A model generated the notes under the pieces. The model searched no databases. It was not told where the DNA came from and was given only the letters and a program-made list of their open reading frames with translations. Source: an uncultured Candidatus Binatia bacterium (GTDB taxonomy: Bacteria > Desulfobacterota > Binatia > Bin18). From it: 64,000 nt of DNA. Each line of letters opens with the position of its first letter. Position 1 is the stretch's first letter. The stretch spans positions 1,984,001-2,048,000 of the forward strand of contig OZ243961.1 of assembly GCA_965214605.1 (NCBI GenBank), in the 5' to 3' direction. The position numbers were made by a program, and so were the translations under genes. Below are positions 1 to 64,000 of the stretch, in pieces.

Positions 1-78
1 AGCTACGGGGATTGATGTGATGGCATCGGTCGGATAAAAATAGTTGAGAAGATTACTCCGAGCTACGGGGATTGATGC
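1..78. CRISPR. Possible terminal repeat-spacer-repeat of a CRISPR array cut by the window edge
   Basis: AGCTACGGGGATTGATG at 1-17 and 61-77 (period 60). The full copy has a CTCCG/CGGGG hairpin followed by ATTGATG. Only about 1.5 units are visible and no cas genes are in the window. Confidence 0.3.
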
Positions 79-159
79 CTCCATGACGGTATTTCCGGAC
101 GGGCTCGATCAGCCGCGCCATCGGACTGGTGACAGACGTACGAACTTGCTCGCAACATC

Positions 160-403
160 AATACCCTGCCACAAGGCGATGTTCTTCGCCGAGAACGACG
201 CAAGCGGCAACCGGATCAATCACAAAGCAGCAATCTCGGGCGGCTTGCAGATCGTTCCTGCAGGGGCCGCGCGCCAAGTGCTCGCCGATGACTACGCGAG
301 AATGCTAGCCGACGGGATGCTGCTTGGCGAGAACGAGCCATTTGATGCGCTGATGGAGCGATGCGCGGCAATTGAGACGCGGGCCAACGGGTTGAAACCA
401 TGA
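160..403 (+). pseudogene. C-terminal fragment of an AbiEii/AbiGii-family nucleotidyltransferase toxin
   Basis: HKAMFFAE...GLQIVP...LADDYARM..DGML..E.FD.LM.RC resembles AbiEii C-termini. The N-terminal NTase core is absent. The stop overlaps the drmD start (ATGA 400-403). Confidence 0.65.
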
Positions 404-3400
404 CAGCGACCTCACCCGAACCCGGCCGGATCGCGCTGGTGCGCCAGCGCCGATATCTCGTGGAAAACGTAACGCCTCCTCCATCACCCACCGAAGCCAC
501 GCTCGTCGATCTCTCCTGTCTCGACGACGACGCGCAGGGCGAGCCGCTCTCGGTGCTGTGGGAGCACGAACTTGATGCCCGCGTACTCGAAGACGACGGC
601 TGGTCGGCAGTTGCCGACAAGGGATTTGACGATCCCGCCCTGTTCGCCGCCTACCTCCGCGCGCTGTCGTGGAACTGCGTGACGGCAACCGACCCGAATC
701 TCTTTCAAGCGCCGTTCCGTGCCGGCATCCGTATTGATGCCTATCAACTCGACCCGCTGCGCAAGGCGCTCAAGTTGCCGCGCGTGAACCTGTTCATTGC
801 TGATGACGTCGGGCTTGGTAAGACCATCGAGGCTGGCCTAATCGCGCGCGAGCTTCTGCTGCGCCGCCGTATCGACCGGATCGTCGTTGCATGTCCGCCT
901 GCGATGCTGGACCAGTGGCAGGACGAGATGGAAGCCCGTTTCGGTCTCACTTTCACCATTCTCGACCGGGCCTATGTGACGCGGATGCGCCGCGAGCGCG
1001 GCTTCTCCGTCAACCCCTGGACCACCCATTCTCGCTTCCTCATCTCCCACCGCCTTCTCATTGACGAGGCCCACGCTTCGGGCTTGCGTGACTGGCTTGG
1101 AGAGTTCGCCCCGCAATCCCTCCTAATTCTCGACGAGGCGCACAACGCCGCGCCCGCGAGCGGTGCACGTTACGCGATTGATTCGCAGATCACGCGCGCC
1201 GTCCGCGACATCGCGCCTCGTTTCGAGCATCGTCTGTTCCTGTCGGCGACTCCGCATAACGGGCATTCGAACAGCTTTTCCGCCTTGCTCGAAATTCTCG
1301 ATCCACAACGTTTCTGCCGTGGAGTCCGCGTCCTTAAGGGGCAGCTCGACGAGGTGCTGGTCCGGCGGCTCAAGTCCGATATCCGGGAACTCGAAGGCGG
1401 GTTCCCGAAGCGCACGGTGGCCCCGGTGAGAATCGACGGGCTGCCGCCGGACGCGCCCGAGCTCGTGCTGCCGAAGCTGCTGGATGCCTACCGACTCGTG
1501 CGCGAAGAGAGGCTCAAGAACGAATCACGCTCGCGGCAAACCGCCGGCGCATTGGTGATCGGCGGGCTGCAGAAACGTCTGCTGTCCTCCGTCGAGGCCT
1601 TCGCGAAGACGCTTTCGGTGCACCGCAAGAGCCTGGAACGTGTGTTGGAGAAGGCTTTGGCCGTCCCCACAACGTCGGCAGCGCCGCATGCCGATCTCCA
1701 ACGTTTGACTGTGGACATGGAGCCCGACACGGAGGTCTTTAGCGCTGACGATCAAGCTCTCGACATCGACGGCGAAACCATCCCACCGGACGATTCAGAA
1801 CGACCCGACCCGTCGGATCTCGAGTTGGCCGATCTCATGACGACGGCCACAGCGGCATCAAGCGACAGCAGCCAGACGGAGACGCGCGAGGCGCTAATGC
1901 GCGAACTCGCGCTTGTCGACGAGATGCGCGATGTGGCCGAGGCGAGCCGATACGGGGCTGACCCGCGCGTTCGCAAGATCATTGAATGGATCGACGCCAA
2001 TCTGTGTCCAGGTCTTGCAGCGCCCGGAGCAACACTCCCGCAATGGAACGATCGCCGCCTGCTTATCTTCACTGAATACGAGGATACGCGCCGATGGCTC
2101 CAGCGCTGCCTGAACGAGGCGATCGCGTGTTCCAGTCAGGCATCCAAGCGGATTGCGGCCTTCACGGGGATGACCTCCCGCCGAAGGCGGGAAGACATCA
2201 AGCACGCCTTCAACACCGAGCCGGGCGACGATCCGCTCCGCATTCTCATCGCGACCGACGCGGCACGGGAGGGCCTCAATCTCCAGCGCCATTGCTACGA
2301 CCTTTTCCATTTCGATCTGCCTTGGAACCCGAGCCGCCTAGACCAGCGTAACGGCCGCATCGACCGCAAACTTCAGCCCGCCGACGAAGTCTTCTGCCGC
2401 TACTTCGTGTTTGTTCAGCGGCCGGAAGATCGTGTTCTTCAGGTGTTGGTGAACAAGGTCGAGCGCATCCGGGAAGAACTTGGCAGCGTTGCCAAGATCC
2501 TCGAAGCCCGCGTCGCTCGGACCATTGGCGTCGAGGGCATGCGGCGCGACGGGCTCGACAGACTCGCGTCCAACATTCGGGATCTGTCGGCGAGCGAGCA
2601 GCGGCAAACCGTCGAGGAAGAGCTTGAGGACGCGCGTCTTCGCCAGGACAAGCTCCGCGAAGAAGTCGACGGCCTGCGCACACGCCTGGAACGCTCACGC
2701 ATGCATATTGGCATCGCTTCGTCACAGTTCCGCCAGACCCTCTCAATGAGCCTGAAGCTCGCCGGCGCGCCTGGGATCACGGCAACGGATCGGGATAGAG
2801 GGCAGGATCCCGACACCCCGCGCCGTTTTGTCTTTCCGGGAGATCACCGCGCGTTGGCAAGCGACTCCGGCTGGACCGCGGCACTCGACGCGTTGCGGGT
2901 GCGCAGACAACGAGGGGAGAGCTTTGGCGAGTGGCGCCGCCGGGCCTCCATCCGCCCCATCACGTTCGAAGACACCGGCCGGCTGGGCGAGAACGCCGTG
3001 CAGCTCCATCTCGAGCACAGCGTGGCCCGGCGCCTGCTCGGCCGGTTCACGGCACAGGGCCTGGTCCACCACGATCTGTCCAAAGCTTGCCTGACCGTTG
3101 CGCCCGATGCGATCCCACGAGTGGTGCTGCTAGGTCGCCTCGCCGTTTACGGACCGTGCGCCGCGCGCCTGCACGAAGAGATGGTGCCGGTCACGGCGCG
3201 CTGGATCGATCCCGAACGACGGCAGGACGCGCTCACGCCCTACGGTCGGGCCGGCGAGCAGACTACGCTGGCCTCACTGCAGTCGGCGCTCGACGAAGCC
3301 GGACAGGACAGCGTTCCGGATCAGGTGCGAGGTCGTCTCGCGGCATCGGCGCAGGCCGATATCGCGGATCTGCTGCCGCATCTGGAGCGACGGGCGGACG

Positions 3401-3714
3401 AATACGCGGAGCAAGCGAAGAGACGTCTTGCCGAACGGTCGGAGGCCGAAAGGCGCAGCATGATCGAACTGCTCAAGCGCCAGCGGAAGAGGATTGCCGA
3501 AGCCGTCAGCAAAAACGACCGACAACTGACGTTCGACTTCGATGCAGCCGAGCGGCGCCAACGCGAAGCCGATCGCCGCGCCTGGAGCCGGCGCCTCGAA
3601 GCCATTGAGACCGAGCTCGAGACCGAGCCGCGCCGGATCGCCGACACGTACAGCGTACGCGCCGTGCGCGTCGATCCGCTCGGCCTCGTCTATCTCTGGC
3701 CGCTGACGGGATAG
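400..3714 (+). CDS. drmD: DISARM SNF2-like helicase DrmD
   Basis: ADDVGLGKT, DEAH, SATPHNG, TDAAREGLNLQ and QRNGRIDR motifs; LFQAPFRAGI..DAYQL N-terminus; DISARM gene order. Confidence 0.93.
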   Translation: MTATSPEPGRIALVRQRRYLVENVTPPPSPTEATLVDLSCLDDDAQGEPLSVLWEHELDARVLEDDGWSAVADKGFDDPALFAAYLRALSWNCVTATDPNLFQAPFRAGIRIDAYQLDPLRKALKLPRVNLFIADDVGLGKTIEAGLIARELLLRRRIDRIVVACPPAMLDQWQDEMEARFGLTFTILDRAYVTRMRRERGFSVNPWTTHSRFLISHRLLIDEAHASGLRDWLGEFAPQSLLILDEAHNAAPASGARYAIDSQITRAVRDIAPRFEHRLFLSATPHNGHSNSFSALLEILDPQRFCRGVRVLKGQLDEVLVRRLKSDIRELEGGFPKRTVAPVRIDGLPPDAPELVLPKLLDAYRLVREERLKNESRSRQTAGALVIGGLQKRLLSSVEAFAKTLSVHRKSLERVLEKALAVPTTSAAPHADLQRLTVDMEPDTEVFSADDQALDIDGETIPPDDSERPDPSDLELADLMTTATAASSDSSQTETREALMRELALVDEMRDVAEASRYGADPRVRKIIEWIDANLCPGLAAPGATLPQWNDRRLLIFTEYEDTRRWLQRCLNEAIACSSQASKRIAAFTGMTSRRRREDIKHAFNTEPGDDPLRILIATDAAREGLNLQRHCYDLFHFDLPWNPSRLDQRNGRIDRKLQPADEVFCRYFVFVQRPEDRVLQVLVNKVERIREELGSVAKILEARVARTIGVEGMRRDGLDRLASNIRDLSASEQRQTVEEELEDARLRQDKLREEVDGLRTRLERSRMHIGIASSQFRQTLSMSLKLAGAPGITATDRDRGQDPDTPRRFVFPGDHRALASDSGWTAALDALRVRRQRGESFGEWRRRASIRPITFEDTGRLGENAVQLHLEHSVARRLLGRFTAQGLVHHDLSKACLTVAPDAIPRVVLLGRLAVYGPCAARLHEEMVPVTARWIDPERRQDALTPYGRAGEQTTLASLQSALDEAGQDSVPDQVRGRLAASAQADIADLLPHLERRADEYAEQAKRRLAERSEAERRSMIELLKRQRKRIAEAVSKNDRQLTFDFDAAERRQREADRRAWSRRLEAIETELETEPRRIADTYSVRAVRVDPLGLVYLWPLTG

Positions 3715-3717
3715 GTC

Positions 3718-6700
3718 ATGGCGGACCGCGAACGCCGCAACCTGATCTTCGCCCACCAGGAATGGCTGGGTTTCGTGCAGCCGGTGGGTCTCGTGGTCGC
3801 GCCGACCGTCATGGTCGACGCCCAGGTCGTACCGGACCGCAACGTTTCGGGACGCCAGCGGGAGTTTCGGGCGCTGTTCGACGCGAATGACGAGGCGAGC
3901 GTCGTCGCCGGTGTCTCGGAGACACGCGCAACGTACCGCGTCTCCGGAACTCCGCAGGGCTCCGTTCTGCATCGTGTGTTCCGGGAGTGGCTGGGCTGGG
4001 AGGACGACGACCTCGTGGAAGCGGAACGCCACCGCGACACGCTCGAAATCGCCCTGCCGGAATTGCAGGTGGTGCTCTCTCCGACCTGGGCCGTGCCGGG
4101 CGATCAGGATTCGGACCAGGCGTGGACGATGCTGATCCGGGTAGAGGACGAAGGAGCCGACTTCGACCAACCGCCCGGCGACGGCACCGGTTGGAATGCG
4201 AGCCGTCATGCCCGGTTCGAACGGCTGCTCCGGGAGACCGGCGTTCCGACCGGCCTGCTCTGCACCGATGAACGCATCCGCCTGATCCATGCGCCGGGAG
4301 GCGAGTCGTCGGGGCACATCACCTTCGAGTTCGCCCAGATGGCACTGCCGGCGGGCCGGCCCATCCTAGCCGCTTTCGAAATGCTTCTCTCGGCGGATGC
4401 GCTCTTCGGCGCCACCCCCGAGGCTGGCCTACCCGCGCTCCTGGCCAAGAGCCGCGATGCGCAGGCCGAAGTCTCAACGAAGCTCTCCCGCCAGGTGCTT
4501 GCCGCGCTGCATGAACTGTTGCGCGGCTTCGTCTCCGCCGACGCGCATGGCCAGGGGATCGTGACCGCGTTGGCGCGGCGCGATCCCGAACATCTCTACG
4601 GCGGGCTCATCACGACATTGATGCGGCTGGTCTTCGTTCTCTACGCCGAAGACCGGGGCCTCATGCCCGATCATCCGGTCTACCAGCAGCACTATTCCCT
4701 GGGTGGCTTGTTCGCCCGCCTGCGGGCCGATGCGGCAGCTTGGCCAGACACCATGGACCAGCGGTTCGGCGCCTGGGCGCAGTTGATTACGCTGTTCCGA
4801 CTGATCCACAGCGGCGGCGGTCATGCCAGACTCCGCTTCGTGGCGCGCAAGGGCGCGCTGTTCGATCCGGACCGGTTTCCCTTCCTCGAAGGGCGCGCGC
4901 CGGACCACGACCCGACGGTTCCCATGGTGCCGGACGCGACCGTCTGGAAAGTGTTGCAGTCTCTGATGGTGTTGGACGGCGAGCGATTGTCTTACCGTAC
5001 CCTTGATGTCGAGCAAATCGGTTCGGTCTACGAGGCTGTCATAGGCTTCCGCGTCGAGCTAACTACCGGCCGCTCTATCGCAGTGGCGTCACGGAAACGA
5101 ACCGGCGCCGCCGTTATCGTCGATCTCGACAGCCTGCTCTCACTCGACGGCGGCAAGCGCGCGAAGGCGATCCAGGACGCGACAGACCGGAAACTGACGG
5201 GCGCCGCCGTTGCCGCGCTCCGCAATGCAGCCACCGTCGAGGATGTGGTGGTAGCGATAGAGCGTAGCGTCGACCGCGACGCTACGCCCAATATCGTGTC
5301 GCCTCGAACGCCTGTCCTCCAGCCGACGGACGAGCGCCGACGGTCCGGCAGTCACTACACGCCGCGCTCCCTGACCGAGCCAATCGTTTCGGAAGCCCTG
5401 CGGCCGATATTGGAACGACTGGGGCAGGATGCCCGGCCCGAAGATATTCTCGATCTCAAGGTCCTCGACCCGGCGACAGGATCGGGTGCCTTTCTGGTTG
5501 AGGCCTGCCGTCAGCTGTCGGCCCGGCTGATCGAAGCGTGGAATCTGCACGACGGCCCGCCGGACCTGCCAGCCGACGAGGACGAGCTGCTGCACGCCCG
5601 GCGTCTCGTCGCCCAGCGCTGCCTCTATGGCGTGGACCGGAATCGAATGGCCATCGATCTCGCGCGGCTGTCCCTGTGGCTGGTGACGCTCGCACGCGAT
5701 CACGAGTTCACCTTCATCGACCACGCCCTGCGCCATGGCGATTCGCTGGTCGGCCTGACCCGCAACCAGATCGAAGGATTCCATTGGGATGCCGAATCGA
5801 AGGATTCCATTGAGATGCCACGGCCCCGATTTCAACTCGGCACAGAGACACCGGAAGTGCGTAAACATGTGACGCGGGTCTCCGAGATGCGTCAACTGAT
5901 CCGTGAACTCGGCGACGAGGCCCCTGAACACGAACTGCGAGAGCTTCTGGACGAGGCTGAACGTGAGCTCAGAAACATTCGCCAAGTCGCCGACTTGGTA
6001 CTGACTGCGTTCTTCGAAGGAGGGAGGCCGAAAGAACGCGAGAGCGTCCGGCTCAAATACGCGAGTCTGCTTCTTGAAGAGGACTGGGCTGCTACCGACT
6101 CGTGTGTGGCAACGAAGCTGCCGGTCGCACCGTTCCATTGGGAACCGGAGTTTCCCGAGGTGTTCGAGCGCGAGAACGCGGGGTTCGACGCGATTGTGGG
6201 TAACCCGCCCTTTGCCGGCAAGAACATGGTCGCCGCCGCGAACGTCGCCGGCTATTCCGACTGGCTCAAGCAGATGCACCCTGGGAGCCACGGTAACGCG
6301 GATCTCGTTGCTCATTTTTTCCGACGGGCATTTGGCCTCCTGCGCTCTGGAGGCGTGCTCGGTCTCATCGCCACCAACACCATAGGCCAAGGCGACACGC
6401 GCTCGACGGGCCTTCGTTGGATCTGCAGCAACGGCGGCACGGTCTATCGTGTCCAACGCCGCCTGAAGTGGCCCGGCGAGGCGGCGGTCGTGGTCAGCGT
6501 GGTTCACCTCATCAACGCAGCGGTGTATTCCGGGCCATGTCAGCTAGACGGCCGCAAGGTTGACAAGATTACCGCCTTCCTGTTTCATGACGGCGGCCAT
6601 GACGACCCGGCGCGGCTCGCGGCAAACGCAGGCAGGAGCTTCGTCGGCAGCTACGTCCTCGGCATGGGATTCACCTTCGATGACACCGACACCAAGGGCG

Positions 6701-7761
6701 TTGCTACGCCGTTAGCGGAAATGCGGCGGCTGATCGCTGAAGACCCGCATAACAGCAACGCCATCTTTCCCTATATCGGTGGCAAGGAGGTTAACACGAG
6801 CCCGACTCATGCGCACCATCGGTATGTCATCAATTTCCGGGACTACCCGCTGCGGCGGAAGGAGCTGGGAGCGACATGGCAAGACACCGATGACGGACAG
6901 CGCCAGCAATGGTTGCGTGTGGGAATTGTGCCCCTCGACTATCCGGCTCCGGTGGCGGCTGACTGGCCGGACCTGCTGACGATCGTCGAAGAGCGCGTGA
7001 AGCCGGCCCGGGCGCATCTCACGAACAACCCCATCGGCCGTAAACGCTCCCAGTTCTGGTGGTTGTATGGCTCACTCGCTAAGGAACTCTATGCTTCGAT
7101 AGCCAGCCTAGACCGCGTGCTTGTAATTTCAGAAGTTGGGCAGCACGGGGCGTTCGCCTTCTTGCCAAGTAACATGGCCTTTTCTCATACACTCAACATC
7201 TTCCCGCTTGACACCTATGCCGCCTTCTGCGCCCTCCAGTCACGCCCTCACGAGATCTGGGCACGGTTCTTCGGTTCGTCGCTGGGAGATCAACTCCGCT
7301 ACACCCCCTCGGACTGCTTCGAGACCTTCCCCTTCCCCGAGACGTGGGAAAGCCACCCCGCACTTGAAGCCATCGGCAAGGCGTACTACGAATACCGCGC
7401 TGCGCTCATGGCCCGAAACGGCGAAGGCCTGACCAAGACCTACAACCGCTTCCATAATCCCGACGAAGAAGACGCGGATATTGTAAAACTCCGTAAGCTC
7501 CACGCTGCAATGGACCGCGTTATTCTCGCTGCCTATGGCTGGCCTGACGTTCCTACCGATTGCGAGTTTCTGTTGGATTGGGAGATTGACGAAGAAACCT
7601 GGGGCAAGAAGAAAAAACCCTGGCGCTACCACTGGCCCAATGAAATTCGCGACGAGGTGCTCGCGCGCCTGTTGTCCCTGAACGCCGAGCGCGCGGCCGA
7701 GGAACGACTGACCGGAAGCGATGGTCGCATCCGAGCCGGGAACACCAAGGCCGCCTCATGA
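3718..7761 (+). CDS. drmMI: DISARM class I N6-adenine DNA methyltransferase DrmMI
   Basis: GSHYTP, DPATGSGAFL (motif I), GNPPF (motif IV), C-terminal MmeI-like target-recognition region (RYTPSDCFETFPFP); lies between drmD and drmA. Confidence 0.92.
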   Translation: MADRERRNLIFAHQEWLGFVQPVGLVVAPTVMVDAQVVPDRNVSGRQREFRALFDANDEASVVAGVSETRATYRVSGTPQGSVLHRVFREWLGWEDDDLVEAERHRDTLEIALPELQVVLSPTWAVPGDQDSDQAWTMLIRVEDEGADFDQPPGDGTGWNASRHARFERLLRETGVPTGLLCTDERIRLIHAPGGESSGHITFEFAQMALPAGRPILAAFEMLLSADALFGATPEAGLPALLAKSRDAQAEVSTKLSRQVLAALHELLRGFVSADAHGQGIVTALARRDPEHLYGGLITTLMRLVFVLYAEDRGLMPDHPVYQQHYSLGGLFARLRADAAAWPDTMDQRFGAWAQLITLFRLIHSGGGHARLRFVARKGALFDPDRFPFLEGRAPDHDPTVPMVPDATVWKVLQSLMVLDGERLSYRTLDVEQIGSVYEAVIGFRVELTTGRSIAVASRKRTGAAVIVDLDSLLSLDGGKRAKAIQDATDRKLTGAAVAALRNAATVEDVVVAIERSVDRDATPNIVSPRTPVLQPTDERRRSGSHYTPRSLTEPIVSEALRPILERLGQDARPEDILDLKVLDPATGSGAFLVEACRQLSARLIEAWNLHDGPPDLPADEDELLHARRLVAQRCLYGVDRNRMAIDLARLSLWLVTLARDHEFTFIDHALRHGDSLVGLTRNQIEGFHWDAESKDSIEMPRPRFQLGTETPEVRKHVTRVSEMRQLIRELGDEAPEHELRELLDEAERELRNIRQVADLVLTAFFEGGRPKERESVRLKYASLLLEEDWAATDSCVATKLPVAPFHWEPEFPEVFERENAGFDAIVGNPPFAGKNMVAAANVAGYSDWLKQMHPGSHGNADLVAHFFRRAFGLLRSGGVLGLIATNTIGQGDTRSTGLRWICSNGGTVYRVQRRLKWPGEAAVVVSVVHLINAAVYSGPCQLDGRKVDKITAFLFHDGGHDDPARLAANAGRSFVGSYVLGMGFTFDDTDTKGVATPLAEMRRLIAEDPHNSNAIFPYIGGKEVNTSPTHAHHRYVINFRDYPLRRKELGATWQDTDDGQRQQWLRVGIVPLDYPAPVAADWPDLLTIVEERVKPARAHLTNNPIGRKRSQFWWLYGSLAKELYASIASLDRVLVISEVGQHGAFAFLPSNMAFSHTLNIFPLDTYAAFCALQSRPHEIWARFFGSSLGDQLRYTPSDCFETFPFPETWESHPALEAIGKAYYEYRAALMARNGEGLTKTYNRFHNPDEEDADIVKLRKLHAAMDRVILAAYGWPDVPTDCEFLLDWEIDEETWGKKKKPWRYHWPNEIRDEVLARLLSLNAERAAEERLTGSDGRIRAGNTKAAS

Positions 7762-10700
7762 CCCTGACTTCTACCCCCACCTTCAACGATAGCGCCTGCG
7801 TCCGCGACTATCTGGTGGAGGCATTGCGGTTCGACCTGATCGGTCCGCGCCCCGGAGACAACGTCCTTGGGCATGAATACCTGCCGCACGCGCCGTCTCG
7901 CTGGTACCTGACCGGGTTCCTGGCGCCGACGGGCGCACCGGGTGCCCAGCGGGCGCAGGATGCCGAAGAGGAACTCGACGAGCCGTCCGAGCCCACCCAG
8001 GGAAGCGACGATGCGAGCACGCCGGAGCGCGGCAGCGGCAAACGCGCCTTTCTGCCCTCGTCCATGGGTCTGAGCGTTCTGACGGACGCGTCCGCCAAGC
8101 GCCTCGACATTGCGCTGTCCTGGGGCGACTACGCGCCGGAGGAAGAGCCGGCACGCAATGCCGCAAACCAGGGCGACGAACCCGGCGATGATGCGGCCCC
8201 GGCCCGGCGCCGCTTTGCGCCTTGGGTCCGCCATCCGCGTGCAGAGACCATCTACATTGATCTGGAGGCGATTCAAGCTGGGACACCGGTTCGGGTCGAC
8301 GTGCCGGACAGTGGCGGTCTCGAGATTGTTTGCCTGGTTCGACAGACCTGGGTTCGAGAGGTCGAGGGCAATCTCGATGCCCGCGCCGTCTCCCTGTTCG
8401 TCGTCAACCGGCGCCCGGCACCAGAGGACGACGATCTGCAGGACACGGCCTTCGCATTTCAGGTCGAAATGAGTCTTACCGCGGATCGGCCATTTGTCCC
8501 GAGACACGACCCGCGCGGCCTCGAAAGCGACGACTGGGACGAGCGACTCGCCGACCTGCATTACCGGGACGCGGCGGAATACGCGGTTGGTCACAATGTC
8601 TCCACCTGGGCGGGCACATCCGATGGCGCATGCCGTCGGGTGCATACCGAATGGATGCCTCGCGCCGCAGTAGAACGCGTCAAACCATCGGAAATCCCAG
8701 ACGTCGAGTTCGGCATGGAGGCGCTCGGCACCCTAGAGGACGCGGCGGATGCGAAGCGGTCGCTGAACCCGCTGGTCCGCGCTTATCGCGATTGGATTGA
8801 GGACCAGCACGAGAAAGCGCAAGCCTTCTCCGGCGGGCGCCGGGAGGTCGCGGACGAGCTGGTGAGCAGGGCTACCCGTGCGGCGGATCGCATCCAGGCC
8901 GGCATCGATCTGCTTGACGATCCCGACCTGCTGGGTGCGTTCCGCATCGCCAACCGCGCCATGGCGGAGGCGGCGCGGCGGCGAAGGGCGCAGGAGGAGT
9001 GCATCCCGCCTGAAGCGGTAAACCCGCCTGAGTGGCGTCCCTTCCAGCTCGCCTACATTCTGATGAACCTTCGCGGAATCGCCGAGCCGACCCATGTCGA
9101 GCGCGAGATCGTCGATCTGCTGTTCTTCCCCACCGGCGGTGGCAAGACCGAAGCCTATCTCGGGCTGGCAGCGTTTACGCTCGTCCTGCGCCGTCTGCGC
9201 GATCCCGACCCGGTCCATCGCGGTCTGTCGGTACTCATGCGCTACACGCTCCGCCTTCTCACTCTCGACCAGCTCGGGCGCGCCGCGGCGCTTATTTGCG
9301 CGCTCGAGCTCGAGCGCGAGGCTGCACCCGGAGAACTCGGAACATGGCCGTTCGAGATCGCGCTCTGGGTGGGCCGCGCCGCGACGCCCAACCACATGGG
9401 CCAGAAGGGCGATCGGTCCAACGACACCGCACGCGCGAAGACGTTACGATTTGCGCGCGACACCTCGCGCGATCCGCCACTGCCGCTGGATCGGTGCCCC
9501 TGGTGCGGCACGAAATTCGGAAAGCGTTCCTTCCGCCTGGACCCTGACACCGATAACCCGAAAAATCTGTCGGTGTGTTGCGCAAACCGGCGCTGCGATT
9601 TCGCGGGAAAGCGTCACCTGCCCATCGTTGCAGTGGACGAGCCAATCTACGAACGCCTGCCGGCCTTCATGATCGCGACCGCCGATAAGTTCGCCGCCAT
9701 GCCGTGGAGCGGCGAGACGGCGGGTTTCTTCCGGGGCGGCGACGCGACCGACCCGCGGCCGCCCGACCTCATCATTCAGGACGAGCTGCATCTCATCTCG
9801 GGGCCGCTTGGCACCATGGCAGGGCTTTACGAAACAGCGGTCAACCATCTCTGCCAACGCCAAATCGACGGCAAGGAAGTGCGCCCGAAGATCATCGCGT
9901 CGACCGCGACCGTGCGCCTCGCCCAAAAGCAGATTCGCGCCCTGTTCGGTCGCTCCTCTGTGGCAGTGTTTCCTGCGCCGGGGATTGAGCGGCGGGACTC
10001 GTTCTTTGCCGAACAGGCGCCGCAACAGGAGGTGCACCCGCGGATCTATCTCGGCATCGCCGCGCAGGGTCGCGGGCCAAAGGTCATCTTCCTGAGAAGC
10101 ACGATCACGCTGATGGCCGCGGCTCAAGCTGCCTGGAACGCCGTGACCGGCGGCGGCGTCAACCCCGCCGATCCCTACATGACGGTCGTCGCCTACTTCA
10201 ATGCCCTGCGCGAACTGGGGAGCGCACGGCGCATTGTCGAGGACGAGATCGGTTCGCGCCTTCTAACCTATGCCGGCCGCAAGCGCCTCGACGATGCAGC
10301 CGGGCTGTTCGCCGACAGACGGATCGCCTTCGAGCCGGTCGAGCTGACCTCGCGCGTTGGTACAGCCAATGTCGCCGACGCCAAGCGCCGGCTCTCCCTC
10401 GACTTCACTGACAAGGAACGCGTGGACGTGGCTCTAGCCACGAACATGATCTCCGTCGGCCTCGACATCACACGGCTCGGCTTGATGCTCGTCTCCGGCC
10501 AGCCGAAAACCACGGCTGAATACATCCAGGCTACGAGCCGCGTAGGCCGCGATCCGGCGCGGCCCGGCCTGATAGTGACTCTCCTAAATGTCCATAAGCC
10601 GCGTGACCGCTCGCACTATGAGCGCTTCTCCGCCTGGCACGACTCCTTCTATCGTGGGGTCGAAGCGACCAGCGTCACACCGTTCTCTCCGCGCGCCCTT

Positions 10701-12944
10701 GATCGGGGCCTGCCAGCGATCACGGTCGCTCTGGCAAGGCTCGGAATCCCGGAGTTGACACAGATGTCCGCAGCCCGGGGCGTCAAACATCACGGCACGG
10801 AGACCGCGGCCCTTGCGCAGGCAGTTGCCGACCGGGCGCAAAACCACGCCGACGGTCTTCCTGACGGCTTCGGCGGTCACGTCAGGAACCGCGTTCAGAG
10901 TCTGATCGACGATTGGGTAAGGCTCGCCCATGAAGCGGCACAGGGCGGCGTGGCGTTCGGCTACGCGCGGGGCACTGGCACTTCGACTCCCTTGTTGCGG
11001 GAGATGATCGACCCGGATCGCGAGCGGCTGACCGACACCCAGCTTCGGTTCCGGGCGCCCCGTTCGCTGCGTGACGTAGAGCCGGGGGTGCTGCTCGGCA
11101 TTAAGACTCCTGAAGGACGGGACATCCGTAGGTTCCAGATGGCCGACAATATCCTCCGCCAAAGCCAGCTGATCACGACTTATGGCCCCGGAGCCATGAT
11201 CGATCTTCCCGAGTACTCGGTCATCGTCTCCGGGCTGCGGGACTGGTCCCACTTGCGGCGCGAAAAAATCGACGAGCCGCGCCTCGTCGCCAAGCTGCGG
11301 CGGTTGTTGGGCGTGCCCTCACTCGACCTCCGGACGCCGCAGCGTCACGAAGAGAACGCCCGGCAGGCCGCCGTGGGTGCACGCATCTTCCCGACCTGGT
11401 TCATCGTCAAGGACGCGAGGCCCTCGCCCCGCAATGCGCAGTGGCGGCGGCGCCGGCTGGTGCGACGGGATTATCTCGACGAGCTCCAGTTCCGGGATGA
11501 AGATGGCAGGCGCAAGCCGGTCGTGCCGGTGCGCTTCGTCTGCGGCTGCCGGCGCGGCCATATCGACGATCTGGACTGGCGCCGGTTCGTCCATCAAAGC
11601 GGCAGGACGTGCGAGCGTCCGCTCTGGCTCGAGGAACGCGGGACCGGTGCTGACATCAGCGACACCTTCGGCGTGTGCGACTGCGGTGAGGAACGCTCGC
11701 TCTACGAAGCGTCGAGTCCCGGAACCGGCGCCCTCGGTCACTGCGAGGGTAAGAGGCCTTGGATTGGGCAGTTCGCACGGGAAACCTGCGGCGAACCCTA
11801 TCGGTTGCTTGTGCGTACGGCGAGCAACGCGTACTTCCCTCAGACGATGAGTGTCATCTCCTTGCCTGAGTTCGATGCCGGATTGGCCGCGAAGGTCTCC
11901 ACGCACTATGACCGCCTGAAGGCGGCTGATGATCTGGGCATGCTCGCGAACTTCCGGATGATGCCGGAACTCGACGCCGCGTTTCACGACGTCGGCGATG
12001 AAACCGTGCTCGCCGAATACCGACGGCAGAAGGGCGGTGGCGAGCGAGAAGACGTTCCGGTCAAGACCGCGGAGTTCGAGATTCTCGACAAAGGCGACGA
12101 CTTTATCGGGGAGAATGACGCTCACTCTAAGTTCTACGCTCAAACGCTACCGCGTAACGATTGGGATCCCAACCGGCATACTCTCCTTGCCACCGTCGAC
12201 AAGCTGGTACTGGTGTATCGCCTGCGGGAAGTCGTCTCGCTTTTGGGATTCACAAGGTTTGAGGCAATCAGCCCGGACAAGGACGGGGAACTCGACCTCG
12301 ACGTTATCAGGGCCTCGCTCGCCGAAACGATCACCTGGTTGCCAGCGGTCGAGAATCAGGGCGAAGGCATCTTCCTGTCGTTCAAAACCGAAAAAATAAA
12401 GAGATGGCTAGCACGCCCCGGCGTCCAGGCACGTGGAAAGGTGCTCCTGGAAGGCTGGCAAACGTGGGCCGTAGAGCGCCACCGTCCTAAGGACGGGTTT
12501 CCCGGTCTACCCTATGTAATGCTGCATTCGCTCTCGCACCTGCTGATGACCTCAATCGCGCTCGACTGCGGCTACCCGGCCAGCTCTTTGCGCGAACGCG
12601 TCTATGCGGGCGACGGAGGCTACGGCATATTGATCTATACCGGATCGTCCGACTCTGAAGGGACACTGGGCGGATTAGTCGAGACGGGGCGACGTCTTGC
12701 CGTGTATTTTCAGCGTGCTCTTCACAGCGGCCGCTTGTGCTCTAACGACCCGGTGTGCGCGGAACATGCGCCCGACTCCCAGCTTGAGGGCCGCCTGTTG
12801 CAAGGAGCCGCCTGTCACGGCTGCCTTCTCATTGCCGAGACAAGTTGCGAACAGCGCAACGATTTTCTCGACCGGGCGCTTGTTGTTCCGACGGTCGGTC
12901 TCGGGGATGCCTCCTTCTTCGATCTTTCCGAGCACGGATCGTAA
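7758..12944 (+). CDS. drmA-drmB: In-frame fusion of DISARM helicase DrmA (aa 1-1127) and DUF1998 protein DrmB (from ATG 11139)
   Basis: DrmA part: FPTGGGKT, QDELH, STAT, ATNMISVGLD, QATSRVGR. DrmB part: LRQSQLITTYGPGAMIDLP start and DUF1998 Zn motif CSNDPVC...GAACHGC...SCE. No stop codon between them. Confidence 0.9.
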   Translation: MTLTSTPTFNDSACVRDYLVEALRFDLIGPRPGDNVLGHEYLPHAPSRWYLTGFLAPTGAPGAQRAQDAEEELDEPSEPTQGSDDASTPERGSGKRAFLPSSMGLSVLTDASAKRLDIALSWGDYAPEEEPARNAANQGDEPGDDAAPARRRFAPWVRHPRAETIYIDLEAIQAGTPVRVDVPDSGGLEIVCLVRQTWVREVEGNLDARAVSLFVVNRRPAPEDDDLQDTAFAFQVEMSLTADRPFVPRHDPRGLESDDWDERLADLHYRDAAEYAVGHNVSTWAGTSDGACRRVHTEWMPRAAVERVKPSEIPDVEFGMEALGTLEDAADAKRSLNPLVRAYRDWIEDQHEKAQAFSGGRREVADELVSRATRAADRIQAGIDLLDDPDLLGAFRIANRAMAEAARRRRAQEECIPPEAVNPPEWRPFQLAYILMNLRGIAEPTHVEREIVDLLFFPTGGGKTEAYLGLAAFTLVLRRLRDPDPVHRGLSVLMRYTLRLLTLDQLGRAAALICALELEREAAPGELGTWPFEIALWVGRAATPNHMGQKGDRSNDTARAKTLRFARDTSRDPPLPLDRCPWCGTKFGKRSFRLDPDTDNPKNLSVCCANRRCDFAGKRHLPIVAVDEPIYERLPAFMIATADKFAAMPWSGETAGFFRGGDATDPRPPDLIIQDELHLISGPLGTMAGLYETAVNHLCQRQIDGKEVRPKIIASTATVRLAQKQIRALFGRSSVAVFPAPGIERRDSFFAEQAPQQEVHPRIYLGIAAQGRGPKVIFLRSTITLMAAAQAAWNAVTGGGVNPADPYMTVVAYFNALRELGSARRIVEDEIGSRLLTYAGRKRLDDAAGLFADRRIAFEPVELTSRVGTANVADAKRRLSLDFTDKERVDVALATNMISVGLDITRLGLMLVSGQPKTTAEYIQATSRVGRDPARPGLIVTLLNVHKPRDRSHYERFSAWHDSFYRGVEATSVTPFSPRALDRGLPAITVALARLGIPELTQMSAARGVKHHGTETAALAQAVADRAQNHADGLPDGFGGHVRNRVQSLIDDWVRLAHEAAQGGVAFGYARGTGTSTPLLREMIDPDRERLTDTQLRFRAPRSLRDVEPGVLLGIKTPEGRDIRRFQMADNILRQSQLITTYGPGAMIDLPEYSVIVSGLRDWSHLRREKIDEPRLVAKLRRLLGVPSLDLRTPQRHEENARQAAVGARIFPTWFIVKDARPSPRNAQWRRRRLVRRDYLDELQFRDEDGRRKPVVPVRFVCGCRRGHIDDLDWRRFVHQSGRTCERPLWLEERGTGADISDTFGVCDCGEERSLYEASSPGTGALGHCEGKRPWIGQFARETCGEPYRLLVRTASNAYFPQTMSVISLPEFDAGLAAKVSTHYDRLKAADDLGMLANFRMMPELDAAFHDVGDETVLAEYRRQKGGGEREDVPVKTAEFEILDKGDDFIGENDAHSKFYAQTLPRNDWDPNRHTLLATVDKLVLVYRLREVVSLLGFTRFEAISPDKDGELDLDVIRASLAETITWLPAVENQGEGIFLSFKTEKIKRWLARPGVQARGKVLLEGWQTWAVERHRPKDGFPGLPYVMLHSLSHLLMTSIALDCGYPASSLRERVYAGDGGYGILIYTGSSDSEGTLGGLVETGRRLAVYFQRALHSGRLCSNDPVCAEHAPDSQLEGRLLQGAACHGCLLIAETSCEQRNDFLDRALVVPTVGLGDASFFDLSEHGS

Positions 12945-13597
12945 TGAAATTCGATGCCTTGGTGGCGGCCGACCGGCAGGACCTCATCCGCCTGGCTGGC
13001 CTGCTGGAAGCCGGCCTTCTGTCACCGCCCTTCAGTGCGCTGTCGCTGTGCGACCACATTGCCGCCGCACACGCCGACGCGGTGGCGCGGTGCTTCGGAG
13101 AACTCTCGCAACGGGACATGCCTCCCAGCCACATCGCGCTCCTGCTTCGCGCCTTCGCCGCCGGCGCACAAGCGGCCGGCGGTTCCTCATTGCCCGTCGA
13201 AGTTGTAGTCAGCGGGCCGGATGCGGCCGGCGGCGCACGCGATACCGGCGTGGTAATGCGGCAACTGTTCGGCAAGGCGCGCGAGCGAGTGTTGGCCGTT
13301 GGTTTCGCGAGCGAATTCGTTCGCAACGAGCGGCCCGGTAAGCGCTTGCCACGCGTCTACTACGACCCCCAGTCGCTGGAACCCGCAGGCCGCACGGCCA
13401 GTTCGATGCATGCCAAGTGCGTGATCATCGACGGTCGGGAGGCACTCGTGACCTCGGCGAACTTCACGGAAGCCGCACAACAACGAAACATCGAACTCGG
13501 TCTTCTGGAAGATTCGCATGGCATCGCGGGTCGAATCGAGAAGCATTTCATATCTCTAACTCAGAACGGCTTTCTTAATCGGATCCCGCTTCCCTGA
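12944..13597 (+). CDS. drmC: DISARM phospholipase D nuclease DrmC, probably internally deleted (217 aa)
   Basis: HAKCVIID (HxKxxxxD), SANFT, NIELG; TAATG coupling to drmB; abrupt VGFA|SEFVRNE join. Confidence 0.85.
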   Translation: MKFDALVAADRQDLIRLAGLLEAGLLSPPFSALSLCDHIAAAHADAVARCFGELSQRDMPPSHIALLLRAFAAGAQAAGGSSLPVEVVVSGPDAAGGARDTGVVMRQLFGKARERVLAVGFASEFVRNERPGKRLPRVYYDPQSLEPAGRTASSMHAKCVIIDGREALVTSANFTEAAQQRNIELGLLEDSHGIAGRIEKHFISLTQNGFLNRIPLP

Positions 13598-13728
13598 TCC
13601 GAATTCCACAGTGCCCAAAATGCCGAGGTACCACATCATGTGAGATGAAAATTGCTCATCCAGTGCTATCTTCACAGAGGAGCATTTCTCGCCGCTCTGT
13701 CGGACTGCCGAGGACGCCCCTTCGTTCA

Positions 13729-13803
13729 TCAGAATGGAGGAGCCACTAACGAGTCACACCAGTGGATGCGCCCGTTCCACAGCCAGAAATGGGAGCCGCA
13801 GTC
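13729..13803 (-). pseudogene. DUF6527-like C-terminal remnant
   Basis: A minus-strand frame missing from the ORF track reads DCGSHFWLWNGRIHWCDSLVAPPF*, matching the CxSHFW...G.I.W terminus. Confidence 0.6.
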
Positions 13804-13804
13804 C

Positions 13805-14416
13805 CTTCATGGTCGAATTCAAAACGCAGATGACGTTGCGCTTTTCCATGCGGGCGTCATCCACGATGAGGAGCTCACCAACACACAGACGCTGTAGCTG
13901 TTCGATAACGAGACTGCCCGTCTCCGAAGCGCCAACGAAGGCGACCGACAAGCGCCGCATCCGTTCGATAGTGCTCTCGCCGAACATCTGCGCATCCGAC
14001 GCGACAAAGCGGGGCGACCCCGCACCGCCCGAATCGGCATACCAAAAGTCAAGGTTATCGCCCGCGACTGCAATACAGTCTATGGGTTCCGACGCCTTGC
14101 CGGACCTCAGCACTCGACCGAACATCACCCCGTCGGGAAGCATTACCGCGCTTCCGTGCGCAATGTCCGCTTCCACCCACCCGCGGATCATCAGCAATAG
14201 GCGAGCATCGCCCTCATTGTCGGTCGCTGAGAACGCCGCGCCGCTCGAAGGATGACTGTGCACTTTGACCACCGACAGTCCTTCCTCGGCCACGCGGTCG
14301 AGCATTGGGGTGACATACTCCGGCGACCACGTAACCTGGGTGGCCGTGCGTTCGGAGCAGCGATCGTAAGGTATGCCTTGAATCTCCCGCACGGTTAGGC
14401 GCTCGCGCCTGTCACC
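13805..14416 (-). pseudogene. Truncated JAB/MPN peptidase-ThiF/E1 fusion of a prokaryotic ubiquitin-like system
   Basis: KVHSHP...FSATD JAB motif, then SVAFVGASETGSLVIEQLQRL.VGELLIVDD (degenerate E1 GxGxxG motif). Both ends are truncated. Confidence 0.75.
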
Positions 14417-14971
14417 CTGCTGCGGGATAGTGCTGCGGCTATGGTGTCGAAGTCGCGCGGGCTGCGCGCCTCGAAGAAGGGCGACCAGCGGGGTCTCCGG
14501 GCATTGAGCGGGTTGAGCAGCGCGTCGCGGCCGGGATCGTGGAACGCGCGGAGGTAGCTCCCCATCTTGTCGTAGACGACGCAGCGCTCCCCGCTCGCGG
14601 ATCTGGGCGACGAGGGCCGAGAGCAGCACGGTCTTGCCCAACCCCGTGGTGGATGGTGTGCTAGGTCACGGCGCGCTCCGGGTAGGGGACGCCCGCGATC
14701 CGGTAGGGAGCGCGTTTGGGCGTGGCCGAGACGAGGTCACGCGGCGGCGGTGGAGCGGCCGGATGCGGCGGGCGAGGTCGCGCGTCATGGCGAGCTCCGC
14801 GCTCCTGATGTGGCGCCCGGCCTGAAGCTGCTGCCCCCGCACCCAGAACAGGGCTAGGAACAGCCCGGTCGCGAGCGTGGCGAGCTTCAGCCCCGCCGCC
14901 ACGCCGAAGTTGTGAACGAGATATGTCCGGGCGGGGCCCTGAAAGGCTTTGATCGTCTGCATGAGTGTCAT
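14417..14971 (-). pseudogene. traD: Frameshifted fragment of a type IV coupling protein (TraD/TrwB family)
   Basis: TM segment, then PYRIAGVPYP, GKTVLLSALVAQIRERG, VVYDKMGSY, LLNPL...WSPFFEARSPRDFD..AAA.IPQQ spread across frames. Confidence 0.75.
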
Positions 14972-15236
14972 CTGCGTCGTGCCAATAGTCGGGATCGGCG
15001 ACAACGCCTCTGTTTCGAGTGCCGCCCGGCTCCCGGCCAGACTCCGGCTCCCGGCGGCGCGGGACGTATCGGCTGGGGCAAGGCCGCAGTGGTGTCCACT
15101 GGCAGCGCGCAGAGGACCATTTGCCGTACAGGGCACCCGGGCGATGTCCGCCCCCCGATCACCGCGATCCGGGCGAAGACCCGCAGTCCGGAAGTCGGTG
15201 GTGATCGGCCCCGCCGGATTCGTGTGCTCGAAAGGC

Positions 15237-15254
15237 TATAGCGGATGCGCTATA
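15237..15254. promoter_or_regulatory. Palindromic operator upstream of the TA pair
   Basis: TATAGCG-GATG-CGCTATA perfect 7-bp inverted repeat 8 nt before the toxin ATG. Confidence 0.45.
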
Positions 15255-15262
15255 TATCGGGA

Positions 15263-15567
15263 ATGGATTGGACGGCCGCAACCGTGTCGGCCGTTGCCGC
15301 CGCAATGGCGGCTTTGCCCGTGGCGTTGCGCGCCCGGCGGCTGGAGATGGTGGAGCATGGCGAGCGGGAGGCTCTTCGTGCACCCCATGTCAGGCTTCTC
15401 GACGGGAAGCTCTGGGAGCTTCGGGGGCGGGCCGAGGGCGGCATCGCGCGAGGGATCAACGTGACGGCGGGTGGGGGTGGTGCATGTCTTCGCCGAAGCA
15501 GTCGCGCAAGAGGCCGCGTCGGGCGGTCGCGACCGCCTGGGAGCGGCTGCGAAAGGGGATGCCCTGA
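15263..15567 (+). pseudogene. Decayed RelE/ParE (Gp49-like) toxin
   Basis: PHVRLLDGKLWELRGRAEGGIARGI, then VVHVF and KQSRKRPRRAV in shifted frames. Confidence 0.7.
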
Positions 15568-15728
15568 CGAAGCGGAAGGACCTGAAGAGGCGCTTCATGG
15601 CGGCCCCCAAGTTCCGGGAGGAGTACGCGCGCGGCGACGGGGAGTATGCGCGGATCGAGGCGCTGGTGCCCCGTACGGCGGCGAAGCTGACGCAGGCGGC
15701 TGCCCGTGGGTTTGGGGCCGACGGCTGA
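15564..15728 (+). pseudogene. Decayed HTH (HigA-like) antitoxin
   Basis: DLKRRFMAAPKFREEY...IEALV.R.AAKLTQ; start codon lost and gene truncated. Confidence 0.6.
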
Positions 15729-16206
15729 GGCCGGCGACAGGCCGGCAGCGGGCGCGGGCGAACGATTTCCAGCGCCGACGGGGTTTCGCACGGCTACGCC
15801 TGGGTTGGAACGAATCCGCTTTCAGAATGATTACGAAGTTTTCAGATGATATCGTATTCTATTGAAATAGAATAATAATCTTCACATCATGGCATTCCAG
15901 GCTGGCACCCGGTCAAACAGCCCCATGGTTTCCTGGGTAAAATCCCTCTTGATCGGCACCCCAGATATCAACCAACAGAACAATCGTCTCACGATACGTT
16001 TGTTCGCTCCCCTCCAACGACTGACGCTTTCCGGTGGGCTTGTTAACATCAGACACGATGGCGTTCCAGTTCCACTGGCCGGCCACCGATCTTGGTCCAG
16101 TAAGAAATTGAGCTCTGTTTCTTACTTATTGCCGCGGGCAGGTAAGAAATGTTACGAAGTTATTAGTCGGAGCGGCGAGCCGTCTTTAACGACAGACAAC
16201 GAAGGC

Positions 16207-17346
16207 ATGGAAAACCGGGACTTTTCGCGGGGATTCTTACCCACCCCTGATCCGATGGTTCGCTTACCCGAGCCGTTCGGAGAGTGGGAAGAGGTCGCCG
16301 ACAATCTCTCCAAGCTGGCCTTAAGCACGGTCCTGCGTCCAACGCTTGAGCACCTACCGACCTTCCCCGTCACCGAGCTCCACACCCAGCGAGCGTGTGA
16401 ACGCGCCATGAGCATGCTCTCGTTCATGGCCAATCTCTATGTGTTTGCGCCCGACCAGCCAATTGCCACCCGCCTGCCCAAACCATTGGCCGTTGCCTGG
16501 TATCAAGTCAGCACCAGGCTGGGCCGTCCGCCTATGCTGACCTATGCCTCGCAGACGCTGCATAATTGGCACCGCCTCGATCCGCATGGGCCGATCGCAG
16601 TTGGCAATTTGGCCATGATCCAAAATTTTCTAGGTGGAATGGATGAGGAATGGTTTGTCACACTCCATGTGAATATTGAAGCAGCCGCCGGGCGAGGCCT
16701 CTCAGCCCTGTTCCCCGCCCAAGAGGCCGTGTTGAGACAGGATACCCAGGGCTTAGCCGGATACCTGATCGAGCTTGCTGCAAGCCTCCAGACCATGTAC
16801 ACCCTGCTGCAGCGGATGCCGGAGCGCTGTCATCCGGACACCTACTATCATCGTGTGCGGCCGTATATGTTCGGCTGGAAAAACAACCCAGACCTCCCCC
16901 ATGGCATGCGCTACGATGGGGTTGTTGCCTACAAAGACCAACCCCAACAATTTCGCGGCGAAACTGGTGCCCAGAGCAGCGTGCTCTACGCCTTTGATGC
17001 GGCCCTTGGCATCCAGCACGAATTTGACACTATGCGGGCGTACCTGCTGGAAATCCGTGACTACATGCCGGTTCAGGACCGGGTCTATATTGGGCAGCTT
17101 GAACGCGGTCCAGCCATCCGAGACTACGTCCGGCAACACAGATTCAGCGCACCCTCATTGCGGGAAGCGTATAACGAGAGTGTCCGCGCCCTGGCCCATT
17201 TTCGCCAGCTTCACCTCGACTATGCCGCCAGGTATATTCTCCAACCGGGCCTAGCCAAGAAAACGGCTGCGGTCGGGACCGGGGGCACCCCTTTTACGAT
17301 CTCCCTGCAAAAGCATCACGACCAGACACTGGCCCATCTAGTGTGA
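16207..17346 (+). CDS. Indoleamine 2,3-dioxygenase family heme protein
   Basis: RGFLP..DP, LGRPPMLTYA, GETGAQSS, FRQLH (proximal His), GTGGTPF. Confidence 0.9.
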   Translation: MENRDFSRGFLPTPDPMVRLPEPFGEWEEVADNLSKLALSTVLRPTLEHLPTFPVTELHTQRACERAMSMLSFMANLYVFAPDQPIATRLPKPLAVAWYQVSTRLGRPPMLTYASQTLHNWHRLDPHGPIAVGNLAMIQNFLGGMDEEWFVTLHVNIEAAAGRGLSALFPAQEAVLRQDTQGLAGYLIELAASLQTMYTLLQRMPERCHPDTYYHRVRPYMFGWKNNPDLPHGMRYDGVVAYKDQPQQFRGETGAQSSVLYAFDAALGIQHEFDTMRAYLLEIRDYMPVQDRVYIGQLERGPAIRDYVRQHRFSAPSLREAYNESVRALAHFRQLHLDYAARYILQPGLAKKTAAVGTGGTPFTISLQKHHDQTLAHLV

Positions 17347-17409
17347 AGGCCAGGTAGACGCCAAATCTCTTTCTTGTCCCACCCGGGGCGTGCTATGGGG
17401 AAGGGAGAG

Positions 17410-18070
17410 CTGCATGTTTAGACAGACTAGGAGACCTATGGCTGCAGCATCTCGCCGTTTTCCGCATGCTAGAGCAATTGATGCCAACGGCTTCTCTTGA
17501 TGGGGGCGAAAAGTATGTGGAGCTGCAGCATCGAGGCCAGACGCTCCGGGTCGGCGAAGATCGGGACAGATCCAGGATCCGGACGTTCCGGTCGGTATTC
17601 ACCCCGGCGGCGAGCCATCGAAGCGGGTTCACCGGCACCTCCGCGATAGGCGGCGGTGGGACTTGCGACACTTCAGTGCGTCTGGCGGGCAGAACCCCTC
17701 GCGGGCGTTTACCGTCTTGTTCGAGCACGGACTGTTCGATCAGTTCGCTGGGGTCAAGGTCGTCGTGCTGAAGTCAGGAGCCGGCCGGGCAGGCTATCTG
17801 CCGCTCAAGCGCGCGGTGTCTGACTGCCCTTTGGGCGAATCGATGCGGCTCAAGGAGAAGCCGAGTTGGTATCCTTAATCGTCGGTGCCGGCTGTCGCCG
17901 AACGAAAAAGCCTTTGTCTGCGCGGTCGATTTTCTCGGGACGGGCAAATTTTTCTGGCCGTCGGATTTTCCCTCTCTGGACCATCCGGGCAATCATATGA
18001 AAGAATACAAGGAACTGGTCGAGCCCACGCCGGACTCGCCTTGCCAAAAGGTCAATTGGTGGAGGCGCCG
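17410..18070 (+). pseudogene. Decayed amidohydrolase_2 family gene
   Basis: Fragments GLFDQFAGVKVVVLKSGAG, LKEKPSWY and KFFWPSDFPSLDHPG with frameshifts and stops. Confidence 0.55.
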
Positions 18071-18147
18071 CCAAGGTGTACGGCCAAATAAAGGACGAAA
18101 AGCTGTGTTCGACCGTATCTTTCACGTCAACAAAGGAGGGCAGATAT

Positions 18148-18675
18148 ATGGCACGTGTTCCATATGTTGAAAAAGACACCGCCAGTGACGAAACCAAGGA
18201 GTTGTACGCCTCGTTCGAGCAACAGTTTGGCATCCCCCAGGTCCCCAATGTCGTCAAGGCACTATCTAACAGTCCCAAGCTAGCCAGGCGTGTCTTTCCG
18301 TTAGCCAATTACTTCATGAATGAGTCGACCCTAGACCCTCGGCTGCGTGAGCTGGCGGTGCTGACGCTGATGGATCGGCTGGACTGTAAGTATGGATTTG
18401 TCCGACATATCGATATCGCCGAACGAACGGGGATTTCGCGAGAGCAGATCGACAGTATCGGCTCATATCAAACCAGCGACCTGTTCAGCGACGATGACAA
18501 GCTTATTATTCGCTACGCCGAAGAGCTGACCCAGAAGGGAAAGATCGATGATGCACTGTTTCAGCAGGTCCAAGACCGCATCGGCCAGAACAACATCTTG
18601 GATTTAACCGCCGCGACCGCCTTCTGGAACATGATGGCGCGCAACCTGAACGCACTGCAGGTCGATCTGGAATAA
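18148..18675 (+). CDS. Carboxymuconolactone decarboxylase/AhpD family protein
   Basis: MARVPYV, LDPRLRELAVL...CKYGFVRH; AGGAGG RBS. Confidence 0.85.
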   Translation: MARVPYVEKDTASDETKELYASFEQQFGIPQVPNVVKALSNSPKLARRVFPLANYFMNESTLDPRLRELAVLTLMDRLDCKYGFVRHIDIAERTGISREQIDSIGSYQTSDLFSDDDKLIIRYAEELTQKGKIDDALFQQVQDRIGQNNILDLTAATAFWNMMARNLNALQVDLE

Positions 18676-18692
18676 ACCAGTCGGGAAGGATA

Positions 18693-20012
18693 CTAGGGGT
18701 CGCTCCCCAAACCAGAGGCAAACGCGGGACGGGCGACCTGTAACTCCGGGGCTGTGACAGCTGCCCCAGCCCCGAAGATGAACAGTCCGATACAGCCCAC
18801 AAACGCCCAGTCATAACTTCCCATATGATCAAAAATAGCCCCGGCGATGACCGGGCCGGAAGCACCCCCAATACTGAGGCCGATCGTGCCCAGCACCCCG
18901 GCGATGGTCCCAAACGCCCGCTGACCAAAATTATGGCCGACGGTTAGAGGCCACAGCACGATCATTCCACCGTAGCCCAGACCAAACAGGGGAACGAACA
19001 GCAGCAGGCTCCAAGCCCCCAACAGGTCCAGATACATGAGAAACCCGGTCCCGGCCGCCTGCATCAGCAGACAGATCGCCAAAATGTAGTGCGGACGGGG
19101 GAAATGCTCACTAAGCCAACCGGCCGCAAAGCGTCCAGCCATGCTCATGCCCAGACTGACACCGGTAAGTGTCGCCGCCAGCTCAAGCGACTGCCCCGCG
19201 TCTTGCAGAAACGCGACCTGATGAGTGTAGACCGCCCCGGCCGCCATCAGCCCGAAGCAAAAAGCCACGCCCAAAAGCCAGAAGGTCGGGGTGAAGAGGG
19301 CTTCTTTGAGCGTTCGGTCTCTCGTCGCCGGGACGTTCTGTGTGTCAGCCGGATCAACACGGTCAGCCAAGCCGTCCGAGCCCAGCGCTTGCAGTCCCTT
19401 TTCCTCTGGGGTATTGACAACAAAGAACCAGATGAGCGGAAACATTAGGCCAAGTGACAAGAGTGCTAACGCCTGATAGGCTACCCGCCAGCTAAACTCA
19501 GCGATCAAAAATCCGCACAGCGGCACTAAGACCAGCCCTCCACCGCTGGCACCGACCAAAGCGATACCCATAGCAAGGCCCCGTTTGGCTACAAACCACT
19601 GGGTCACGACCTTGCCCACCGGCATTGGACCGATGCCGGCCAGTCCTATGCCCAAGAGCAAATACCAGCCGTAATAGCTGCTCAGATTTTCTACCGTGCT
19701 CAGGAAGAGGAGGGCTATGCCGTCGATCACCGCGCTGAGTAGAAAGACTCGTCTGGCCCCAATGTGATCGACCATCCAACCCCAACCAGGCAGAGCTAAC
19801 CCGCCGATCAGTAAGTACAGCGAGAAGGCCGTTGCGGTTTCCGCCCGTGACCAGCCAAACTCTTCGGTCAGCGGCTTGAGAAAGGTCGAAAAGGTGTAGG
19901 TGAAGCCGCCGTCAATAATCGACACAAAAAACAGGACAGCAATGATAAACCAGCCGTAGAAGAAGCGCTCAGCGCCAGTTGTTCCCTCACTGTCCGTAGC
20001 GTGTTGGTCCAT
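18693..20012 (-). CDS. MFS transporter (OFA-like)
   Basis: About 12 hydrophobic segments, FFYGWFII, GWMVDHIGAR, WFVAKRGLAMG. Confidence 0.9.
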   Translation of the reverse strand: MDQHATDSEGTTGAERFFYGWFIIAVLFFVSIIDGGFTYTFSTFLKPLTEEFGWSRAETATAFSLYLLIGGLALPGWGWMVDHIGARRVFLLSAVIDGIALLFLSTVENLSSYYGWYLLLGIGLAGIGPMPVGKVVTQWFVAKRGLAMGIALVGASGGGLVLVPLCGFLIAEFSWRVAYQALALLSLGLMFPLIWFFVVNTPEEKGLQALGSDGLADRVDPADTQNVPATRDRTLKEALFTPTFWLLGVAFCFGLMAAGAVYTHQVAFLQDAGQSLELAATLTGVSLGMSMAGRFAAGWLSEHFPRPHYILAICLLMQAAGTGFLMYLDLLGAWSLLLFVPLFGLGYGGMIVLWPLTVGHNFGQRAFGTIAGVLGTIGLSIGGASGPVIAGAIFDHMGSYDWAFVGCIGLFIFGAGAAVTAPELQVARPAFASGLGSDP

Positions 20013-20220
20013 AGTGCAGATTTAGCCGAGCCTGTGAGTGTTCTTGTGGCCGCTGGCTAGCGCCCCTCTCCGCACGTGAGTGACACTTAGGGGTCGAACG
20101 GGAGCCATCTCCTGCCACTTCCCGTCAGTCTTTGTAAAAATGGGTGTCCTAGCAATGTCTGCCATATATTTCCCCATTTTCCGCATCTCCCGGTCGTCTG
20201 GTAGCCGCTTCTTGGATTCC

Positions 20221-20731
20221 TCATAGCCGCCCGCCCACCGCGTACGCGACCAGCGGGCTGATCGGCACCAGCTGAGAGATGTTGGCCCCTAGCGGCAGTG
20301 TGTCGATATGATCCATCCACTGTGGGAAAGTTTCCCAGTCAAAGGACATCGTCTGCTGCATCGGGACTAGGGGAATCACCTCGTTGCGCGACAGTGCCAG
20401 CATGGCCCACTCGGCATCTTTGGAATGAACGGGCGCAAAGCCAAATCCACAGTTCCCTATTGTGACCGAGGTCACGCCGTGCCAGCTGCCTATGGTCAGA
20501 GGTAGGGAGCCCAGTGGATCTAGGCATCGTAGTGGGGATGGAGATCAATCTCCCCGGCGCGATGATCAGGCCGCTGGCGTCCAGCACCTTTTTGCCGTCA
20601 TTGCTCTTGAGCCGCCCGATTTGTACGATCTTGCCGTCCCTGATACCGACATCGGCACGGTAGCGTGGAACTCCGGTGCCATCGACAACCATCCCACCTT
20701 TGATGACAGTATCGAACTGTGCCCATGACAC
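20221..20731 (-). pseudogene. Truncated, frameshifted N-acyl-D-amino-acid deacylase-like amidohydrolase
   Basis: QFDTVIKGGMVVDGTG, VTSVTIGNCGFGFAPV and LALSRNE closely match the intact paralogs; several frameshifts; 3' two-thirds missing. Confidence 0.85.
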
Positions 20732-20777
20732 CCTCCTTAATAATTAGGGACAAAAAACCGGCGTGGAGTGCCTAAAC

Positions 20778-21911
20778 TCAGTTAAAATGATACACCCGAG
20801 CAGCATTCCCGCCGGCTATCTTCGCTTTTTCCTCTGCGGTGCAATCGGCCAGAATATCCTCCAGAATCTGGCGAGTGCGGGGGAACGTCGCTTCTGGATG
20901 GGGGTAATCTGAACCCCACTGCAGATTGTCCACACCAATAATGTGGCGGTGCTGGATGCCTAAGGCATCTTCCTGAAAGCCCAGAAACACGTTGCGATGG
21001 AAATACTGGCTGGGCAACATATCGCCCGGGTAGCGATCCCAGTAGCCCTTCTTGAACAAGTCACGGGCGCGCTGGGTGTAGTTATAGTCAAGCCGATCAA
21101 TGAAATGGGGCACCCACGACAGCTCCATCTCGACCGCGCCGACCTGGAGTTTTGGATAGCGGGCGAAAACGCCACTATAGATCAACTGGGCCAGCGACAT
21201 CCGAACCCAGTAGTCAGCGTTGGCCAGAAAGGCCGGAGTCAACTCGTCGAACACAAAGGTTTGGCCGGGGCCAGGCCGATTTGTCCCGATGTGAAGGCCG
21301 AGCGGCATCTCCAGGTCTTGGGCGGCGGTCCATAGCTCATCGTACTTGGGGAAATCGTAGGTCTGGCCCTCACGCGGATAACAGGTGATCATAGCCCCCG
21401 CCAGCCCCATGTTTGCGCAGCGCTCCAGCTCTTTAATGCCGGCAGGCAAATCGTCAATGTCGAGCATAGCGATGCCCTTGAGCTTGTCCGGAAACGGTTT
21501 GCAGAACTCGGCCAACCAGTCATTGTAGGCCCGGAAGATGGCTGTCATGAGTTCGCTATCGGACATAGTAAACAACAGCAACCCGACCGTCGGATAGATC
21601 ACTCCGCCGTCCACCCCGTCCAGCTCCATATCTTTAACGTGCTCCTCCGGCAGGTAACCACCGGGTCGGACGTTTTCCATGGTATCGGCGCTGCTGAGTT
21701 TTTCTGGTTCCTCAAACCGTCGGCCGGTCTGGGCCCCGGCGAAAGCGCCCATGACCTTACGACCGTCGCAGAACCACCAGTCGCTTCCGTCGTCAAGACG
21801 CACAACATGTGGGGCGCGGTCGCGCCACTTGGGCTCAACTCTCGTTGACCACAGGTCGGCCGGTTCAAAAATGTGATTGTCCGAGGAGATGATCCTATAG
21901 GTATCCGTCAT
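20778..21911 (-). CDS. Amidohydrolase_2 family protein
   Basis: ISSDNHIFEP, PLGLHIGT, WGSDYPH. Confidence 0.92.
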   Translation of the reverse strand: MTDTYRIISSDNHIFEPADLWSTRVEPKWRDRAPHVVRLDDGSDWWFCDGRKVMGAFAGAQTGRRFEEPEKLSSADTMENVRPGGYLPEEHVKDMELDGVDGGVIYPTVGLLLFTMSDSELMTAIFRAYNDWLAEFCKPFPDKLKGIAMLDIDDLPAGIKELERCANMGLAGAMITCYPREGQTYDFPKYDELWTAAQDLEMPLGLHIGTNRPGPGQTFVFDELTPAFLANADYWVRMSLAQLIYSGVFARYPKLQVGAVEMELSWVPHFIDRLDYNYTQRARDLFKKGYWDRYPGDMLPSQYFHRNVFLGFQEDALGIQHRHIIGVDNLQWGSDYPHPEATFPRTRQILEDILADCTAEEKAKIAGGNAARVYHFN

Positions 21912-21930
21912 AGTCCCTCCTTATGTCGTA

Positions 21931-21970
21931 AAGAGTGTCGGGGCGGTTGGCTAACCGCCCCGACACTCTT
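21931..21970. repeat. Perfect 18-bp inverted repeat (REP-like or terminator hairpin)
   Basis: AAGAGTGTCGGGGCGGTT-GGCT-AACCGCCCCGACACTCTT. Confidence 0.8.
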
Positions 21971-21996
21971 CGGACTCCTCCCAGACGGCGAGGCTG

Positions 21997-22419
21997 CTAC
22001 AGTTCGGGCGGAGCCAGAATCGTGAAGCCAAAGAAGGGCTCACTGCTAGTGCGCAGAGTATGCGGGGCGCCGGCCGGAATCATCAGCACATCACCGGCCT
22101 TGAGATCTTGTTCTTTGCCTGACACCCGGGCGGTTGCACCGCCATCAATCACGTAAATAATCTGATCACCTTTGTGAGTATTCTCGGTGTCGTTGCTATA
22201 GTTGGCGGGCAGAGTAAATACGACCGTTTGGCTCTGCTCGGTTTCTTGCAGCTTCTTGACCGATTGGTCCTTATAATCGAACACGTTCGCCACATCGAGA
22301 CCATTCACCCCGTTCGCTGCGCCAAGCTCATTCATCTGAGCCTCAAACAGCTCATCCGAAATGAGCCCTTTCCGGTATGCCTTGAGGAGCTGCTGCACCT
22401 CAAAATCTTGTGTTGCCAT
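21997..22419 (-). CDS. Cupin domain protein with a short N-terminal helical module
   Basis: THKGDQIIYVIDG...LKAGDVLMIPAGAPH. Confidence 0.85.
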   Translation of the reverse strand: MATQDFEVQQLLKAYRKGLISDELFEAQMNELGAANGVNGLDVANVFDYKDQSVKKLQETEQSQTVVFTLPANYSNDTENTHKGDQIIYVIDGGATARVSGKEQDLKAGDVLMIPAGAPHTLRTSSEPFFGFTILAPPEL

Positions 22420-22718
22420 ACTGCTTCTCCTTTCTCTGCGAGCTTATCACCGCCATACTCCCGGAGCAGGGCAAAAGTCAAGACTTCCCTGACTGCGACA
22501 CCGGGGCGGTTTTTAGCAGTCCGGAAAATCGGCCTTTTTCTCGTCTTCTTGTTGCCGGAGCGCTTGATCCCCAATACACCGCTTTTACCTTGCCAGCCCT
22601 GATGCGTCTCTTGCTTCACATCCCGATTCCGCCTACCTTGCCGGCTTAGTTAGTTGCCCGTAGCGTCTGGCCGCTCCGTGGAAAAAATGAGCGCTCCAAC
22701 TCAATAATGAGGATAAAC

Positions 22719-23246
22719 ATGCGAAAATTTCGTCTCGCCCCAGCCTATCATACCGAACCGATTGTTTTCGGCTCCCAAGGACCGGCCTTCTCAACGCTAC
22801 GAATCGGCCAATGGGTGACCTATATGAAAGAGCAGGGCATCAAACGCGTCTGCTGCCTCCTGCATCAAGACCAGCTCCGCTCCTACAAGGAAAACCTGCT
22901 AGCCGTATACACCAAAGAGTTTGGATCGCACAATGTGTGTTGGGCTCCGATCGCTGACTACCACCTGTGCGACGTGGGTCTGCTCAAAGAACGGATTCTG
23001 CCCTTTCTCAAGGAGTCGGATCAAAACGACCAACCGGTGGTGGTCCACTGTTATGGGGGACGCGGACGGGCTGGCCAGATTCTGGCCGCATGGCTGATCT
23101 TTGGCCGGGGATTTCCGGTTACAGATGCCATCGCAGCAGTCAAAGAAATGGGCCGTAATCCCCATGAAGCGGCCGATTGGGGCAACGCCGAACCCGAGGA
23201 CTTGTACACCTTGCTAGAAGCCTGTCAATCCAGTCCGATTGTCTAG
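22719..23246 (+). CDS. Dual-specificity/tyrosine protein phosphatase
   Basis: VVVHCYGGRGRAG (CX5R) motif and PIADY acid loop. Confidence 0.88.
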   Translation: MRKFRLAPAYHTEPIVFGSQGPAFSTLRIGQWVTYMKEQGIKRVCCLLHQDQLRSYKENLLAVYTKEFGSHNVCWAPIADYHLCDVGLLKERILPFLKESDQNDQPVVVHCYGGRGRAGQILAAWLIFGRGFPVTDAIAAVKEMGRNPHEAADWGNAEPEDLYTLLEACQSSPIV

Positions 23247-23367
23247 CGCCGAACCGGACGGCGGGAAAAATGAACGCTCGGCTCAACGCTTGACAGACTC
23301 CGATCAAGTATTCCATGCTGACGGTAGAAAGCCAGAACTAACAATGCTCACAATTAAGGAGGACGTT

Positions 23368-25116
23368 ATGGCTGAGTTTGATGTCATTATCAAAGATGGT
23401 ACCATTATCGACGGCACCCGTGTGCCGCGCTACAGGGGCGACGTTGGCATCAGAGATGGGAAGATTGCCAAAATAGGCCGTCTGAGCACCAGCGATGCCA
23501 AAAAGGTGTTAGATGCCAGGGGGCTGATTGTCGCCCCAGGCGGTATAGACCTACACACCCACTACGATGCTCAGCTACACTGGGACCCGTATCTGACCAT
23601 TTCCAGCTGGCATGGCGTGACCTCCGTCACAATCGGCAATTGCGGATTTGGGTTTGCCCCGGTGCACCCCAAGGATACTGAGCGAGCCATGTTGGCTTTG
23701 TCTCGAAATGAAGCCATCCCGATGGAGCCGATGCAGGTGTCCATGGCCTGGGACTGGGAAACCTTCCCCCAATATATGGATCGCATCAACGCCCTCCCCA
23801 AAGGCGTTAACATCTCCCATCTGTTCCCCCTAGGTCCCGCTGTCGCCTATGCGCTAGGCAGCTTTGACGAGGCCAAAAAGCGGTTTCCAAATGAAAAGGA
23901 AACCCAGGAAATTATTCGCTTGATGCACGAAGCGATGGATGCGGGGGCCAACGGCTGGTCGGCCCAGCAGCTGGTTCCGGGTGGCTCATCATCGGTCCAG
24001 CGCGACTTTGACGGCACGCCGATGATCACTGATATGCTCCCGGACGAGTTCTATATCGCTCTAGCCCGGGGGCTGAGTCAGCGTAACGGTGAGGGCTGCA
24101 TCCAGTTTACTCGATCAACAGTCGGGGTCGACGATCCGCGAGCAGGCATGCACAACGACTTTGATTTCAACGCCTTGCTGTCTGAAGAGAGCGGCTGTTC
24201 AGTCCTGTTTAACGCCGTGGCTGTCAATGACAAATACCCATATGTCTACCGTGCCCAGCTACGCTGGCTGGCCGAAGCTAACAAGAAGGGCACCCAGATC
24301 TTTGGACAGGCGGCCACGGCTCGGGCGCCCAACCGTATTACGTTCGAGGACTGGAACCTGTTTGACGATAGTGACGCGTGGCGTGAGGCGACCACAGGGA
24401 CGGTTGAAGAAAAGAAGGCCAAACTAGCCGATCCACGGCTCCGCCGGGAAATGCGTGAAGAGTACGACGCTGGTACCAAGTCGCGCGACTTCCTGTTTGG
24501 CGAACTAACAGAATTCATCGCCCGCAAGGTGCACAATTCAGCTCTGAAGGACAAGTACGAGGGTCTGTCGGTTGCCCAGATCGCCGAGAAGGAAGGCAAG
24601 CATGTTATTGATGCGATGTTGGATGTCTCGGTCGCGGACAATATCAAGACAGAATGGGCCGGGCCAGTGCTCAACCAAGATGTCGAAAACTACCGCGAGA
24701 TCATGGCTTCGCCCTACACCCTGCCGGGAGTATCCGACGGCGGGGCGCACATCAAGTTCATCACCCCTGGAACCTATTCAACCGACATGTTGGCCTGGAT
24801 GGTGCGTGATTCCGAAATCATGACCTTAGAAGAAGCTCACTTCCGGCTGAGTGGTTTGACCTCCTGGGCAGCCCGGATTAAAGACCGAGGCACCATACGC
24901 GAAGGGATGGCTGCAGATATCATTGTGTACGACCTGGAAAATCTCAAGATTCTGCCCTCAGAAGTCGCGCATGATCTGCCAGCTAATGAGTGGCGGCGGA
25001 TCCAGAAAGCCGAAGGCTATCGCTGGATCATGGTCAACGGTGAGGTGACCTTCGAAGACGGTCACTGCACCAATGCCACGCCGGGCGTCCTGCTGCGCAA
25101 CGGCGTGTCCGCCTAA
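23368..25116 (+). CDS. N-acyl-D-amino-acid deacylase-like amidohydrolase
   Basis: DLHTHYDAQ, GNCGFG, SDGGAH; AGGAGG RBS. Confidence 0.9.
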   Translation: MAEFDVIIKDGTIIDGTRVPRYRGDVGIRDGKIAKIGRLSTSDAKKVLDARGLIVAPGGIDLHTHYDAQLHWDPYLTISSWHGVTSVTIGNCGFGFAPVHPKDTERAMLALSRNEAIPMEPMQVSMAWDWETFPQYMDRINALPKGVNISHLFPLGPAVAYALGSFDEAKKRFPNEKETQEIIRLMHEAMDAGANGWSAQQLVPGGSSSVQRDFDGTPMITDMLPDEFYIALARGLSQRNGEGCIQFTRSTVGVDDPRAGMHNDFDFNALLSEESGCSVLFNAVAVNDKYPYVYRAQLRWLAEANKKGTQIFGQAATARAPNRITFEDWNLFDDSDAWREATTGTVEEKKAKLADPRLRREMREEYDAGTKSRDFLFGELTEFIARKVHNSALKDKYEGLSVAQIAEKEGKHVIDAMLDVSVADNIKTEWAGPVLNQDVENYREIMASPYTLPGVSDGGAHIKFITPGTYSTDMLAWMVRDSEIMTLEEAHFRLSGLTSWAARIKDRGTIREGMAADIIVYDLENLKILPSEVAHDLPANEWRRIQKAEGYRWIMVNGEVTFEDGHCTNATPGVLLRNGVSA

Positions 25117-25156
25117 GCCCCCCTAAAGGCGATCCCGGTCCTCCCCTCTCCCCAAT

Positions 25157-25187
25157 AGGGCCGAAGAGAAAATATCTCTTCGGCCCT
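25157..25187 (+). terminator. Putative intrinsic terminator hairpin
   Basis: AGGGCCGAAGAGA-AAATA-TCTCTTCGGCCCT (13-bp stem) downstream of the stop. Confidence 0.6.
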
Positions 25188-25334
25188 CATTTCTCCGACG
25201 ATTGCCACCCTATGTGTTGAACAACTATAGGAGACGGATACTGTCTGGCTATTCAGCTGTGTATGAATGGAGGAGGCCTGCCGGGGTGGAGAACTTTTTT
25301 CAAGAGATGAAGAGGCAAATTTTGAACCAATAAG

Positions 25335-25719
25335 GGAGCGACGCTGGGATCCAATCGACTCCCGTCTTCTTCCTCAAACCCGAAAAGCTCTCAATGCCGC
25401 GCGGTGCTCCAGAGGCTAAAGTTCCGCACTCAGGTGCTTCAGTACGCTATTTTGCGCCACTGTGGAGGGGAGGGCATCGGTGGACCGCCAGGTCTCAAGG
25501 GAGTCCCTCACGCGTCCTCCACGCGGTGACGGGGAGGAGAAGACTCAATCAAGGACCATCTCCAGGTGTTGGGTCGCCTCATTCCCCTCAAATAGTGTCG
25601 TTTGGCCTGGCGTCGGGAAATTCTCGACCCGGACCCGTGCACCCGCCCCCCTCACAAACTCCTCCCCGGCAGTCGCCACCTCGAACGTGCTTCGGGAAAA
25701 CTCCGCCCCGCCATCATAA
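25335..25719. repeat. Dispersed duplication, copy A: orphan 3' end of the protease gene plus its downstream flank
   Basis: 25501-25719 matches 50454-50672 with 7 substitutions by eye; 25335-25457 matches 50296-50420 more loosely. Confidence 0.9.
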
Positions 25720-26160
25720 TTGCAGTGATATTTTCAATAGGCTGACGACTCTGTTAGGAGAAGAAGGAGTTTTCGATTGCCTTCTGCAACGGCCTTCATA
25801 AGAAGCCGGTGTCGGTTTTGACCCCTGGTCCGTCCATCGGGGAATATGTGGCCTCAGGAGGCGGCAGGTTTCAGCACAGTGGTCAATCTCTTCACTCCCC
25901 GCACTCTGACTTGGGCATGAGCTTTAGCCCCATCTTCCCGGCTTTGCATGGGAAGCCGGACCCTCCGATGCCCATATGACTGTCGGCCGCCTGTGCTCGG
26001 GACGACGAAAACCGACAGACGGCACAGGGGTTTCCTCATCGTCGTCCAACCAGATTTTTTTGCGCCCCGGCTTCAGAAAGCAGGGAACGGACTCCGGGGT
26101 GGGATTCCACATGCAACTTTCTTCCTGTACTCCCGGATGACTCACCTAGTGCGCCGTATC

Positions 26161-27282
26161 CTATTTTAGTCCGGCAAAATACTCGTTGAGCGCCCGGAGC
26201 AATTCGGGCCGGTCGCTCTGGAACAGGCTCCGCCCCAAACGCTCCGCAACAGCAGCGGCCACATAGCTGGCAAAAACATGGTAGACCAAGGGCGAAAATT
26301 CCTCGCGCGCCTCGCCCTGTACGGGTAATACAGCGTGGGCATGACGGGTGACCTCGGCATCGTCCTTGTGGGTTACCGCAATGACCTGCCGGCCCAAGCC
26401 TCGTGCTGTGGCCGCCACCTCACCCGCCCGCCAATAGGAGCGGCCAGGGGGGGCGAGCACGAAGACGGGCATATCAACAGGATAGGCAAACCGCTCAACA
26501 TGCCACCACTCTTCCAAGTCCTGCCCCATGGCAAAAACGCCCGCCGCTTCGATCATCTTGGCCGCACTGAACAGAGCGGTACCATAGCTCGGCCCACTGC
26601 CCAACACCATCAGTGTGGGGCTGGCGGCAATGCGATCCGCCACCTCATAACAGCGTTCCTTTATGGCATCAGTGGTAGCATCCACAATATCGGCCAGTGC
26701 GACAAGTTCTTGGCGCAAGCTGTCCGCCTCGTGCTGAGCATATTTGCTCTGCCTCTCACCCAACTCAATCGCTACTAACAGCAGACCTATCAGGCTGGCC
26801 TGGTAGGTGCGAATCCCCGGGGAGCGTTCTTTTTGTGGCAATTCGACCACAATGGTGCGGTCTGCTACCTGTGTCGCCGCGCTGTTAGGCGTTCCGGTCA
26901 AGGCCACGGTTAAGACTCCGTGTTCTTTGGCACGTTCGAGGGCCTGCACCACGCGTCTGCTGCCACCCGAGGCCGAGATCGCAAGGAGCAAGGTTTGGGG
27001 CGGCGAAGCGGGACGCATCCATACCGAGCCATAGTCCAGGAAACGCTGCGCGCTCATTGGTTGACAGCTCACATCGGCGATCGTTTCAAAAGCCATTTCG
27101 GCGGCACACGAGGCGTGGTATGAATCCCCGTCCCCGGTCAGGTATACTTTTCTCACGGCCGTCCATTCTGCAGGGCTGAGGACAGGCCGAATCTGCTGAT
27201 CAAACGGGCGGGTCAGCCGTCGCAAATCGCCGGCTAAGCCTTCAACCTGCCTGGCCATCACCTCCGGTTTGAGTGGCTCCAT
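26161..27282 (-). CDS. Double SIS-domain protein (GlmS/FrlB-like sugar isomerase or deglycase)
   Basis: YLTGDGDS, AISASG, LGSGPSYGTA...KMIEA, EEWWH. Confidence 0.85.
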   Translation of the reverse strand: MEPLKPEVMARQVEGLAGDLRRLTRPFDQQIRPVLSPAEWTAVRKVYLTGDGDSYHASCAAEMAFETIADVSCQPMSAQRFLDYGSVWMRPASPPQTLLLAISASGGSRRVVQALERAKEHGVLTVALTGTPNSAATQVADRTIVVELPQKERSPGIRTYQASLIGLLLVAIELGERQSKYAQHEADSLRQELVALADIVDATTDAIKERCYEVADRIAASPTLMVLGSGPSYGTALFSAAKMIEAAGVFAMGQDLEEWWHVERFAYPVDMPVFVLAPPGRSYWRAGEVAATARGLGRQVIAVTHKDDAEVTRHAHAVLPVQGEAREEFSPLVYHVFASYVAAAVAERLGRSLFQSDRPELLRALNEYFAGLK

Positions 27283-27310
27283 GGCTGCATCCTTGTATCG
27301 CCAGAGCGTG

Positions 27311-28114
27311 TCATTCTAGGCCCCGCACGATATCGACATACGCCTTCACCCGCTCAATATCGATCTGGCCACCCCAACCATCGCGCTCAAGGCAGGTACC
27401 CACAAATGCCCCGTCCGCCGCCGCCATCAGGCGTGAGACGTTCTCGTGGTTGGTGTAACCGGCCAAAATGATGGGCAGACCCGGCACGGCTCTGCGCACT
27501 GAGGCGATCATCTGCCGCGTTATATTTTCGTCAGGGTTCCCCAAGGACACGGCGTCCGCCCCAACATATTTCGCACTACGTGCCACCTCCGCAGTTGGTT
27601 TTGCTTCACCGAACCATTTGAACTGCATGGAGTCGACCTCGGCAATGACTTTGATACTCCCGGCATTGATCTTGTTGCGATACTCCATCACCTCGAGCGG
27701 ATTGGCCTCAACCATGCCGTGCGCGGTCAGGGTCATGCCCACTACTGTACCAGCCCGAATAAAGCTTCCCCCCGCTACCTTTGCCACTGCCAACGAAGCC
27801 TTCAGCGCATTGCGCATCAGCTGCACTCCGACCTGGAACTCGCCACCTGTGGCTTGGACGATGGCTTGAACGATCAAGCTCATTGCGGCTGTGCGCGCCG
27901 GGTCGGATTCGTCTTTGACACTGTAGATGCGGTCTACCGTCTGGACCAAGCATCCATCGGCCCCTCCGTCGTAGAGAGCCCGTGCCGACTCAATGGCGAC
28001 ATTAAGGGTCTGGTTGAAACTGCCCTCTTTATAAAACAGCGTACCGGGTAGGGGTTGGAGATGAATCATGCCCAGTACAGCTTTGCGTCTGCCAAGAATG
28101 GTAAAATCTCGCAT
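27311..28114 (-). CDS. BtpA/SgcQ family TIM-barrel protein
   Basis: GMIHLQPLPG, GADG, VGVQLMRN, ADGAFVGT. Confidence 0.85.
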   Translation of the reverse strand: MRDFTILGRRKAVLGMIHLQPLPGTLFYKEGSFNQTLNVAIESARALYDGGADGCLVQTVDRIYSVKDESDPARTAAMSLIVQAIVQATGGEFQVGVQLMRNALKASLAVAKVAGGSFIRAGTVVGMTLTAHGMVEANPLEVMEYRNKINAGSIKVIAEVDSMQFKWFGEAKPTAEVARSAKYVGADAVSLGNPDENITRQMIASVRRAVPGLPIILAGYTNHENVSRLMAAADGAFVGTCLERDGWGGQIDIERVKAYVDIVRGLE

Positions 28115-28168
28115 ACCGAGCCCTCCCCAATGTCCACCCAAAGTTCCAGTAGATGCTGAATTGCGGCT

Positions 28169-29923
28169 CTAGACAGCCCGACCGTGTCGCAGCAGTATAC
28201 CAGGCGTTGCGCCGCTACACTGTCCATCGGCAAACGTGACCTGGCCGTTGACCATGATCCAGTGATAGCCTCTGGCTTTTTGCACCCGCCGCCACTCGCC
28301 GGTGGGCAGGTCATGGGCAATCTCGATCGGTTCAATACCGAGTTTAGCCAGGTCGTACACCACGATATCGGCCGCCATACCGGGCCGCAGCGTCCCTCGA
28401 TCCCGAAAGCCGGCCGCCCAGGCAGGCATGCCGCTCAGCCGAAAATGGGCCTCTTCCAAGGACAGAGCTTGGGTGTCCCGCACCATCCAGGTCAACAAAT
28501 CGGTCGGCCACACTCCGGTCGTGAGAAATTTCATATGCGCGCCGCCGTCGGATAAACCGGCAAGCGTATACGGGGAATCCATGACCTGTTTGTGATGCTC
28601 AACCTTGACGTTCAGCAGTGGAGTTCGCCACTCGGTCTTGAGATCGTCGGCAACCGACACATCAAGCAGGGCATCAATAATATGTTTCCCCTCTTTCTCG
28701 GCAATTTGGATGACCGATAGTCCCTCGTAGGCGTCCTTTAGGTCGGCTCGGAACACTTTCTTGGCGATGAACTGGGCGACCGCCCCAAACAGATCAATCG
28801 ACATCTGGCCCGAGTCATACTCCTCCTTCATCGCCCGGCGAATATCAGGGTCGGCCAGCTTGCCTCGCTTCTCCTCAAGCGTGCCGACTGTAGCCTCACG
28901 CCAGACCGGACTGTTATCGAACAGGTTCCAATCTTCAAAGGTAAAGGTAAATGGCGCGCGGACCGTAGCCGCCTGGCCGAACACCCGCCTTCCCCTGGCG
29001 TTGGCCTCGGCCAACAGCTTGAGCTGGGTCTGGTAAAATCCAGGAAACAGGTCGTTGGCGGCAATCAGGTTGTACAACACCGGCCGACCGCTTTTCTCGG
29101 CCAGCTGCTCATTAAATCCAAAATCGCGCTGTAACCCGGTCAGCAAACTTCCAAAGCCTTCGCTCAGATCTCCGCCCGCCTGGGTAAACTGGATACAGCC
29201 CGCCCGTCGTTCAGCCAGCACTGCGGCCAAGCTCAGATAAAACTCGTCGGACAAGACATCCGAAATCATCGGTGAGCCGTCATAATCGCGCTGGACGGCA
29301 GCCAAGCTGTCTGGAAACAAACGCTGGGCTCCCCAGCCGACCGCCCCGGCATCCATGGCCTCGTGCAACAGGCGCTGAATGGTCTGTGTCTCTGCGTCGT
29401 TTGGCAGTCGTTGCTTCGCTTCCTCAAAGCCACCCATCACATAGGCCACCATAGGGGTGACCGGCATGAGCTGGGACAGGTTGATGCCCAGGGGAATACG
29501 GTCCAGATGATCCATCCACTCGGGAAAGGTTTCCCAGTCAAACGGCATCGTAGCCTGCATCGGACCGAGGGGAATGGCTTCATTGCGGGACAGGGACAGC
29601 ATGGCCCGTTCAGCATCCTTAGCGTGCACCGGCGCAAAACCAAACCCACAGTTCCCAATAGTTACCGAGGTCACCCCATGCCAGCTGCCGATCGAGCAAT
29701 ACGGGTCCCAATGCAGCTGCGCGTCGTAATGGGTGTGCAGATCAATCGCCCCAGGTGCCACAATACAGCCGGCGGCATCCAGCACCTGAGGGGCATCACT
29801 GGTATGAAGACGACCAATTTCGGCAATCCTGCCGTTCTTGATCCCAAGGTCGGCCTGATAGCGTGGGACCCGTGTCCCATCGACAACCGTACCGCCTTTG
29901 ATTACCACGTCAAATGCTGCCAT
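28169..29923 (-). CDS. N-acyl-D-amino-acid deacylase-like amidohydrolase
   Basis: DLHTHYDAQ, GNCGFG, SDGGAH. Confidence 0.9.
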   Translation of the reverse strand: MAAFDVVIKGGTVVDGTRVPRYQADLGIKNGRIAEIGRLHTSDAPQVLDAAGCIVAPGAIDLHTHYDAQLHWDPYCSIGSWHGVTSVTIGNCGFGFAPVHAKDAERAMLSLSRNEAIPLGPMQATMPFDWETFPEWMDHLDRIPLGINLSQLMPVTPMVAYVMGGFEEAKQRLPNDAETQTIQRLLHEAMDAGAVGWGAQRLFPDSLAAVQRDYDGSPMISDVLSDEFYLSLAAVLAERRAGCIQFTQAGGDLSEGFGSLLTGLQRDFGFNEQLAEKSGRPVLYNLIAANDLFPGFYQTQLKLLAEANARGRRVFGQAATVRAPFTFTFEDWNLFDNSPVWREATVGTLEEKRGKLADPDIRRAMKEEYDSGQMSIDLFGAVAQFIAKKVFRADLKDAYEGLSVIQIAEKEGKHIIDALLDVSVADDLKTEWRTPLLNVKVEHHKQVMDSPYTLAGLSDGGAHMKFLTTGVWPTDLLTWMVRDTQALSLEEAHFRLSGMPAWAAGFRDRGTLRPGMAADIVVYDLAKLGIEPIEIAHDLPTGEWRRVQKARGYHWIMVNGQVTFADGQCSGATPGILLRHGRAV

Positions 29924-30075
29924 AACGTCCTCCTTGGCTCTCGTTGCAAAGATATAAGTCCCTAAGATAGCTGATATCCGGCGGCGGAAAAAGCTGGGCA
30001 GAACTGCTCCGGCCTTGCCAGTCTGCAGCTTGGCGGAGTAATGAACACAGAAGCACGAGTCATAAGGAGGAGCAC

Positions 30076-30930
30076 ATGGACATCGGTGTATTCTTTTTCA
30101 CCTCGGCCGAGTCGGCCGACCCGGCTATTATCGCCAAAAAAGCCGAAGACCTCGGCTTTGCTTCAATCTGGGTCCCGGAACATCCTGTACTGCCGGTCCA
30201 CACCACCGTCGGTTACCCGGCCGCCCCCGACCGACCCATTCCACGCACGGTTGGCATTATCTCTGACCCCTTCGTGTCCTTGGCCCGGGCGTCGGCCACG
30301 ACTACCAGGATCAAACTCGGCACTGGTATCTGTCTTGTCCCGGAGCGTAACCCCTTACTGTTGGCCAAAGAGATCGCCACCCTCGATCATTACTCTGGCG
30401 GGCGCTTTTTGTTCGGCATTGGTGCGGGCTGGCAAAAAGAAGAGTGCGAGATCATGGGCGGAGATTTTCCTCACCGCTGGACACAAACCCGTGACTCGGT
30501 TCTGGCCATGAAAGAGCTGTGGACCACCGACGAATCTGAGTATCACGGGCAGTATTATGACTTTCCGGCCCTCAAGTGCTTCCCTAAACCCGCCCAAAAG
30601 CCTCATCCACCCGTCCTGTTGGGCGGTGCGGCCAAGAATGTGTTTAAGCGCACGGTCGACTGGGGCGACGGCTGGATGCCGGTCAGCACTTCACCCAAAA
30701 CAATCAAAGAGGGCCGTCAGAAACTTGACGAACTCGCCGCCCAGGCCGGTCGTGACCCGGCCTCGATCAGCGTCCTGGCCTTCGGCCAACCCGGCCAGCT
30801 GCGCAAAAAAGAAGACCTCCACGGCCTGCAGGAAGCCGGGGCTGAGCACGCCATTATTTGGCTCAACTCATTCACGCAGGATGAAGTTGTTGCCGAGTTG
30901 GAAGAACTTGCAGCTGAGATGTTGCACTAA
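30076..30930 (+). CDS. LLM-class F420-dependent oxidoreductase
   Basis: AEDLGFASIWVPEH, DPFVSLA...TTRIKLGTG, PKPAQKPHPPVLLGG. Confidence 0.9.
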   Translation: MDIGVFFFTSAESADPAIIAKKAEDLGFASIWVPEHPVLPVHTTVGYPAAPDRPIPRTVGIISDPFVSLARASATTTRIKLGTGICLVPERNPLLLAKEIATLDHYSGGRFLFGIGAGWQKEECEIMGGDFPHRWTQTRDSVLAMKELWTTDESEYHGQYYDFPALKCFPKPAQKPHPPVLLGGAAKNVFKRTVDWGDGWMPVSTSPKTIKEGRQKLDELAAQAGRDPASISVLAFGQPGQLRKKEDLHGLQEAGAEHAIIWLNSFTQDEVVAELEELAAEMLH

Positions 30931-30958
30931 TGGAAGTACTGACCGCTGAACGGTGCGT

Positions 30959-31840
30959 ATGATGAGGAGCTATCAATTCAAGCAGGTTGATGTGTTTACC
31001 ACCCGGCCTCTGCGCGGCAATCCCGTCGCGGTGGTACTCGGGGCTGACCAGTTGACGACCACTGACATGCAGCGCATTGCTACCTGGACTAACCTGTCAG
31101 AAACCAGCTTCGTGCTAGCCCCGGTCAGGGCCCGGGCGGATTATCGGCTGCGCATCTTCACCCCCAAGGGCGAGCTGCCGTTCGCCGGCCACCCCAGCAT
31201 CGGTAGCGCCCACGCCATACTGGAGAGCGGTCTGGTGGAACCACATCGCTCACACTTTGTTCAGGAATGCGAAGCGGGCCTGCTTCCCGTGCGCGTCAAG
31301 CGAGTGGGAGACACCCAACATCTGTTCGTGCAAACCCCAGCGGCCACAGTCACCCCCTTTGATCCAGCCCAGCACGCTGCCCTTGCCTCGGCCCTCAGAC
31401 TCAAGCTGCCGGCCGGGGCGTCCCCGCTCAGCGTTGATGTCGGTCCTGTGTGGTTGGTTGTTCAGCTGGACAGCGCGGCGCTTGTCCACCGCTTACGGCC
31501 CGACCTGGCGGCCGTGGCGCGACTGAGCCAAGCCCTACAGCTGACTGGGATAACCGTTTTCGGCCTCACCGGCGGAGGCCCGAGTGCGGTCTATACCCGC
31601 TCTTTTGCCCCGGCTCTGCATGTCCCAGAAGACCCGGTGTGCGGCAGCGGAAACGCCAGCGTGGCAGCCTTCTTGGCCCATTCCGATCAGCTCGGATCGA
31701 TCGGCCTGAGCTATGTTGCCAACCAAGGCCACGAACTTGGCCGTGACGGTTTCGTCCATATCGCCGTCAACATGCCTGACCGAACGATACAGCTTGGCGG
31801 GGCGTCGGTGACCTGTATTGAGGGTTCCCTGCAGGTCTGA
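30959..31840 (+). CDS. PhzF family epimerase/isomerase
   Basis: VDVF...GNPVAV, NLSETSF, ELPFAGHP, EDPVCGS. Confidence 0.9.
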   Translation: MMRSYQFKQVDVFTTRPLRGNPVAVVLGADQLTTTDMQRIATWTNLSETSFVLAPVRARADYRLRIFTPKGELPFAGHPSIGSAHAILESGLVEPHRSHFVQECEAGLLPVRVKRVGDTQHLFVQTPAATVTPFDPAQHAALASALRLKLPAGASPLSVDVGPVWLVVQLDSAALVHRLRPDLAAVARLSQALQLTGITVFGLTGGGPSAVYTRSFAPALHVPEDPVCGSGNASVAAFLAHSDQLGSIGLSYVANQGHELGRDGFVHIAVNMPDRTIQLGGASVTCIEGSLQV

Positions 31841-31868
31841 GCAGGGGCGAACGGTCACTCGCCCCTGC
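31841..31868. terminator. Hairpin between convergent genes (REP-like)
   Basis: GCAGGGGCGA-ACGGTCAC-TCGCCCCTGC. Confidence 0.6.
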
Positions 31869-31876
31869 CAGCAGAG

Positions 31877-32983
31877 CTAGCTGAGACCATAGAAGTTGAT
31901 GACGTTCTCACCCACGATCTTCCTCATCCCGTCTTCAGGAACGTCTTTGAGCGCTTCGGCCAAGAATTCCCGGGAGCGCGGCCAGGTCGAGTCGGTGTGC
32001 GGATAGTCCGACGACCAGGCGATATTGTCTGCGCCATAAATCTGCCGGGTGAACTCCACGTTAGAGCTCTCAAACTGGAAGGTGGCCAGCATATTGCGCC
32101 GCATGTAATCGCTTGGCAACATCGACAGGCTCAGCCCCTGCAAATGTCGTAGCCGATCATAGGCGTGGTCCAACCGATACAGGAAGTGCGGAATCCACGA
32201 CACGTCATTCTCGGCCGAGACGATTTTGAGACGCGGAAAACGCTCCAACACGCCACCGGCAATCATATCGGCAAAAGTGAGCTGGACCTCCTGGGGCAGC
32301 TTCATATAGCCGTACAGCACGCGACGGAGATCGAACTGCACCCCACCCCGCCCAGTCAAAATGTGGAGACTTAAGGGCATCTTCAGATCCTGGGCGGCAG
32401 CCCAGAACGGATCGTAGTCCGGCAGGCTATACGGCCGGTCTTCTGGCGGCGCCCCCCAAATCAGGGCACCACGCAGCCCCTTCTTGGCGATGCGTTCCAG
32501 TTCGGCGACTGCGGTCGGAATATCCTCCAGCTCGACCACCCCGGCGCCCACCAAGCGCTGGGAGTTGTAGCTGCAATACTCGGCAGCCCAGTCGTTAAAG
32601 GCCCGGAAACAGGCCGCCCTCAGTTCTGCATCGTCCAGGCCGAACAGCAGCATGCCCATTGAGGGATATAAGACTTCACCACTGACTCCGTCGGCGTCCT
32701 GCTCTTTGAGCCGTTCGGCTGGATCCCACACACTCTTGGGAGCAACGTCAAAGCCGCGTTTAATATGCTCTGGCAACTCCTCGGCCGTCTTCCCTGATCC
32801 AAAAAATCCAGCTACGGCAACCGGATTAATATTCTCACAAGCAAAAAACTCGCCCTCTTGGCCGTCATGGCCCTGAATCGTGTGCGGTGCCCGATCCCGA
32901 AACTTGGCATCCATACGCTCCACCCACATGGTGACCGGCTCCACGAAATGGGAATCTGCTGAAAAAATGCGATAGTCCGTCAT
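31877..32983 (-). CDS. Amidohydrolase_2 family protein
   Basis: SADSHFVEP, PLSLHILT, WSSDYPH. Confidence 0.92.
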   Translation of the reverse strand: MTDYRIFSADSHFVEPVTMWVERMDAKFRDRAPHTIQGHDGQEGEFFACENINPVAVAGFFGSGKTAEELPEHIKRGFDVAPKSVWDPAERLKEQDADGVSGEVLYPSMGMLLFGLDDAELRAACFRAFNDWAAEYCSYNSQRLVGAGVVELEDIPTAVAELERIAKKGLRGALIWGAPPEDRPYSLPDYDPFWAAAQDLKMPLSLHILTGRGGVQFDLRRVLYGYMKLPQEVQLTFADMIAGGVLERFPRLKIVSAENDVSWIPHFLYRLDHAYDRLRHLQGLSLSMLPSDYMRRNMLATFQFESSNVEFTRQIYGADNIAWSSDYPHTDSTWPRSREFLAEALKDVPEDGMRKIVGENVINFYGLS

Positions 32984-33066
32984 ACCCTCACCCTCCTTCG
33001 TATTGGGCAACGCCAAGGGGCGCTCGGTCGTGCGCCCCGCTCATTTAACCGTCTGATTGCTCGGCC

Positions 33067-34779
33067 CTAGGTTCCTCCGACCCCACGCAACACCCGGCCG
33101 GGATAACGACCGGTGTGCTTGCCGTCTTTGACCAACACCTGACCGTTCACAACGGTATAGTGCATGCCCTCACACTCCTGGACTAGACGCGGCCCGTTGC
33201 CTGGCAGATCGCTCACCTTGTAGGGCTCTAAGGGACGAATGGTATCCGGATCGAAGATCGTCAGATCAGCCGCCATACCGGGGCGGATCATCCCCCGGTC
33301 TTTAAGACCTAGGGTCGCGGCTGGATGGGCGGCCAAGACCTTGATCGCCTTCTCCAGACTCATCGCTTTGTTTTCCCGCACCCAGTGGCCCAACAGGTAC
33401 GACGGATAGGCCGTGTCGCAGAGGAACTGCACATGCGCACCGCCGTCCGACAGCGACACCAATGAGGGCGGATAGTTAATAATCTGGCCGACCGCTTCCT
33501 CGTCACCGTTGGCCAGGGGGGTGATAAACTGGGTGTCCAGATCTTCTTCCAGTGACAAGTCCATAAATACATCGAAGACATCTTTGCCCTGTTCGGCAGC
33601 AATGTCGGCGATGCTCTTGCCTTCGAGCGCCCGATTCTTATCCAGCTTCACCTCGTTGACATACATCAGGTCCCAGCGCTTGGAGAAGGCACGGGGGGTA
33701 GGGTCATCGATCAGATCATAGCGTAAGTCTTTACGCACGGCCGGATCACGGAAATGACGCTTACGCTCTTCAGCGGTCAGGAAGTGGACCCTCTTCCAGT
33801 TCGGCAGATCGTCAAAAATTGTCGCAATATTTCTCAACGAAAAACGGAACATAATCGGCCGACAGCTGGCCTGGGGATAGATCGGCAGCCCTTGTCTAAA
33901 GGCATGGTCAAGTTCGCCCATCAGTTCCGACCATAGTTCGGGCTGATCCCACTGGTGAATCAACCCGATCCAGGTTGTGGGCAGCTTGGTTTCCTTGGCA
34001 ATCGCCTTAAGTAAGGCCAGGTCACGGTCCCGCTCGGCTTTATCTTTTTCATAGATTAAGACCCGCGGATTGAACTCAAAAAAGCCCCGGCCAAATTCGC
34101 CAACCGCTCTGCACACCTCAAACAGTTCTGTGTCTTCGGCCACCTTGCCCGGCATGGGCTCGCCGTGGTCGCCCACCTGGACTGGAGAACGTGATACTGA
34201 CAGTCCGGCGGCACCGGCTCGCATCCCCTGGCGGACCAGCTCCTTCATCTGTTCTACTTCGTCTCTAGTGGCTGCTCGCTCAATCGCGTCGGTGCCCATC
34301 ACGTACATGCGCAGCGGCGAGTGGCCCATTAAGGCCAAGACGTTCAGGGCCGGAGCCATGTGCTCGACAGCGTTCAGATATTCGGGAAACGATGTCCAGT
34401 TCCACGGCACGCCTTTCTGTAGGGTCTCGAAGTCTAGGCCTTCCACCCGCGAAAAGATGTGCATCAGCGGAGCGCGGTGTTCGGGCTTACACGGAGCAAA
34501 GGCCAAACCGCAGTTGCCCATGACCAGGCTGGTGACACCATGCCAGCACGACGAGGTCAACAAGGGGTCCCAGAAGACTTGGGCGTCGTAGTGGGTATGG
34601 ACGTCGACAAAGCCCGGGGTGACGGTCAGACCGTCGGCGTTAATCGTCTGCTTGGCCTCGCCGTCCACTTCTCCAACGGCAATAATATGGCCGCCCCTCA
34701 CCCCGATATTACCACCATAGCTATCAGTCCCAGACCCGTCATAGATTCGGCCGTTTTTGATCAGCAGGTCATAACTCAT
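33067..34779 (-). CDS. N-acyl-D-amino-acid deacylase-like amidohydrolase
   Basis: DVHTHYDAQ, GNCG, SDGGAH; RBS before ATG 34779. Confidence 0.9.
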   Translation of the reverse strand: MSYDLLIKNGRIYDGSGTDSYGGNIGVRGGHIIAVGEVDGEAKQTINADGLTVTPGFVDVHTHYDAQVFWDPLLTSSCWHGVTSLVMGNCGLAFAPCKPEHRAPLMHIFSRVEGLDFETLQKGVPWNWTSFPEYLNAVEHMAPALNVLALMGHSPLRMYVMGTDAIERAATRDEVEQMKELVRQGMRAGAAGLSVSRSPVQVGDHGEPMPGKVAEDTELFEVCRAVGEFGRGFFEFNPRVLIYEKDKAERDRDLALLKAIAKETKLPTTWIGLIHQWDQPELWSELMGELDHAFRQGLPIYPQASCRPIMFRFSLRNIATIFDDLPNWKRVHFLTAEERKRHFRDPAVRKDLRYDLIDDPTPRAFSKRWDLMYVNEVKLDKNRALEGKSIADIAAEQGKDVFDVFMDLSLEEDLDTQFITPLANGDEEAVGQIINYPPSLVSLSDGGAHVQFLCDTAYPSYLLGHWVRENKAMSLEKAIKVLAAHPAATLGLKDRGMIRPGMAADLTIFDPDTIRPLEPYKVSDLPGNGPRLVQECEGMHYTVVNGQVLVKDGKHTGRYPGRVLRGVGGT

Positions 34780-35196
34780 ACAATCCCTCCTTATCGCACT
34801 TGGCGCAAAACGTGACACGTCAGCGCATGGACAGGTGGGGGTGGGACGGGGCAGGAGTAGGAAGTCATATTTTACGCTGCAGGTATGCTCCCACAACGCT
34901 TCTATAGCCCGCTTTAGCAACGCTGAACAGAGGCAAAATAAATTTTTTGGGGGAGCCGAGACACAGCAACGGCAGGGTGACACATGTTGGGGAACAGGAC
35001 TTAGGGGAGATGCGGCCGGGGACGCCGCTAGTCCATCCGTGTCGGCTCTACCAGTCCGCCTCTCTTCACTATCGTTCAGCTGATCGCCAAAGGGGAGACA
35101 AGAGCTCCTTTTTGAGGAGACAGGCTGAGAGGGACAGATACAAGCCCGAAGCATTTGAAGGAGGAGGCGTGAAGCAAGGAGGTGTCCATTTCTACA

Positions 35197-35726
35197 ATGA
35201 AGGCAGCTGACCGGAAGGTGACCTCTTTCTCCCGACGGACCTCTGAAGTCAAGGGAAACGACCGGTGCTGTGCCACAGGTCTAGCGGGCTGCCTGACCTG
35301 GTGCTGCCGGACTAGACCAGGGTATTTGCCGTGGCCGGCTCTGTTGTTCTGGGGTTTGACTACCGAGGGTTTGGCGGTAGTGAGGAGACTAAACGGCGAC
35401 TGCTTCCCCAGGAACAGATCGACGATATCCCCAGTGGGATCACCTCTCTGCAAGCTCAGGACAAGGGCGCCCCTGAGCGGATCGGCGTGCGAGGCGTGAG
35501 TTTTGGGGAGACAGATGTGGTCGGAGTAGCTCCGCGGGCCAAGGTTGCGGTTGGCCAAGCCGGCCTCGGGGATGGGGAGCGGCTTATTGGTGATGTTCGC
35601 TCCTACGGTGAACAGCTTGAGCTCACTCAGGCCCTAGGAGAAATTGAGGGCTACCGGAAATTGCCCGAACGGGATGGGAAGCCTAAGAAACTGTGTGTCA
35701 CTCACTATGAGTTGGATAAAGAGTGA
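35197..35726 (+). pseudogene. Decayed alpha/beta hydrolase
   Basis: VLGFDYRGFGGSE...PERIGVRGVSFG (GxSxG motif); frameshifted N-terminus. Confidence 0.65.
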
Positions 35727-36851
35727 GGGGATCCGAGGCCTCCTCTCGAAAAGCACTCGAGTGCGATGATCAGTTTTTGAAGTGGATGGAGGAAATCGAG
35801 CGCTTTGCTGCCCGCCTGTACCGGGTCGAGTTGGCTTCCACTACGTAGCCACCACTCCAGATAATACCCTCGTAGAGTCCCCCCCCCCTAGGACGCGGCG
35901 ATTTGCGGGTCAGTGTCGCCAGCTTAGACTGCAGCGAGTAAGCCGCTTGGGCACGGCGACCGATAAGAGCGAGCAGGAATCGAGCGCCGTAGTCCGCCGA
36001 GTGACACGGTCGGGGCCCGCGGAACCGAAGCCATTATCAACACAGCCAAGACGTTTGCTGTGATGGAGTCGTTAGTGCGGGACAAAACTGCTGGCGTCCG
36101 ACCATCCCGGTCTGGAGAGAGGGGTGGAGCAGAGCCCGTGGCGGCTCAGGATGGGCGATGTTGACATCTCCTTCCTGCTACAGTGTCTCGCCTGGGCAGT
36201 ACCGCTTTGCCCACGATGTCCTCGTCCCTGCCCTCGCCACTAGGTGCGAGCAAGGGCGAGCTGCGCTTCATTGGTATCATCAAAGCTTTTAGCCATGATT
36301 CCGGCCATGACATGTGGCAACAGGCCGTGCAGACAGACTACTGAGCTGTGGTCATGGGTGGGGCCGCCCTCTGAAATCAGTCCGCCCGCAGCCGCGTGTT
36401 TCCCGGCACTCAGACCCGGAACATCAAGGGCGGGCGTGTTTGCCATACGCACGCGCTCAGCCAATCGCTCCGGCTCAAAGCCCTACTGGCCGCCTAGGTG
36501 AGTGAGATATCGTCCCGCTCGACTTCCTCACTAGGAGCGAGAGGACATCAGTCTCCCTGAGGCGGTCTCTCGCTCCTGCCGCCATGACCTAGTATCGACT
36601 TGGAGTTGACCGGAATCGGCAAGCTTGAGCAGCTCAACGCTAATGTGGTTGCGCTGCTCAAACCGCTTGGGGAGGAGGATGTAAGGCCGATTACAGAGCT
36701 GTTTGACCGGGTGAACTCGGTCTCTAGGAATGAAGCCTGAGGAGGGAGTTCGTGAAACTCTTGCATTTGAGACGCAAAGCGGCATATCGTGAAATATGTG
36801 GATGGAGTCTGAGAGGCGTGTGAAGAGACTTTAACCATCAAGGAGGGTCAT

Positions 36852-38582
36852 ATGCCACAGTTTGACACGGTTATTAAGGACGGAACGATTGTCGATGGTA
36901 CCCTGGTACCGCCATACCGTGGGGACCTTGGTATCAAGGAGGGGAAGATTGCCAAAATCGGCAAGATTAACAGCAACGAGGCAACCCGAGTCCTCGATGC
37001 CTCGGGAATGATTGTTGCCCCGGGCGCGGTTGACCTGCACGCCCACTACGACGCACCGCTGCACTGGGATCCCTATTGCACGATCGGCAGCTGGCATGGC
37101 GTGACCTCGGTCACCAACGGCAATTGTGGCTTTGGCTTTGCGCCGGTCCATCATAAGGACGCCGACCGTTCAATGTACTCAATGGAACGCAACGAGGCCA
37201 TCCCGTTTGATGCGATGAAGGCGACCATGCCCTTTTCTTGGGAGACCTTCCCCGAATGGATGGATCACATTGAGAGCCTGCCCAAGGGCATCAATATGAT
37301 CCAACTCGTGCCGGTCACACCACTTGTGAGTTATGTGATGGGTGGCTGGGATCAGGCCAAGAGCCGCCAGCCGAACGAGACGGAAATGCAGGAAATCATC
37401 CGCATCCTTGATGAGGCGATGGCGGTCGGGGCAAACGGCTGGGCCGCGCAGCGTTTGACCGGCTACGGCGCCTCGGTCCAGCGGGATTATGATGGCACTC
37501 TGATGGTCTCGGACATGATGTCGGACGAGTTCTATCTCCAGTTGGCTAGGGCAATGAGCAAGTACGACCGAGGAACCATTCAGTATGCGCAGAACTCAGG
37601 CGCTATCGACGAAGGGGTCGAGGGCAACCGCCGAGATATGAGCTTCGGTGGACAGCTGGCTGAGTTGGCCAACAACCCGCTGATTTTTAACGCCGTGCTG
37701 GTGACGGACGAGAAGCCCGAGGTGTTCCGCACTATGCTGAGTGTGGTGGACCAATACAACAAGAAGGGCGTACCGCTGGTGGCCCACGGCTTGACCAAAC
37801 GGCTCGATTTCCGCTTTTCATTCTCGGACGAATGGAATCTGTTCGACAATGTGGATGCCTGGCGGGAAGCGACTCTGGGCACCGAGGAGGAGCGCAAGAC
37901 CAAACTTGCCAACCCCGAGCTGCGTAAGGCCATGAAGGCTGAGTATGACCGGACCAAACAGCCCAAAGCCCTAGGCGACATCGCCACCTTTATCTGTCGC
38001 AAGGTGACCAGCGACGAAATGAGCAAAAAGTACCGGGACCGTATGGTCGGCGACATCGCTCGGGAGGAGAATAAACATGTCGTCGATGCACTGCTCGATA
38101 TCTCGGCCGCCGATAACTGGAAGACCGAATGGCTCACTCCAATGCGCAACCAGAATCCTGAGTACTGCAAAGAACTCTTGAGCCACTGCACGGTTGCCGG
38201 TTTTTCCGACGGCGGTGCGCACACTAAGTTCCAGACCCTGGGGGCGTATGTCACCGATCTGCTGACCTGGATGGTACGGGATACCGAAACCATCACGCTG
38301 GAGCAGGCCCATTATCATCTGAGCTATCTGCCGGCCTGGACGGCGGGCTTTAAGGATCGCGGCTGCCTGCGGGAAGGCATGGCGGCCGACATTTTAGTCT
38401 ACGACCTTGAGAAACTTGCGGTCAAGCCAACCGAGATCCTGCACGACGTGCCGCCCAACAACTGGCGGCGGGTCCAGGGTGCGGAGGGCTACCGCTGGAT
38501 CATGGTTAATGGCGATGTGACCTTCGAGAACGGCCAGAGCACTGGAGCGCTGTCGGGTAAGCTGGTCCGCTGCAATCAGTAA
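36852..38582 (+). CDS. N-acyl-D-amino-acid deacylase-like amidohydrolase
   Basis: DLHAHYDA, GNCGFG, SDGGAH; AGGAGG RBS. Confidence 0.9.
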   Translation: MPQFDTVIKDGTIVDGTLVPPYRGDLGIKEGKIAKIGKINSNEATRVLDASGMIVAPGAVDLHAHYDAPLHWDPYCTIGSWHGVTSVTNGNCGFGFAPVHHKDADRSMYSMERNEAIPFDAMKATMPFSWETFPEWMDHIESLPKGINMIQLVPVTPLVSYVMGGWDQAKSRQPNETEMQEIIRILDEAMAVGANGWAAQRLTGYGASVQRDYDGTLMVSDMMSDEFYLQLARAMSKYDRGTIQYAQNSGAIDEGVEGNRRDMSFGGQLAELANNPLIFNAVLVTDEKPEVFRTMLSVVDQYNKKGVPLVAHGLTKRLDFRFSFSDEWNLFDNVDAWREATLGTEEERKTKLANPELRKAMKAEYDRTKQPKALGDIATFICRKVTSDEMSKKYRDRMVGDIAREENKHVVDALLDISAADNWKTEWLTPMRNQNPEYCKELLSHCTVAGFSDGGAHTKFQTLGAYVTDLLTWMVRDTETITLEQAHYHLSYLPAWTAGFKDRGCLREGMAADILVYDLEKLAVKPTEILHDVPPNNWRRVQGAEGYRWIMVNGDVTFENGQSTGALSGKLVRCNQ

Positions 38583-39167
38583 TCGTTCGGACAGGCTGGG
38601 CTATGCCCGGTCTGTTACACAAACGGGACGAACGCCACGGGTTGGAAGAAGCCGGGTGAGCAGGCGCTCACCCGGCTCGACGCTTGTCAGCAGGCCAAAG
38701 CCCCCAGGAGCGTTCCATGAATGCGCGCTCATTGTATTGTGCTGTGGACGAGGTGTTAGGGCACTCGGCCTGCAAAACGCTCCGCTTTGCTTCTCCACCC
38801 TCTCTGTGTTGCCGGCCGTCGCACTTGTTGTCGTGGACGTCACGGAAGGCATTTCGGCTTCGAGAACGGTCTGAACTTTCCGGACCATCTGCTAAGTCGG
38901 CGGCGAGCCCGCTCAGCGACGGCCTGTTCACCAGCAGCTTCATCACGCTCCTGCTGAGCACTCTGGTCTCCCTCAAGAAGTCTCTCAGGATTCGAGGCGG
39001 CCGCAAGGCGTTGGAGCCGTCTGCTAGCGTCGCTCAGCAAGCTGTGCGACCCGCGCTCGTCAAGCCCGCCATTCGCACCGGACGGCAACCAACCGCCTGC
39101 AAAACGCAGCATATCACGCCTCTGCCATGCACGCCGAGTGTGGTCAAGCGGCCGAGAGGTTGAGCAC

Positions 39168-39743
39168 CTACGGAGCTGAAGGGCGGTCAAGTGACCGTTT
39201 CAACCAGTCCCGGACCGTCCCCAGCCAGGGCGGATCAGGTCGAGCGGGAATAGGCGCTATGGTGGGGAGCGGGCTTTCCTTCCACCACTCCAAGCGCGTC
39301 GTCTGGAGCTGAGCAAGCCGGGCAATTGCCGGAACGAGTTGTGTCAGAATGGACCGCTCGTCCGCTCCACCTTCAAGGAGCAGGTCCATCTGTACCATGT
39401 AGCTCTCCGAGCCGGCCATCTGGCTCGGCCCGCTGACCAGGTCTGTGATCTCGGGTATGGCTGCCTTCAGGGTCTCGCCGGCAACCGCCGACAAGGCTTC
39501 CCTGACGGCAGTTCGGGACGCGGCGTCGGGCGTGTCCACAAGAAAGCTGAGAGAGAGATAGCTCAGCGTGGCGGTGTGATCTTTCGGCTGAGCAATCCGA
39601 CACAGTCCAACCAGCGACTCTTTCCCCGGCCGTTCAAGCCCGAAGTCAAAGAAAGCCAATGTCCGTTCACCGGCATACAGGTCAATAATCTCCTGCCCAA
39701 TGTCAATCAGTTCCTGCGCGTCCTGTCTGTTTCTGGCCGCCAT
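39168..39743 (-). CDS. Hypothetical protein
   Basis: About 190-aa ORF with protein-like composition, co-oriented with neighbours; no motif recognised. Confidence 0.6.
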   Translation of the reverse strand: MAARNRQDAQELIDIGQEIIDLYAGERTLAFFDFGLERPGKESLVGLCRIAQPKDHTATLSYLSLSFLVDTPDAASRTAVREALSAVAGETLKAAIPEITDLVSGPSQMAGSESYMVQMDLLLEGGADERSILTQLVPAIARLAQLQTTRLEWWKESPLPTIAPIPARPDPPWLGTVRDWLKRSLDRPSAP

Positions 39744-39878
39744 CTGTTTCTTTCCGTCCATCCCACTGTGTTCCGAACCCAAGTCACAAATCAAGCGGTC
39801 AGGTCTTGCAGAGGGACTGATCAGCGGCCGAAGGCTCTCGACCGAGGCACAGCCCTCATCACTACGGCCAAACCAGTC

Positions 39879-40307
39879 TCAGGACTGCTTCAGGCCCAGG
39901 TCGCCAGCAATGTCAAAGTGAATCTTGCGGACCTTGAACCGCCACGTCTCTCCCTGCTTGACCAACAGGTCTTCGTAACGACCAGCCAGCGAGGTCATGA
40001 TGCCCTGATCGCCTTCGCGTAGCACGACGATGTAGCTATCAGCCTTGGCCTCTGTGCCGTTGACCTGGATCATGCTGTTCATGGTGCAGTGTTTGCGGGC
40101 CGGTCCTTCACCCTGCAGGGGGACTGCTTTGGCAATGAAATCCCGAATCGCTGCCCGACCCTGGACTTTTCCCCGAGGTCCAGCATCAAAAAGGGCGTCC
40201 TCGCTAAACAGCCCTGCCCATTTGTCAAACTCACCATCGTCTACATAAAAGCAGTAGGCGGACAAAACATCCCGAATCGCTTCTTTTTCTTCCACGACTG
40301 ACGCCAT
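39879..40307 (-). CDS. SnoaL/NTF2-like protein
   Basis: AIRDVLSAYC..VD, GRAAI, GRYED.LV...WRFK.R. Confidence 0.88.
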   Translation of the reverse strand: MASVVEEKEAIRDVLSAYCFYVDDGEFDKWAGLFSEDALFDAGPRGKVQGRAAIRDFIAKAVPLQGEGPARKHCTMNSMIQVNGTEAKADSYIVVLREGDQGIMTSLAGRYEDLLVKQGETWRFKVRKIHFDIAGDLGLKQS

Positions 40308-40376
40308 AATGGAATCCTCCCTGTGGTTCACGGCCAGGGACGAAACACGTTCGCCTCTAGCCATGTTCCTCTTAGA

Positions 40377-41504
40377 TTAGTCAAGCCTGTACATGTCAGC
40401 CGCGTTCTTCACCACCAGCTTATACACATCGGCCTCTGGCAGCCCGGCAAAATCCCTGCTAATCGCTTCTTGCGAATACGGAAATGTCCCCTCAGTATGG
40501 GGATAGTCTGAGCCCCACATAAGCCGATCCATTGGGATCAGCCCCTCGCGCGCTAGAATAATTCCGGATCGGTCTTCCTCAAACGTGGCCCAAAACTGTC
40601 GGTTAAAATAAAAACTCGGCGGCTCTTCTAACTGCGGCTCCATCCAGCGGCGATGATCCGCCCACCAGTGATCCATGAAGCCTAACACTGACGGGATCCA
40701 GCCAATACCCGACTCAGCAATGATAAAGCGCATCTTGGGATACTTCTGCGCCACGCCGCTCCAAATCAATTCGGCCATGCCCAGCTCGCCGGTTACGATC
40801 TTGGCGTGCACAACCCCGACACCAATCCCCAGTTTCACAAAGTTGTCATACACAGGCTCGCCGGTCGTCCCAATATGGATCGAGACCGGATACCCAATCT
40901 CCTCAAGTGCGGCCCACAGCGGCTCGTATTCCGGCCGTGAGTAGGGCCGACCAACCATGGTTGTAGGGATGGAGATCGTCTTGATGCCTGGCAGCTTGGC
41001 CGATCGATAGGCTTCCTCCACCGCCCACTCCACCGGCCCTCGCATCGGTACCATCGATCCACCTAAGAAGCGGTCCGGCGCAACCGCACAGAACTCGCTC
41101 ACCCAGTCGTTATATACGCGGATGCTCTCTCGTTGATATTCCGCGTCCGGGGCTGCCCAAAACTGTAGGCCAAACGCACCCGGGTACATCACCTCAGCCC
41201 GGATGTTATCCAGCTCCAGATCGGTTAGACGCGCCTGGGGGTCCCAAGCGCCGGGCCGCGTATCGGCGTGCCGATGGCCACCCAGCATCTTAATTTCTCC
41301 GGCAATCTTGTCCTCCATCGAGGCGCCCTCAAGACCGACCGGAAATGGCGTTACTCCGTCGATAATGTAGAAATCTGCGTCCTCTCGGGCCTCGACACGA
41401 GGCGCCCGGTCGCGGAAACGCTTATCCATGCGAGTCGTCCACAGATCGGCCGGCTCCACAACATGCCCGTCGGCCGAGACGTAACCCCCTTCAAAGTTTG
41501 CCAT
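40377..41504 (-). CDS. Amidohydrolase_2 family protein
   Basis: SADGHVVEP, VSIHIGT, WGSDYPH. Confidence 0.92.
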   Translation of the reverse strand: MANFEGGYVSADGHVVEPADLWTTRMDKRFRDRAPRVEAREDADFYIIDGVTPFPVGLEGASMEDKIAGEIKMLGGHRHADTRPGAWDPQARLTDLELDNIRAEVMYPGAFGLQFWAAPDAEYQRESIRVYNDWVSEFCAVAPDRFLGGSMVPMRGPVEWAVEEAYRSAKLPGIKTISIPTTMVGRPYSRPEYEPLWAALEEIGYPVSIHIGTTGEPVYDNFVKLGIGVGVVHAKIVTGELGMAELIWSGVAQKYPKMRFIIAESGIGWIPSVLGFMDHWWADHRRWMEPQLEEPPSFYFNRQFWATFEEDRSGIILAREGLIPMDRLMWGSDYPHTEGTFPYSQEAISRDFAGLPEADVYKLVVKNAADMYRLD

Positions 41505-41629
41505 ACATACCCTCCTTATGGTTGGGAGAAAAATACCAGCGGCGGATAAAGTGGCCGCTGATACCAGACAACGAAAAAGTACTCCCAAGCATGAATGCTC
41601 TGGCTTCTCCTTGTCAACAGCAGCGCTCA

Positions 41630-42900
41630 GACCGTCCGAGGGCCGGAGCACCCTGCCTGGAAAGATTCTTGCCAAGGCTCTCCATGGTCAAGCAAAATCT
41701 CACCGCATCATACGTCATCCCCTCTATCTGCTCAACCAAACGCTGCCTGTCACCGGACACCAATCGTTCACCCCCTCCAACACCCCTTGACCGTCTCAAG
41801 ATCAAAGATCACCATATTTGCCTCCACGCCTGGCGCAAGGCGTCCTTATCTTTTGAGGATCCATAAAATCGGCTTGCCTGGCGGTTAAGCGTTGGACTGC
41901 TCTTTCCTAGGGATCAGGTACCCCGTTTGTGCTCCATCACAGAGAGATGGGAACACCAGAGTTACGGATCTCTTTGGTATCTCTGATAAGCGGGTAGCAC
42001 GGTACGGATTGGTGATTATTGCTTGGCCCATATCCGGGTTGGTGTTTGTGGACGTGTGCAGAGAGTCCGTCTCCAGATTCTCGACAATGACCGGGCCGAG
42101 TAAGGCCCTTATCGGCCCAACGCGACGACTTCTTCACTGTTCTTATTGATCGAAGACCTCCCTCCCCTTTGCTTTTAAATTCCTCCTGAAAGGCGGGAGG
42201 TTCATACAGGCACTCTCCTTCTCCCGGCTGAGGAGGAGCGAGCAAAGATAGACGGGGCAGGCGGGGTAGGTAGGGGTAGGGCGGCCTACGGAGGGATGGA
42301 CGTCCCCGCCTCGCCATACGGCGCGACGGTTTTGAGAACGTCATGGTAGACATAGGGGGGTCCGCTCAAGCAGGGCCGGCCAGGGGAGCGGACGTTCGAT
42401 TGCGTTCGGCCGGTGTGTCTTCTACCAGCATGCCAGCCAGGTCGGGGAGAGTTCGATGACGCCGTGGCCGACCTCTCGCAAGACATCCGCCAATGCGCCT
42501 GACTCTTCGTGAGCAGCGAGATGACTGGGCTGCCGGGACACCCCGTCGGACAAGCCCTCGTCCGCCGCGCAGTACCGCCGGAAGCCCGAGTCTGGATCCT
42601 GACTCTCCCAATCGACGAGGTCCTCATCCCTCTAGGCGGCGTCAACCGCTTCAGGCATGTTGAAGATGCCAGTGCTATGCAGCTCCCAAAAGGCGTTGAC
42701 CTCTTTGGGGCGGCTTTGAGACTTCATAAACGCCGTGGCGGGCGGCCATACGTAACTTGTTAAGCGGGAGGGCAGCCCGACACGGTCGAGTATTAAGCTC
42801 GTATGGGCCTTGATGGTCCCGTTGCAGGACAAGATTGAAGCCCACAGGCGTGTCTCCACGTGCTTCCGACCTAGAGGATGAACACAGGTGCCAAGTCGCC
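41630..42900 (-). pseudogene. Heavily decayed deacylase-like amidohydrolase
   Basis: Collinear fragments PSHLAAHEE..ALADVLREVGHGVIE, NTNPDMGQAIITNPY, GRLAPGVEANMVIFDLET and PGRVLR. Confidence 0.55.
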
Positions 42901-42955
42901 CGAACCACCGGTCAAAACAATCCGCCCTCCTCTCTCCTAGAGCGGCCTCTGTGAA

Positions 42956-44182
42956 CTAACCGCTGTCGCTCACAATGCCGGCATTGACAAGCTGAACGAT
43001 TTGCTCTTCATCGTAACCAAGATTTTGTAATATCCGGCCGGTGTGTTCGCCTAGACCGGGAGCCGGCAAGGGTGATAGAGTGGCCATCGGCTCGGAACAC
43101 AGCCAGGGGACATTAATGGTTGTGTAGGTCCCGGCTACCGGGTGGTCCAACTCTTTGAGCATACCCAAGGCTTCGACCTGCGGACTATGAAACAGCGTCT
43201 CGGCCGTATTCATCCGTACGATCGTGCCGCCCATCCCCTGTACCAGTTGCTGCAGGTCATCAAAACTCCAGCTGGCCAAGAACGGTTTTAACTCGTCGGC
43301 TAACTCGGCCCGGTTATTCAAACGCTTAAACCACTCGTCGAATCTAGGGTCAGTGCCGAGCTGGGGCGTTCCAAGCGTCGTGCACAGAATCTGCCAGGAT
43401 TCATTTTGGTTGCCCCAGTCCATCAGAAAGTTGGCGTCTTTGCACTCAAAGCCATGGTCTGGAGCTTCCGTATACCCGGATATCGGCCGCGCACGCCACT
43501 CATCCGGGTTGCTTTCTGCAGCGGTCGCCCACTGCATGATAGCAACAGCAGCATCCAGCAAAGAGGTTTCAACACGTTGGCCTTCACCGCTCGACTCGCG
43601 CGAGTACAGGGCAGCCAGAATGCCTTGGCAAGCCACCCAGGCCGTGTTTGAAGAAATAATGTCAAAACCGACCCGCAGCGGCAGTTCGTCGGCCCTCCCA
43701 AGCTGACGGAATTTTCCGACAAACGTTTGCAGATCAAGTTCGGTGGCGGGTGTCTGGTTCAAAGGCCCCTGGCTGCCGTAGCCAGAGATAGAACAATAGA
43801 TCAGCCCCCGGTTGTGTTGAGACAGCTCAGCGTAGGACAGTCCCAAACGCTCGACAACCCCAGTCGTATATCCCTCGATGAACACGTCGGCGCCCCTGCT
43901 CAGACGCTGAACAATGTCCTGACCGGTCCGCTCCTTCAGGTTGATGCAGGTGCCCTTTTTGTTCCGATTGAGGCGGATGAACAGGTCGGACTCAGCGTTA
44001 GTGAAAGGCCCGATCGTCCGCAGCCAGTCACCTTCTAGGGGTTCAACCTTGATGACCTCAGCTCCCAGATCGCCCAGCATCGTGGAACACAGCGGGCCAG
44101 TAACTCCTTGGGAGATATCAACAATCGTAATGCCTTCGAGTGCCAAGGCCATAGCCGTTCTCTCATGCTTGGATATAGTCAC
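42956..44182 (-). CDS. Class III CoA-transferase (CaiB/BaiF), probable non-catalytic subunit
   Basis: LGDLGAEVIKVEP, NRNKK, APGLGEHT; Ser at the usual catalytic Asp position. Confidence 0.88.
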   Translation of the reverse strand: MTISKHERTAMALALEGITIVDISQGVTGPLCSTMLGDLGAEVIKVEPLEGDWLRTIGPFTNAESDLFIRLNRNKKGTCINLKERTGQDIVQRLSRGADVFIEGYTTGVVERLGLSYAELSQHNRGLIYCSISGYGSQGPLNQTPATELDLQTFVGKFRQLGRADELPLRVGFDIISSNTAWVACQGILAALYSRESSGEGQRVETSLLDAAVAIMQWATAAESNPDEWRARPISGYTEAPDHGFECKDANFLMDWGNQNESWQILCTTLGTPQLGTDPRFDEWFKRLNNRAELADELKPFLASWSFDDLQQLVQGMGGTIVRMNTAETLFHSPQVEALGMLKELDHPVAGTYTTINVPWLCSEPMATLSPLPAPGLGEHTGRILQNLGYDEEQIVQLVNAGIVSDSG

Positions 44183-45366
44183 GCTGCCGACACCCGCGAG
44201 CGATCTAGTGTGACGCCCAGCTCGTGCAAAATCTCCTGCTGATGCTCACCGAGTTGGGGAGCTGGACGGGTAATTGACGTGGTATCACGACTAAACCGCC
44301 ACTGAGCCCGACTGACATTACACAGCCCCCAGGGAGTCTTGATGGTGTCGATCATGCGATTGGCCTGGGTCTGGGGATGCTCTTTCACATAGTGACTACG
44401 CGGCCTGTCGCGTCGATACTGGGCGCACGGCACGCCATGGGCTTTCAGCACTGCTTCCCACTGCCAGGCTGCCTTCTTTTTGAAGTGGGCCTCCAGCAGC
44501 GCTACCAAAGTCTCCCGGTTTTTGATGCGCTCGGCGTTGGTGACAAACCGTGGGTCACGAATCAGCTGGGACAGATTCAGGGCTTCACACAGGCGGGCCC
44601 ACATGCCGTTATGGATGACAGACACACTGATTTCTCCCAGCGCGGTTGAGAAAGCCTGGTCAGGCACGATATTGGGGCGCGAGCTGCCCATCCGCTCAGG
44701 CACCTTTCCGGTCGAGAAATACTCTGCATAACGAGTCAGGCCAGCCAGGGCCGTGGCGTGTAACTGGCTGGTTTCGATTTTCATTCCCCGACCAGTCTTG
44801 GAACGGACGTACAGCGCGGCGAGCAAGCCTATGCAGTTGAGCATGGCTGCGTTCCAATCTAAATTGGCCGTGCCACGTAGAAATTCCGGCTCACCGCCTG
44901 GTTTGCCGTTCAAGCTGGTATAACCACCAGCCGCTTGGGTCATCCATTCGTGGCTGAGCATACCTTTCCACGGCCCTCGGTTACCAAAGGCGGATGCCTG
45001 CAAATAGATGATCCGAGGGTTGATCTTACGCTGGACCTCATAACCTAGGCCCAGACGTTCCATAATGTCGCCAGAGCGGAAGTTATCCAGCGTGACGTCG
45101 GCCGTGGCAACCAGTTTACAGGCAATCTCGCGCTCGGTATCGTTCTTGAGATCTAAACACACAGCGCGTTTGGTGTGGTTATTGCCGATAAAGGTCGTCC
45201 CCATGCCCCCCATCGTCGGGCCGCTAGGTCGGCGGACAATATCTCCACGGGGGTGCTCGACCTTGATCACATCTGCGCCGAGCAAACCGAGATAGGTGGC
45301 GGCAAGCGGGCCAACCGCGGCCATCCCAAAATCCAGCACTCGTATGTCTTTGAGCGGTCCAGCCAT
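44179..45366 (-). CDS. Class III CoA-transferase (CaiB/BaiF)
   Basis: PLKDIRVLDF, LGADVIKVEHP.GD, ANLDWNAA, APQLGEH. Confidence 0.9.
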   Translation of the reverse strand: MAGPLKDIRVLDFGMAAVGPLAATYLGLLGADVIKVEHPRGDIVRRPSGPTMGGMGTTFIGNNHTKRAVCLDLKNDTEREIACKLVATADVTLDNFRSGDIMERLGLGYEVQRKINPRIIYLQASAFGNRGPWKGMLSHEWMTQAAGGYTSLNGKPGGEPEFLRGTANLDWNAAMLNCIGLLAALYVRSKTGRGMKIETSQLHATALAGLTRYAEYFSTGKVPERMGSSRPNIVPDQAFSTALGEISVSVIHNGMWARLCEALNLSQLIRDPRFVTNAERIKNRETLVALLEAHFKKKAAWQWEAVLKAHGVPCAQYRRDRPRSHYVKEHPQTQANRMIDTIKTPWGLCNVSRAQWRFSRDTTSITRPAPQLGEHQQEILHELGVTLDRSRVSAA

Positions 45367-45499
45367 AATGCCCTCCTTCCCCGTTCGAGGCTTACTGTGC
45401 CCCGAACCCGGAGCAGAAATCAAGCGTTCGAGCCCGCCTCTCGGTTGAGACAACGGGCCCCGACCTGTCGTGGCAGTCCGCCGGATATGACGAGCTCGA

Positions 45500-46161
45500 A
45501 CGTCAGGTCAGCAAACGAGTTCAATAGCTCAAAGTAGTCTATCCCCATCTGGGCAGTTACCTTCTGGTCAATAGTCTCTTGCGCTATCTCAATCTGCTGC
45601 TCTTAGTATGCCTTGTGTGTAATCTGGCCAGTGCTGGGCTGGGGGGGGGCGGCGGACGGACTTCTCACGCCGTATCCGTCTTGGGTCTGTCGAGCTTTGG
45701 TGGTCAAATCTGGCACGAATACAAAGTCCGTGCGTTCGTGCTTCAGTACCACCACGACCTGAGCGCCGTCTAGATCGGACAACTTTTACGCGAGGAACTC
45801 CAGCCCGACTCCCACGTCGTCCCAAGTCAGGCTGGAGTACACCCTCTCGAAAATCTGGAAACCATATGTCACAAGCAAGGACTTGACCTGTGCGATTTCA
45901 GCCGCTTCGAAAGAACCGGCAGCCGCCATATGCGGAAGGTCCTTGTGAGGCCCCCTCCCAACCTGTTTGGCCCCGGCAGGCCGGCAATACCTCCAGCCCT
46001 CGCCGACACGCCTGATAGGCAAGCCGGCTGGGGCCTCGCAGGTTGGTCCTCACGGGTTTGAGCCCATAACGCAGTCTTCCTCCAACACCCCGGACCTCTA
46101 CATTATGGACGGCCAGACAGACAATACGCTCACGTGTGGGTATCTCCTGCGACTGGACTGA
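45500..46161 (+). pseudogene. Possible decayed short-chain dehydrogenase
   Basis: Weak fragments NLAS.G, HAVSVLGLSSF..HEYKVR and AVFL...YIMDGQT..CGYLL. Confidence 0.3.
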
Positions 46162-46263
46162 ATTGAGCACCAGTGGCCCGGCCCAAGTTCACACCCACGG
46201 CTGGTAAAAGCGCAGGGCTCGTTGTAAGACTAGAGACAGGACAGCATTGTTAAGGAGGGGAAT

Positions 46264-47619
46264 ATGCCACAGATATACAAAAACGCTCGGCTGATTGACG
46301 GCCTGGCGGATCAGCCCCGGGAAGGCGTGTCCATTGTCGTCGAGGGCGAACGTATCACCCAGGTCACCAGCGATGACGCCCCGGTTCCGGCCGGAGCCGA
46401 GATCGTTGATCTGACGGGCAAGACGGTCGTACCAGGTCTGATCGACACTCATGTGCACGCTACGTTGTTGGACAGCGAATCGCTGCCCCTGTTTCTGGCC
46501 GGCGGAGTAACAACCGCCCGGGATGTGGGCGGCAAATTGGAGAAGGTCAAACAGCTGCGGGAAGATCTGAACACCGGCACCAAGCTTGGGCCGCGTTTGT
46601 TCATCCTAGGTCCGTTGCTCGACGGAGTGGACCAGAGCATGGACTATAACAGTGAGCTGGGCGAAATACTTGACAGCGTCCCATCGCCGGAAGCCGTGCC
46701 GCAAAAAATCGGCGATTTGCTCAAGGCCGGTGTCGATGGGGTGAAGCTGTACTTCACTCTCCCGCCCGACACGGCTAAAGCGATTATTCGCTTTGTCGAT
46801 AAGCGCGTGCCGGTCACCGGCCACCTGGGCTATACCCACTCGCTCGATCTCATCAATGAGGGCATTGACGGCTTAGAGCACATGTGGATCTCGCCCTACA
46901 ATGAGTTTTGTGCTCTGGACATGCAGTTTGGCGCCGGTGCGTCTATGATGGAGCCCAGTTTTTGGACCCAGATTACCAAAGGCTGGGAAGAAGCCGACCT
47001 GCAGGGTGAAGGCGCTAAGACCTGGTTCGGCGCCATGGTTGATAAGCAGGTCAACATGGGGACAACTCTCGACCTGTTGTGGCTAGCAAAATTTGGTACC
47101 GAAGCCGCACTTAAAGATCCAGACCGCCGCTATATTCCCCCTATGGCCCTGAGACGCCAGCGGGCCATGGCCGCCCGTATTGGCGAGCGGCCCGATTGGG
47201 ATATTCACCCCGGCATATTTGACCCGGCAAAGTGTGCCAAAGCGCTGGAAAAACACCAGGATGCGACCCGCATCCTGCATGAATCCGGGGGACTGGTGGT
47301 TGGCGGCACCGATTGCGGCGGCCTGCCCTACCCGCCACCAGGCTTTGCCCTCCTGCGCGAGATTGAGCTTTTGGCCGAAGCGCTTGGAGCGATGGATGCG
47401 ATTAAGGCGGTGACTTCGGTCGCCGCACGTTATCTGCGCCAACAGGACAATGTTGGCAGTGTGGCCCCAGGTCGCTATGCGGATTTTTCGATTCTCGACG
47501 GCGACCCGCTCCGTGACGTGCGGGAGCTCCGCAATAAAACCGCGGTCGTGCGTGGCGGGGTGAGCTATGACCCGGTCGAGCTGCTGGAGCAGGTACCGCA
47601 CTCTGACCTCGTAAACTAG
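46264..47619 (+). CDS. Amidohydrolase (Amidohydro_1, HutI-like)
   Basis: PGLIDTHVH, DGVKLY, TGH, LEH, GGTD. Confidence 0.9.
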   Translation: MPQIYKNARLIDGLADQPREGVSIVVEGERITQVTSDDAPVPAGAEIVDLTGKTVVPGLIDTHVHATLLDSESLPLFLAGGVTTARDVGGKLEKVKQLREDLNTGTKLGPRLFILGPLLDGVDQSMDYNSELGEILDSVPSPEAVPQKIGDLLKAGVDGVKLYFTLPPDTAKAIIRFVDKRVPVTGHLGYTHSLDLINEGIDGLEHMWISPYNEFCALDMQFGAGASMMEPSFWTQITKGWEEADLQGEGAKTWFGAMVDKQVNMGTTLDLLWLAKFGTEAALKDPDRRYIPPMALRRQRAMAARIGERPDWDIHPGIFDPAKCAKALEKHQDATRILHESGGLVVGGTDCGGLPYPPPGFALLREIELLAEALGAMDAIKAVTSVAARYLRQQDNVGSVAPGRYADFSILDGDPLRDVRELRNKTAVVRGGVSYDPVELLEQVPHSDLVN

Positions 47620-47722
47620 AGGACAATAACACTGAACGCGGAATGATGAAGAGAGAAGACATCGGCGCGTTCGGGTCTTGCGCCGCCTTGCCATCGGTGC
47701 GGGGCGGCGCTAAGAGGAACCG

Positions 47723-49012
47723 ATGGACCAACACCGATTCAACCAACAGCTGACCAACTTTTTGACCGTCTCCCCAACCCCTTTCCACGCGGTCGAGCAG
47801 ATGGCCGTGGGCCTATCGGAGGCCGGGTTTGAGCGCTTAGCCGAGACCGACACCTGGTCGATGCGACCTGCCGGTCGCTATTTTATTACCCGTAACGACT
47901 CGGCGCTTATTGCCTGGACCGTACCGGTCGAGGAATCGCTGGCCGAGAGCGGTTTTCGGATGGTCGGAGCGCATACCGATTCGCCGTGTCTCAAGGTTAA
48001 GCCCCAGCCCGAGGTGCACCGCCATGGCTGTGTCCAGCTTGGGGTCGAAGTCTACGGCGGAGTTTTACTCAACCCGTGGTTTGATCGCGATTTGTCGCTC
48101 GCCGGCCGGGTCAGCTATCTGAATCGACGTGGCCAGGTCGCTCACCGTTTGCTCAATTTCTCGCAAGCCGTGGCAATCATTCCCAGCCTAGCCATTCATC
48201 TTGACCGCCAGGCCAACACCAGCCGCTCGATCAATGCCCAAACCTATCTCCCCCCCATACTCGGACAGACCGAGGAAAAACCGGACTTGCGAACCCTCCT
48301 CCACCGACGGCTTGAGGCCGACGGCGGCTCAGATGTCTCTCAGGTGTTGGATTATGAGTTATTTTTCTATCCTACCCAGCCCCCAGAGTTCATCGGTCTG
48401 GAACAAGAGTTTATCGCCTCGGCCCGCCTCGACAACCTGCTGAGCTGTTTCATCGGTTTGCAGGCGCTGCTCGGATCAAATACCGACCAGGCCGCCCTCC
48501 TGGTGGCCAACGATCATGAAGAGGTGGGGAGCGCCTCAACGTCCGGGGCGCGCGGACCGATGCTCAGGCAGATGCTGGAGCGCGTCCTACCCGACCCCCA
48601 GCAGCGCGGTCGGGCGCTATCACGATCTATGATGATTTCCACTGATAACGCCCACGGCGTACACCCCAATTTCTCCGACCGACATGAGGATAACCACGGT
48701 CCGCTGCTCAACCACGGCCCGGTCATCAAGCTCAACGCCAACCAACACTACGCGACCAATAGCGAGACCAGCGCCGTTTTCCGCAAACTGGCCGCAGAGG
48801 AGGACGCACCGGTGCAAGCCTTTGTGGTGCGCAGCGATATGGCCTGTGGCAGCACGATCGGACCCCTGACCGCAGCCGAGATTGGCGTACGGACATTGGA
48901 TGTGGGCGTGCCCCAGTGGGCCATGCACTCTGCCCGTGAAGTTGCGGGAACACGGGACGCCTTCAGTCTGAGCCGGATCTTGCGCCGATTTTTCAGAACG
49001 GCCGCGCTGTAG
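47723..49012 (+). CDS. apeB: M18 family aspartyl aminopeptidase
   Basis: SPTPFHAV, GAHTDSP, ARLDN, DHEEVGS, CGSTIGP, AMHSARE. Confidence 0.93.
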   Translation: MDQHRFNQQLTNFLTVSPTPFHAVEQMAVGLSEAGFERLAETDTWSMRPAGRYFITRNDSALIAWTVPVEESLAESGFRMVGAHTDSPCLKVKPQPEVHRHGCVQLGVEVYGGVLLNPWFDRDLSLAGRVSYLNRRGQVAHRLLNFSQAVAIIPSLAIHLDRQANTSRSINAQTYLPPILGQTEEKPDLRTLLHRRLEADGGSDVSQVLDYELFFYPTQPPEFIGLEQEFIASARLDNLLSCFIGLQALLGSNTDQAALLVANDHEEVGSASTSGARGPMLRQMLERVLPDPQQRGRALSRSMMISTDNAHGVHPNFSDRHEDNHGPLLNHGPVIKLNANQHYATNSETSAVFRKLAAEEDAPVQAFVVRSDMACGSTIGPLTAAEIGVRTLDVGVPQWAMHSAREVAGTRDAFSLSRILRRFFRTAAL

Positions 49013-49484
49013 AGGGGGAGCTGTGCCTTAGGGAGGCCGCTTGCGCCGACTCCTGGCAGCTGTGACATGTATATTATTGGCGTGACCTGTGCGCCGGCCG
49101 GCGCAAACCCCATCGCTCCGACTTCCTCGGTAAAAGCAGGGGACGACCTGCAAGAGAGCGGTGGTACGTCCACCCCCCTCGCAGACGACAGTCGGTTTCC
49201 GTCCGACCGGGTAGATATGTCGGGCGAGATTGAGGGCGTGCTATATTTCAACGTCAGACTGAGGGACACGGGGACAGGCGCCCACGAGGTATGGCCCGGC
49301 GTATGGCGGTTTGAAAAAAACCACTGTGTCGGTGACGCTAGGCTGGACTATGTGCCCAGGGCGTTTGATTTCCTCGTCTCCCGCCAGCCATTCTACCTGC
49401 TCTGGGAGCACCTTGGAACGTTCGGATCCAGCGTGGGGTCCGGATAAAAACGCCGCTGCCCAACACTCATAAGGAACGAAGAAC

Positions 49485-50294
49485 ATGCTGTCTCAAGCGC
49501 TCGACTTCCGGGCCGAAAGTGATACCTTTTTTGATCTCCTTGATGGCCTAGGAGATCAGGACTGGAGCCGAACAACCCAGTTCAAGGGCTGGACTATCAA
49601 CGACGTGCTGGCCCACATCCATCTTGGTAACTATCTGGCAGATCTGTCGTTGCAGGACAGCCAGGCATTCCTCGACTTTATCCAAACCTTCGGGTCGGCC
49701 AGCAAACAATCTACCAACCGTCTCCAGGCGACCCATGACTGGCTAGAGGGCCTGTGCCACCGCACCCTGCTGGAGCGCTGGCGAGCGTTCTACACCGAGA
49801 TGGCCGGTCGATTTGCCAACGTTGACCCCAAGCTGCGGGTCAAATGGGTTGGGCCCGACATGAGTGTACGCTCCAGTATTAGCGCCCGACAGATGGAAAC
49901 CTGGGCCCACGCCCAGGCTGTGTACGATGTGCTGGGCCGGGAGCGGATCGTCACCGACCGCCTCAAAAATGTTGCTGTCATGGGCGTCAACACCTTTGCC
50001 TGGACCTTTCGCAACAGAGGGTTACCCGTTCCCGCCGACCCACCCCGTGTCCGGCTCAGCGCCCCTTCGGGCGGAGTATGGGAGTGGCACTCGGCCGATG
50101 ACCGCAACACGATCCAGGGACAGGCGGTTGAGTTCTGTCAGGTTGTGACCCAGGTACGCAACATTGCCGATACGACTCTCCAAGTGCGAGGTGACACCGC
50201 AACCGCTTGGATGGCGATCGCCCAGTGTTTTGCCGGGCCGCCGGAGAACCCGCCTGCGCCGGGAAGCCGTTTTCGACAAGTGAGGCATCCTTGA
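49485..50294 (+). CDS. TIGR03084-like DinB/MDMPI superfamily protein
   Basis: GWTINDVLAH, WVGPDMS, ARQMETWAH, AQCFAGPP. Confidence 0.85.
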   Translation: MLSQALDFRAESDTFFDLLDGLGDQDWSRTTQFKGWTINDVLAHIHLGNYLADLSLQDSQAFLDFIQTFGSASKQSTNRLQATHDWLEGLCHRTLLERWRAFYTEMAGRFANVDPKLRVKWVGPDMSVRSSISARQMETWAHAQAVYDVLGRERIVTDRLKNVAVMGVNTFAWTFRNRGLPVPADPPRVRLSAPSGGVWEWHSADDRNTIQGQAVEFCQVVTQVRNIADTTLQVRGDTATAWMAIAQCFAGPPENPPAPGSRFRQVRHP

Positions 50295-50295
50295 A

Positions 50296-50672
50296 GGAGC
50301 GACGCTGGGATCAATACGTACTGCTCCTGTTTTCTTCCTCAAACCCGGAAGCTCTCAATGCCGCGTGGTGCTCCAGAGGCTGCAGTTCAGTATTCAGTTG
50401 TTTCAGCACTATATTTTGCGTTAATACGGATCTGATGGCATATGTGGTCAATTGAGTCGCTCACGCGTCCTCCACGCGGTGACGGGGAGGAGAAGACTCA
50501 ATCAAGGACCATCTCCAGGTGTTGGGTCGCCTCATTCCACTCAAATAGTGTCGTTTGGCCTGGCGTCGGGAAATTCTCGACCCGGACCCGTGCACGCGCC
50601 CCCCTCACAAACTCCGCCCCGGCAGTCGCCACCTCGAACGTGCTTCGGGAAAACTCCACCCCGTTATCATAA
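50296..50672. repeat. Dispersed duplication, copy B
   Basis: Matches 25335-25719. Confidence 0.9.
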
Positions 50673-52765
50673 GCCACCGCGGTATGGACCCCGTCGCCCA
50701 GCGCCGCCCAGTTCATTTGCGCAATAAACCCGTTATCCGTCGTCCCGCAGACATGGCGCGTATCGCCCCGTGGCTGCTTCGTCGCCACACGGATGGGCAC
50801 CCCACCATTGAGGGTGACCGTAATAGTCCCGGCGTTGCACTTCCAGCCCGAGATAAAGCCCAGGCCCGACAGTTTGCCTCCATTGCCGGGACTCTCTAGC
50901 AGCCCGCGCCCGCCTGGGGTGACGCGCTCGCCTGGAGTGAAGCGCACGACCAAGGTATACTGCCCGAAGTCTTGATATCCACTGACCCGGATATAATATC
51001 TCCCGGCCGATATGGACTGAACAAACCGAAAATTACGTCCGGTTCCCGCGTCGTCGTTCGAACTCAGCACTTGGCCGGTTGCGCTCCGCAACCGCCCGAC
51101 CGTGTCCGTACTCCCTGTCGTCTCAACCGTTAAGGTCCCGGCTTGGGACACGCTGATTCGGAAATAATCGACGTCTTCCACCGCCTCAAGATGGCCGGGG
51201 GTTGACGAAGTGGCCTCTATCCGAGTCGCCTCCCCAGGGCTATTCCCGTGGTCGTCTGGGGGTGGAGAGGCGAGGACGTCGTCTCCCGCTAGCCAGCGGC
51301 GGGCATGGGGAAAGAAGAGGTCAAAGCGACCATAGCTGCTGGTGATGGTAAAACACCCCTCATCTAGACGACCACCTGACAGGACACCGCGCAGATACCC
51401 ATCTGCATCAAACAGGCCGGACCCGCTACTACCCGGCTCGGCGGCGCCTCGCAACCAACGAACATCTATCACCTCAACAACTTGTTCGCCGCTATCAAAT
51501 TGCTCGTTTTCATTCTCATCAAGATAAACAACCTTGAAGCCTGTTGTGATTCCATCACTGTACTTCTTGAGGTCGCCTCCAGAATGATGCACCCCATAGA
51601 TCTTCGTGGGATGATTGAGGGCTGCAGAGCTCCAGCCGGCGTACCAGCGGCCCTTCGGGCCCCGTGGAGGGGCCCGCCGGAGTCTCAACAGGGTGGAATC
51701 CGACTTGGCCTGCGTGACCAGAAGGTCCGCACCGCCGTCTAGCTGGGTCACGGTTATCGGGGCGGCCCCGCCACAGCGGGCGCGCTCAAAGTCCCAATAG
51801 GTCACAAGCGATCGAGCGACAGCCTGTGTAGCGATACAATGATGGGCGGTGAGGAAATACGGAAGATAAGAGCCGGCGTCCCTATCAGCCATCAAGACGC
51901 CGGTACATTGAGAGCTCGTGCCATCTTCATTAGTAAAAATCATTTTGGCAGTCGCGCTGGCCTCTGTCGCCACATTGCGACAGTGAACATCGATGTGGGA
52001 GGAACAGGTAGCCCCACCAATATCTCCCAAGCTCTGAGGTGCGTGAGGTGCGTACTGTTTGTTCTGATGGGGGGCAGAGACGAAGTGAGAGACCTGCTCC
52101 ACATACAGGGAGAAGAGAGAAAGCCCTGCGGACGACGGGAGGGTGATGGCAATCCCGACAGTCTTGCCGTCTATGACGGGGGACCACAGCGGGGCGTCCT
52201 GCCCAAGAGACGCGCTGGGACCGGAAGACGCATCGACCGGGGACGTGAAATTATGCTGCGTCAAAGGACCAAATCGTTGACCGGGGTTGGCCGGACTCAA
52301 GAAGCGGAGTTCCGCGCCGGGGCCCAGGGTCGCAGAGACGGCAACCCGCAGCGCCCGGGCTCCGGGAGAGGTGATGCGGAGCCGACTGACGAGCCTCCCA
52401 TCGCCTCGCGTGACCCACGCCAGACGGGGAGCCAGGTCATCCTGATAGGCGGAGGGAATCTCCCGACCAAAACCGATTTGCAACGGGGCAGTCGCGTTAC
52501 GTTGCTCCCCTTCGACCAACTCAGCATCAGTGACGGCCGGCAGAGTAATGCTGAGCGCAGTCGGGTTGGCCGTGTCATCCTGTGTCGGTGGCTGGGCGTA
52601 AGGACCCTGAGCCGCATCCGAGGGCGGCTTTGGCGGTCTGAGTTCGCTGTCAACGGTCCATTCCTGGGGCTGGCCGACGGCCGCCAAACCGAGCACCAGA
52701 ACGCCGGCACACAGAGAGCGGCGCCAAACGCCGTCCCAGCTCTGATGGTGCAGTCTCTTTCTCAT
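50498..52765 (-). CDS. Secreted trypsin-like (lysyl endopeptidase-like) serine protease with a PPC domain and an uncharacterised C-terminal domain
   Basis: Signal-like N-terminus, LTAHHC, SDSTLLRL, GSSGSG triad, DDHGN...DVDYF PPC module. Confidence 0.85.
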   Translation of the reverse strand: MRKRLHHQSWDGVWRRSLCAGVLVLGLAAVGQPQEWTVDSELRPPKPPSDAAQGPYAQPPTQDDTANPTALSITLPAVTDAELVEGEQRNATAPLQIGFGREIPSAYQDDLAPRLAWVTRGDGRLVSRLRITSPGARALRVAVSATLGPGAELRFLSPANPGQRFGPLTQHNFTSPVDASSGPSASLGQDAPLWSPVIDGKTVGIAITLPSSAGLSLFSLYVEQVSHFVSAPHQNKQYAPHAPQSLGDIGGATCSSHIDVHCRNVATEASATAKMIFTNEDGTSSQCTGVLMADRDAGSYLPYFLTAHHCIATQAVARSLVTYWDFERARCGGAAPITVTQLDGGADLLVTQAKSDSTLLRLRRAPPRGPKGRWYAGWSSAALNHPTKIYGVHHSGGDLKKYSDGITTGFKVVYLDENENEQFDSGEQVVEVIDVRWLRGAAEPGSSGSGLFDADGYLRGVLSGGRLDEGCFTITSSYGRFDLFFPHARRWLAGDDVLASPPPDDHGNSPGEATRIEATSSTPGHLEAVEDVDYFRISVSQAGTLTVETTGSTDTVGRLRSATGQVLSSNDDAGTGRNFRFVQSISAGRYYIRVSGYQDFGQYTLVVRFTPGERVTPGGRGLLESPGNGGKLSGLGFISGWKCNAGTITVTLNGGVPIRVATKQPRGDTRHVCGTTDNGFIAQMNWAALGDGVHTAVAYDNGVEFSRSTFEVATAGAEFVRGARARVRVENFPTPGQTTLFEWNEATQHLEMVLD

Positions 52766-52773
52766 ACGAGTCC

Positions 52774-53754
52774 TTATAAGCCGGACAGGCTCACCCCTCT
52801 TCGGGGCGTGAGCCTGTCCCGTTCTCGTGCTTCCGCCAGCGTCCGCGCCTGCGGGATACGACCGCTGTTTACAATGTACACCCCAAGACATACGCCCGCC
52901 ACGCCGACGAGTTGGACGACTCCCATGCGCTCACCGAGCAGCAGCCAACCGTAGAACACAGCGAACACGGGCGACAGAAAGGTCAGTGCCGCCACCCGGG
53001 TTGCCGAGTTGCGCTGGATAAGCCAGGCATAGGCGACGAAGCCAAAGGCGGCTGAAACAATCCCCAGATACAGGATTGACGCGACCGCGCGTCCGGAAAA
53101 AACAAATGCGGCGCCTGGCTCCCAGAGCCACGAACACAGCCCCAGCAAGGGCCACGACATCCAGGATTGCCAACAGATTAGGGCTACCGGAGAGATTCGT
53201 CCGGCTACCCGCTTGATCATCACGCCGGAAACAGCGGTTGCTATCGCGCCGCTCAGCACGATGGCATCGCCGATGAGTGTCGCCGTTATTCCGCCCCCAA
53301 GCTTGGCCAAGAATAGGATAATCAGGCCGATAAAGGCCAGCCCCAAGCCAAACAGTTTACGCAGGGTGAGGTGATCACCAGGAAGAAAATACGGTGCCAA
53401 CAGGGCCAAGAAAATCGGCTGGGCGTAGAAGAACACCGCTGCTCGGCCCGAAGTCGTCCGCGACGTGCCGACGTAGGCGGCTACATTCGTGTAAAAAAAC
53501 AACAGGCCTAGAACCACCAGAAGCGTGGCTTCGGCTCGTCCAAAGCGCAGCGGGATCCGCTTGTAGTGGGCCCAGCCGGTCAGCACCAGACTGGTCAGCA
53601 AAAAGCGCAGCGCTCCGGCGCCCAGCGGAGGCATATCCATCGTTCCGACTTTGATGGCGACAAAGGCGCCACCCCAGATCGCGCACAGTAAGATCGTGAG
53701 GGCAACGGCAAACAGCCCGAGGGGGGAGTCGGTTGCCCGGCTGTTGTGTGGCAT
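52774..53754 (-). CDS. DMT/EamA family transporter
   Basis: About 10 TM segments, IWGG..VAIK, RF, LSPVFAV..GWLLLGE. Confidence 0.9.
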   Translation of the reverse strand: MPHNSRATDSPLGLFAVALTILLCAIWGGAFVAIKVGTMDMPPLGAGALRFLLTSLVLTGWAHYKRIPLRFGRAEATLLVVLGLLFFYTNVAAYVGTSRTTSGRAAVFFYAQPIFLALLAPYFLPGDHLTLRKLFGLGLAFIGLIILFLAKLGGGITATLIGDAIVLSGAIATAVSGVMIKRVAGRISPVALICWQSWMSWPLLGLCSWLWEPGAAFVFSGRAVASILYLGIVSAAFGFVAYAWLIQRNSATRVAALTFLSPVFAVFYGWLLLGERMGVVQLVGVAGVCLGVYIVNSGRIPQARTLAEARERDRLTPRRGVSLSGL

Positions 53755-53789
53755 TGGGTGACTGCTGATTCTGGGCTAATCCGGCTCGT

Positions 53790-55727
53790 TCACCTTTTCC
53801 TGGCTGCGGCAGACCGGCGCCACGAGGCCCGTTCGGCCGCGGCTAGGCGTCGCGCATCGCGCGGAGTATCGGTGACCACGGTGAGGTAGAACTCACACAT
53901 CTCATCAGTCGATTGCCACCCCCAACCAATACGTTGGGGCGGAGAGTTGGGGTTGTCGGAGTTGTCGGCTGAATTGTCATACGTAAACCAGGCATCAATC
54001 CGACTGCCGGCCGGGAGGCGGAGTGGCTGGCGAAAGGTGTAAATACTCTGCCACCGAAAATCCCAGTCTGGAATGTGGAGCAGGGGAAGGGTCTGACCGT
54101 CCGGCAGCGTCGCTACGGCTTGTACGGCTTTGCCGACGTAGTGCATGTGCGGCTGGATACCGAACAGCATCATAGCAACCGGAACGTGTAGCTGGAGATG
54201 GCGTTGGTAGTCGGCCTCACCCGCGCTGATGTCCACGTCGAGCGTGCGCATGGCTAGGGTTTGCACACTTCTTTGAATCGATTTCTTGGCAAAATACAGC
54301 CCAACGGCGCTGCGGTCGGTCGTAGGTTTTCCGCTCAGATGATAATGAATTTCTATCAGGAGGTCGCCGCCACGACCGAGCGGCACCCCAACGCCTTGGG
54401 GTAAGTATCGAGCCATACTCCCCGGCGCCCAGCCACCAATAGCCTGTGTACCTCGGGGCAGACCCGCAGAGTTGTTGAACAGCGAGAAGCCCGGCTCGTC
54501 GTCCTGAGCGTCCTGAGCACGTGCCCAGCCGCTGTAATCCATGTAGGTAATATTGTGATGGACGACAGTCGGATCACCAGGCTTAAAATCAAAGGCCACC
54601 AAGTGCCTATCCTGGGCCAAGACATTCGGTACAACGAAGTAGCGATACACGTCTCGACCTGTCGCCGGAACGGGATAGGGTTCAGGAAGGGACACAACCA
54701 TGTCCGGCTCGCCAAGCGGCCAGTCTGAGGGGTGGGCGGGCAGTAGCGGAAGCGCATCTGCTGTCTGTCCGTGTGACGCTCCAGCCTCTGCCCAGGCGGA
54801 CAGCAGGTCAATTTGCCGTTGGGTCAGACGCCGTTCGTTCTGAAAATGGCCGAAGCCCGGCTCCGCATACCAGGGTGGCATGCGGCGTTCGGCAGTGACG
54901 AGGGCGATCATCCGGGCGCGTTGTTTGACCTTTTCATAGGAATCTAAGGCAAACGGACCGATCCGCCCCTGGCTATGACACTCAACACAGTTGGCGTGCA
55001 CTATCGGAGCAATATCGCGCGTGTAGGTCACCCGCGGCAGCCGCATGTCACTCCACGCTTCAAAAATACAACCCACCGCAGGAGTGGCCTCGCCCGTTGG
55101 CCTGTGGCCGGCAGCGACCTTGGTGATGGCGTCTCTCAGATCGTGCGCCGTTATCGTCTGACGGAGCTTCCCGAGTGCGGCGAAGCGGTTGTCGATACGC
55201 CCCCGGTAGACGATACGGTCTGAGGGAGCAATCACAAAGACCTCGGGAACTACCTTGGGACGGAGCGTCAGGGCCAGATCGCCCGAACCGTCAAACAGAA
55301 GGGGATAGCGGATCTCGTGCTGCTCGCGGAACTGTCTGGCCTCTTGGGGCGTGGTCCGAGGATGGGAAATAACCCCATAAAAATCGAGCTGAGCCTGGCT
55401 GGCTTGACGGAAAAGGGCGTTCAAATCCGGTGCGTACCGGGTTGAGATTGGGCATTCAATGTCGAGGAAGACAAGGACAAGCGGGCGTACGGTCTCGTCA
55501 AGGCCGAGTACATGGATCCGTCCGTCAAGGCCGAGGCTGCGTCGTCCAATCAGACCGGCCGGCCCGCCCGTGGTCGGCAGTTCGGTGTCAGCAGGGGGCA
55601 GCAGGGGGCCCTGAGTCACAGCGGTTTTACCGGCCGCGGCAGCAGGCCGCCCAGCGGCCATACTAAAAACAGCCCACACCATGAGGCACCCGCCGATGAG
55701 CAGCAACACTCCTGTTCTCTTCTTCAT
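53790..55727 (-). CDS. Exported redoxin-cytochrome c-copper type II (PHM-like) monooxygenase fusion
   Basis: Signal peptide, ECPIS and YRGRIDN redoxin, CVECH heme motif, VVHH / PHMH / DEMC copper ligands. Confidence 0.85.
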   Translation of the reverse strand: MKKRTGVLLLIGGCLMVWAVFSMAAGRPAAAAGKTAVTQGPLLPPADTELPTTGGPAGLIGRRSLGLDGRIHVLGLDETVRPLVLVFLDIECPISTRYAPDLNALFRQASQAQLDFYGVISHPRTTPQEARQFREQHEIRYPLLFDGSGDLALTLRPKVVPEVFVIAPSDRIVYRGRIDNRFAALGKLRQTITAHDLRDAITKVAAGHRPTGEATPAVGCIFEAWSDMRLPRVTYTRDIAPIVHANCVECHSQGRIGPFALDSYEKVKQRARMIALVTAERRMPPWYAEPGFGHFQNERRLTQRQIDLLSAWAEAGASHGQTADALPLLPAHPSDWPLGEPDMVVSLPEPYPVPATGRDVYRYFVVPNVLAQDRHLVAFDFKPGDPTVVHHNITYMDYSGWARAQDAQDDEPGFSLFNNSAGLPRGTQAIGGWAPGSMARYLPQGVGVPLGRGGDLLIEIHYHLSGKPTTDRSAVGLYFAKKSIQRSVQTLAMRTLDVDISAGEADYQRHLQLHVPVAMMLFGIQPHMHYVGKAVQAVATLPDGQTLPLLHIPDWDFRWQSIYTFRQPLRLPAGSRIDAWFTYDNSADNSDNPNSPPQRIGWGWQSTDEMCEFYLTVVTDTPRDARRLAAAERASWRRSAAARKR

Positions 55728-55749
55728 CAGTCCTTTCCTCCCGAGGTCG

Positions 55750-56600
55750 GGGAACCCGGCTCAGCTCCTGAGCCGGCGTCGGGCAAGATCTACCGCGATT
55801 TCTCCCAACGTGCGCCGACTCACCCCGACGCGACTGTGGGTGTATTCAATCAGCCGCTCGTACATTGGCAAAACCTGCGGGCGACCGCTAGGGGGGACAG
55901 TCATAGCACACCCGGCATCGTATTCCCGGTACACCGGCGGATTGACAAAGCCCTGGGCTGTCGGCCGACTTCTTCATAAACATCATCAATGGCAGGTCAT
56001 CGAGGTACCGGCCGGACGGAGTCCCGACCAGATTCGTCTCTTTGCCGTGCTGCAAAGGTCTCCATCCATTCAGCAGCCGGTTTGGTGCGGTCGCTGTTGG
56101 TCCATCTGTTGTCGACCTGGACGTAGCAGGGATAGAATTCATTGTGCATCAGGCTGGGATCATACGAGAAGCCATGCTTTCATAACAGCTCGTTGGTGAT
56201 GGGCGAGGATTCCCCCCACGGGGCCACCTGGCCGAGCAGTCGTTCGCCCGAGATATGGTCGACTAGCCTAATCCTCCTGAGCCCTGCTCTTCCTGTTGGG
56301 GCGTCATGGCAATCGGATTTTCGTGGGCGTAGCTGCGCGCGCCGGTTTCATATCTAGTCTCGACAACTCATCCGCTTCTGGATCGGGAAAGGTCTCAATC
56401 GAAGGGCCGGATGCAAACCAAGAGGTTTTGATATCGTATTCGGCAAACAGGTCCCTCAAATGCGGCCGACCTCACCGACGAATAGACCGCGGAAATGTCA
56501 TCCGGCGAGTCTTGTCCAGCGTATCAAGCCAGCCGGCCACCGCATCAAGGGCGCTCCCATAGGCAACGCCGTGCTCCTGCCCACAAGTTTCAGGAGCTGC
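55750..56600 (-). pseudogene. Decayed PgdA/PuuE-like polysaccharide deacetylase
   Basis: [32 protein letters not shown] and GRPQVL.MYERLIEY across frames. Confidence 0.75.
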
Positions 56601-56639
56601 CCAATCACTAGAGCCTAGCGAGACAAGAGTCAAGCTGCG

Positions 56640-57581
56640 CTACTGCACAAACTCATTATGATGGTCCAACCACCACCGGGCAATGTCGAGCCGGCGGGTA
56701 AACCAGACCTTGCCCTTGTCCAGCGCGTATTCAAGGAACTCCCGCAAAGCGGCCGTCCGACCGGCCTGGCCGACCAGGCGCGGATGGAGACCGATCGACA
56801 TCATTTTGGGATACCCAGCCGCCCCCTCGCGCCACAGTTCATCTAGACCGTATTTGCAGGTCTCAAAGAAATCGGTCGGACCGCCGTAGCCCTGGGGCAA
56901 GACGTAGCGCGCGTCGTTATAGGTCAGCGAATACGGCACGATCAGGTGTGGCTCGCCGTTCACCTCGGTAAGGTAGGGCAGATCGTCGTTGTAGGCGTCC
57001 GAGTCGTAGACAAAACCACCCTCTTCGACCAACAGTTGGCGGGTGTTCACGCTTGGTCCGTAACGACAGTACCAGCCCTGGGGACGTTGGCCACAAGTTT
57101 GGTGAAGAGACTCGATGGCCCACTGTATGTGCTGACGTTCTTCCTCACGGTTGAGCAGCCAATGTTCGCTCCAGCGCCAGCCGTGCGAGCATGGCTCATG
57201 GCCGCTGTCTTGAATCCATTGGCCGACTTCGGGATTACGCTCTAGGGCTACCGCACAGGCGAAGAAGGTAACCGGGATCTGATATTCATCAAACAGACGT
57301 AGCAGGCGCCAAATGCCGGCCCGGCTGCCATACTCGTAGACTGACTCGGTACACAGATCACGGTATTTGGGATTCAGGGCGTAGTTAATTTCGGCCAACC
57401 CCTCGTTACGCTGATCGCCCAGCGGTTTGGCGTACTCGGAGCCCTCTTCGTAGTTGACGACTAGATTGACCGCTACATGGGCCTCATCGGGCCACACAAC
57501 TTTTGGCAATGAGCGACCATAACCGACGAAGTCGCGCCTGGGACCTGGAATATCGAGATCTTTGAGTTGTTCGGCTGCCAT
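56640..57581 (-). CDS. puuE: PuuE-like allantoinase / polysaccharide deacetylase family protein
   Basis: RDFVGYG, VNYEEG, YEYGSRAG, SHGWRW, MMSIGLHPR. Confidence 0.8.
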   Translation of the reverse strand: MAAEQLKDLDIPGPRRDFVGYGRSLPKVVWPDEAHVAVNLVVNYEEGSEYAKPLGDQRNEGLAEINYALNPKYRDLCTESVYEYGSRAGIWRLLRLFDEYQIPVTFFACAVALERNPEVGQWIQDSGHEPCSHGWRWSEHWLLNREEERQHIQWAIESLHQTCGQRPQGWYCRYGPSVNTRQLLVEEGGFVYDSDAYNDDLPYLTEVNGEPHLIVPYSLTYNDARYVLPQGYGGPTDFFETCKYGLDELWREGAAGYPKMMSIGLHPRLVGQAGRTAALREFLEYALDKGKVWFTRRLDIARWWLDHHNEFVQ

Positions 57582-57661
57582 AGTTTCTCCTCCTGTACGT
57601 ACGCTAGCTTGACGTTTCCGGCCTGACAAGCCTAAAAGCGTCTGATACGGGAGGCCGAACT

Positions 57662-59011
57662 ATGGCTCACCTTATCTGCTTGAGAATAGCCCTGTGTCTG
57701 ATCACCATCGGTCTCCTGTCCCCGCCCTTGTCGGAGGCAGGACAGGAGCCAACGTCGACCGGATCTCGAAGTTGGCGAACACTGGCCGAACTGACTGAGC
57801 AGGAGCGGTTTGAGTTCGACCCACGGACCCACCTCCCACGCGACTCCCAATATCCCTATATTCCGGCCGAGCGTTACCCGTTTGAGCCGCCCTACACGGC
57901 AGAGGAGATGGGCTTTCGGGCTATGGAGTTCAGCCACTCGCCGCGCTGGTCGTGCAATCTGATTGACGTCAGCGGCAAGCTCACCAGCGAGGGCTATTTA
58001 TTCACCTCCAAACTCTACAGCCCGATCTTCTACGTTCCCAACGCCAAAGGGCTGACCGGCTTTGCCGGAGAGTTGTATGGCACCCTGCCGGGCCAACCCA
58101 CCCGCCAGATTACCGGCCAAGACATCTTTCCGCCCGAGACCTACGGCAATCAGATGATCCTGATCCAGTACCGGACCGACCTAGAGCATCCCACCCGCTG
58201 GGATCTGTTTGTGTACACCGACGGACTGCGTCGCGTCCGCCGCCAGCCCTCTCCGCGACGGGGAGATAAACTTGCCCAAGGGTCGGAAGGATTTGACGAC
58301 GTTTTTGGACGTGACCCATGGGAGTTTGACTGGGAAGTGCTGGGAACGGACGTCCTATACGAAACTATCCGTTTTCCCTCGACCCGTCCAACCATCACCC
58401 TGGCTCGTCCCGACGGCACCTTCTACACGGTTGAAACCAAAGACTTTCTGACCATGGGCAAGCACTATCCGTTTTATACCGCTGAGAACGGAGTTCGGTG
58501 CTGGGTCGTCAAAGCCCAGGTCAAAGAAGAGTGGTTGCCTAACTATTACGCGCCGACGATTGTGTACTGGCTCGATCAGCACTATTTTTATCCGCTGCGT
58601 ATTGAGCAGTACGGCCGCGACGGCAATCTGGCTTTTATTGAAACCCGCTTTGCCGAGCATCTCAACCCGGCCATGGGTGACCAGGGCTATGGCATGCACT
58701 TTAACTACTACTGGGATGTGAGCCTCGACTACATGGGTTACAGCATTCATGACGCCCACGTCATCCGCGAGTGGTCGGAACAGGATCAGAAGGTCTTTTT
58801 TAGTCCTGCCGTTCTGCCCCGGAAGTGGCATTTTGCGCCGCTCAAAAGCCAGGTCGAGGTCACCTCACCTGAACAGTTTTTTCTGCGTCCTCACCTTGAG
58901 CGCGATAAATTTCCCCAGCACCGGAAGATCGAACTGCCGGCCGCCCTCGAAGAGAGGATCAAGGCCCAGGAGGCGGCCGGCTATCTGGTCTTTAGCGATG
59001 AAGACGGCTAG
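57662..59011 (+). CDS. DUF1329 (LolA-like) exported protein
   Basis: Signal peptide, YTDGLRRVRR, YWLDQ..FYPLRIEQYGRDG. Confidence 0.75.
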   Translation: MAHLICLRIALCLITIGLLSPPLSEAGQEPTSTGSRSWRTLAELTEQERFEFDPRTHLPRDSQYPYIPAERYPFEPPYTAEEMGFRAMEFSHSPRWSCNLIDVSGKLTSEGYLFTSKLYSPIFYVPNAKGLTGFAGELYGTLPGQPTRQITGQDIFPPETYGNQMILIQYRTDLEHPTRWDLFVYTDGLRRVRRQPSPRRGDKLAQGSEGFDDVFGRDPWEFDWEVLGTDVLYETIRFPSTRPTITLARPDGTFYTVETKDFLTMGKHYPFYTAENGVRCWVVKAQVKEEWLPNYYAPTIVYWLDQHYFYPLRIEQYGRDGNLAFIETRFAEHLNPAMGDQGYGMHFNYYWDVSLDYMGYSIHDAHVIREWSEQDQKVFFSPAVLPRKWHFAPLKSQVEVTSPEQFFLRPHLERDKFPQHRKIELPAALEERIKAQEAAGYLVFSDEDG

Positions 59012-59112
59012 GCTGAGGGGAAGAGGAAAAGCAAAGGTCACAACTGAAACCAGCGTCCACCAATAGCCAGAGGGTGGCCTGGCGAAGCAGAGAGCCCAGC
59101 ACGGCTGACCCT

Positions 59113-60081
59113 TCAGGCCATACCGTCCTCACCCACAAAAATCTGAGCCGGACCTCTGGGCACAATACCGGTCGGGTTGACCCGGCTGATACCGTAATAA
59201 CCGTGTTTGATGTGATAAAAATCCACCGTCTCGGCAATGCCCGGCACTTGGTATAACCGTGTGAGGTAGGCCGATAGGTTCGGATAGTCACAGATCCGAC
59301 GTAGGTTACATCTGAACAACCCGTGATAGGCAATATCAAAACGAATCAGCGTCACAAAAGCTCGCCAGTCGCTCTCGGTGATCCGTTCACCGAGCAAATA
59401 CGAACGGCCATCAAGCCGCTGCTCCAATTCGTCTAAGCAGCTAAACACGTCAGTCACCGCCTCATCGTAAGCGGCTTGAGCCGTCGCAAAGCCGGTCCGG
59501 TATACCCCGTTATTGAGAGCCTCGTACATGCGCTCGTTCAGCCGATCAATCTCCGACCGCAGTGCCACTGGGTAGAAGTTGACCGAAGCGTCGCCATACG
59601 CGTCAAAGGCGCTGTTCAGCATGCGGATGATATCGGCCGACTCATTGTTCACCATGGTATGCTGAACCTTGTCCCATAGTACCGGAACGGTTGTTCGGCC
59701 GGTGAAATGCGGATCAGCCCGAGTGTAGAGCTCATGGATATAGCGGATATTGTACAGTGGGTCAGGAATAGAACCGGGGTGCTCGCCAAACTCCCAGCCC
59801 TCTTTACCCATGGCCGGGAAGGAGATCGATACCGAAATAACGTCTTCGAGTTTCTTGAGCTTGTGGTAGGCCAGGGTTCGACACGCCCAGGGACACACCA
59901 GGGCAACGTACAAATGGTAACGCCCCGGCTCGGCCTTGAATCCGCCCACGCCGGTCGGGCCGGGCGAGCCGTCCGGCGTAACCCAGTTGCGAAAGGGGGA
60001 GTCCTGACGGACAAATCGGCCCTGGGAGTCGGTCGACTTTGACGCTTGCGAATCGTTTATCCATTTTCCGTCAATAAGCAT
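59113..60081 (-). CDS. yqjG: Glutathionyl-hydroquinone reductase (Xi-class GST)
   Basis: GRYHLY..CPWA, TVPVLWD, NNES, NNGVY, RFD..Y. Confidence 0.92.
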   Translation of the reverse strand: MLIDGKWINDSQASKSTDSQGRFVRQDSPFRNWVTPDGSPGPTGVGGFKAEPGRYHLYVALVCPWACRTLAYHKLKKLEDVISVSISFPAMGKEGWEFGEHPGSIPDPLYNIRYIHELYTRADPHFTGRTTVPVLWDKVQHTMVNNESADIIRMLNSAFDAYGDASVNFYPVALRSEIDRLNERMYEALNNGVYRTGFATAQAAYDEAVTDVFSCLDELEQRLDGRSYLLGERITESDWRAFVTLIRFDIAYHGLFRCNLRRICDYPNLSAYLTRLYQVPGIAETVDFYHIKHGYYGISRVNPTGIVPRGPAQIFVGEDGMA

Positions 60082-60120
60082 GCTCGCCTCCTGTCGCTGC
60101 GCTGCGACCCTGGCATTCCT

Positions 60121-60897
60121 CTACAACTCCATAGGCAACACCAGATACTCGTCATAAATAAAGTCGCGGTGCTCGACCAGAGCCGGATCAAGGACGCGGT
60201 TAATATCCGGATCAAGCGCCTCAAAGGCTTTGCGCAGCCCCTCTACCATCGGACATTTGTCCGGCGGCAGGGGCGCGACCAAAGTGGCAAAGGTCGCCCA
60301 GTATATGTCCAGTGCAGTCAGCCTATCGCCGAGCAGAAACCGCCTGCCGGCGGCTTTCTGAGCCTGGACCCGCTCGGACAAGAGGCCTAACACTTCGATT
60401 GTCCGTTTACGGACCTGGGGACCGATGCCGGGCCGATACCCATACTTTGAGCCGAGATACTGGGCGGCTCCAGCGTCCATCGGAAACATGACGTTTGGAT
60501 CAAGCGCCCGATCGACCATGACCAACCGAATGCTCCAGCCAAATCCCAGTTCGCCGCAGATCTCGTGGGCTAGCCCAAACATCAGCGCCCGCTGGGCTGG
60601 GTCTTCGGGAATCAGCTGCGGCTCGGGAGCCAGACGTTCGGCCAGCAACAGAATCTCGGCCCACCCCGAGCGGGCGGGTTCGTTTTCATACACAATCGCC
60701 GGCCCGCTATCGACCCCGGTCCATTCGACCAGAGCCGTGTTGTCGCCACCCGGAACATAGCGCGTTCCCACACAGGGAATCTGCTTGATATAAAAGAAAC
60801 CCTTGGCTGCTTCCCCCCACGGGCTAGGAGCTCCACCGACAAACGCACCACGCAGCCCAGGACTATTCTTCGCCGTCTCGACGTCAACAAATTCCAT
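60121..60897 (-). CDS. Glutathione S-transferase-like protein
   Basis: PSPWGEAAK N-terminal site, FLLGDRLTALDIYWA C-terminal GST motif. Confidence 0.75.
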   Translation of the reverse strand: MEFVDVETAKNSPGLRGAFVGGAPSPWGEAAKGFFYIKQIPCVGTRYVPGGDNTALVEWTGVDSGPAIVYENEPARSGWAEILLLAERLAPEPQLIPEDPAQRALMFGLAHEICGELGFGWSIRLVMVDRALDPNVMFPMDAGAAQYLGSKYGYRPGIGPQVRKRTIEVLGLLSERVQAQKAAGRRFLLGDRLTALDIYWATFATLVAPLPPDKCPMVEGLRKAFEALDPDINRVLDPALVEHRDFIYDEYLVLPMEL

Positions 60898-60935
60898 ACA
60901 CTTGTCCTCCTCTGTTTTGAGAGCCTGACAATGTT

Positions 60936-62155
60936 TTACATCGCTTGCCTTTTCACCTCAGCCCCATCACGTTGAACTAGAGGGTGCTCATGGCTCTGAA
61001 AGATCTTAAAAATCTGAAACGTATCGGAGCTGCCCAGCTGATAATCAATCAATGCCTGGGCTGTGGTTTGGGGAAACCACTCGGTATTGCCGCGTGGATT
61101 ATGGGTCCGGATGACGGCAGACGAGCAGAAAGGGACGCGTTTGCGGTTGCCCTCATGGAGGTCCGGACATCCAGATAGAGCATCCGGTGACTGTACCGGG
61201 AGATTCTTTGGCCTCATCTCCAGCATATCGGCCTGATGGAGTTTCCACGGGTCGGTCGGATACCACTTGCCACGTCTGGCCAGATTGGCTCGGTCACCTT
61301 GATCAGCCCCGGGGTTTGCACGACCTGCTTGATCAGCTCTTGCCGATTGCAGTCGTACCGATAGCTCGGAGACCCCCAATCGATCTTCGGTCAGCACGAC
61401 TCCGCTACCGGGCAAGACAGAGGGATTATACATAATCTTGGGAGGATGGGCTTTCGGGTCATACGTCCACTGATCGTTGGGCAGCCGGTTATCGCCGCCG
61501 GTCATCGTTGTAGAGCATGCTCAGGACCTGCTTGCCCTCTGAGTCTGAAGGAGCAACCATCACCGTATACGGCTTTGCAGATACCCTGCTTCTGCCACGG
61601 GGCGACATTTTCGTCTGACACAGGGCGCTGCATGCCGTGCTTATAAAGCAAACAGAAAACGCTGTCCATGCTCCACCCTTCCATTGCTATTTGTGCAGTC
61701 TGTTCGAGGCTCACATCAGAGCCGTTCCGCCCTAGTCTCAAGAACGGTGGTTCCAAACCATCTTGAGACTGCCCTTGGGGTCTTGGACCTCAAAAACCGG
61801 GCAGGGCCGACCGGCCACATCATTGTTGACGTCACTCCGGCGGCGTGTTGGAGTTGATAAACGCCTGGCGTAACAGGCTATCGGTCGTTTTTTGGATCGC
61901 GACCGAAAAATCACCCCCCTCGACACAGCACGGATTCTCCGACGGCAGGATATCCTTAACCGCCGCCTAGGCAGTCACGCGTCGAGCGTCATGCCTGGGC
62001 GCGAGCCCCTCGACCTCGGGAAAGCCGTCCCGAGACGGAAAAACCCCGGCCAAGGTCTCAGCCCGGTCGTGGACGTTAGCTTCTCGAGCCGTCAGCACGT
62101 CAATCCCAAGGGTGAAGACGAAAATTCGACGGACGATAGATGATATTTTCAACAT
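60936..62155 (-). pseudogene. Decayed DUF1329 gene downstream of DUF1302
   Basis: Fragments VAGRPCPVFEVQDPKGSLKMVWNH, WKL...LEMRPK and YSHRMLYLD with stops and frameshifts. Confidence 0.6.
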
Positions 62156-62170
62156 GCGGACAGAGGCTCC

Positions 62171-64000
62171 TTAGAGGGCAAAGGACCGTTGAAGTTCCAG
62201 AAAAATCCGGTCGTTTCTTCCCGTAAAATATTTCTTTCGCAGCCGTCCGGCCGGGGCGGCATACTGACCGAAGAATCCAGAGCGGGGCCCGATAAGAAAG
62301 TCTAGGCCGAACGTTACCGACAGAAAATCGTTGATCTGGTACTCGATCTGAGGACGAATTAAGAGTTCGCCAAGATTGATCCCATACAGGGCGATCAATT
62401 GGGGAAAGAGGGTTTCGTTGATGAAGTCGGCGCGCAGGAATACCGAAACAATATTATTGATCGCTTTATCCGGAATATCCTTGGATTTATTGAAGATTAC
62501 ATTTTGAAAAAACTGGAAGTTGGCCATCAAGTTGTCGTTGACTGTCCAGTCTAAGCCCAGCACGTAGGACAAGTACTCCCGCTGACGGATGCCGTCCGGC
62601 TCGTTGGGGTCCGTTGATACAAAATGTTGTCCCAGCGTCACCCCGCCCTCACCCCGAATGACGAACACGTCAAAGGCATAGTTAAACGTCCCACCCAGCA
62701 GATGAAAACGCGTGTGACGCGGCTCAATCAAAAATTGATTACCGCCAAGCGTGCGCCGAAAGGCGACTGGAAAATCGCTCCAGGCATAAAAATAGTTCAG
62801 CGACAGGTCCATATTGCGCAAAAAGCGGGTGACTCGAAAGCCGACCTCGGAATCGCTCAGCCGACCGTCCCTGGGTTCTTTCGTCTTGGCCACCCGAACC
62901 GACGGAAAGGGTGGAAAGGGGGGCTGAATTGCGAGGGCAGGCAGTACAACATTCCGAAACTGCCATTCACTGCCCGGATCTGCGACTCGATTTTCCTCAA
63001 AGTCGAGAAACCACACGCCCTCAAACACCCAATCCTCGAAGGTGTAGTCAAGCCGCGTCCCCCACAGCGGAATACGCGCGTCGATAAAGTCATCAAGGAT
63101 AAACTCCCGAAAATCCTGCGGATTAATAACATCAAGAATCCGCAGACCAAGCGACTCTCCCCACACCACCTGCTGGCGGCCAAAACGAAAATCAAAATCT
63201 TTATACACGACTTCAAGATACAGTTCGCGCAGCTCGGCCTGAAAAAAGTCGCCGCTCGTCCAGCGGTCAATCGGCCCAGCATCAAAGTCATGAATATTGT
63301 CTTCCAGATGATTGGCTGGATCCATTAACACCCGGCCGATTGTGGTTAGGGTAGCCCAGTCGGCCAGCTCGATATCAATGTCGGCTTCCAGCCAATTCTG
63401 GACCTTGGAGAACTGGTGGGGCGAGTGCAGTCGAAAGGCTGTCTCATTCTTGATGAAGGCCACCCCCTCAATCCGCTCCCGCAGCTCATGCAGGCGACCC
63501 GGCGTGCTCTTTGTGGCAGACGGGGGGGGAGCGGGAGGAGCAGACCGCGCAGGCCGTCGGCGGACCGATGTTGTTTCCTGCGGAGGGGCTGCTGGGACGG
63601 CAGGAGCTGATGCCGCCGCTGGAGGGGAAGTTTGCTCGACTGCGGCACGGACGGTTGGGGCGGTCGGAGGCGGGCGTTGAAACAGCACCTGGGTCTGAGA
63701 CTCCTCGGGCATGGCCAGGGGGAAGACCAAGGTGAGCCGATTTTCCTGCTGCTGCACCTCAAAAGGCGGGATATGACTACTGGCGAGGTCAACCACAAAC
63801 CGCAGACGGGACGGATGGGAACCCGAACGAACCGCGCGGATGAGTCCATCGTTTGTCGTGTAGCGTGCCGACGGCCCGACCGTGACCGGGCCGGTCACAT
63901 CCAGCACCACCCGGGACGGGGCGGACAGAGCAAAAGAGCGCCAGCTGTCCGGGGATTGCGGAAAGAGAAAGCGAAGCGTCTTTTGATCGCCCTCAACACC
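62171..64000 (-). CDS. AMIN-like domain plus DUF1302-like outer-membrane beta-barrel (5' end outside the window)
   Basis: APSRVVLDV...IRAVRSG...RFVVDL, Pro/Ala linker, LRELY, GRQQVVWG, DVINP.D, C-terminal SF. Confidence 0.75.
   Translation of the reverse strand, partial: GVEGDQKTLRFLFPQSPDSWRSFALSAPSRVVLDVTGPVTVGPSARYTTNDGLIRAVRSGSHPSRLRFVVDLASSHIPPFEVQQQENRLTLVFPLAMPEESQTQVLFQRPPPTAPTVRAAVEQTSPPAAASAPAVPAAPPQETTSVRRRPARSAPPAPPPSATKSTPGRLHELRERIEGVAFIKNETAFRLHSPHQFSKVQNWLEADIDIELADWATLTTIGRVLMDPANHLEDNIHDFDAGPIDRWTSGDFFQAELRELYLEVVYKDFDFRFGRQQVVWGESLGLRILDVINPQDFREFILDDFIDARIPLWGTRLDYTFEDWVFEGVWFLDFEENRVADPGSEWQFRNVVLPALAIQPPFPPFPSVRVAKTKEPRDGRLSDSEVGFRVTRFLRNMDLSLNYFYAWSDFPVAFRRTLGGNQFLIEPRHTRFHLLGGTFNYAFDVFVIRGEGGVTLGQHFVSTDPNEPDGIRQREYLSYVLGLDWTVNDNLMANFQFFQNVIFNKSKDIPDKAINNIVSVFLRADFINETLFPQLIALYGINLGELLIRPQIEYQINDFLSVTFGLDFLIGPRSGFFGQYAAPAGRLRKKYFTGRNDRIFLELQRSFAL

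Follow-up and report, generated by a model that had tools for sequence, protein, structure and literature searches.

A class 1 DISARM operon in which a one-nucleotide deletion has probably joined drmA and drmB into a single 1728-aa chain

The window analysed here, a 64,000-nucleotide stretch of DNA from an uncultured Candidatus Binatia bacterium, carries a complete class 1 DISARM anti-phage operon in which a one-nucleotide deletion has joined drmA and drmB into one 1728-aa chain. Comparison of the sequence with its relatives supports a real and recent natural fusion, one that probably still functions. With one base lost from the last sense codon of drmA, the reading frame passes the drmA stop and a 7-nt spacer and runs into the drmB start. 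The product consists of DrmA (residues 1-1123), the linker RRFQ and DrmB (from M1128) in a single 1728-aa chain, and this chain probably still acts as the DrmAB DNA sensor and translocase.

The operon comprises five tightly packed or overlapping gene modules on the forward strand, with spacing that ranges from a 3-nt gap to a 4-nt overlap (Table 1). PADLOC and Pfam profiles find DrmD, DrmMI, DrmA, DrmB and DrmC all present, which is the gene set of class 1 DISARM, a kind of system whose functional traits are protection against phage and recognition of self DNA through methylation. Both class 1 markers, the DrmD SNF2 helicase and the DrmMI N6-adenine methyltransferase, are near full length by PADLOC, and DrmC, a PLD nuclease, is encoded 3' of drmB. 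The SF2/YprA-like helicase DrmA is present, and the DUF1998/MZB protein DrmB is present as the C-terminal part of the same polypeptide. The trait by which DISARM is otherwise described, a helicase and a DUF1998 module in separate adjacent genes, is lacking, and one ORF occupies positions 7758-12944 instead. Motifs found intact include GGGKT (Walker A) and DELH in DrmA, the Cys cluster in DUF1998, NPPF in DrmMI and HxK in DrmC; as judged from these profiles and motifs, the domains and catalytic motifs of all five gene products are intact. A scan of positions 1-14000 for promoters and terminators returned sites no more numerous than in shuffled sequences.

Table 1. Genes and junction features of the DISARM operon, with the contigs from public sequencing runs that span the junction (window coordinates)
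Feature	Position	Strand	Description
drmD	400..3714	+	1104 aa, SNF2-type helicase; PADLOC DrmD PDLC02621, E 0, residues 3-1101 on profile 10-1034/1040; Pfam SNF2-rel_dom and Helicase_C
drmMI	3718..7761	+	1347 aa, N6-adenine DNA methyltransferase of the type IIG/Eco57I/MmeI kind; PADLOC DrmMI PDLC02643, E 0, residues 11-1336 on profile 8-1323/1347; Pfam Eco57I, MmeI_Mtase, N6_Mtase and MmeI_TRD; NPPF motif present; 3' end overlaps the start of the fused drmA-drmB ORF by 4 nt
Fused drmA-drmB ORF	7758..12944	+	1728 aa, ATG start, TAA stop
DrmA-homologous part	7758..11126	+	Residues 1-1123, ending ...GIKTPEGRDI; PADLOC DrmA profiles
Linker RRFQ	11127..11138	+	Residues 1124-1127
Old drmA stop TAG	11129..11131	+	Now out of frame; aligns with an in-frame TAG or TAA in 24/24 relatives
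DrmB-homologous part	11139..12941	+	Residues 1128-1728, from the ancestral drmB ATG (MADNILRQSQ...); PADLOC DrmB profiles, Pfam MZB/DUF1998
drmC	12944..13597	+	217 aa, PLD-family nuclease; PADLOC DrmC PDLC02587, E 1.4e-51; Pfam PLDc_2; ATG shares one base with the drmAB stop (TAATG)
Junction DNA			Shorter (fused) form ATCCGTAGG; alternative form for comparison ATCCNGTAGG
Contig of run X1	10400-11411		Study P1, depth 17.4
Contig of run X2	10442-11411		Study P1, depth 75.8
Contig of run X3	10440-11379		Study P1, depth 6.2
Contig of run X5	10540-11297		Study P2, depth 6.2

An earlier, sequence-only reading of this DNA had held that the helicase and the DUF1998 protein form one ORF, and the ORF list, PADLOC and Pfam all bear this out. 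The DrmA profile match runs to residue ~1116-1123 (PADLOC PDLC02575, E 1.5e-270, best stretch profile 390-829/837), and DrmB profiles match past the DrmA end (PDLC02583, E 5.7e-73; PDLC02584, E 2.8e-60, residues 1286-1721 on 7-442/445). Within the 1728-aa ORF, Pfam places Helicase_C at residues 878-931 and MZB/DUF1998 at 1592-1690. The protein sequence across the junction is ...GIKTPEGRDIRRFQMADNILRQSQ. Bases 11120-11149 are ggacatccgt aggttccaga tggccgacaa, in which GAC ATC CGT AGG TTC CAG ATG encodes D I R R F Q M. The same reading had described a TAG out of frame at 11129-11131, followed by 7 nt and the drmB ATG at 11139, with an AGGT word nearby, and every one of these coordinates proved correct. 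The TAG lies at frame offset 3371 (3x1123+2), the seven bases GTTCCAG occupy 11132-11138, and the ATG at 11139-11141 is in frame with the ORF (offset 3381 = 3x1127, residue M1128). The AGGT word spans 11130-11133, which places AGG six bases 5' of the drmB ATG. In the drmB frame, the linker RRFQ is the translation of the last drmA codon minus one base, together with the old stop and the 7-nt spacer.

The origin of this junction is best seen against relatives in which the two genes are split. A scan of species-representative genomes yielded 25 related loci (L010-L033 among the split relatives), with 70-86% amino-acid identity over the junction piece. The junction DNA was aligned for 24 of them; L034 was excluded, its matches to the drmA tail and the drmB head lying ~500 nt apart. 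In all 24 aligned loci drmA ends with ...GIKTPEGxDIx, GAC ATC NNN stands directly before an in-frame stop (TAG or TAA), and the drmB start, an ATG or GTG, comes after a further 2-9 nt. The window alone is one base short inside NNN, reading ATCC-GTAGG as against ATCCCGTAGG or ATCCAGTAGG in these relatives. An ORF check recovered separate drmA and drmB frames in 22/24 loci; in the remaining two, L026 and L011, an in-frame drmA stop is present in the frame that bears RDVEP, and a long alternative frame is open there. The earlier suggestion that one added base would restore two genes is thereby upheld, because all 24 relatives carry exactly that extra base together with the in-frame stop.

Protein comparison leads to the same point. 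Among the best 120 matches in a collection of 5.8 billion proteins, the nearest split DrmAs are ~1120-1150 aa long and end one residue past the ...GRDI of the window. Their C-termini (...GIKTPEGQDIP, ...GRDIS, ...GQDIQ, ...GREIP) follow the pattern ...PEG[QR][DE]I[PSQ]*, and split DrmA proteins terminate 22-24 residues past RSLRDVEP. The nearest split relative among these best 120 matches, P0010, shares ~86% identity with the window over the DrmA tree columns, and the three proteins nearest in the tree, P0012, P0008 and P0010, have a C-terminal proline. Because these three relatives end in proline, the loss of one C from ATC-CCG-TAG would be the simplest and most likely event. The view that a 1-bp deletion created a covalent DrmAB is supported by these data, as the nearest split DrmAs stop exactly where the window reads on and one base is missing in the alignment. 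Among close relatives, the aligned sequences place the deletion in the window lineage only.

The deletion allele is present in a natural population. Eleven public runs, with no RNA run listed among them, matched the stretch 10400-11900, five of them contain at least half of the sampled words, and four were examined as contigs that had been assembled independently of the window assembly. In each of these four runs (X1, X2, X3 and X5, from two studies), one contig spans the junction and shows neither a differing letter nor a gap (0 of each), a result to be read with the caveats that contigs drop rare variants and that one run may be the source of the window assembly. No indel occurs at 11110-11145 in the contigs of the four runs, and indel rows appear only at 11367-11370. 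The interval 11110-11145 had been singled out earlier for a check against raw reads; on contigs, all four that span the junction show the shorter form. The suspicion of an assembly indel, raised in the same place, fares badly, since contigs from four runs and two studies match the junction without difference, and it is very unlikely that a single assembly has introduced an error of its own here. Diverged contigs in the same runs depart from the window just past 11127, with 'CGTAGGCGCCCGATGGCCGACAAC...' or 'AGTAGG...'; they stem from relatives in the same communities that have the split arrangement.

The history of the fusion was followed on a FastTree phylogeny built from DrmA columns only (query residues 1-1115), with 121 rows comprising the query and its 120 best matches. 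The tree requires the fused or split label to change at least four times, a minimum that stands even if poorly supported branches are ignored. A supported clade (98) of 15 rows contains the window, as its only fused member, together with 14 split relatives. Elsewhere in the 49-row clade that includes this group, two further fused proteins, P0005 and P0006, stand singly, and their linkers differ ('DISKGNSAAENILRQSQ' and 'KRIGEGKTPQDQLRQSQ'). The remaining 21 fused rows fall into two diversified clades, one of 13 rows and one of 8, which need not be purely fused, since score bias leaves the tree without split rows at equal distance. The fused P0007, for instance, has a split relative in the genome G041, with 70% identity in DrmA and 64% in DrmB. 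The DrmA tree cannot separate gain from loss of fusion; for the window, the DNA comparison does. The event is taken to be recent, given that the window is an isolated fused tip and that every observed copy of its allele is identical. Nested among DrmA sequences, the window protein has its cis arrangement secondarily and in this differs from single-chain YprA/MrfA-like helicases, which would be in cis by descent.

Fused DrmAB proteins also occur elsewhere. The search proposed earlier, for proteins of about 1700 aa that match both DrmA and DrmB profiles, was productive: 23 of the 120 best protein matches to residues 900-1400 contain both halves, 20 of them with lengths of 1689-1812 aa and three as fragments of 964-1203 aa. 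Six fused proteins were tested by profile, and in each of them a match that reaches the end of a DrmA profile is followed, 15-20 residues later, by a match to a full DrmB profile. Two fused proteins bear the NCBI name 'DISARM system helicase DrmA', one from a Bryobacterales MAG and one from Singulisphaera sp. Ch08, where it is encoded on a 10.8-Mb contig. At the level of 50%-identity representatives, 5432 match the 601-aa junction piece; among the best 150, 15 cover the junction with an unbroken match, six of them with lengths of 1679-1812 aa. Such best-match lists over-represent fusions, as both halves of a fused protein add to its score.

Samples drawn without this bias give another picture. 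No single-ORF fusion was present at the 24 genome loci. A profile of 10 fused proteins was scanned against metagenome and viral contigs, and no single-ORF fusion was found at the 65 junction-spanning metagenome loci (80 fetched) or at the 20 junction-spanning viral-contig loci (22 analysed); L148, whose match covers residues 6-560 only, was omitted from the contig-scan count. None of the 25 plasmid records listed is annotated as fused: 24 match in two pieces, and H16, despite an unbroken match, has two annotated genes. In the class to which G041 belongs, there was no junction-spanning match among 19 genomes with a match (301 sampled), and in the window's own phylum no stop-free junction-spanning match was seen among 9 genomes with a match (400 other genomes). 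G058, a possible fusion by its 'open frame 1762', was rejected, as its drmA is interrupted, leaving ORFs of 805 and 451 aa, and its drmB is a gene of its own (617 aa). DrmAB fusion is rare in samples without score bias, a rarity that could mean that fusion is usually selected against.

The suggestion that the architecture is undescribed holds in part. No description of a fused DrmAB within DISARM was found in the available text of the literature searched by full text; on the other hand, fused DrmAB proteins are already in public databases, two of them with names. Fused DrmAB is a rare, recurrent DISARM variant that sits in databases unremarked; it is a minor variant and no new kind of system.

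Structural data help to explain how such a chain could be accommodated. According to the available text of PMC9142583, DrmA and DrmB form a stable complex, and in the solved complex a C-terminal 'pivot arm' of DrmA wraps the DrmB N-terminus. The DrmA tail and the DrmB head therefore already touch, and the fusion joins adjacent chain ends, which answers favourably the question raised earlier of whether the DrmA C-terminus reaches the DrmB N-terminus. An AF2 model of residues 1001-1728 (50 aligned rows) has a mean pLDDT of 89.1 and a pTM of 0.87. By block, pLDDT is 93 around the DrmA tail strand (1110-1116), 74 at the junction (1121-1130) and 92 immediately after it. The DrmB part of the model superposes on the DrmB chain 7s9v_B (Foldseek E 2.4e-41, TM 0.80 by target), to which it is also similar by sequence (E 9.4e-22). 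The model, which cannot tell whether pivot-arm allostery survives the covalent link, is consistent with a tolerated short loop at the junction.

Function is suggested by comparison as well. Fused lineages elsewhere, known here from proteins alone, have been kept through long divergence with short linkers. Because older fused lineages persist, the fused state is the norm in the other members of the YprA family and all motifs are intact, the single chain can be expected, with reasonable though not high confidence, to work still as the DISARM sensor and motor. What has changed for certain is expression: translation now runs on through the point, 7 nt ahead of the drmB start, at which ribosomes would otherwise terminate. 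Termination-reinitiation coupling is gone as a result, and the DrmA:DrmB stoichiometry is fixed at 1:1. The drmB ATG and the AGG six bases 5' of it are retained, so some free DrmB might be produced from this start and its Shine-Dalgarno-like word.

Three other explanations have to be set against a functional, naturally occurring fusion. The most improbable of them holds that the two genes are really separate and that the base was dropped in sequencing or assembly, for instance by contraction of a run of C. The likely ancestral ATCCCG does have a run of three C, the assembly consists of few, long contigs (9 contigs, 4.37 Mb) and the nearest relatives all have the extra base; however, errors are not typical of a three-base run, the 13-kb operon shows no second frameshift, and four independently built contig sets from two studies, with depths from 6 to 76, reproduce the junction exactly and without an indel row. 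A quite unlikely explanation is that separate proteins are still made, free DrmB through internal initiation at ATG 11139 and DrmA through a -1 slip at ATC-C (CCG-TAG), which would render the fusion partly cosmetic. Neither a slippery heptamer nor a downstream structure signal is present at the site, and internal starts within a translated ORF are usually weak, although the drmB start and the AGG six bases 5' of it are unchanged relative to split relatives and a -1 shift past ATC would recreate the ancestral '...DIP*' end. Production of some separate protein would moreover be compatible with the best explanation and no substitute for it.

A real deletion could also be harmful or neutral, if the tether or RRFQ disturbs the DrmA pivot arm or DrmB loading and this DISARM copy stands at the first step of decay. 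This is rather unlikely. The window is a lone fused tip among 14 split relatives, no fusion appeared in the 65 + 20 + 24 loci sampled without score bias, and broken drmA genes do occur in relatives (G058, with 805 + 451 aa, is an example). The allele shows no later divergence and no sign of selection keeping the fusion. Against decay, neither half nor any of the three other genes is truncated, their motifs are intact, and the identical allele occurs in two studies. Independent lineages retain the same fusion over long divergence, and the junction falls where both proteins already touch in the solved complex.

The reading of the locus as a functional fusion has consequences of differing certainty. 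The strongest form of the claim remains tentative, with somewhat less than an even chance of being right: that the covalent DrmAB has become fixed in a natural population with its function fully retained, and that, together with at least three other independent fusions within the DISARM clade, it shows the split to be unnecessary for the mechanism. If this were true, pivot-arm allostery would work in cis, and the switch from split to fused could be adaptive, for example through 1:1 stoichiometry or through resistance to phage factors that act at the DrmA-DrmB interface. Finders that demand a separate DrmB match might in that case score fused operons as incomplete DISARM. Fused genes are named only 'DrmA' in public annotation, so rule-based defence finders may miss DrmB. 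The locus and the database fusions together indicate that fused DrmAB arises repeatedly and can persist. DISARM is the one YprA-family defence branch described as always split in the available text of PMC12458937, and the locus offers a natural counter-example with a known one-base cause. The window and its close split relatives form an isogenic-like pair for asking whether DrmAB needs two chains. In sum, the locus is a modest architectural variant and a natural experiment, not a new kind of system.

Among known systems, the class 1 DISARM of Serratia sp. SCBI (7S9V, 7S9W; PMC9142583) has the same five gene families as the window by PADLOC. In the Serratia system DrmA and DrmB are two chains, whereas in the window they form one polypeptide through RRFQ. 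The DrmA of the window has ~1123 residues, while its Serratia counterpart extends to residue 1319 or beyond in the available text of PMC9142583, and the DrmA tail of the window gave no sequence match to the solved DrmA chain. Literature on related systems touches on fusion in several ways. DUF1998 is in general found in adjacent genes or in C-terminal fusions (PMC9142583, available text), and DruE and ArmC have been likened to a DrmAB fusion (PMC13463889, available text). The parts of PMC12458937 at hand present the fused state as typical of the YprA family and DISARM as consistently split; its supplementary table of YprA-like helicases, in the portion available, contains 'DISARM' 3,487 times and gives no lengths. 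The available text of PMC11529989 has no mention of fusion.

Single-chain YprA/MrfA-like helicases carry the helicase core and OB-CON-DUF1998 in one chain, as does the window protein, which is without a C-terminal nuclease domain; MrfA itself (6znp_A) is a weak fold match (E 0.012). The database fusions P0062 (1778 aa, Singulisphaera sp. Ch08) and P0007 (1746 aa, Bryobacterales MAG) share the architecture of the window protein, and their halves meet at the equivalent point, between RSLRDVEP... and ...TTYGPGA. Identity to the window over residues 900-1400 amounts to only 42-47%, and their linkers are different from RRFQ, somewhat longer and without an internal Met. Both belong to old, diversified fused clades, known here as proteins alone, whereas the window fusion is a separate recent event. 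The closest split relatives (P0008, P0009, P0010 and P0012; L010-L033) have the same operon as the window and differ from it at the end of drmA, where the final codon has the additional base and is followed by an in-frame stop, and in having drmB as a gene of its own.

The DISARM operon of the window has close relatives in MAGs assigned to widely different bacterial groups. The 25 related loci (L010–L034), recovered from species-representative genomes with the window's DrmA–DrmB junction piece, share 70–86% amino-acid identity with the window operon at 400–13597, as measured over that piece, and the record titles label their MAGs as Alphaproteobacteria, Gammaproteobacteria, Bryobacterales, Vicinamibacterales, Terriglobia, Dehalococcoidia and SAR202. 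In contrast, the top match within the window's own phylum, in a sample of 400 genomes, reaches just 55%, and G002, a genome of the same genus, carries a split pair with 38–43% identity. This distribution looks like a recent cross-phylum transfer of the window-type operon.

The upstream flank is covered by L158, a stretch of the source genome. There, a run of about 3 kb of small ORFs without assignment separates drmD from housekeeping genes (amidohydrolases, MFS) and includes a 195-aa ORF with HTH_33/HTH_32 domains, a type found in transposase N-termini. Because similar amidohydrolase and MFS genes also occur on the far side of the island, and because the HTH ORF lies in this upstream stretch, the DISARM block looks inserted. 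No tRNA gene was found within L158.

Both forms of the drmA–drmB junction are represented in the public sequencing runs X1, X2 and X3. These contain diverged contigs that part from the window at 11127, as …ATCC/CGTAGGCGCCCGATGGCC… and …/AGTAGG… (the slash marks the point of divergence), and represent the split form; carriers of fused and of split operons therefore share the same communities. In three of the related loci (L010, L016 and L011), drmB lies in the frame of drmA, with nothing between the two but the drmA stop and a spacer of 6 or 9 nt, so that one nonsense-to-sense substitution would suffice to fuse the genes. This shared frame may explain repeated fusion in this clade. In L026, L027, L028 and L011, the drmB frame is open upstream for hundreds of codons within drmA (1591 codons in L026, for instance). 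Alternative-frame ORFs of this sort are typical where DNA is GC-rich; under ORF-length heuristics, they can mislead into a false fusion call.

Irregular loci also occur. In L034, a Vicinamibacterales MAG contig, the matches to the drmA tail (4751–4815) and drmB head (5321–5376) stand about 500 nt apart, reflecting either an insertion between the genes or a rearranged region. In the related genome G058 (stretch L151), a broken drmA precedes an intact 617-aa drmB; the cause is either a frameshift in this DISARM copy or a faulty assembly.

Features flanking the window operon and broken drmA of G058
Feature	Location	Strand	Remarks
195-aa ORF	L158 10546-11133 (G000:C1:1982546-1983133)		about 0.9-1.5 kb upstream of window start
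Broken drmA, 805 aa	L151 (G058:C1:5738000-5757000) 8596-11013		overlaps next ORF
Broken drmA, 451 aa	L151 10649-12004		
295-aa ORF	window 13754-14641	-	prokaryotic JAB domain; directly downstream of drmC
Gp49/HigB-like ORF	window 15245-15865	+	downstream of drmC
179-aa ORF	window 22707-23246	+	dual-specificity phosphatase domain (Pfam Tc-R-P, PTP-SAK)

Downstream of drmC, the JAB-domain and Gp49/HigB-like ORFs may be what is left of further defence or toxin–antitoxin modules in the same island; a ThiF/E1 match in the former covers only the first ~50 domain positions and falls below the Pfam cut-off. Farther along, among metabolic genes, the 179-aa ORF carries a phosphatase domain of a type known from polymorphic toxin systems.
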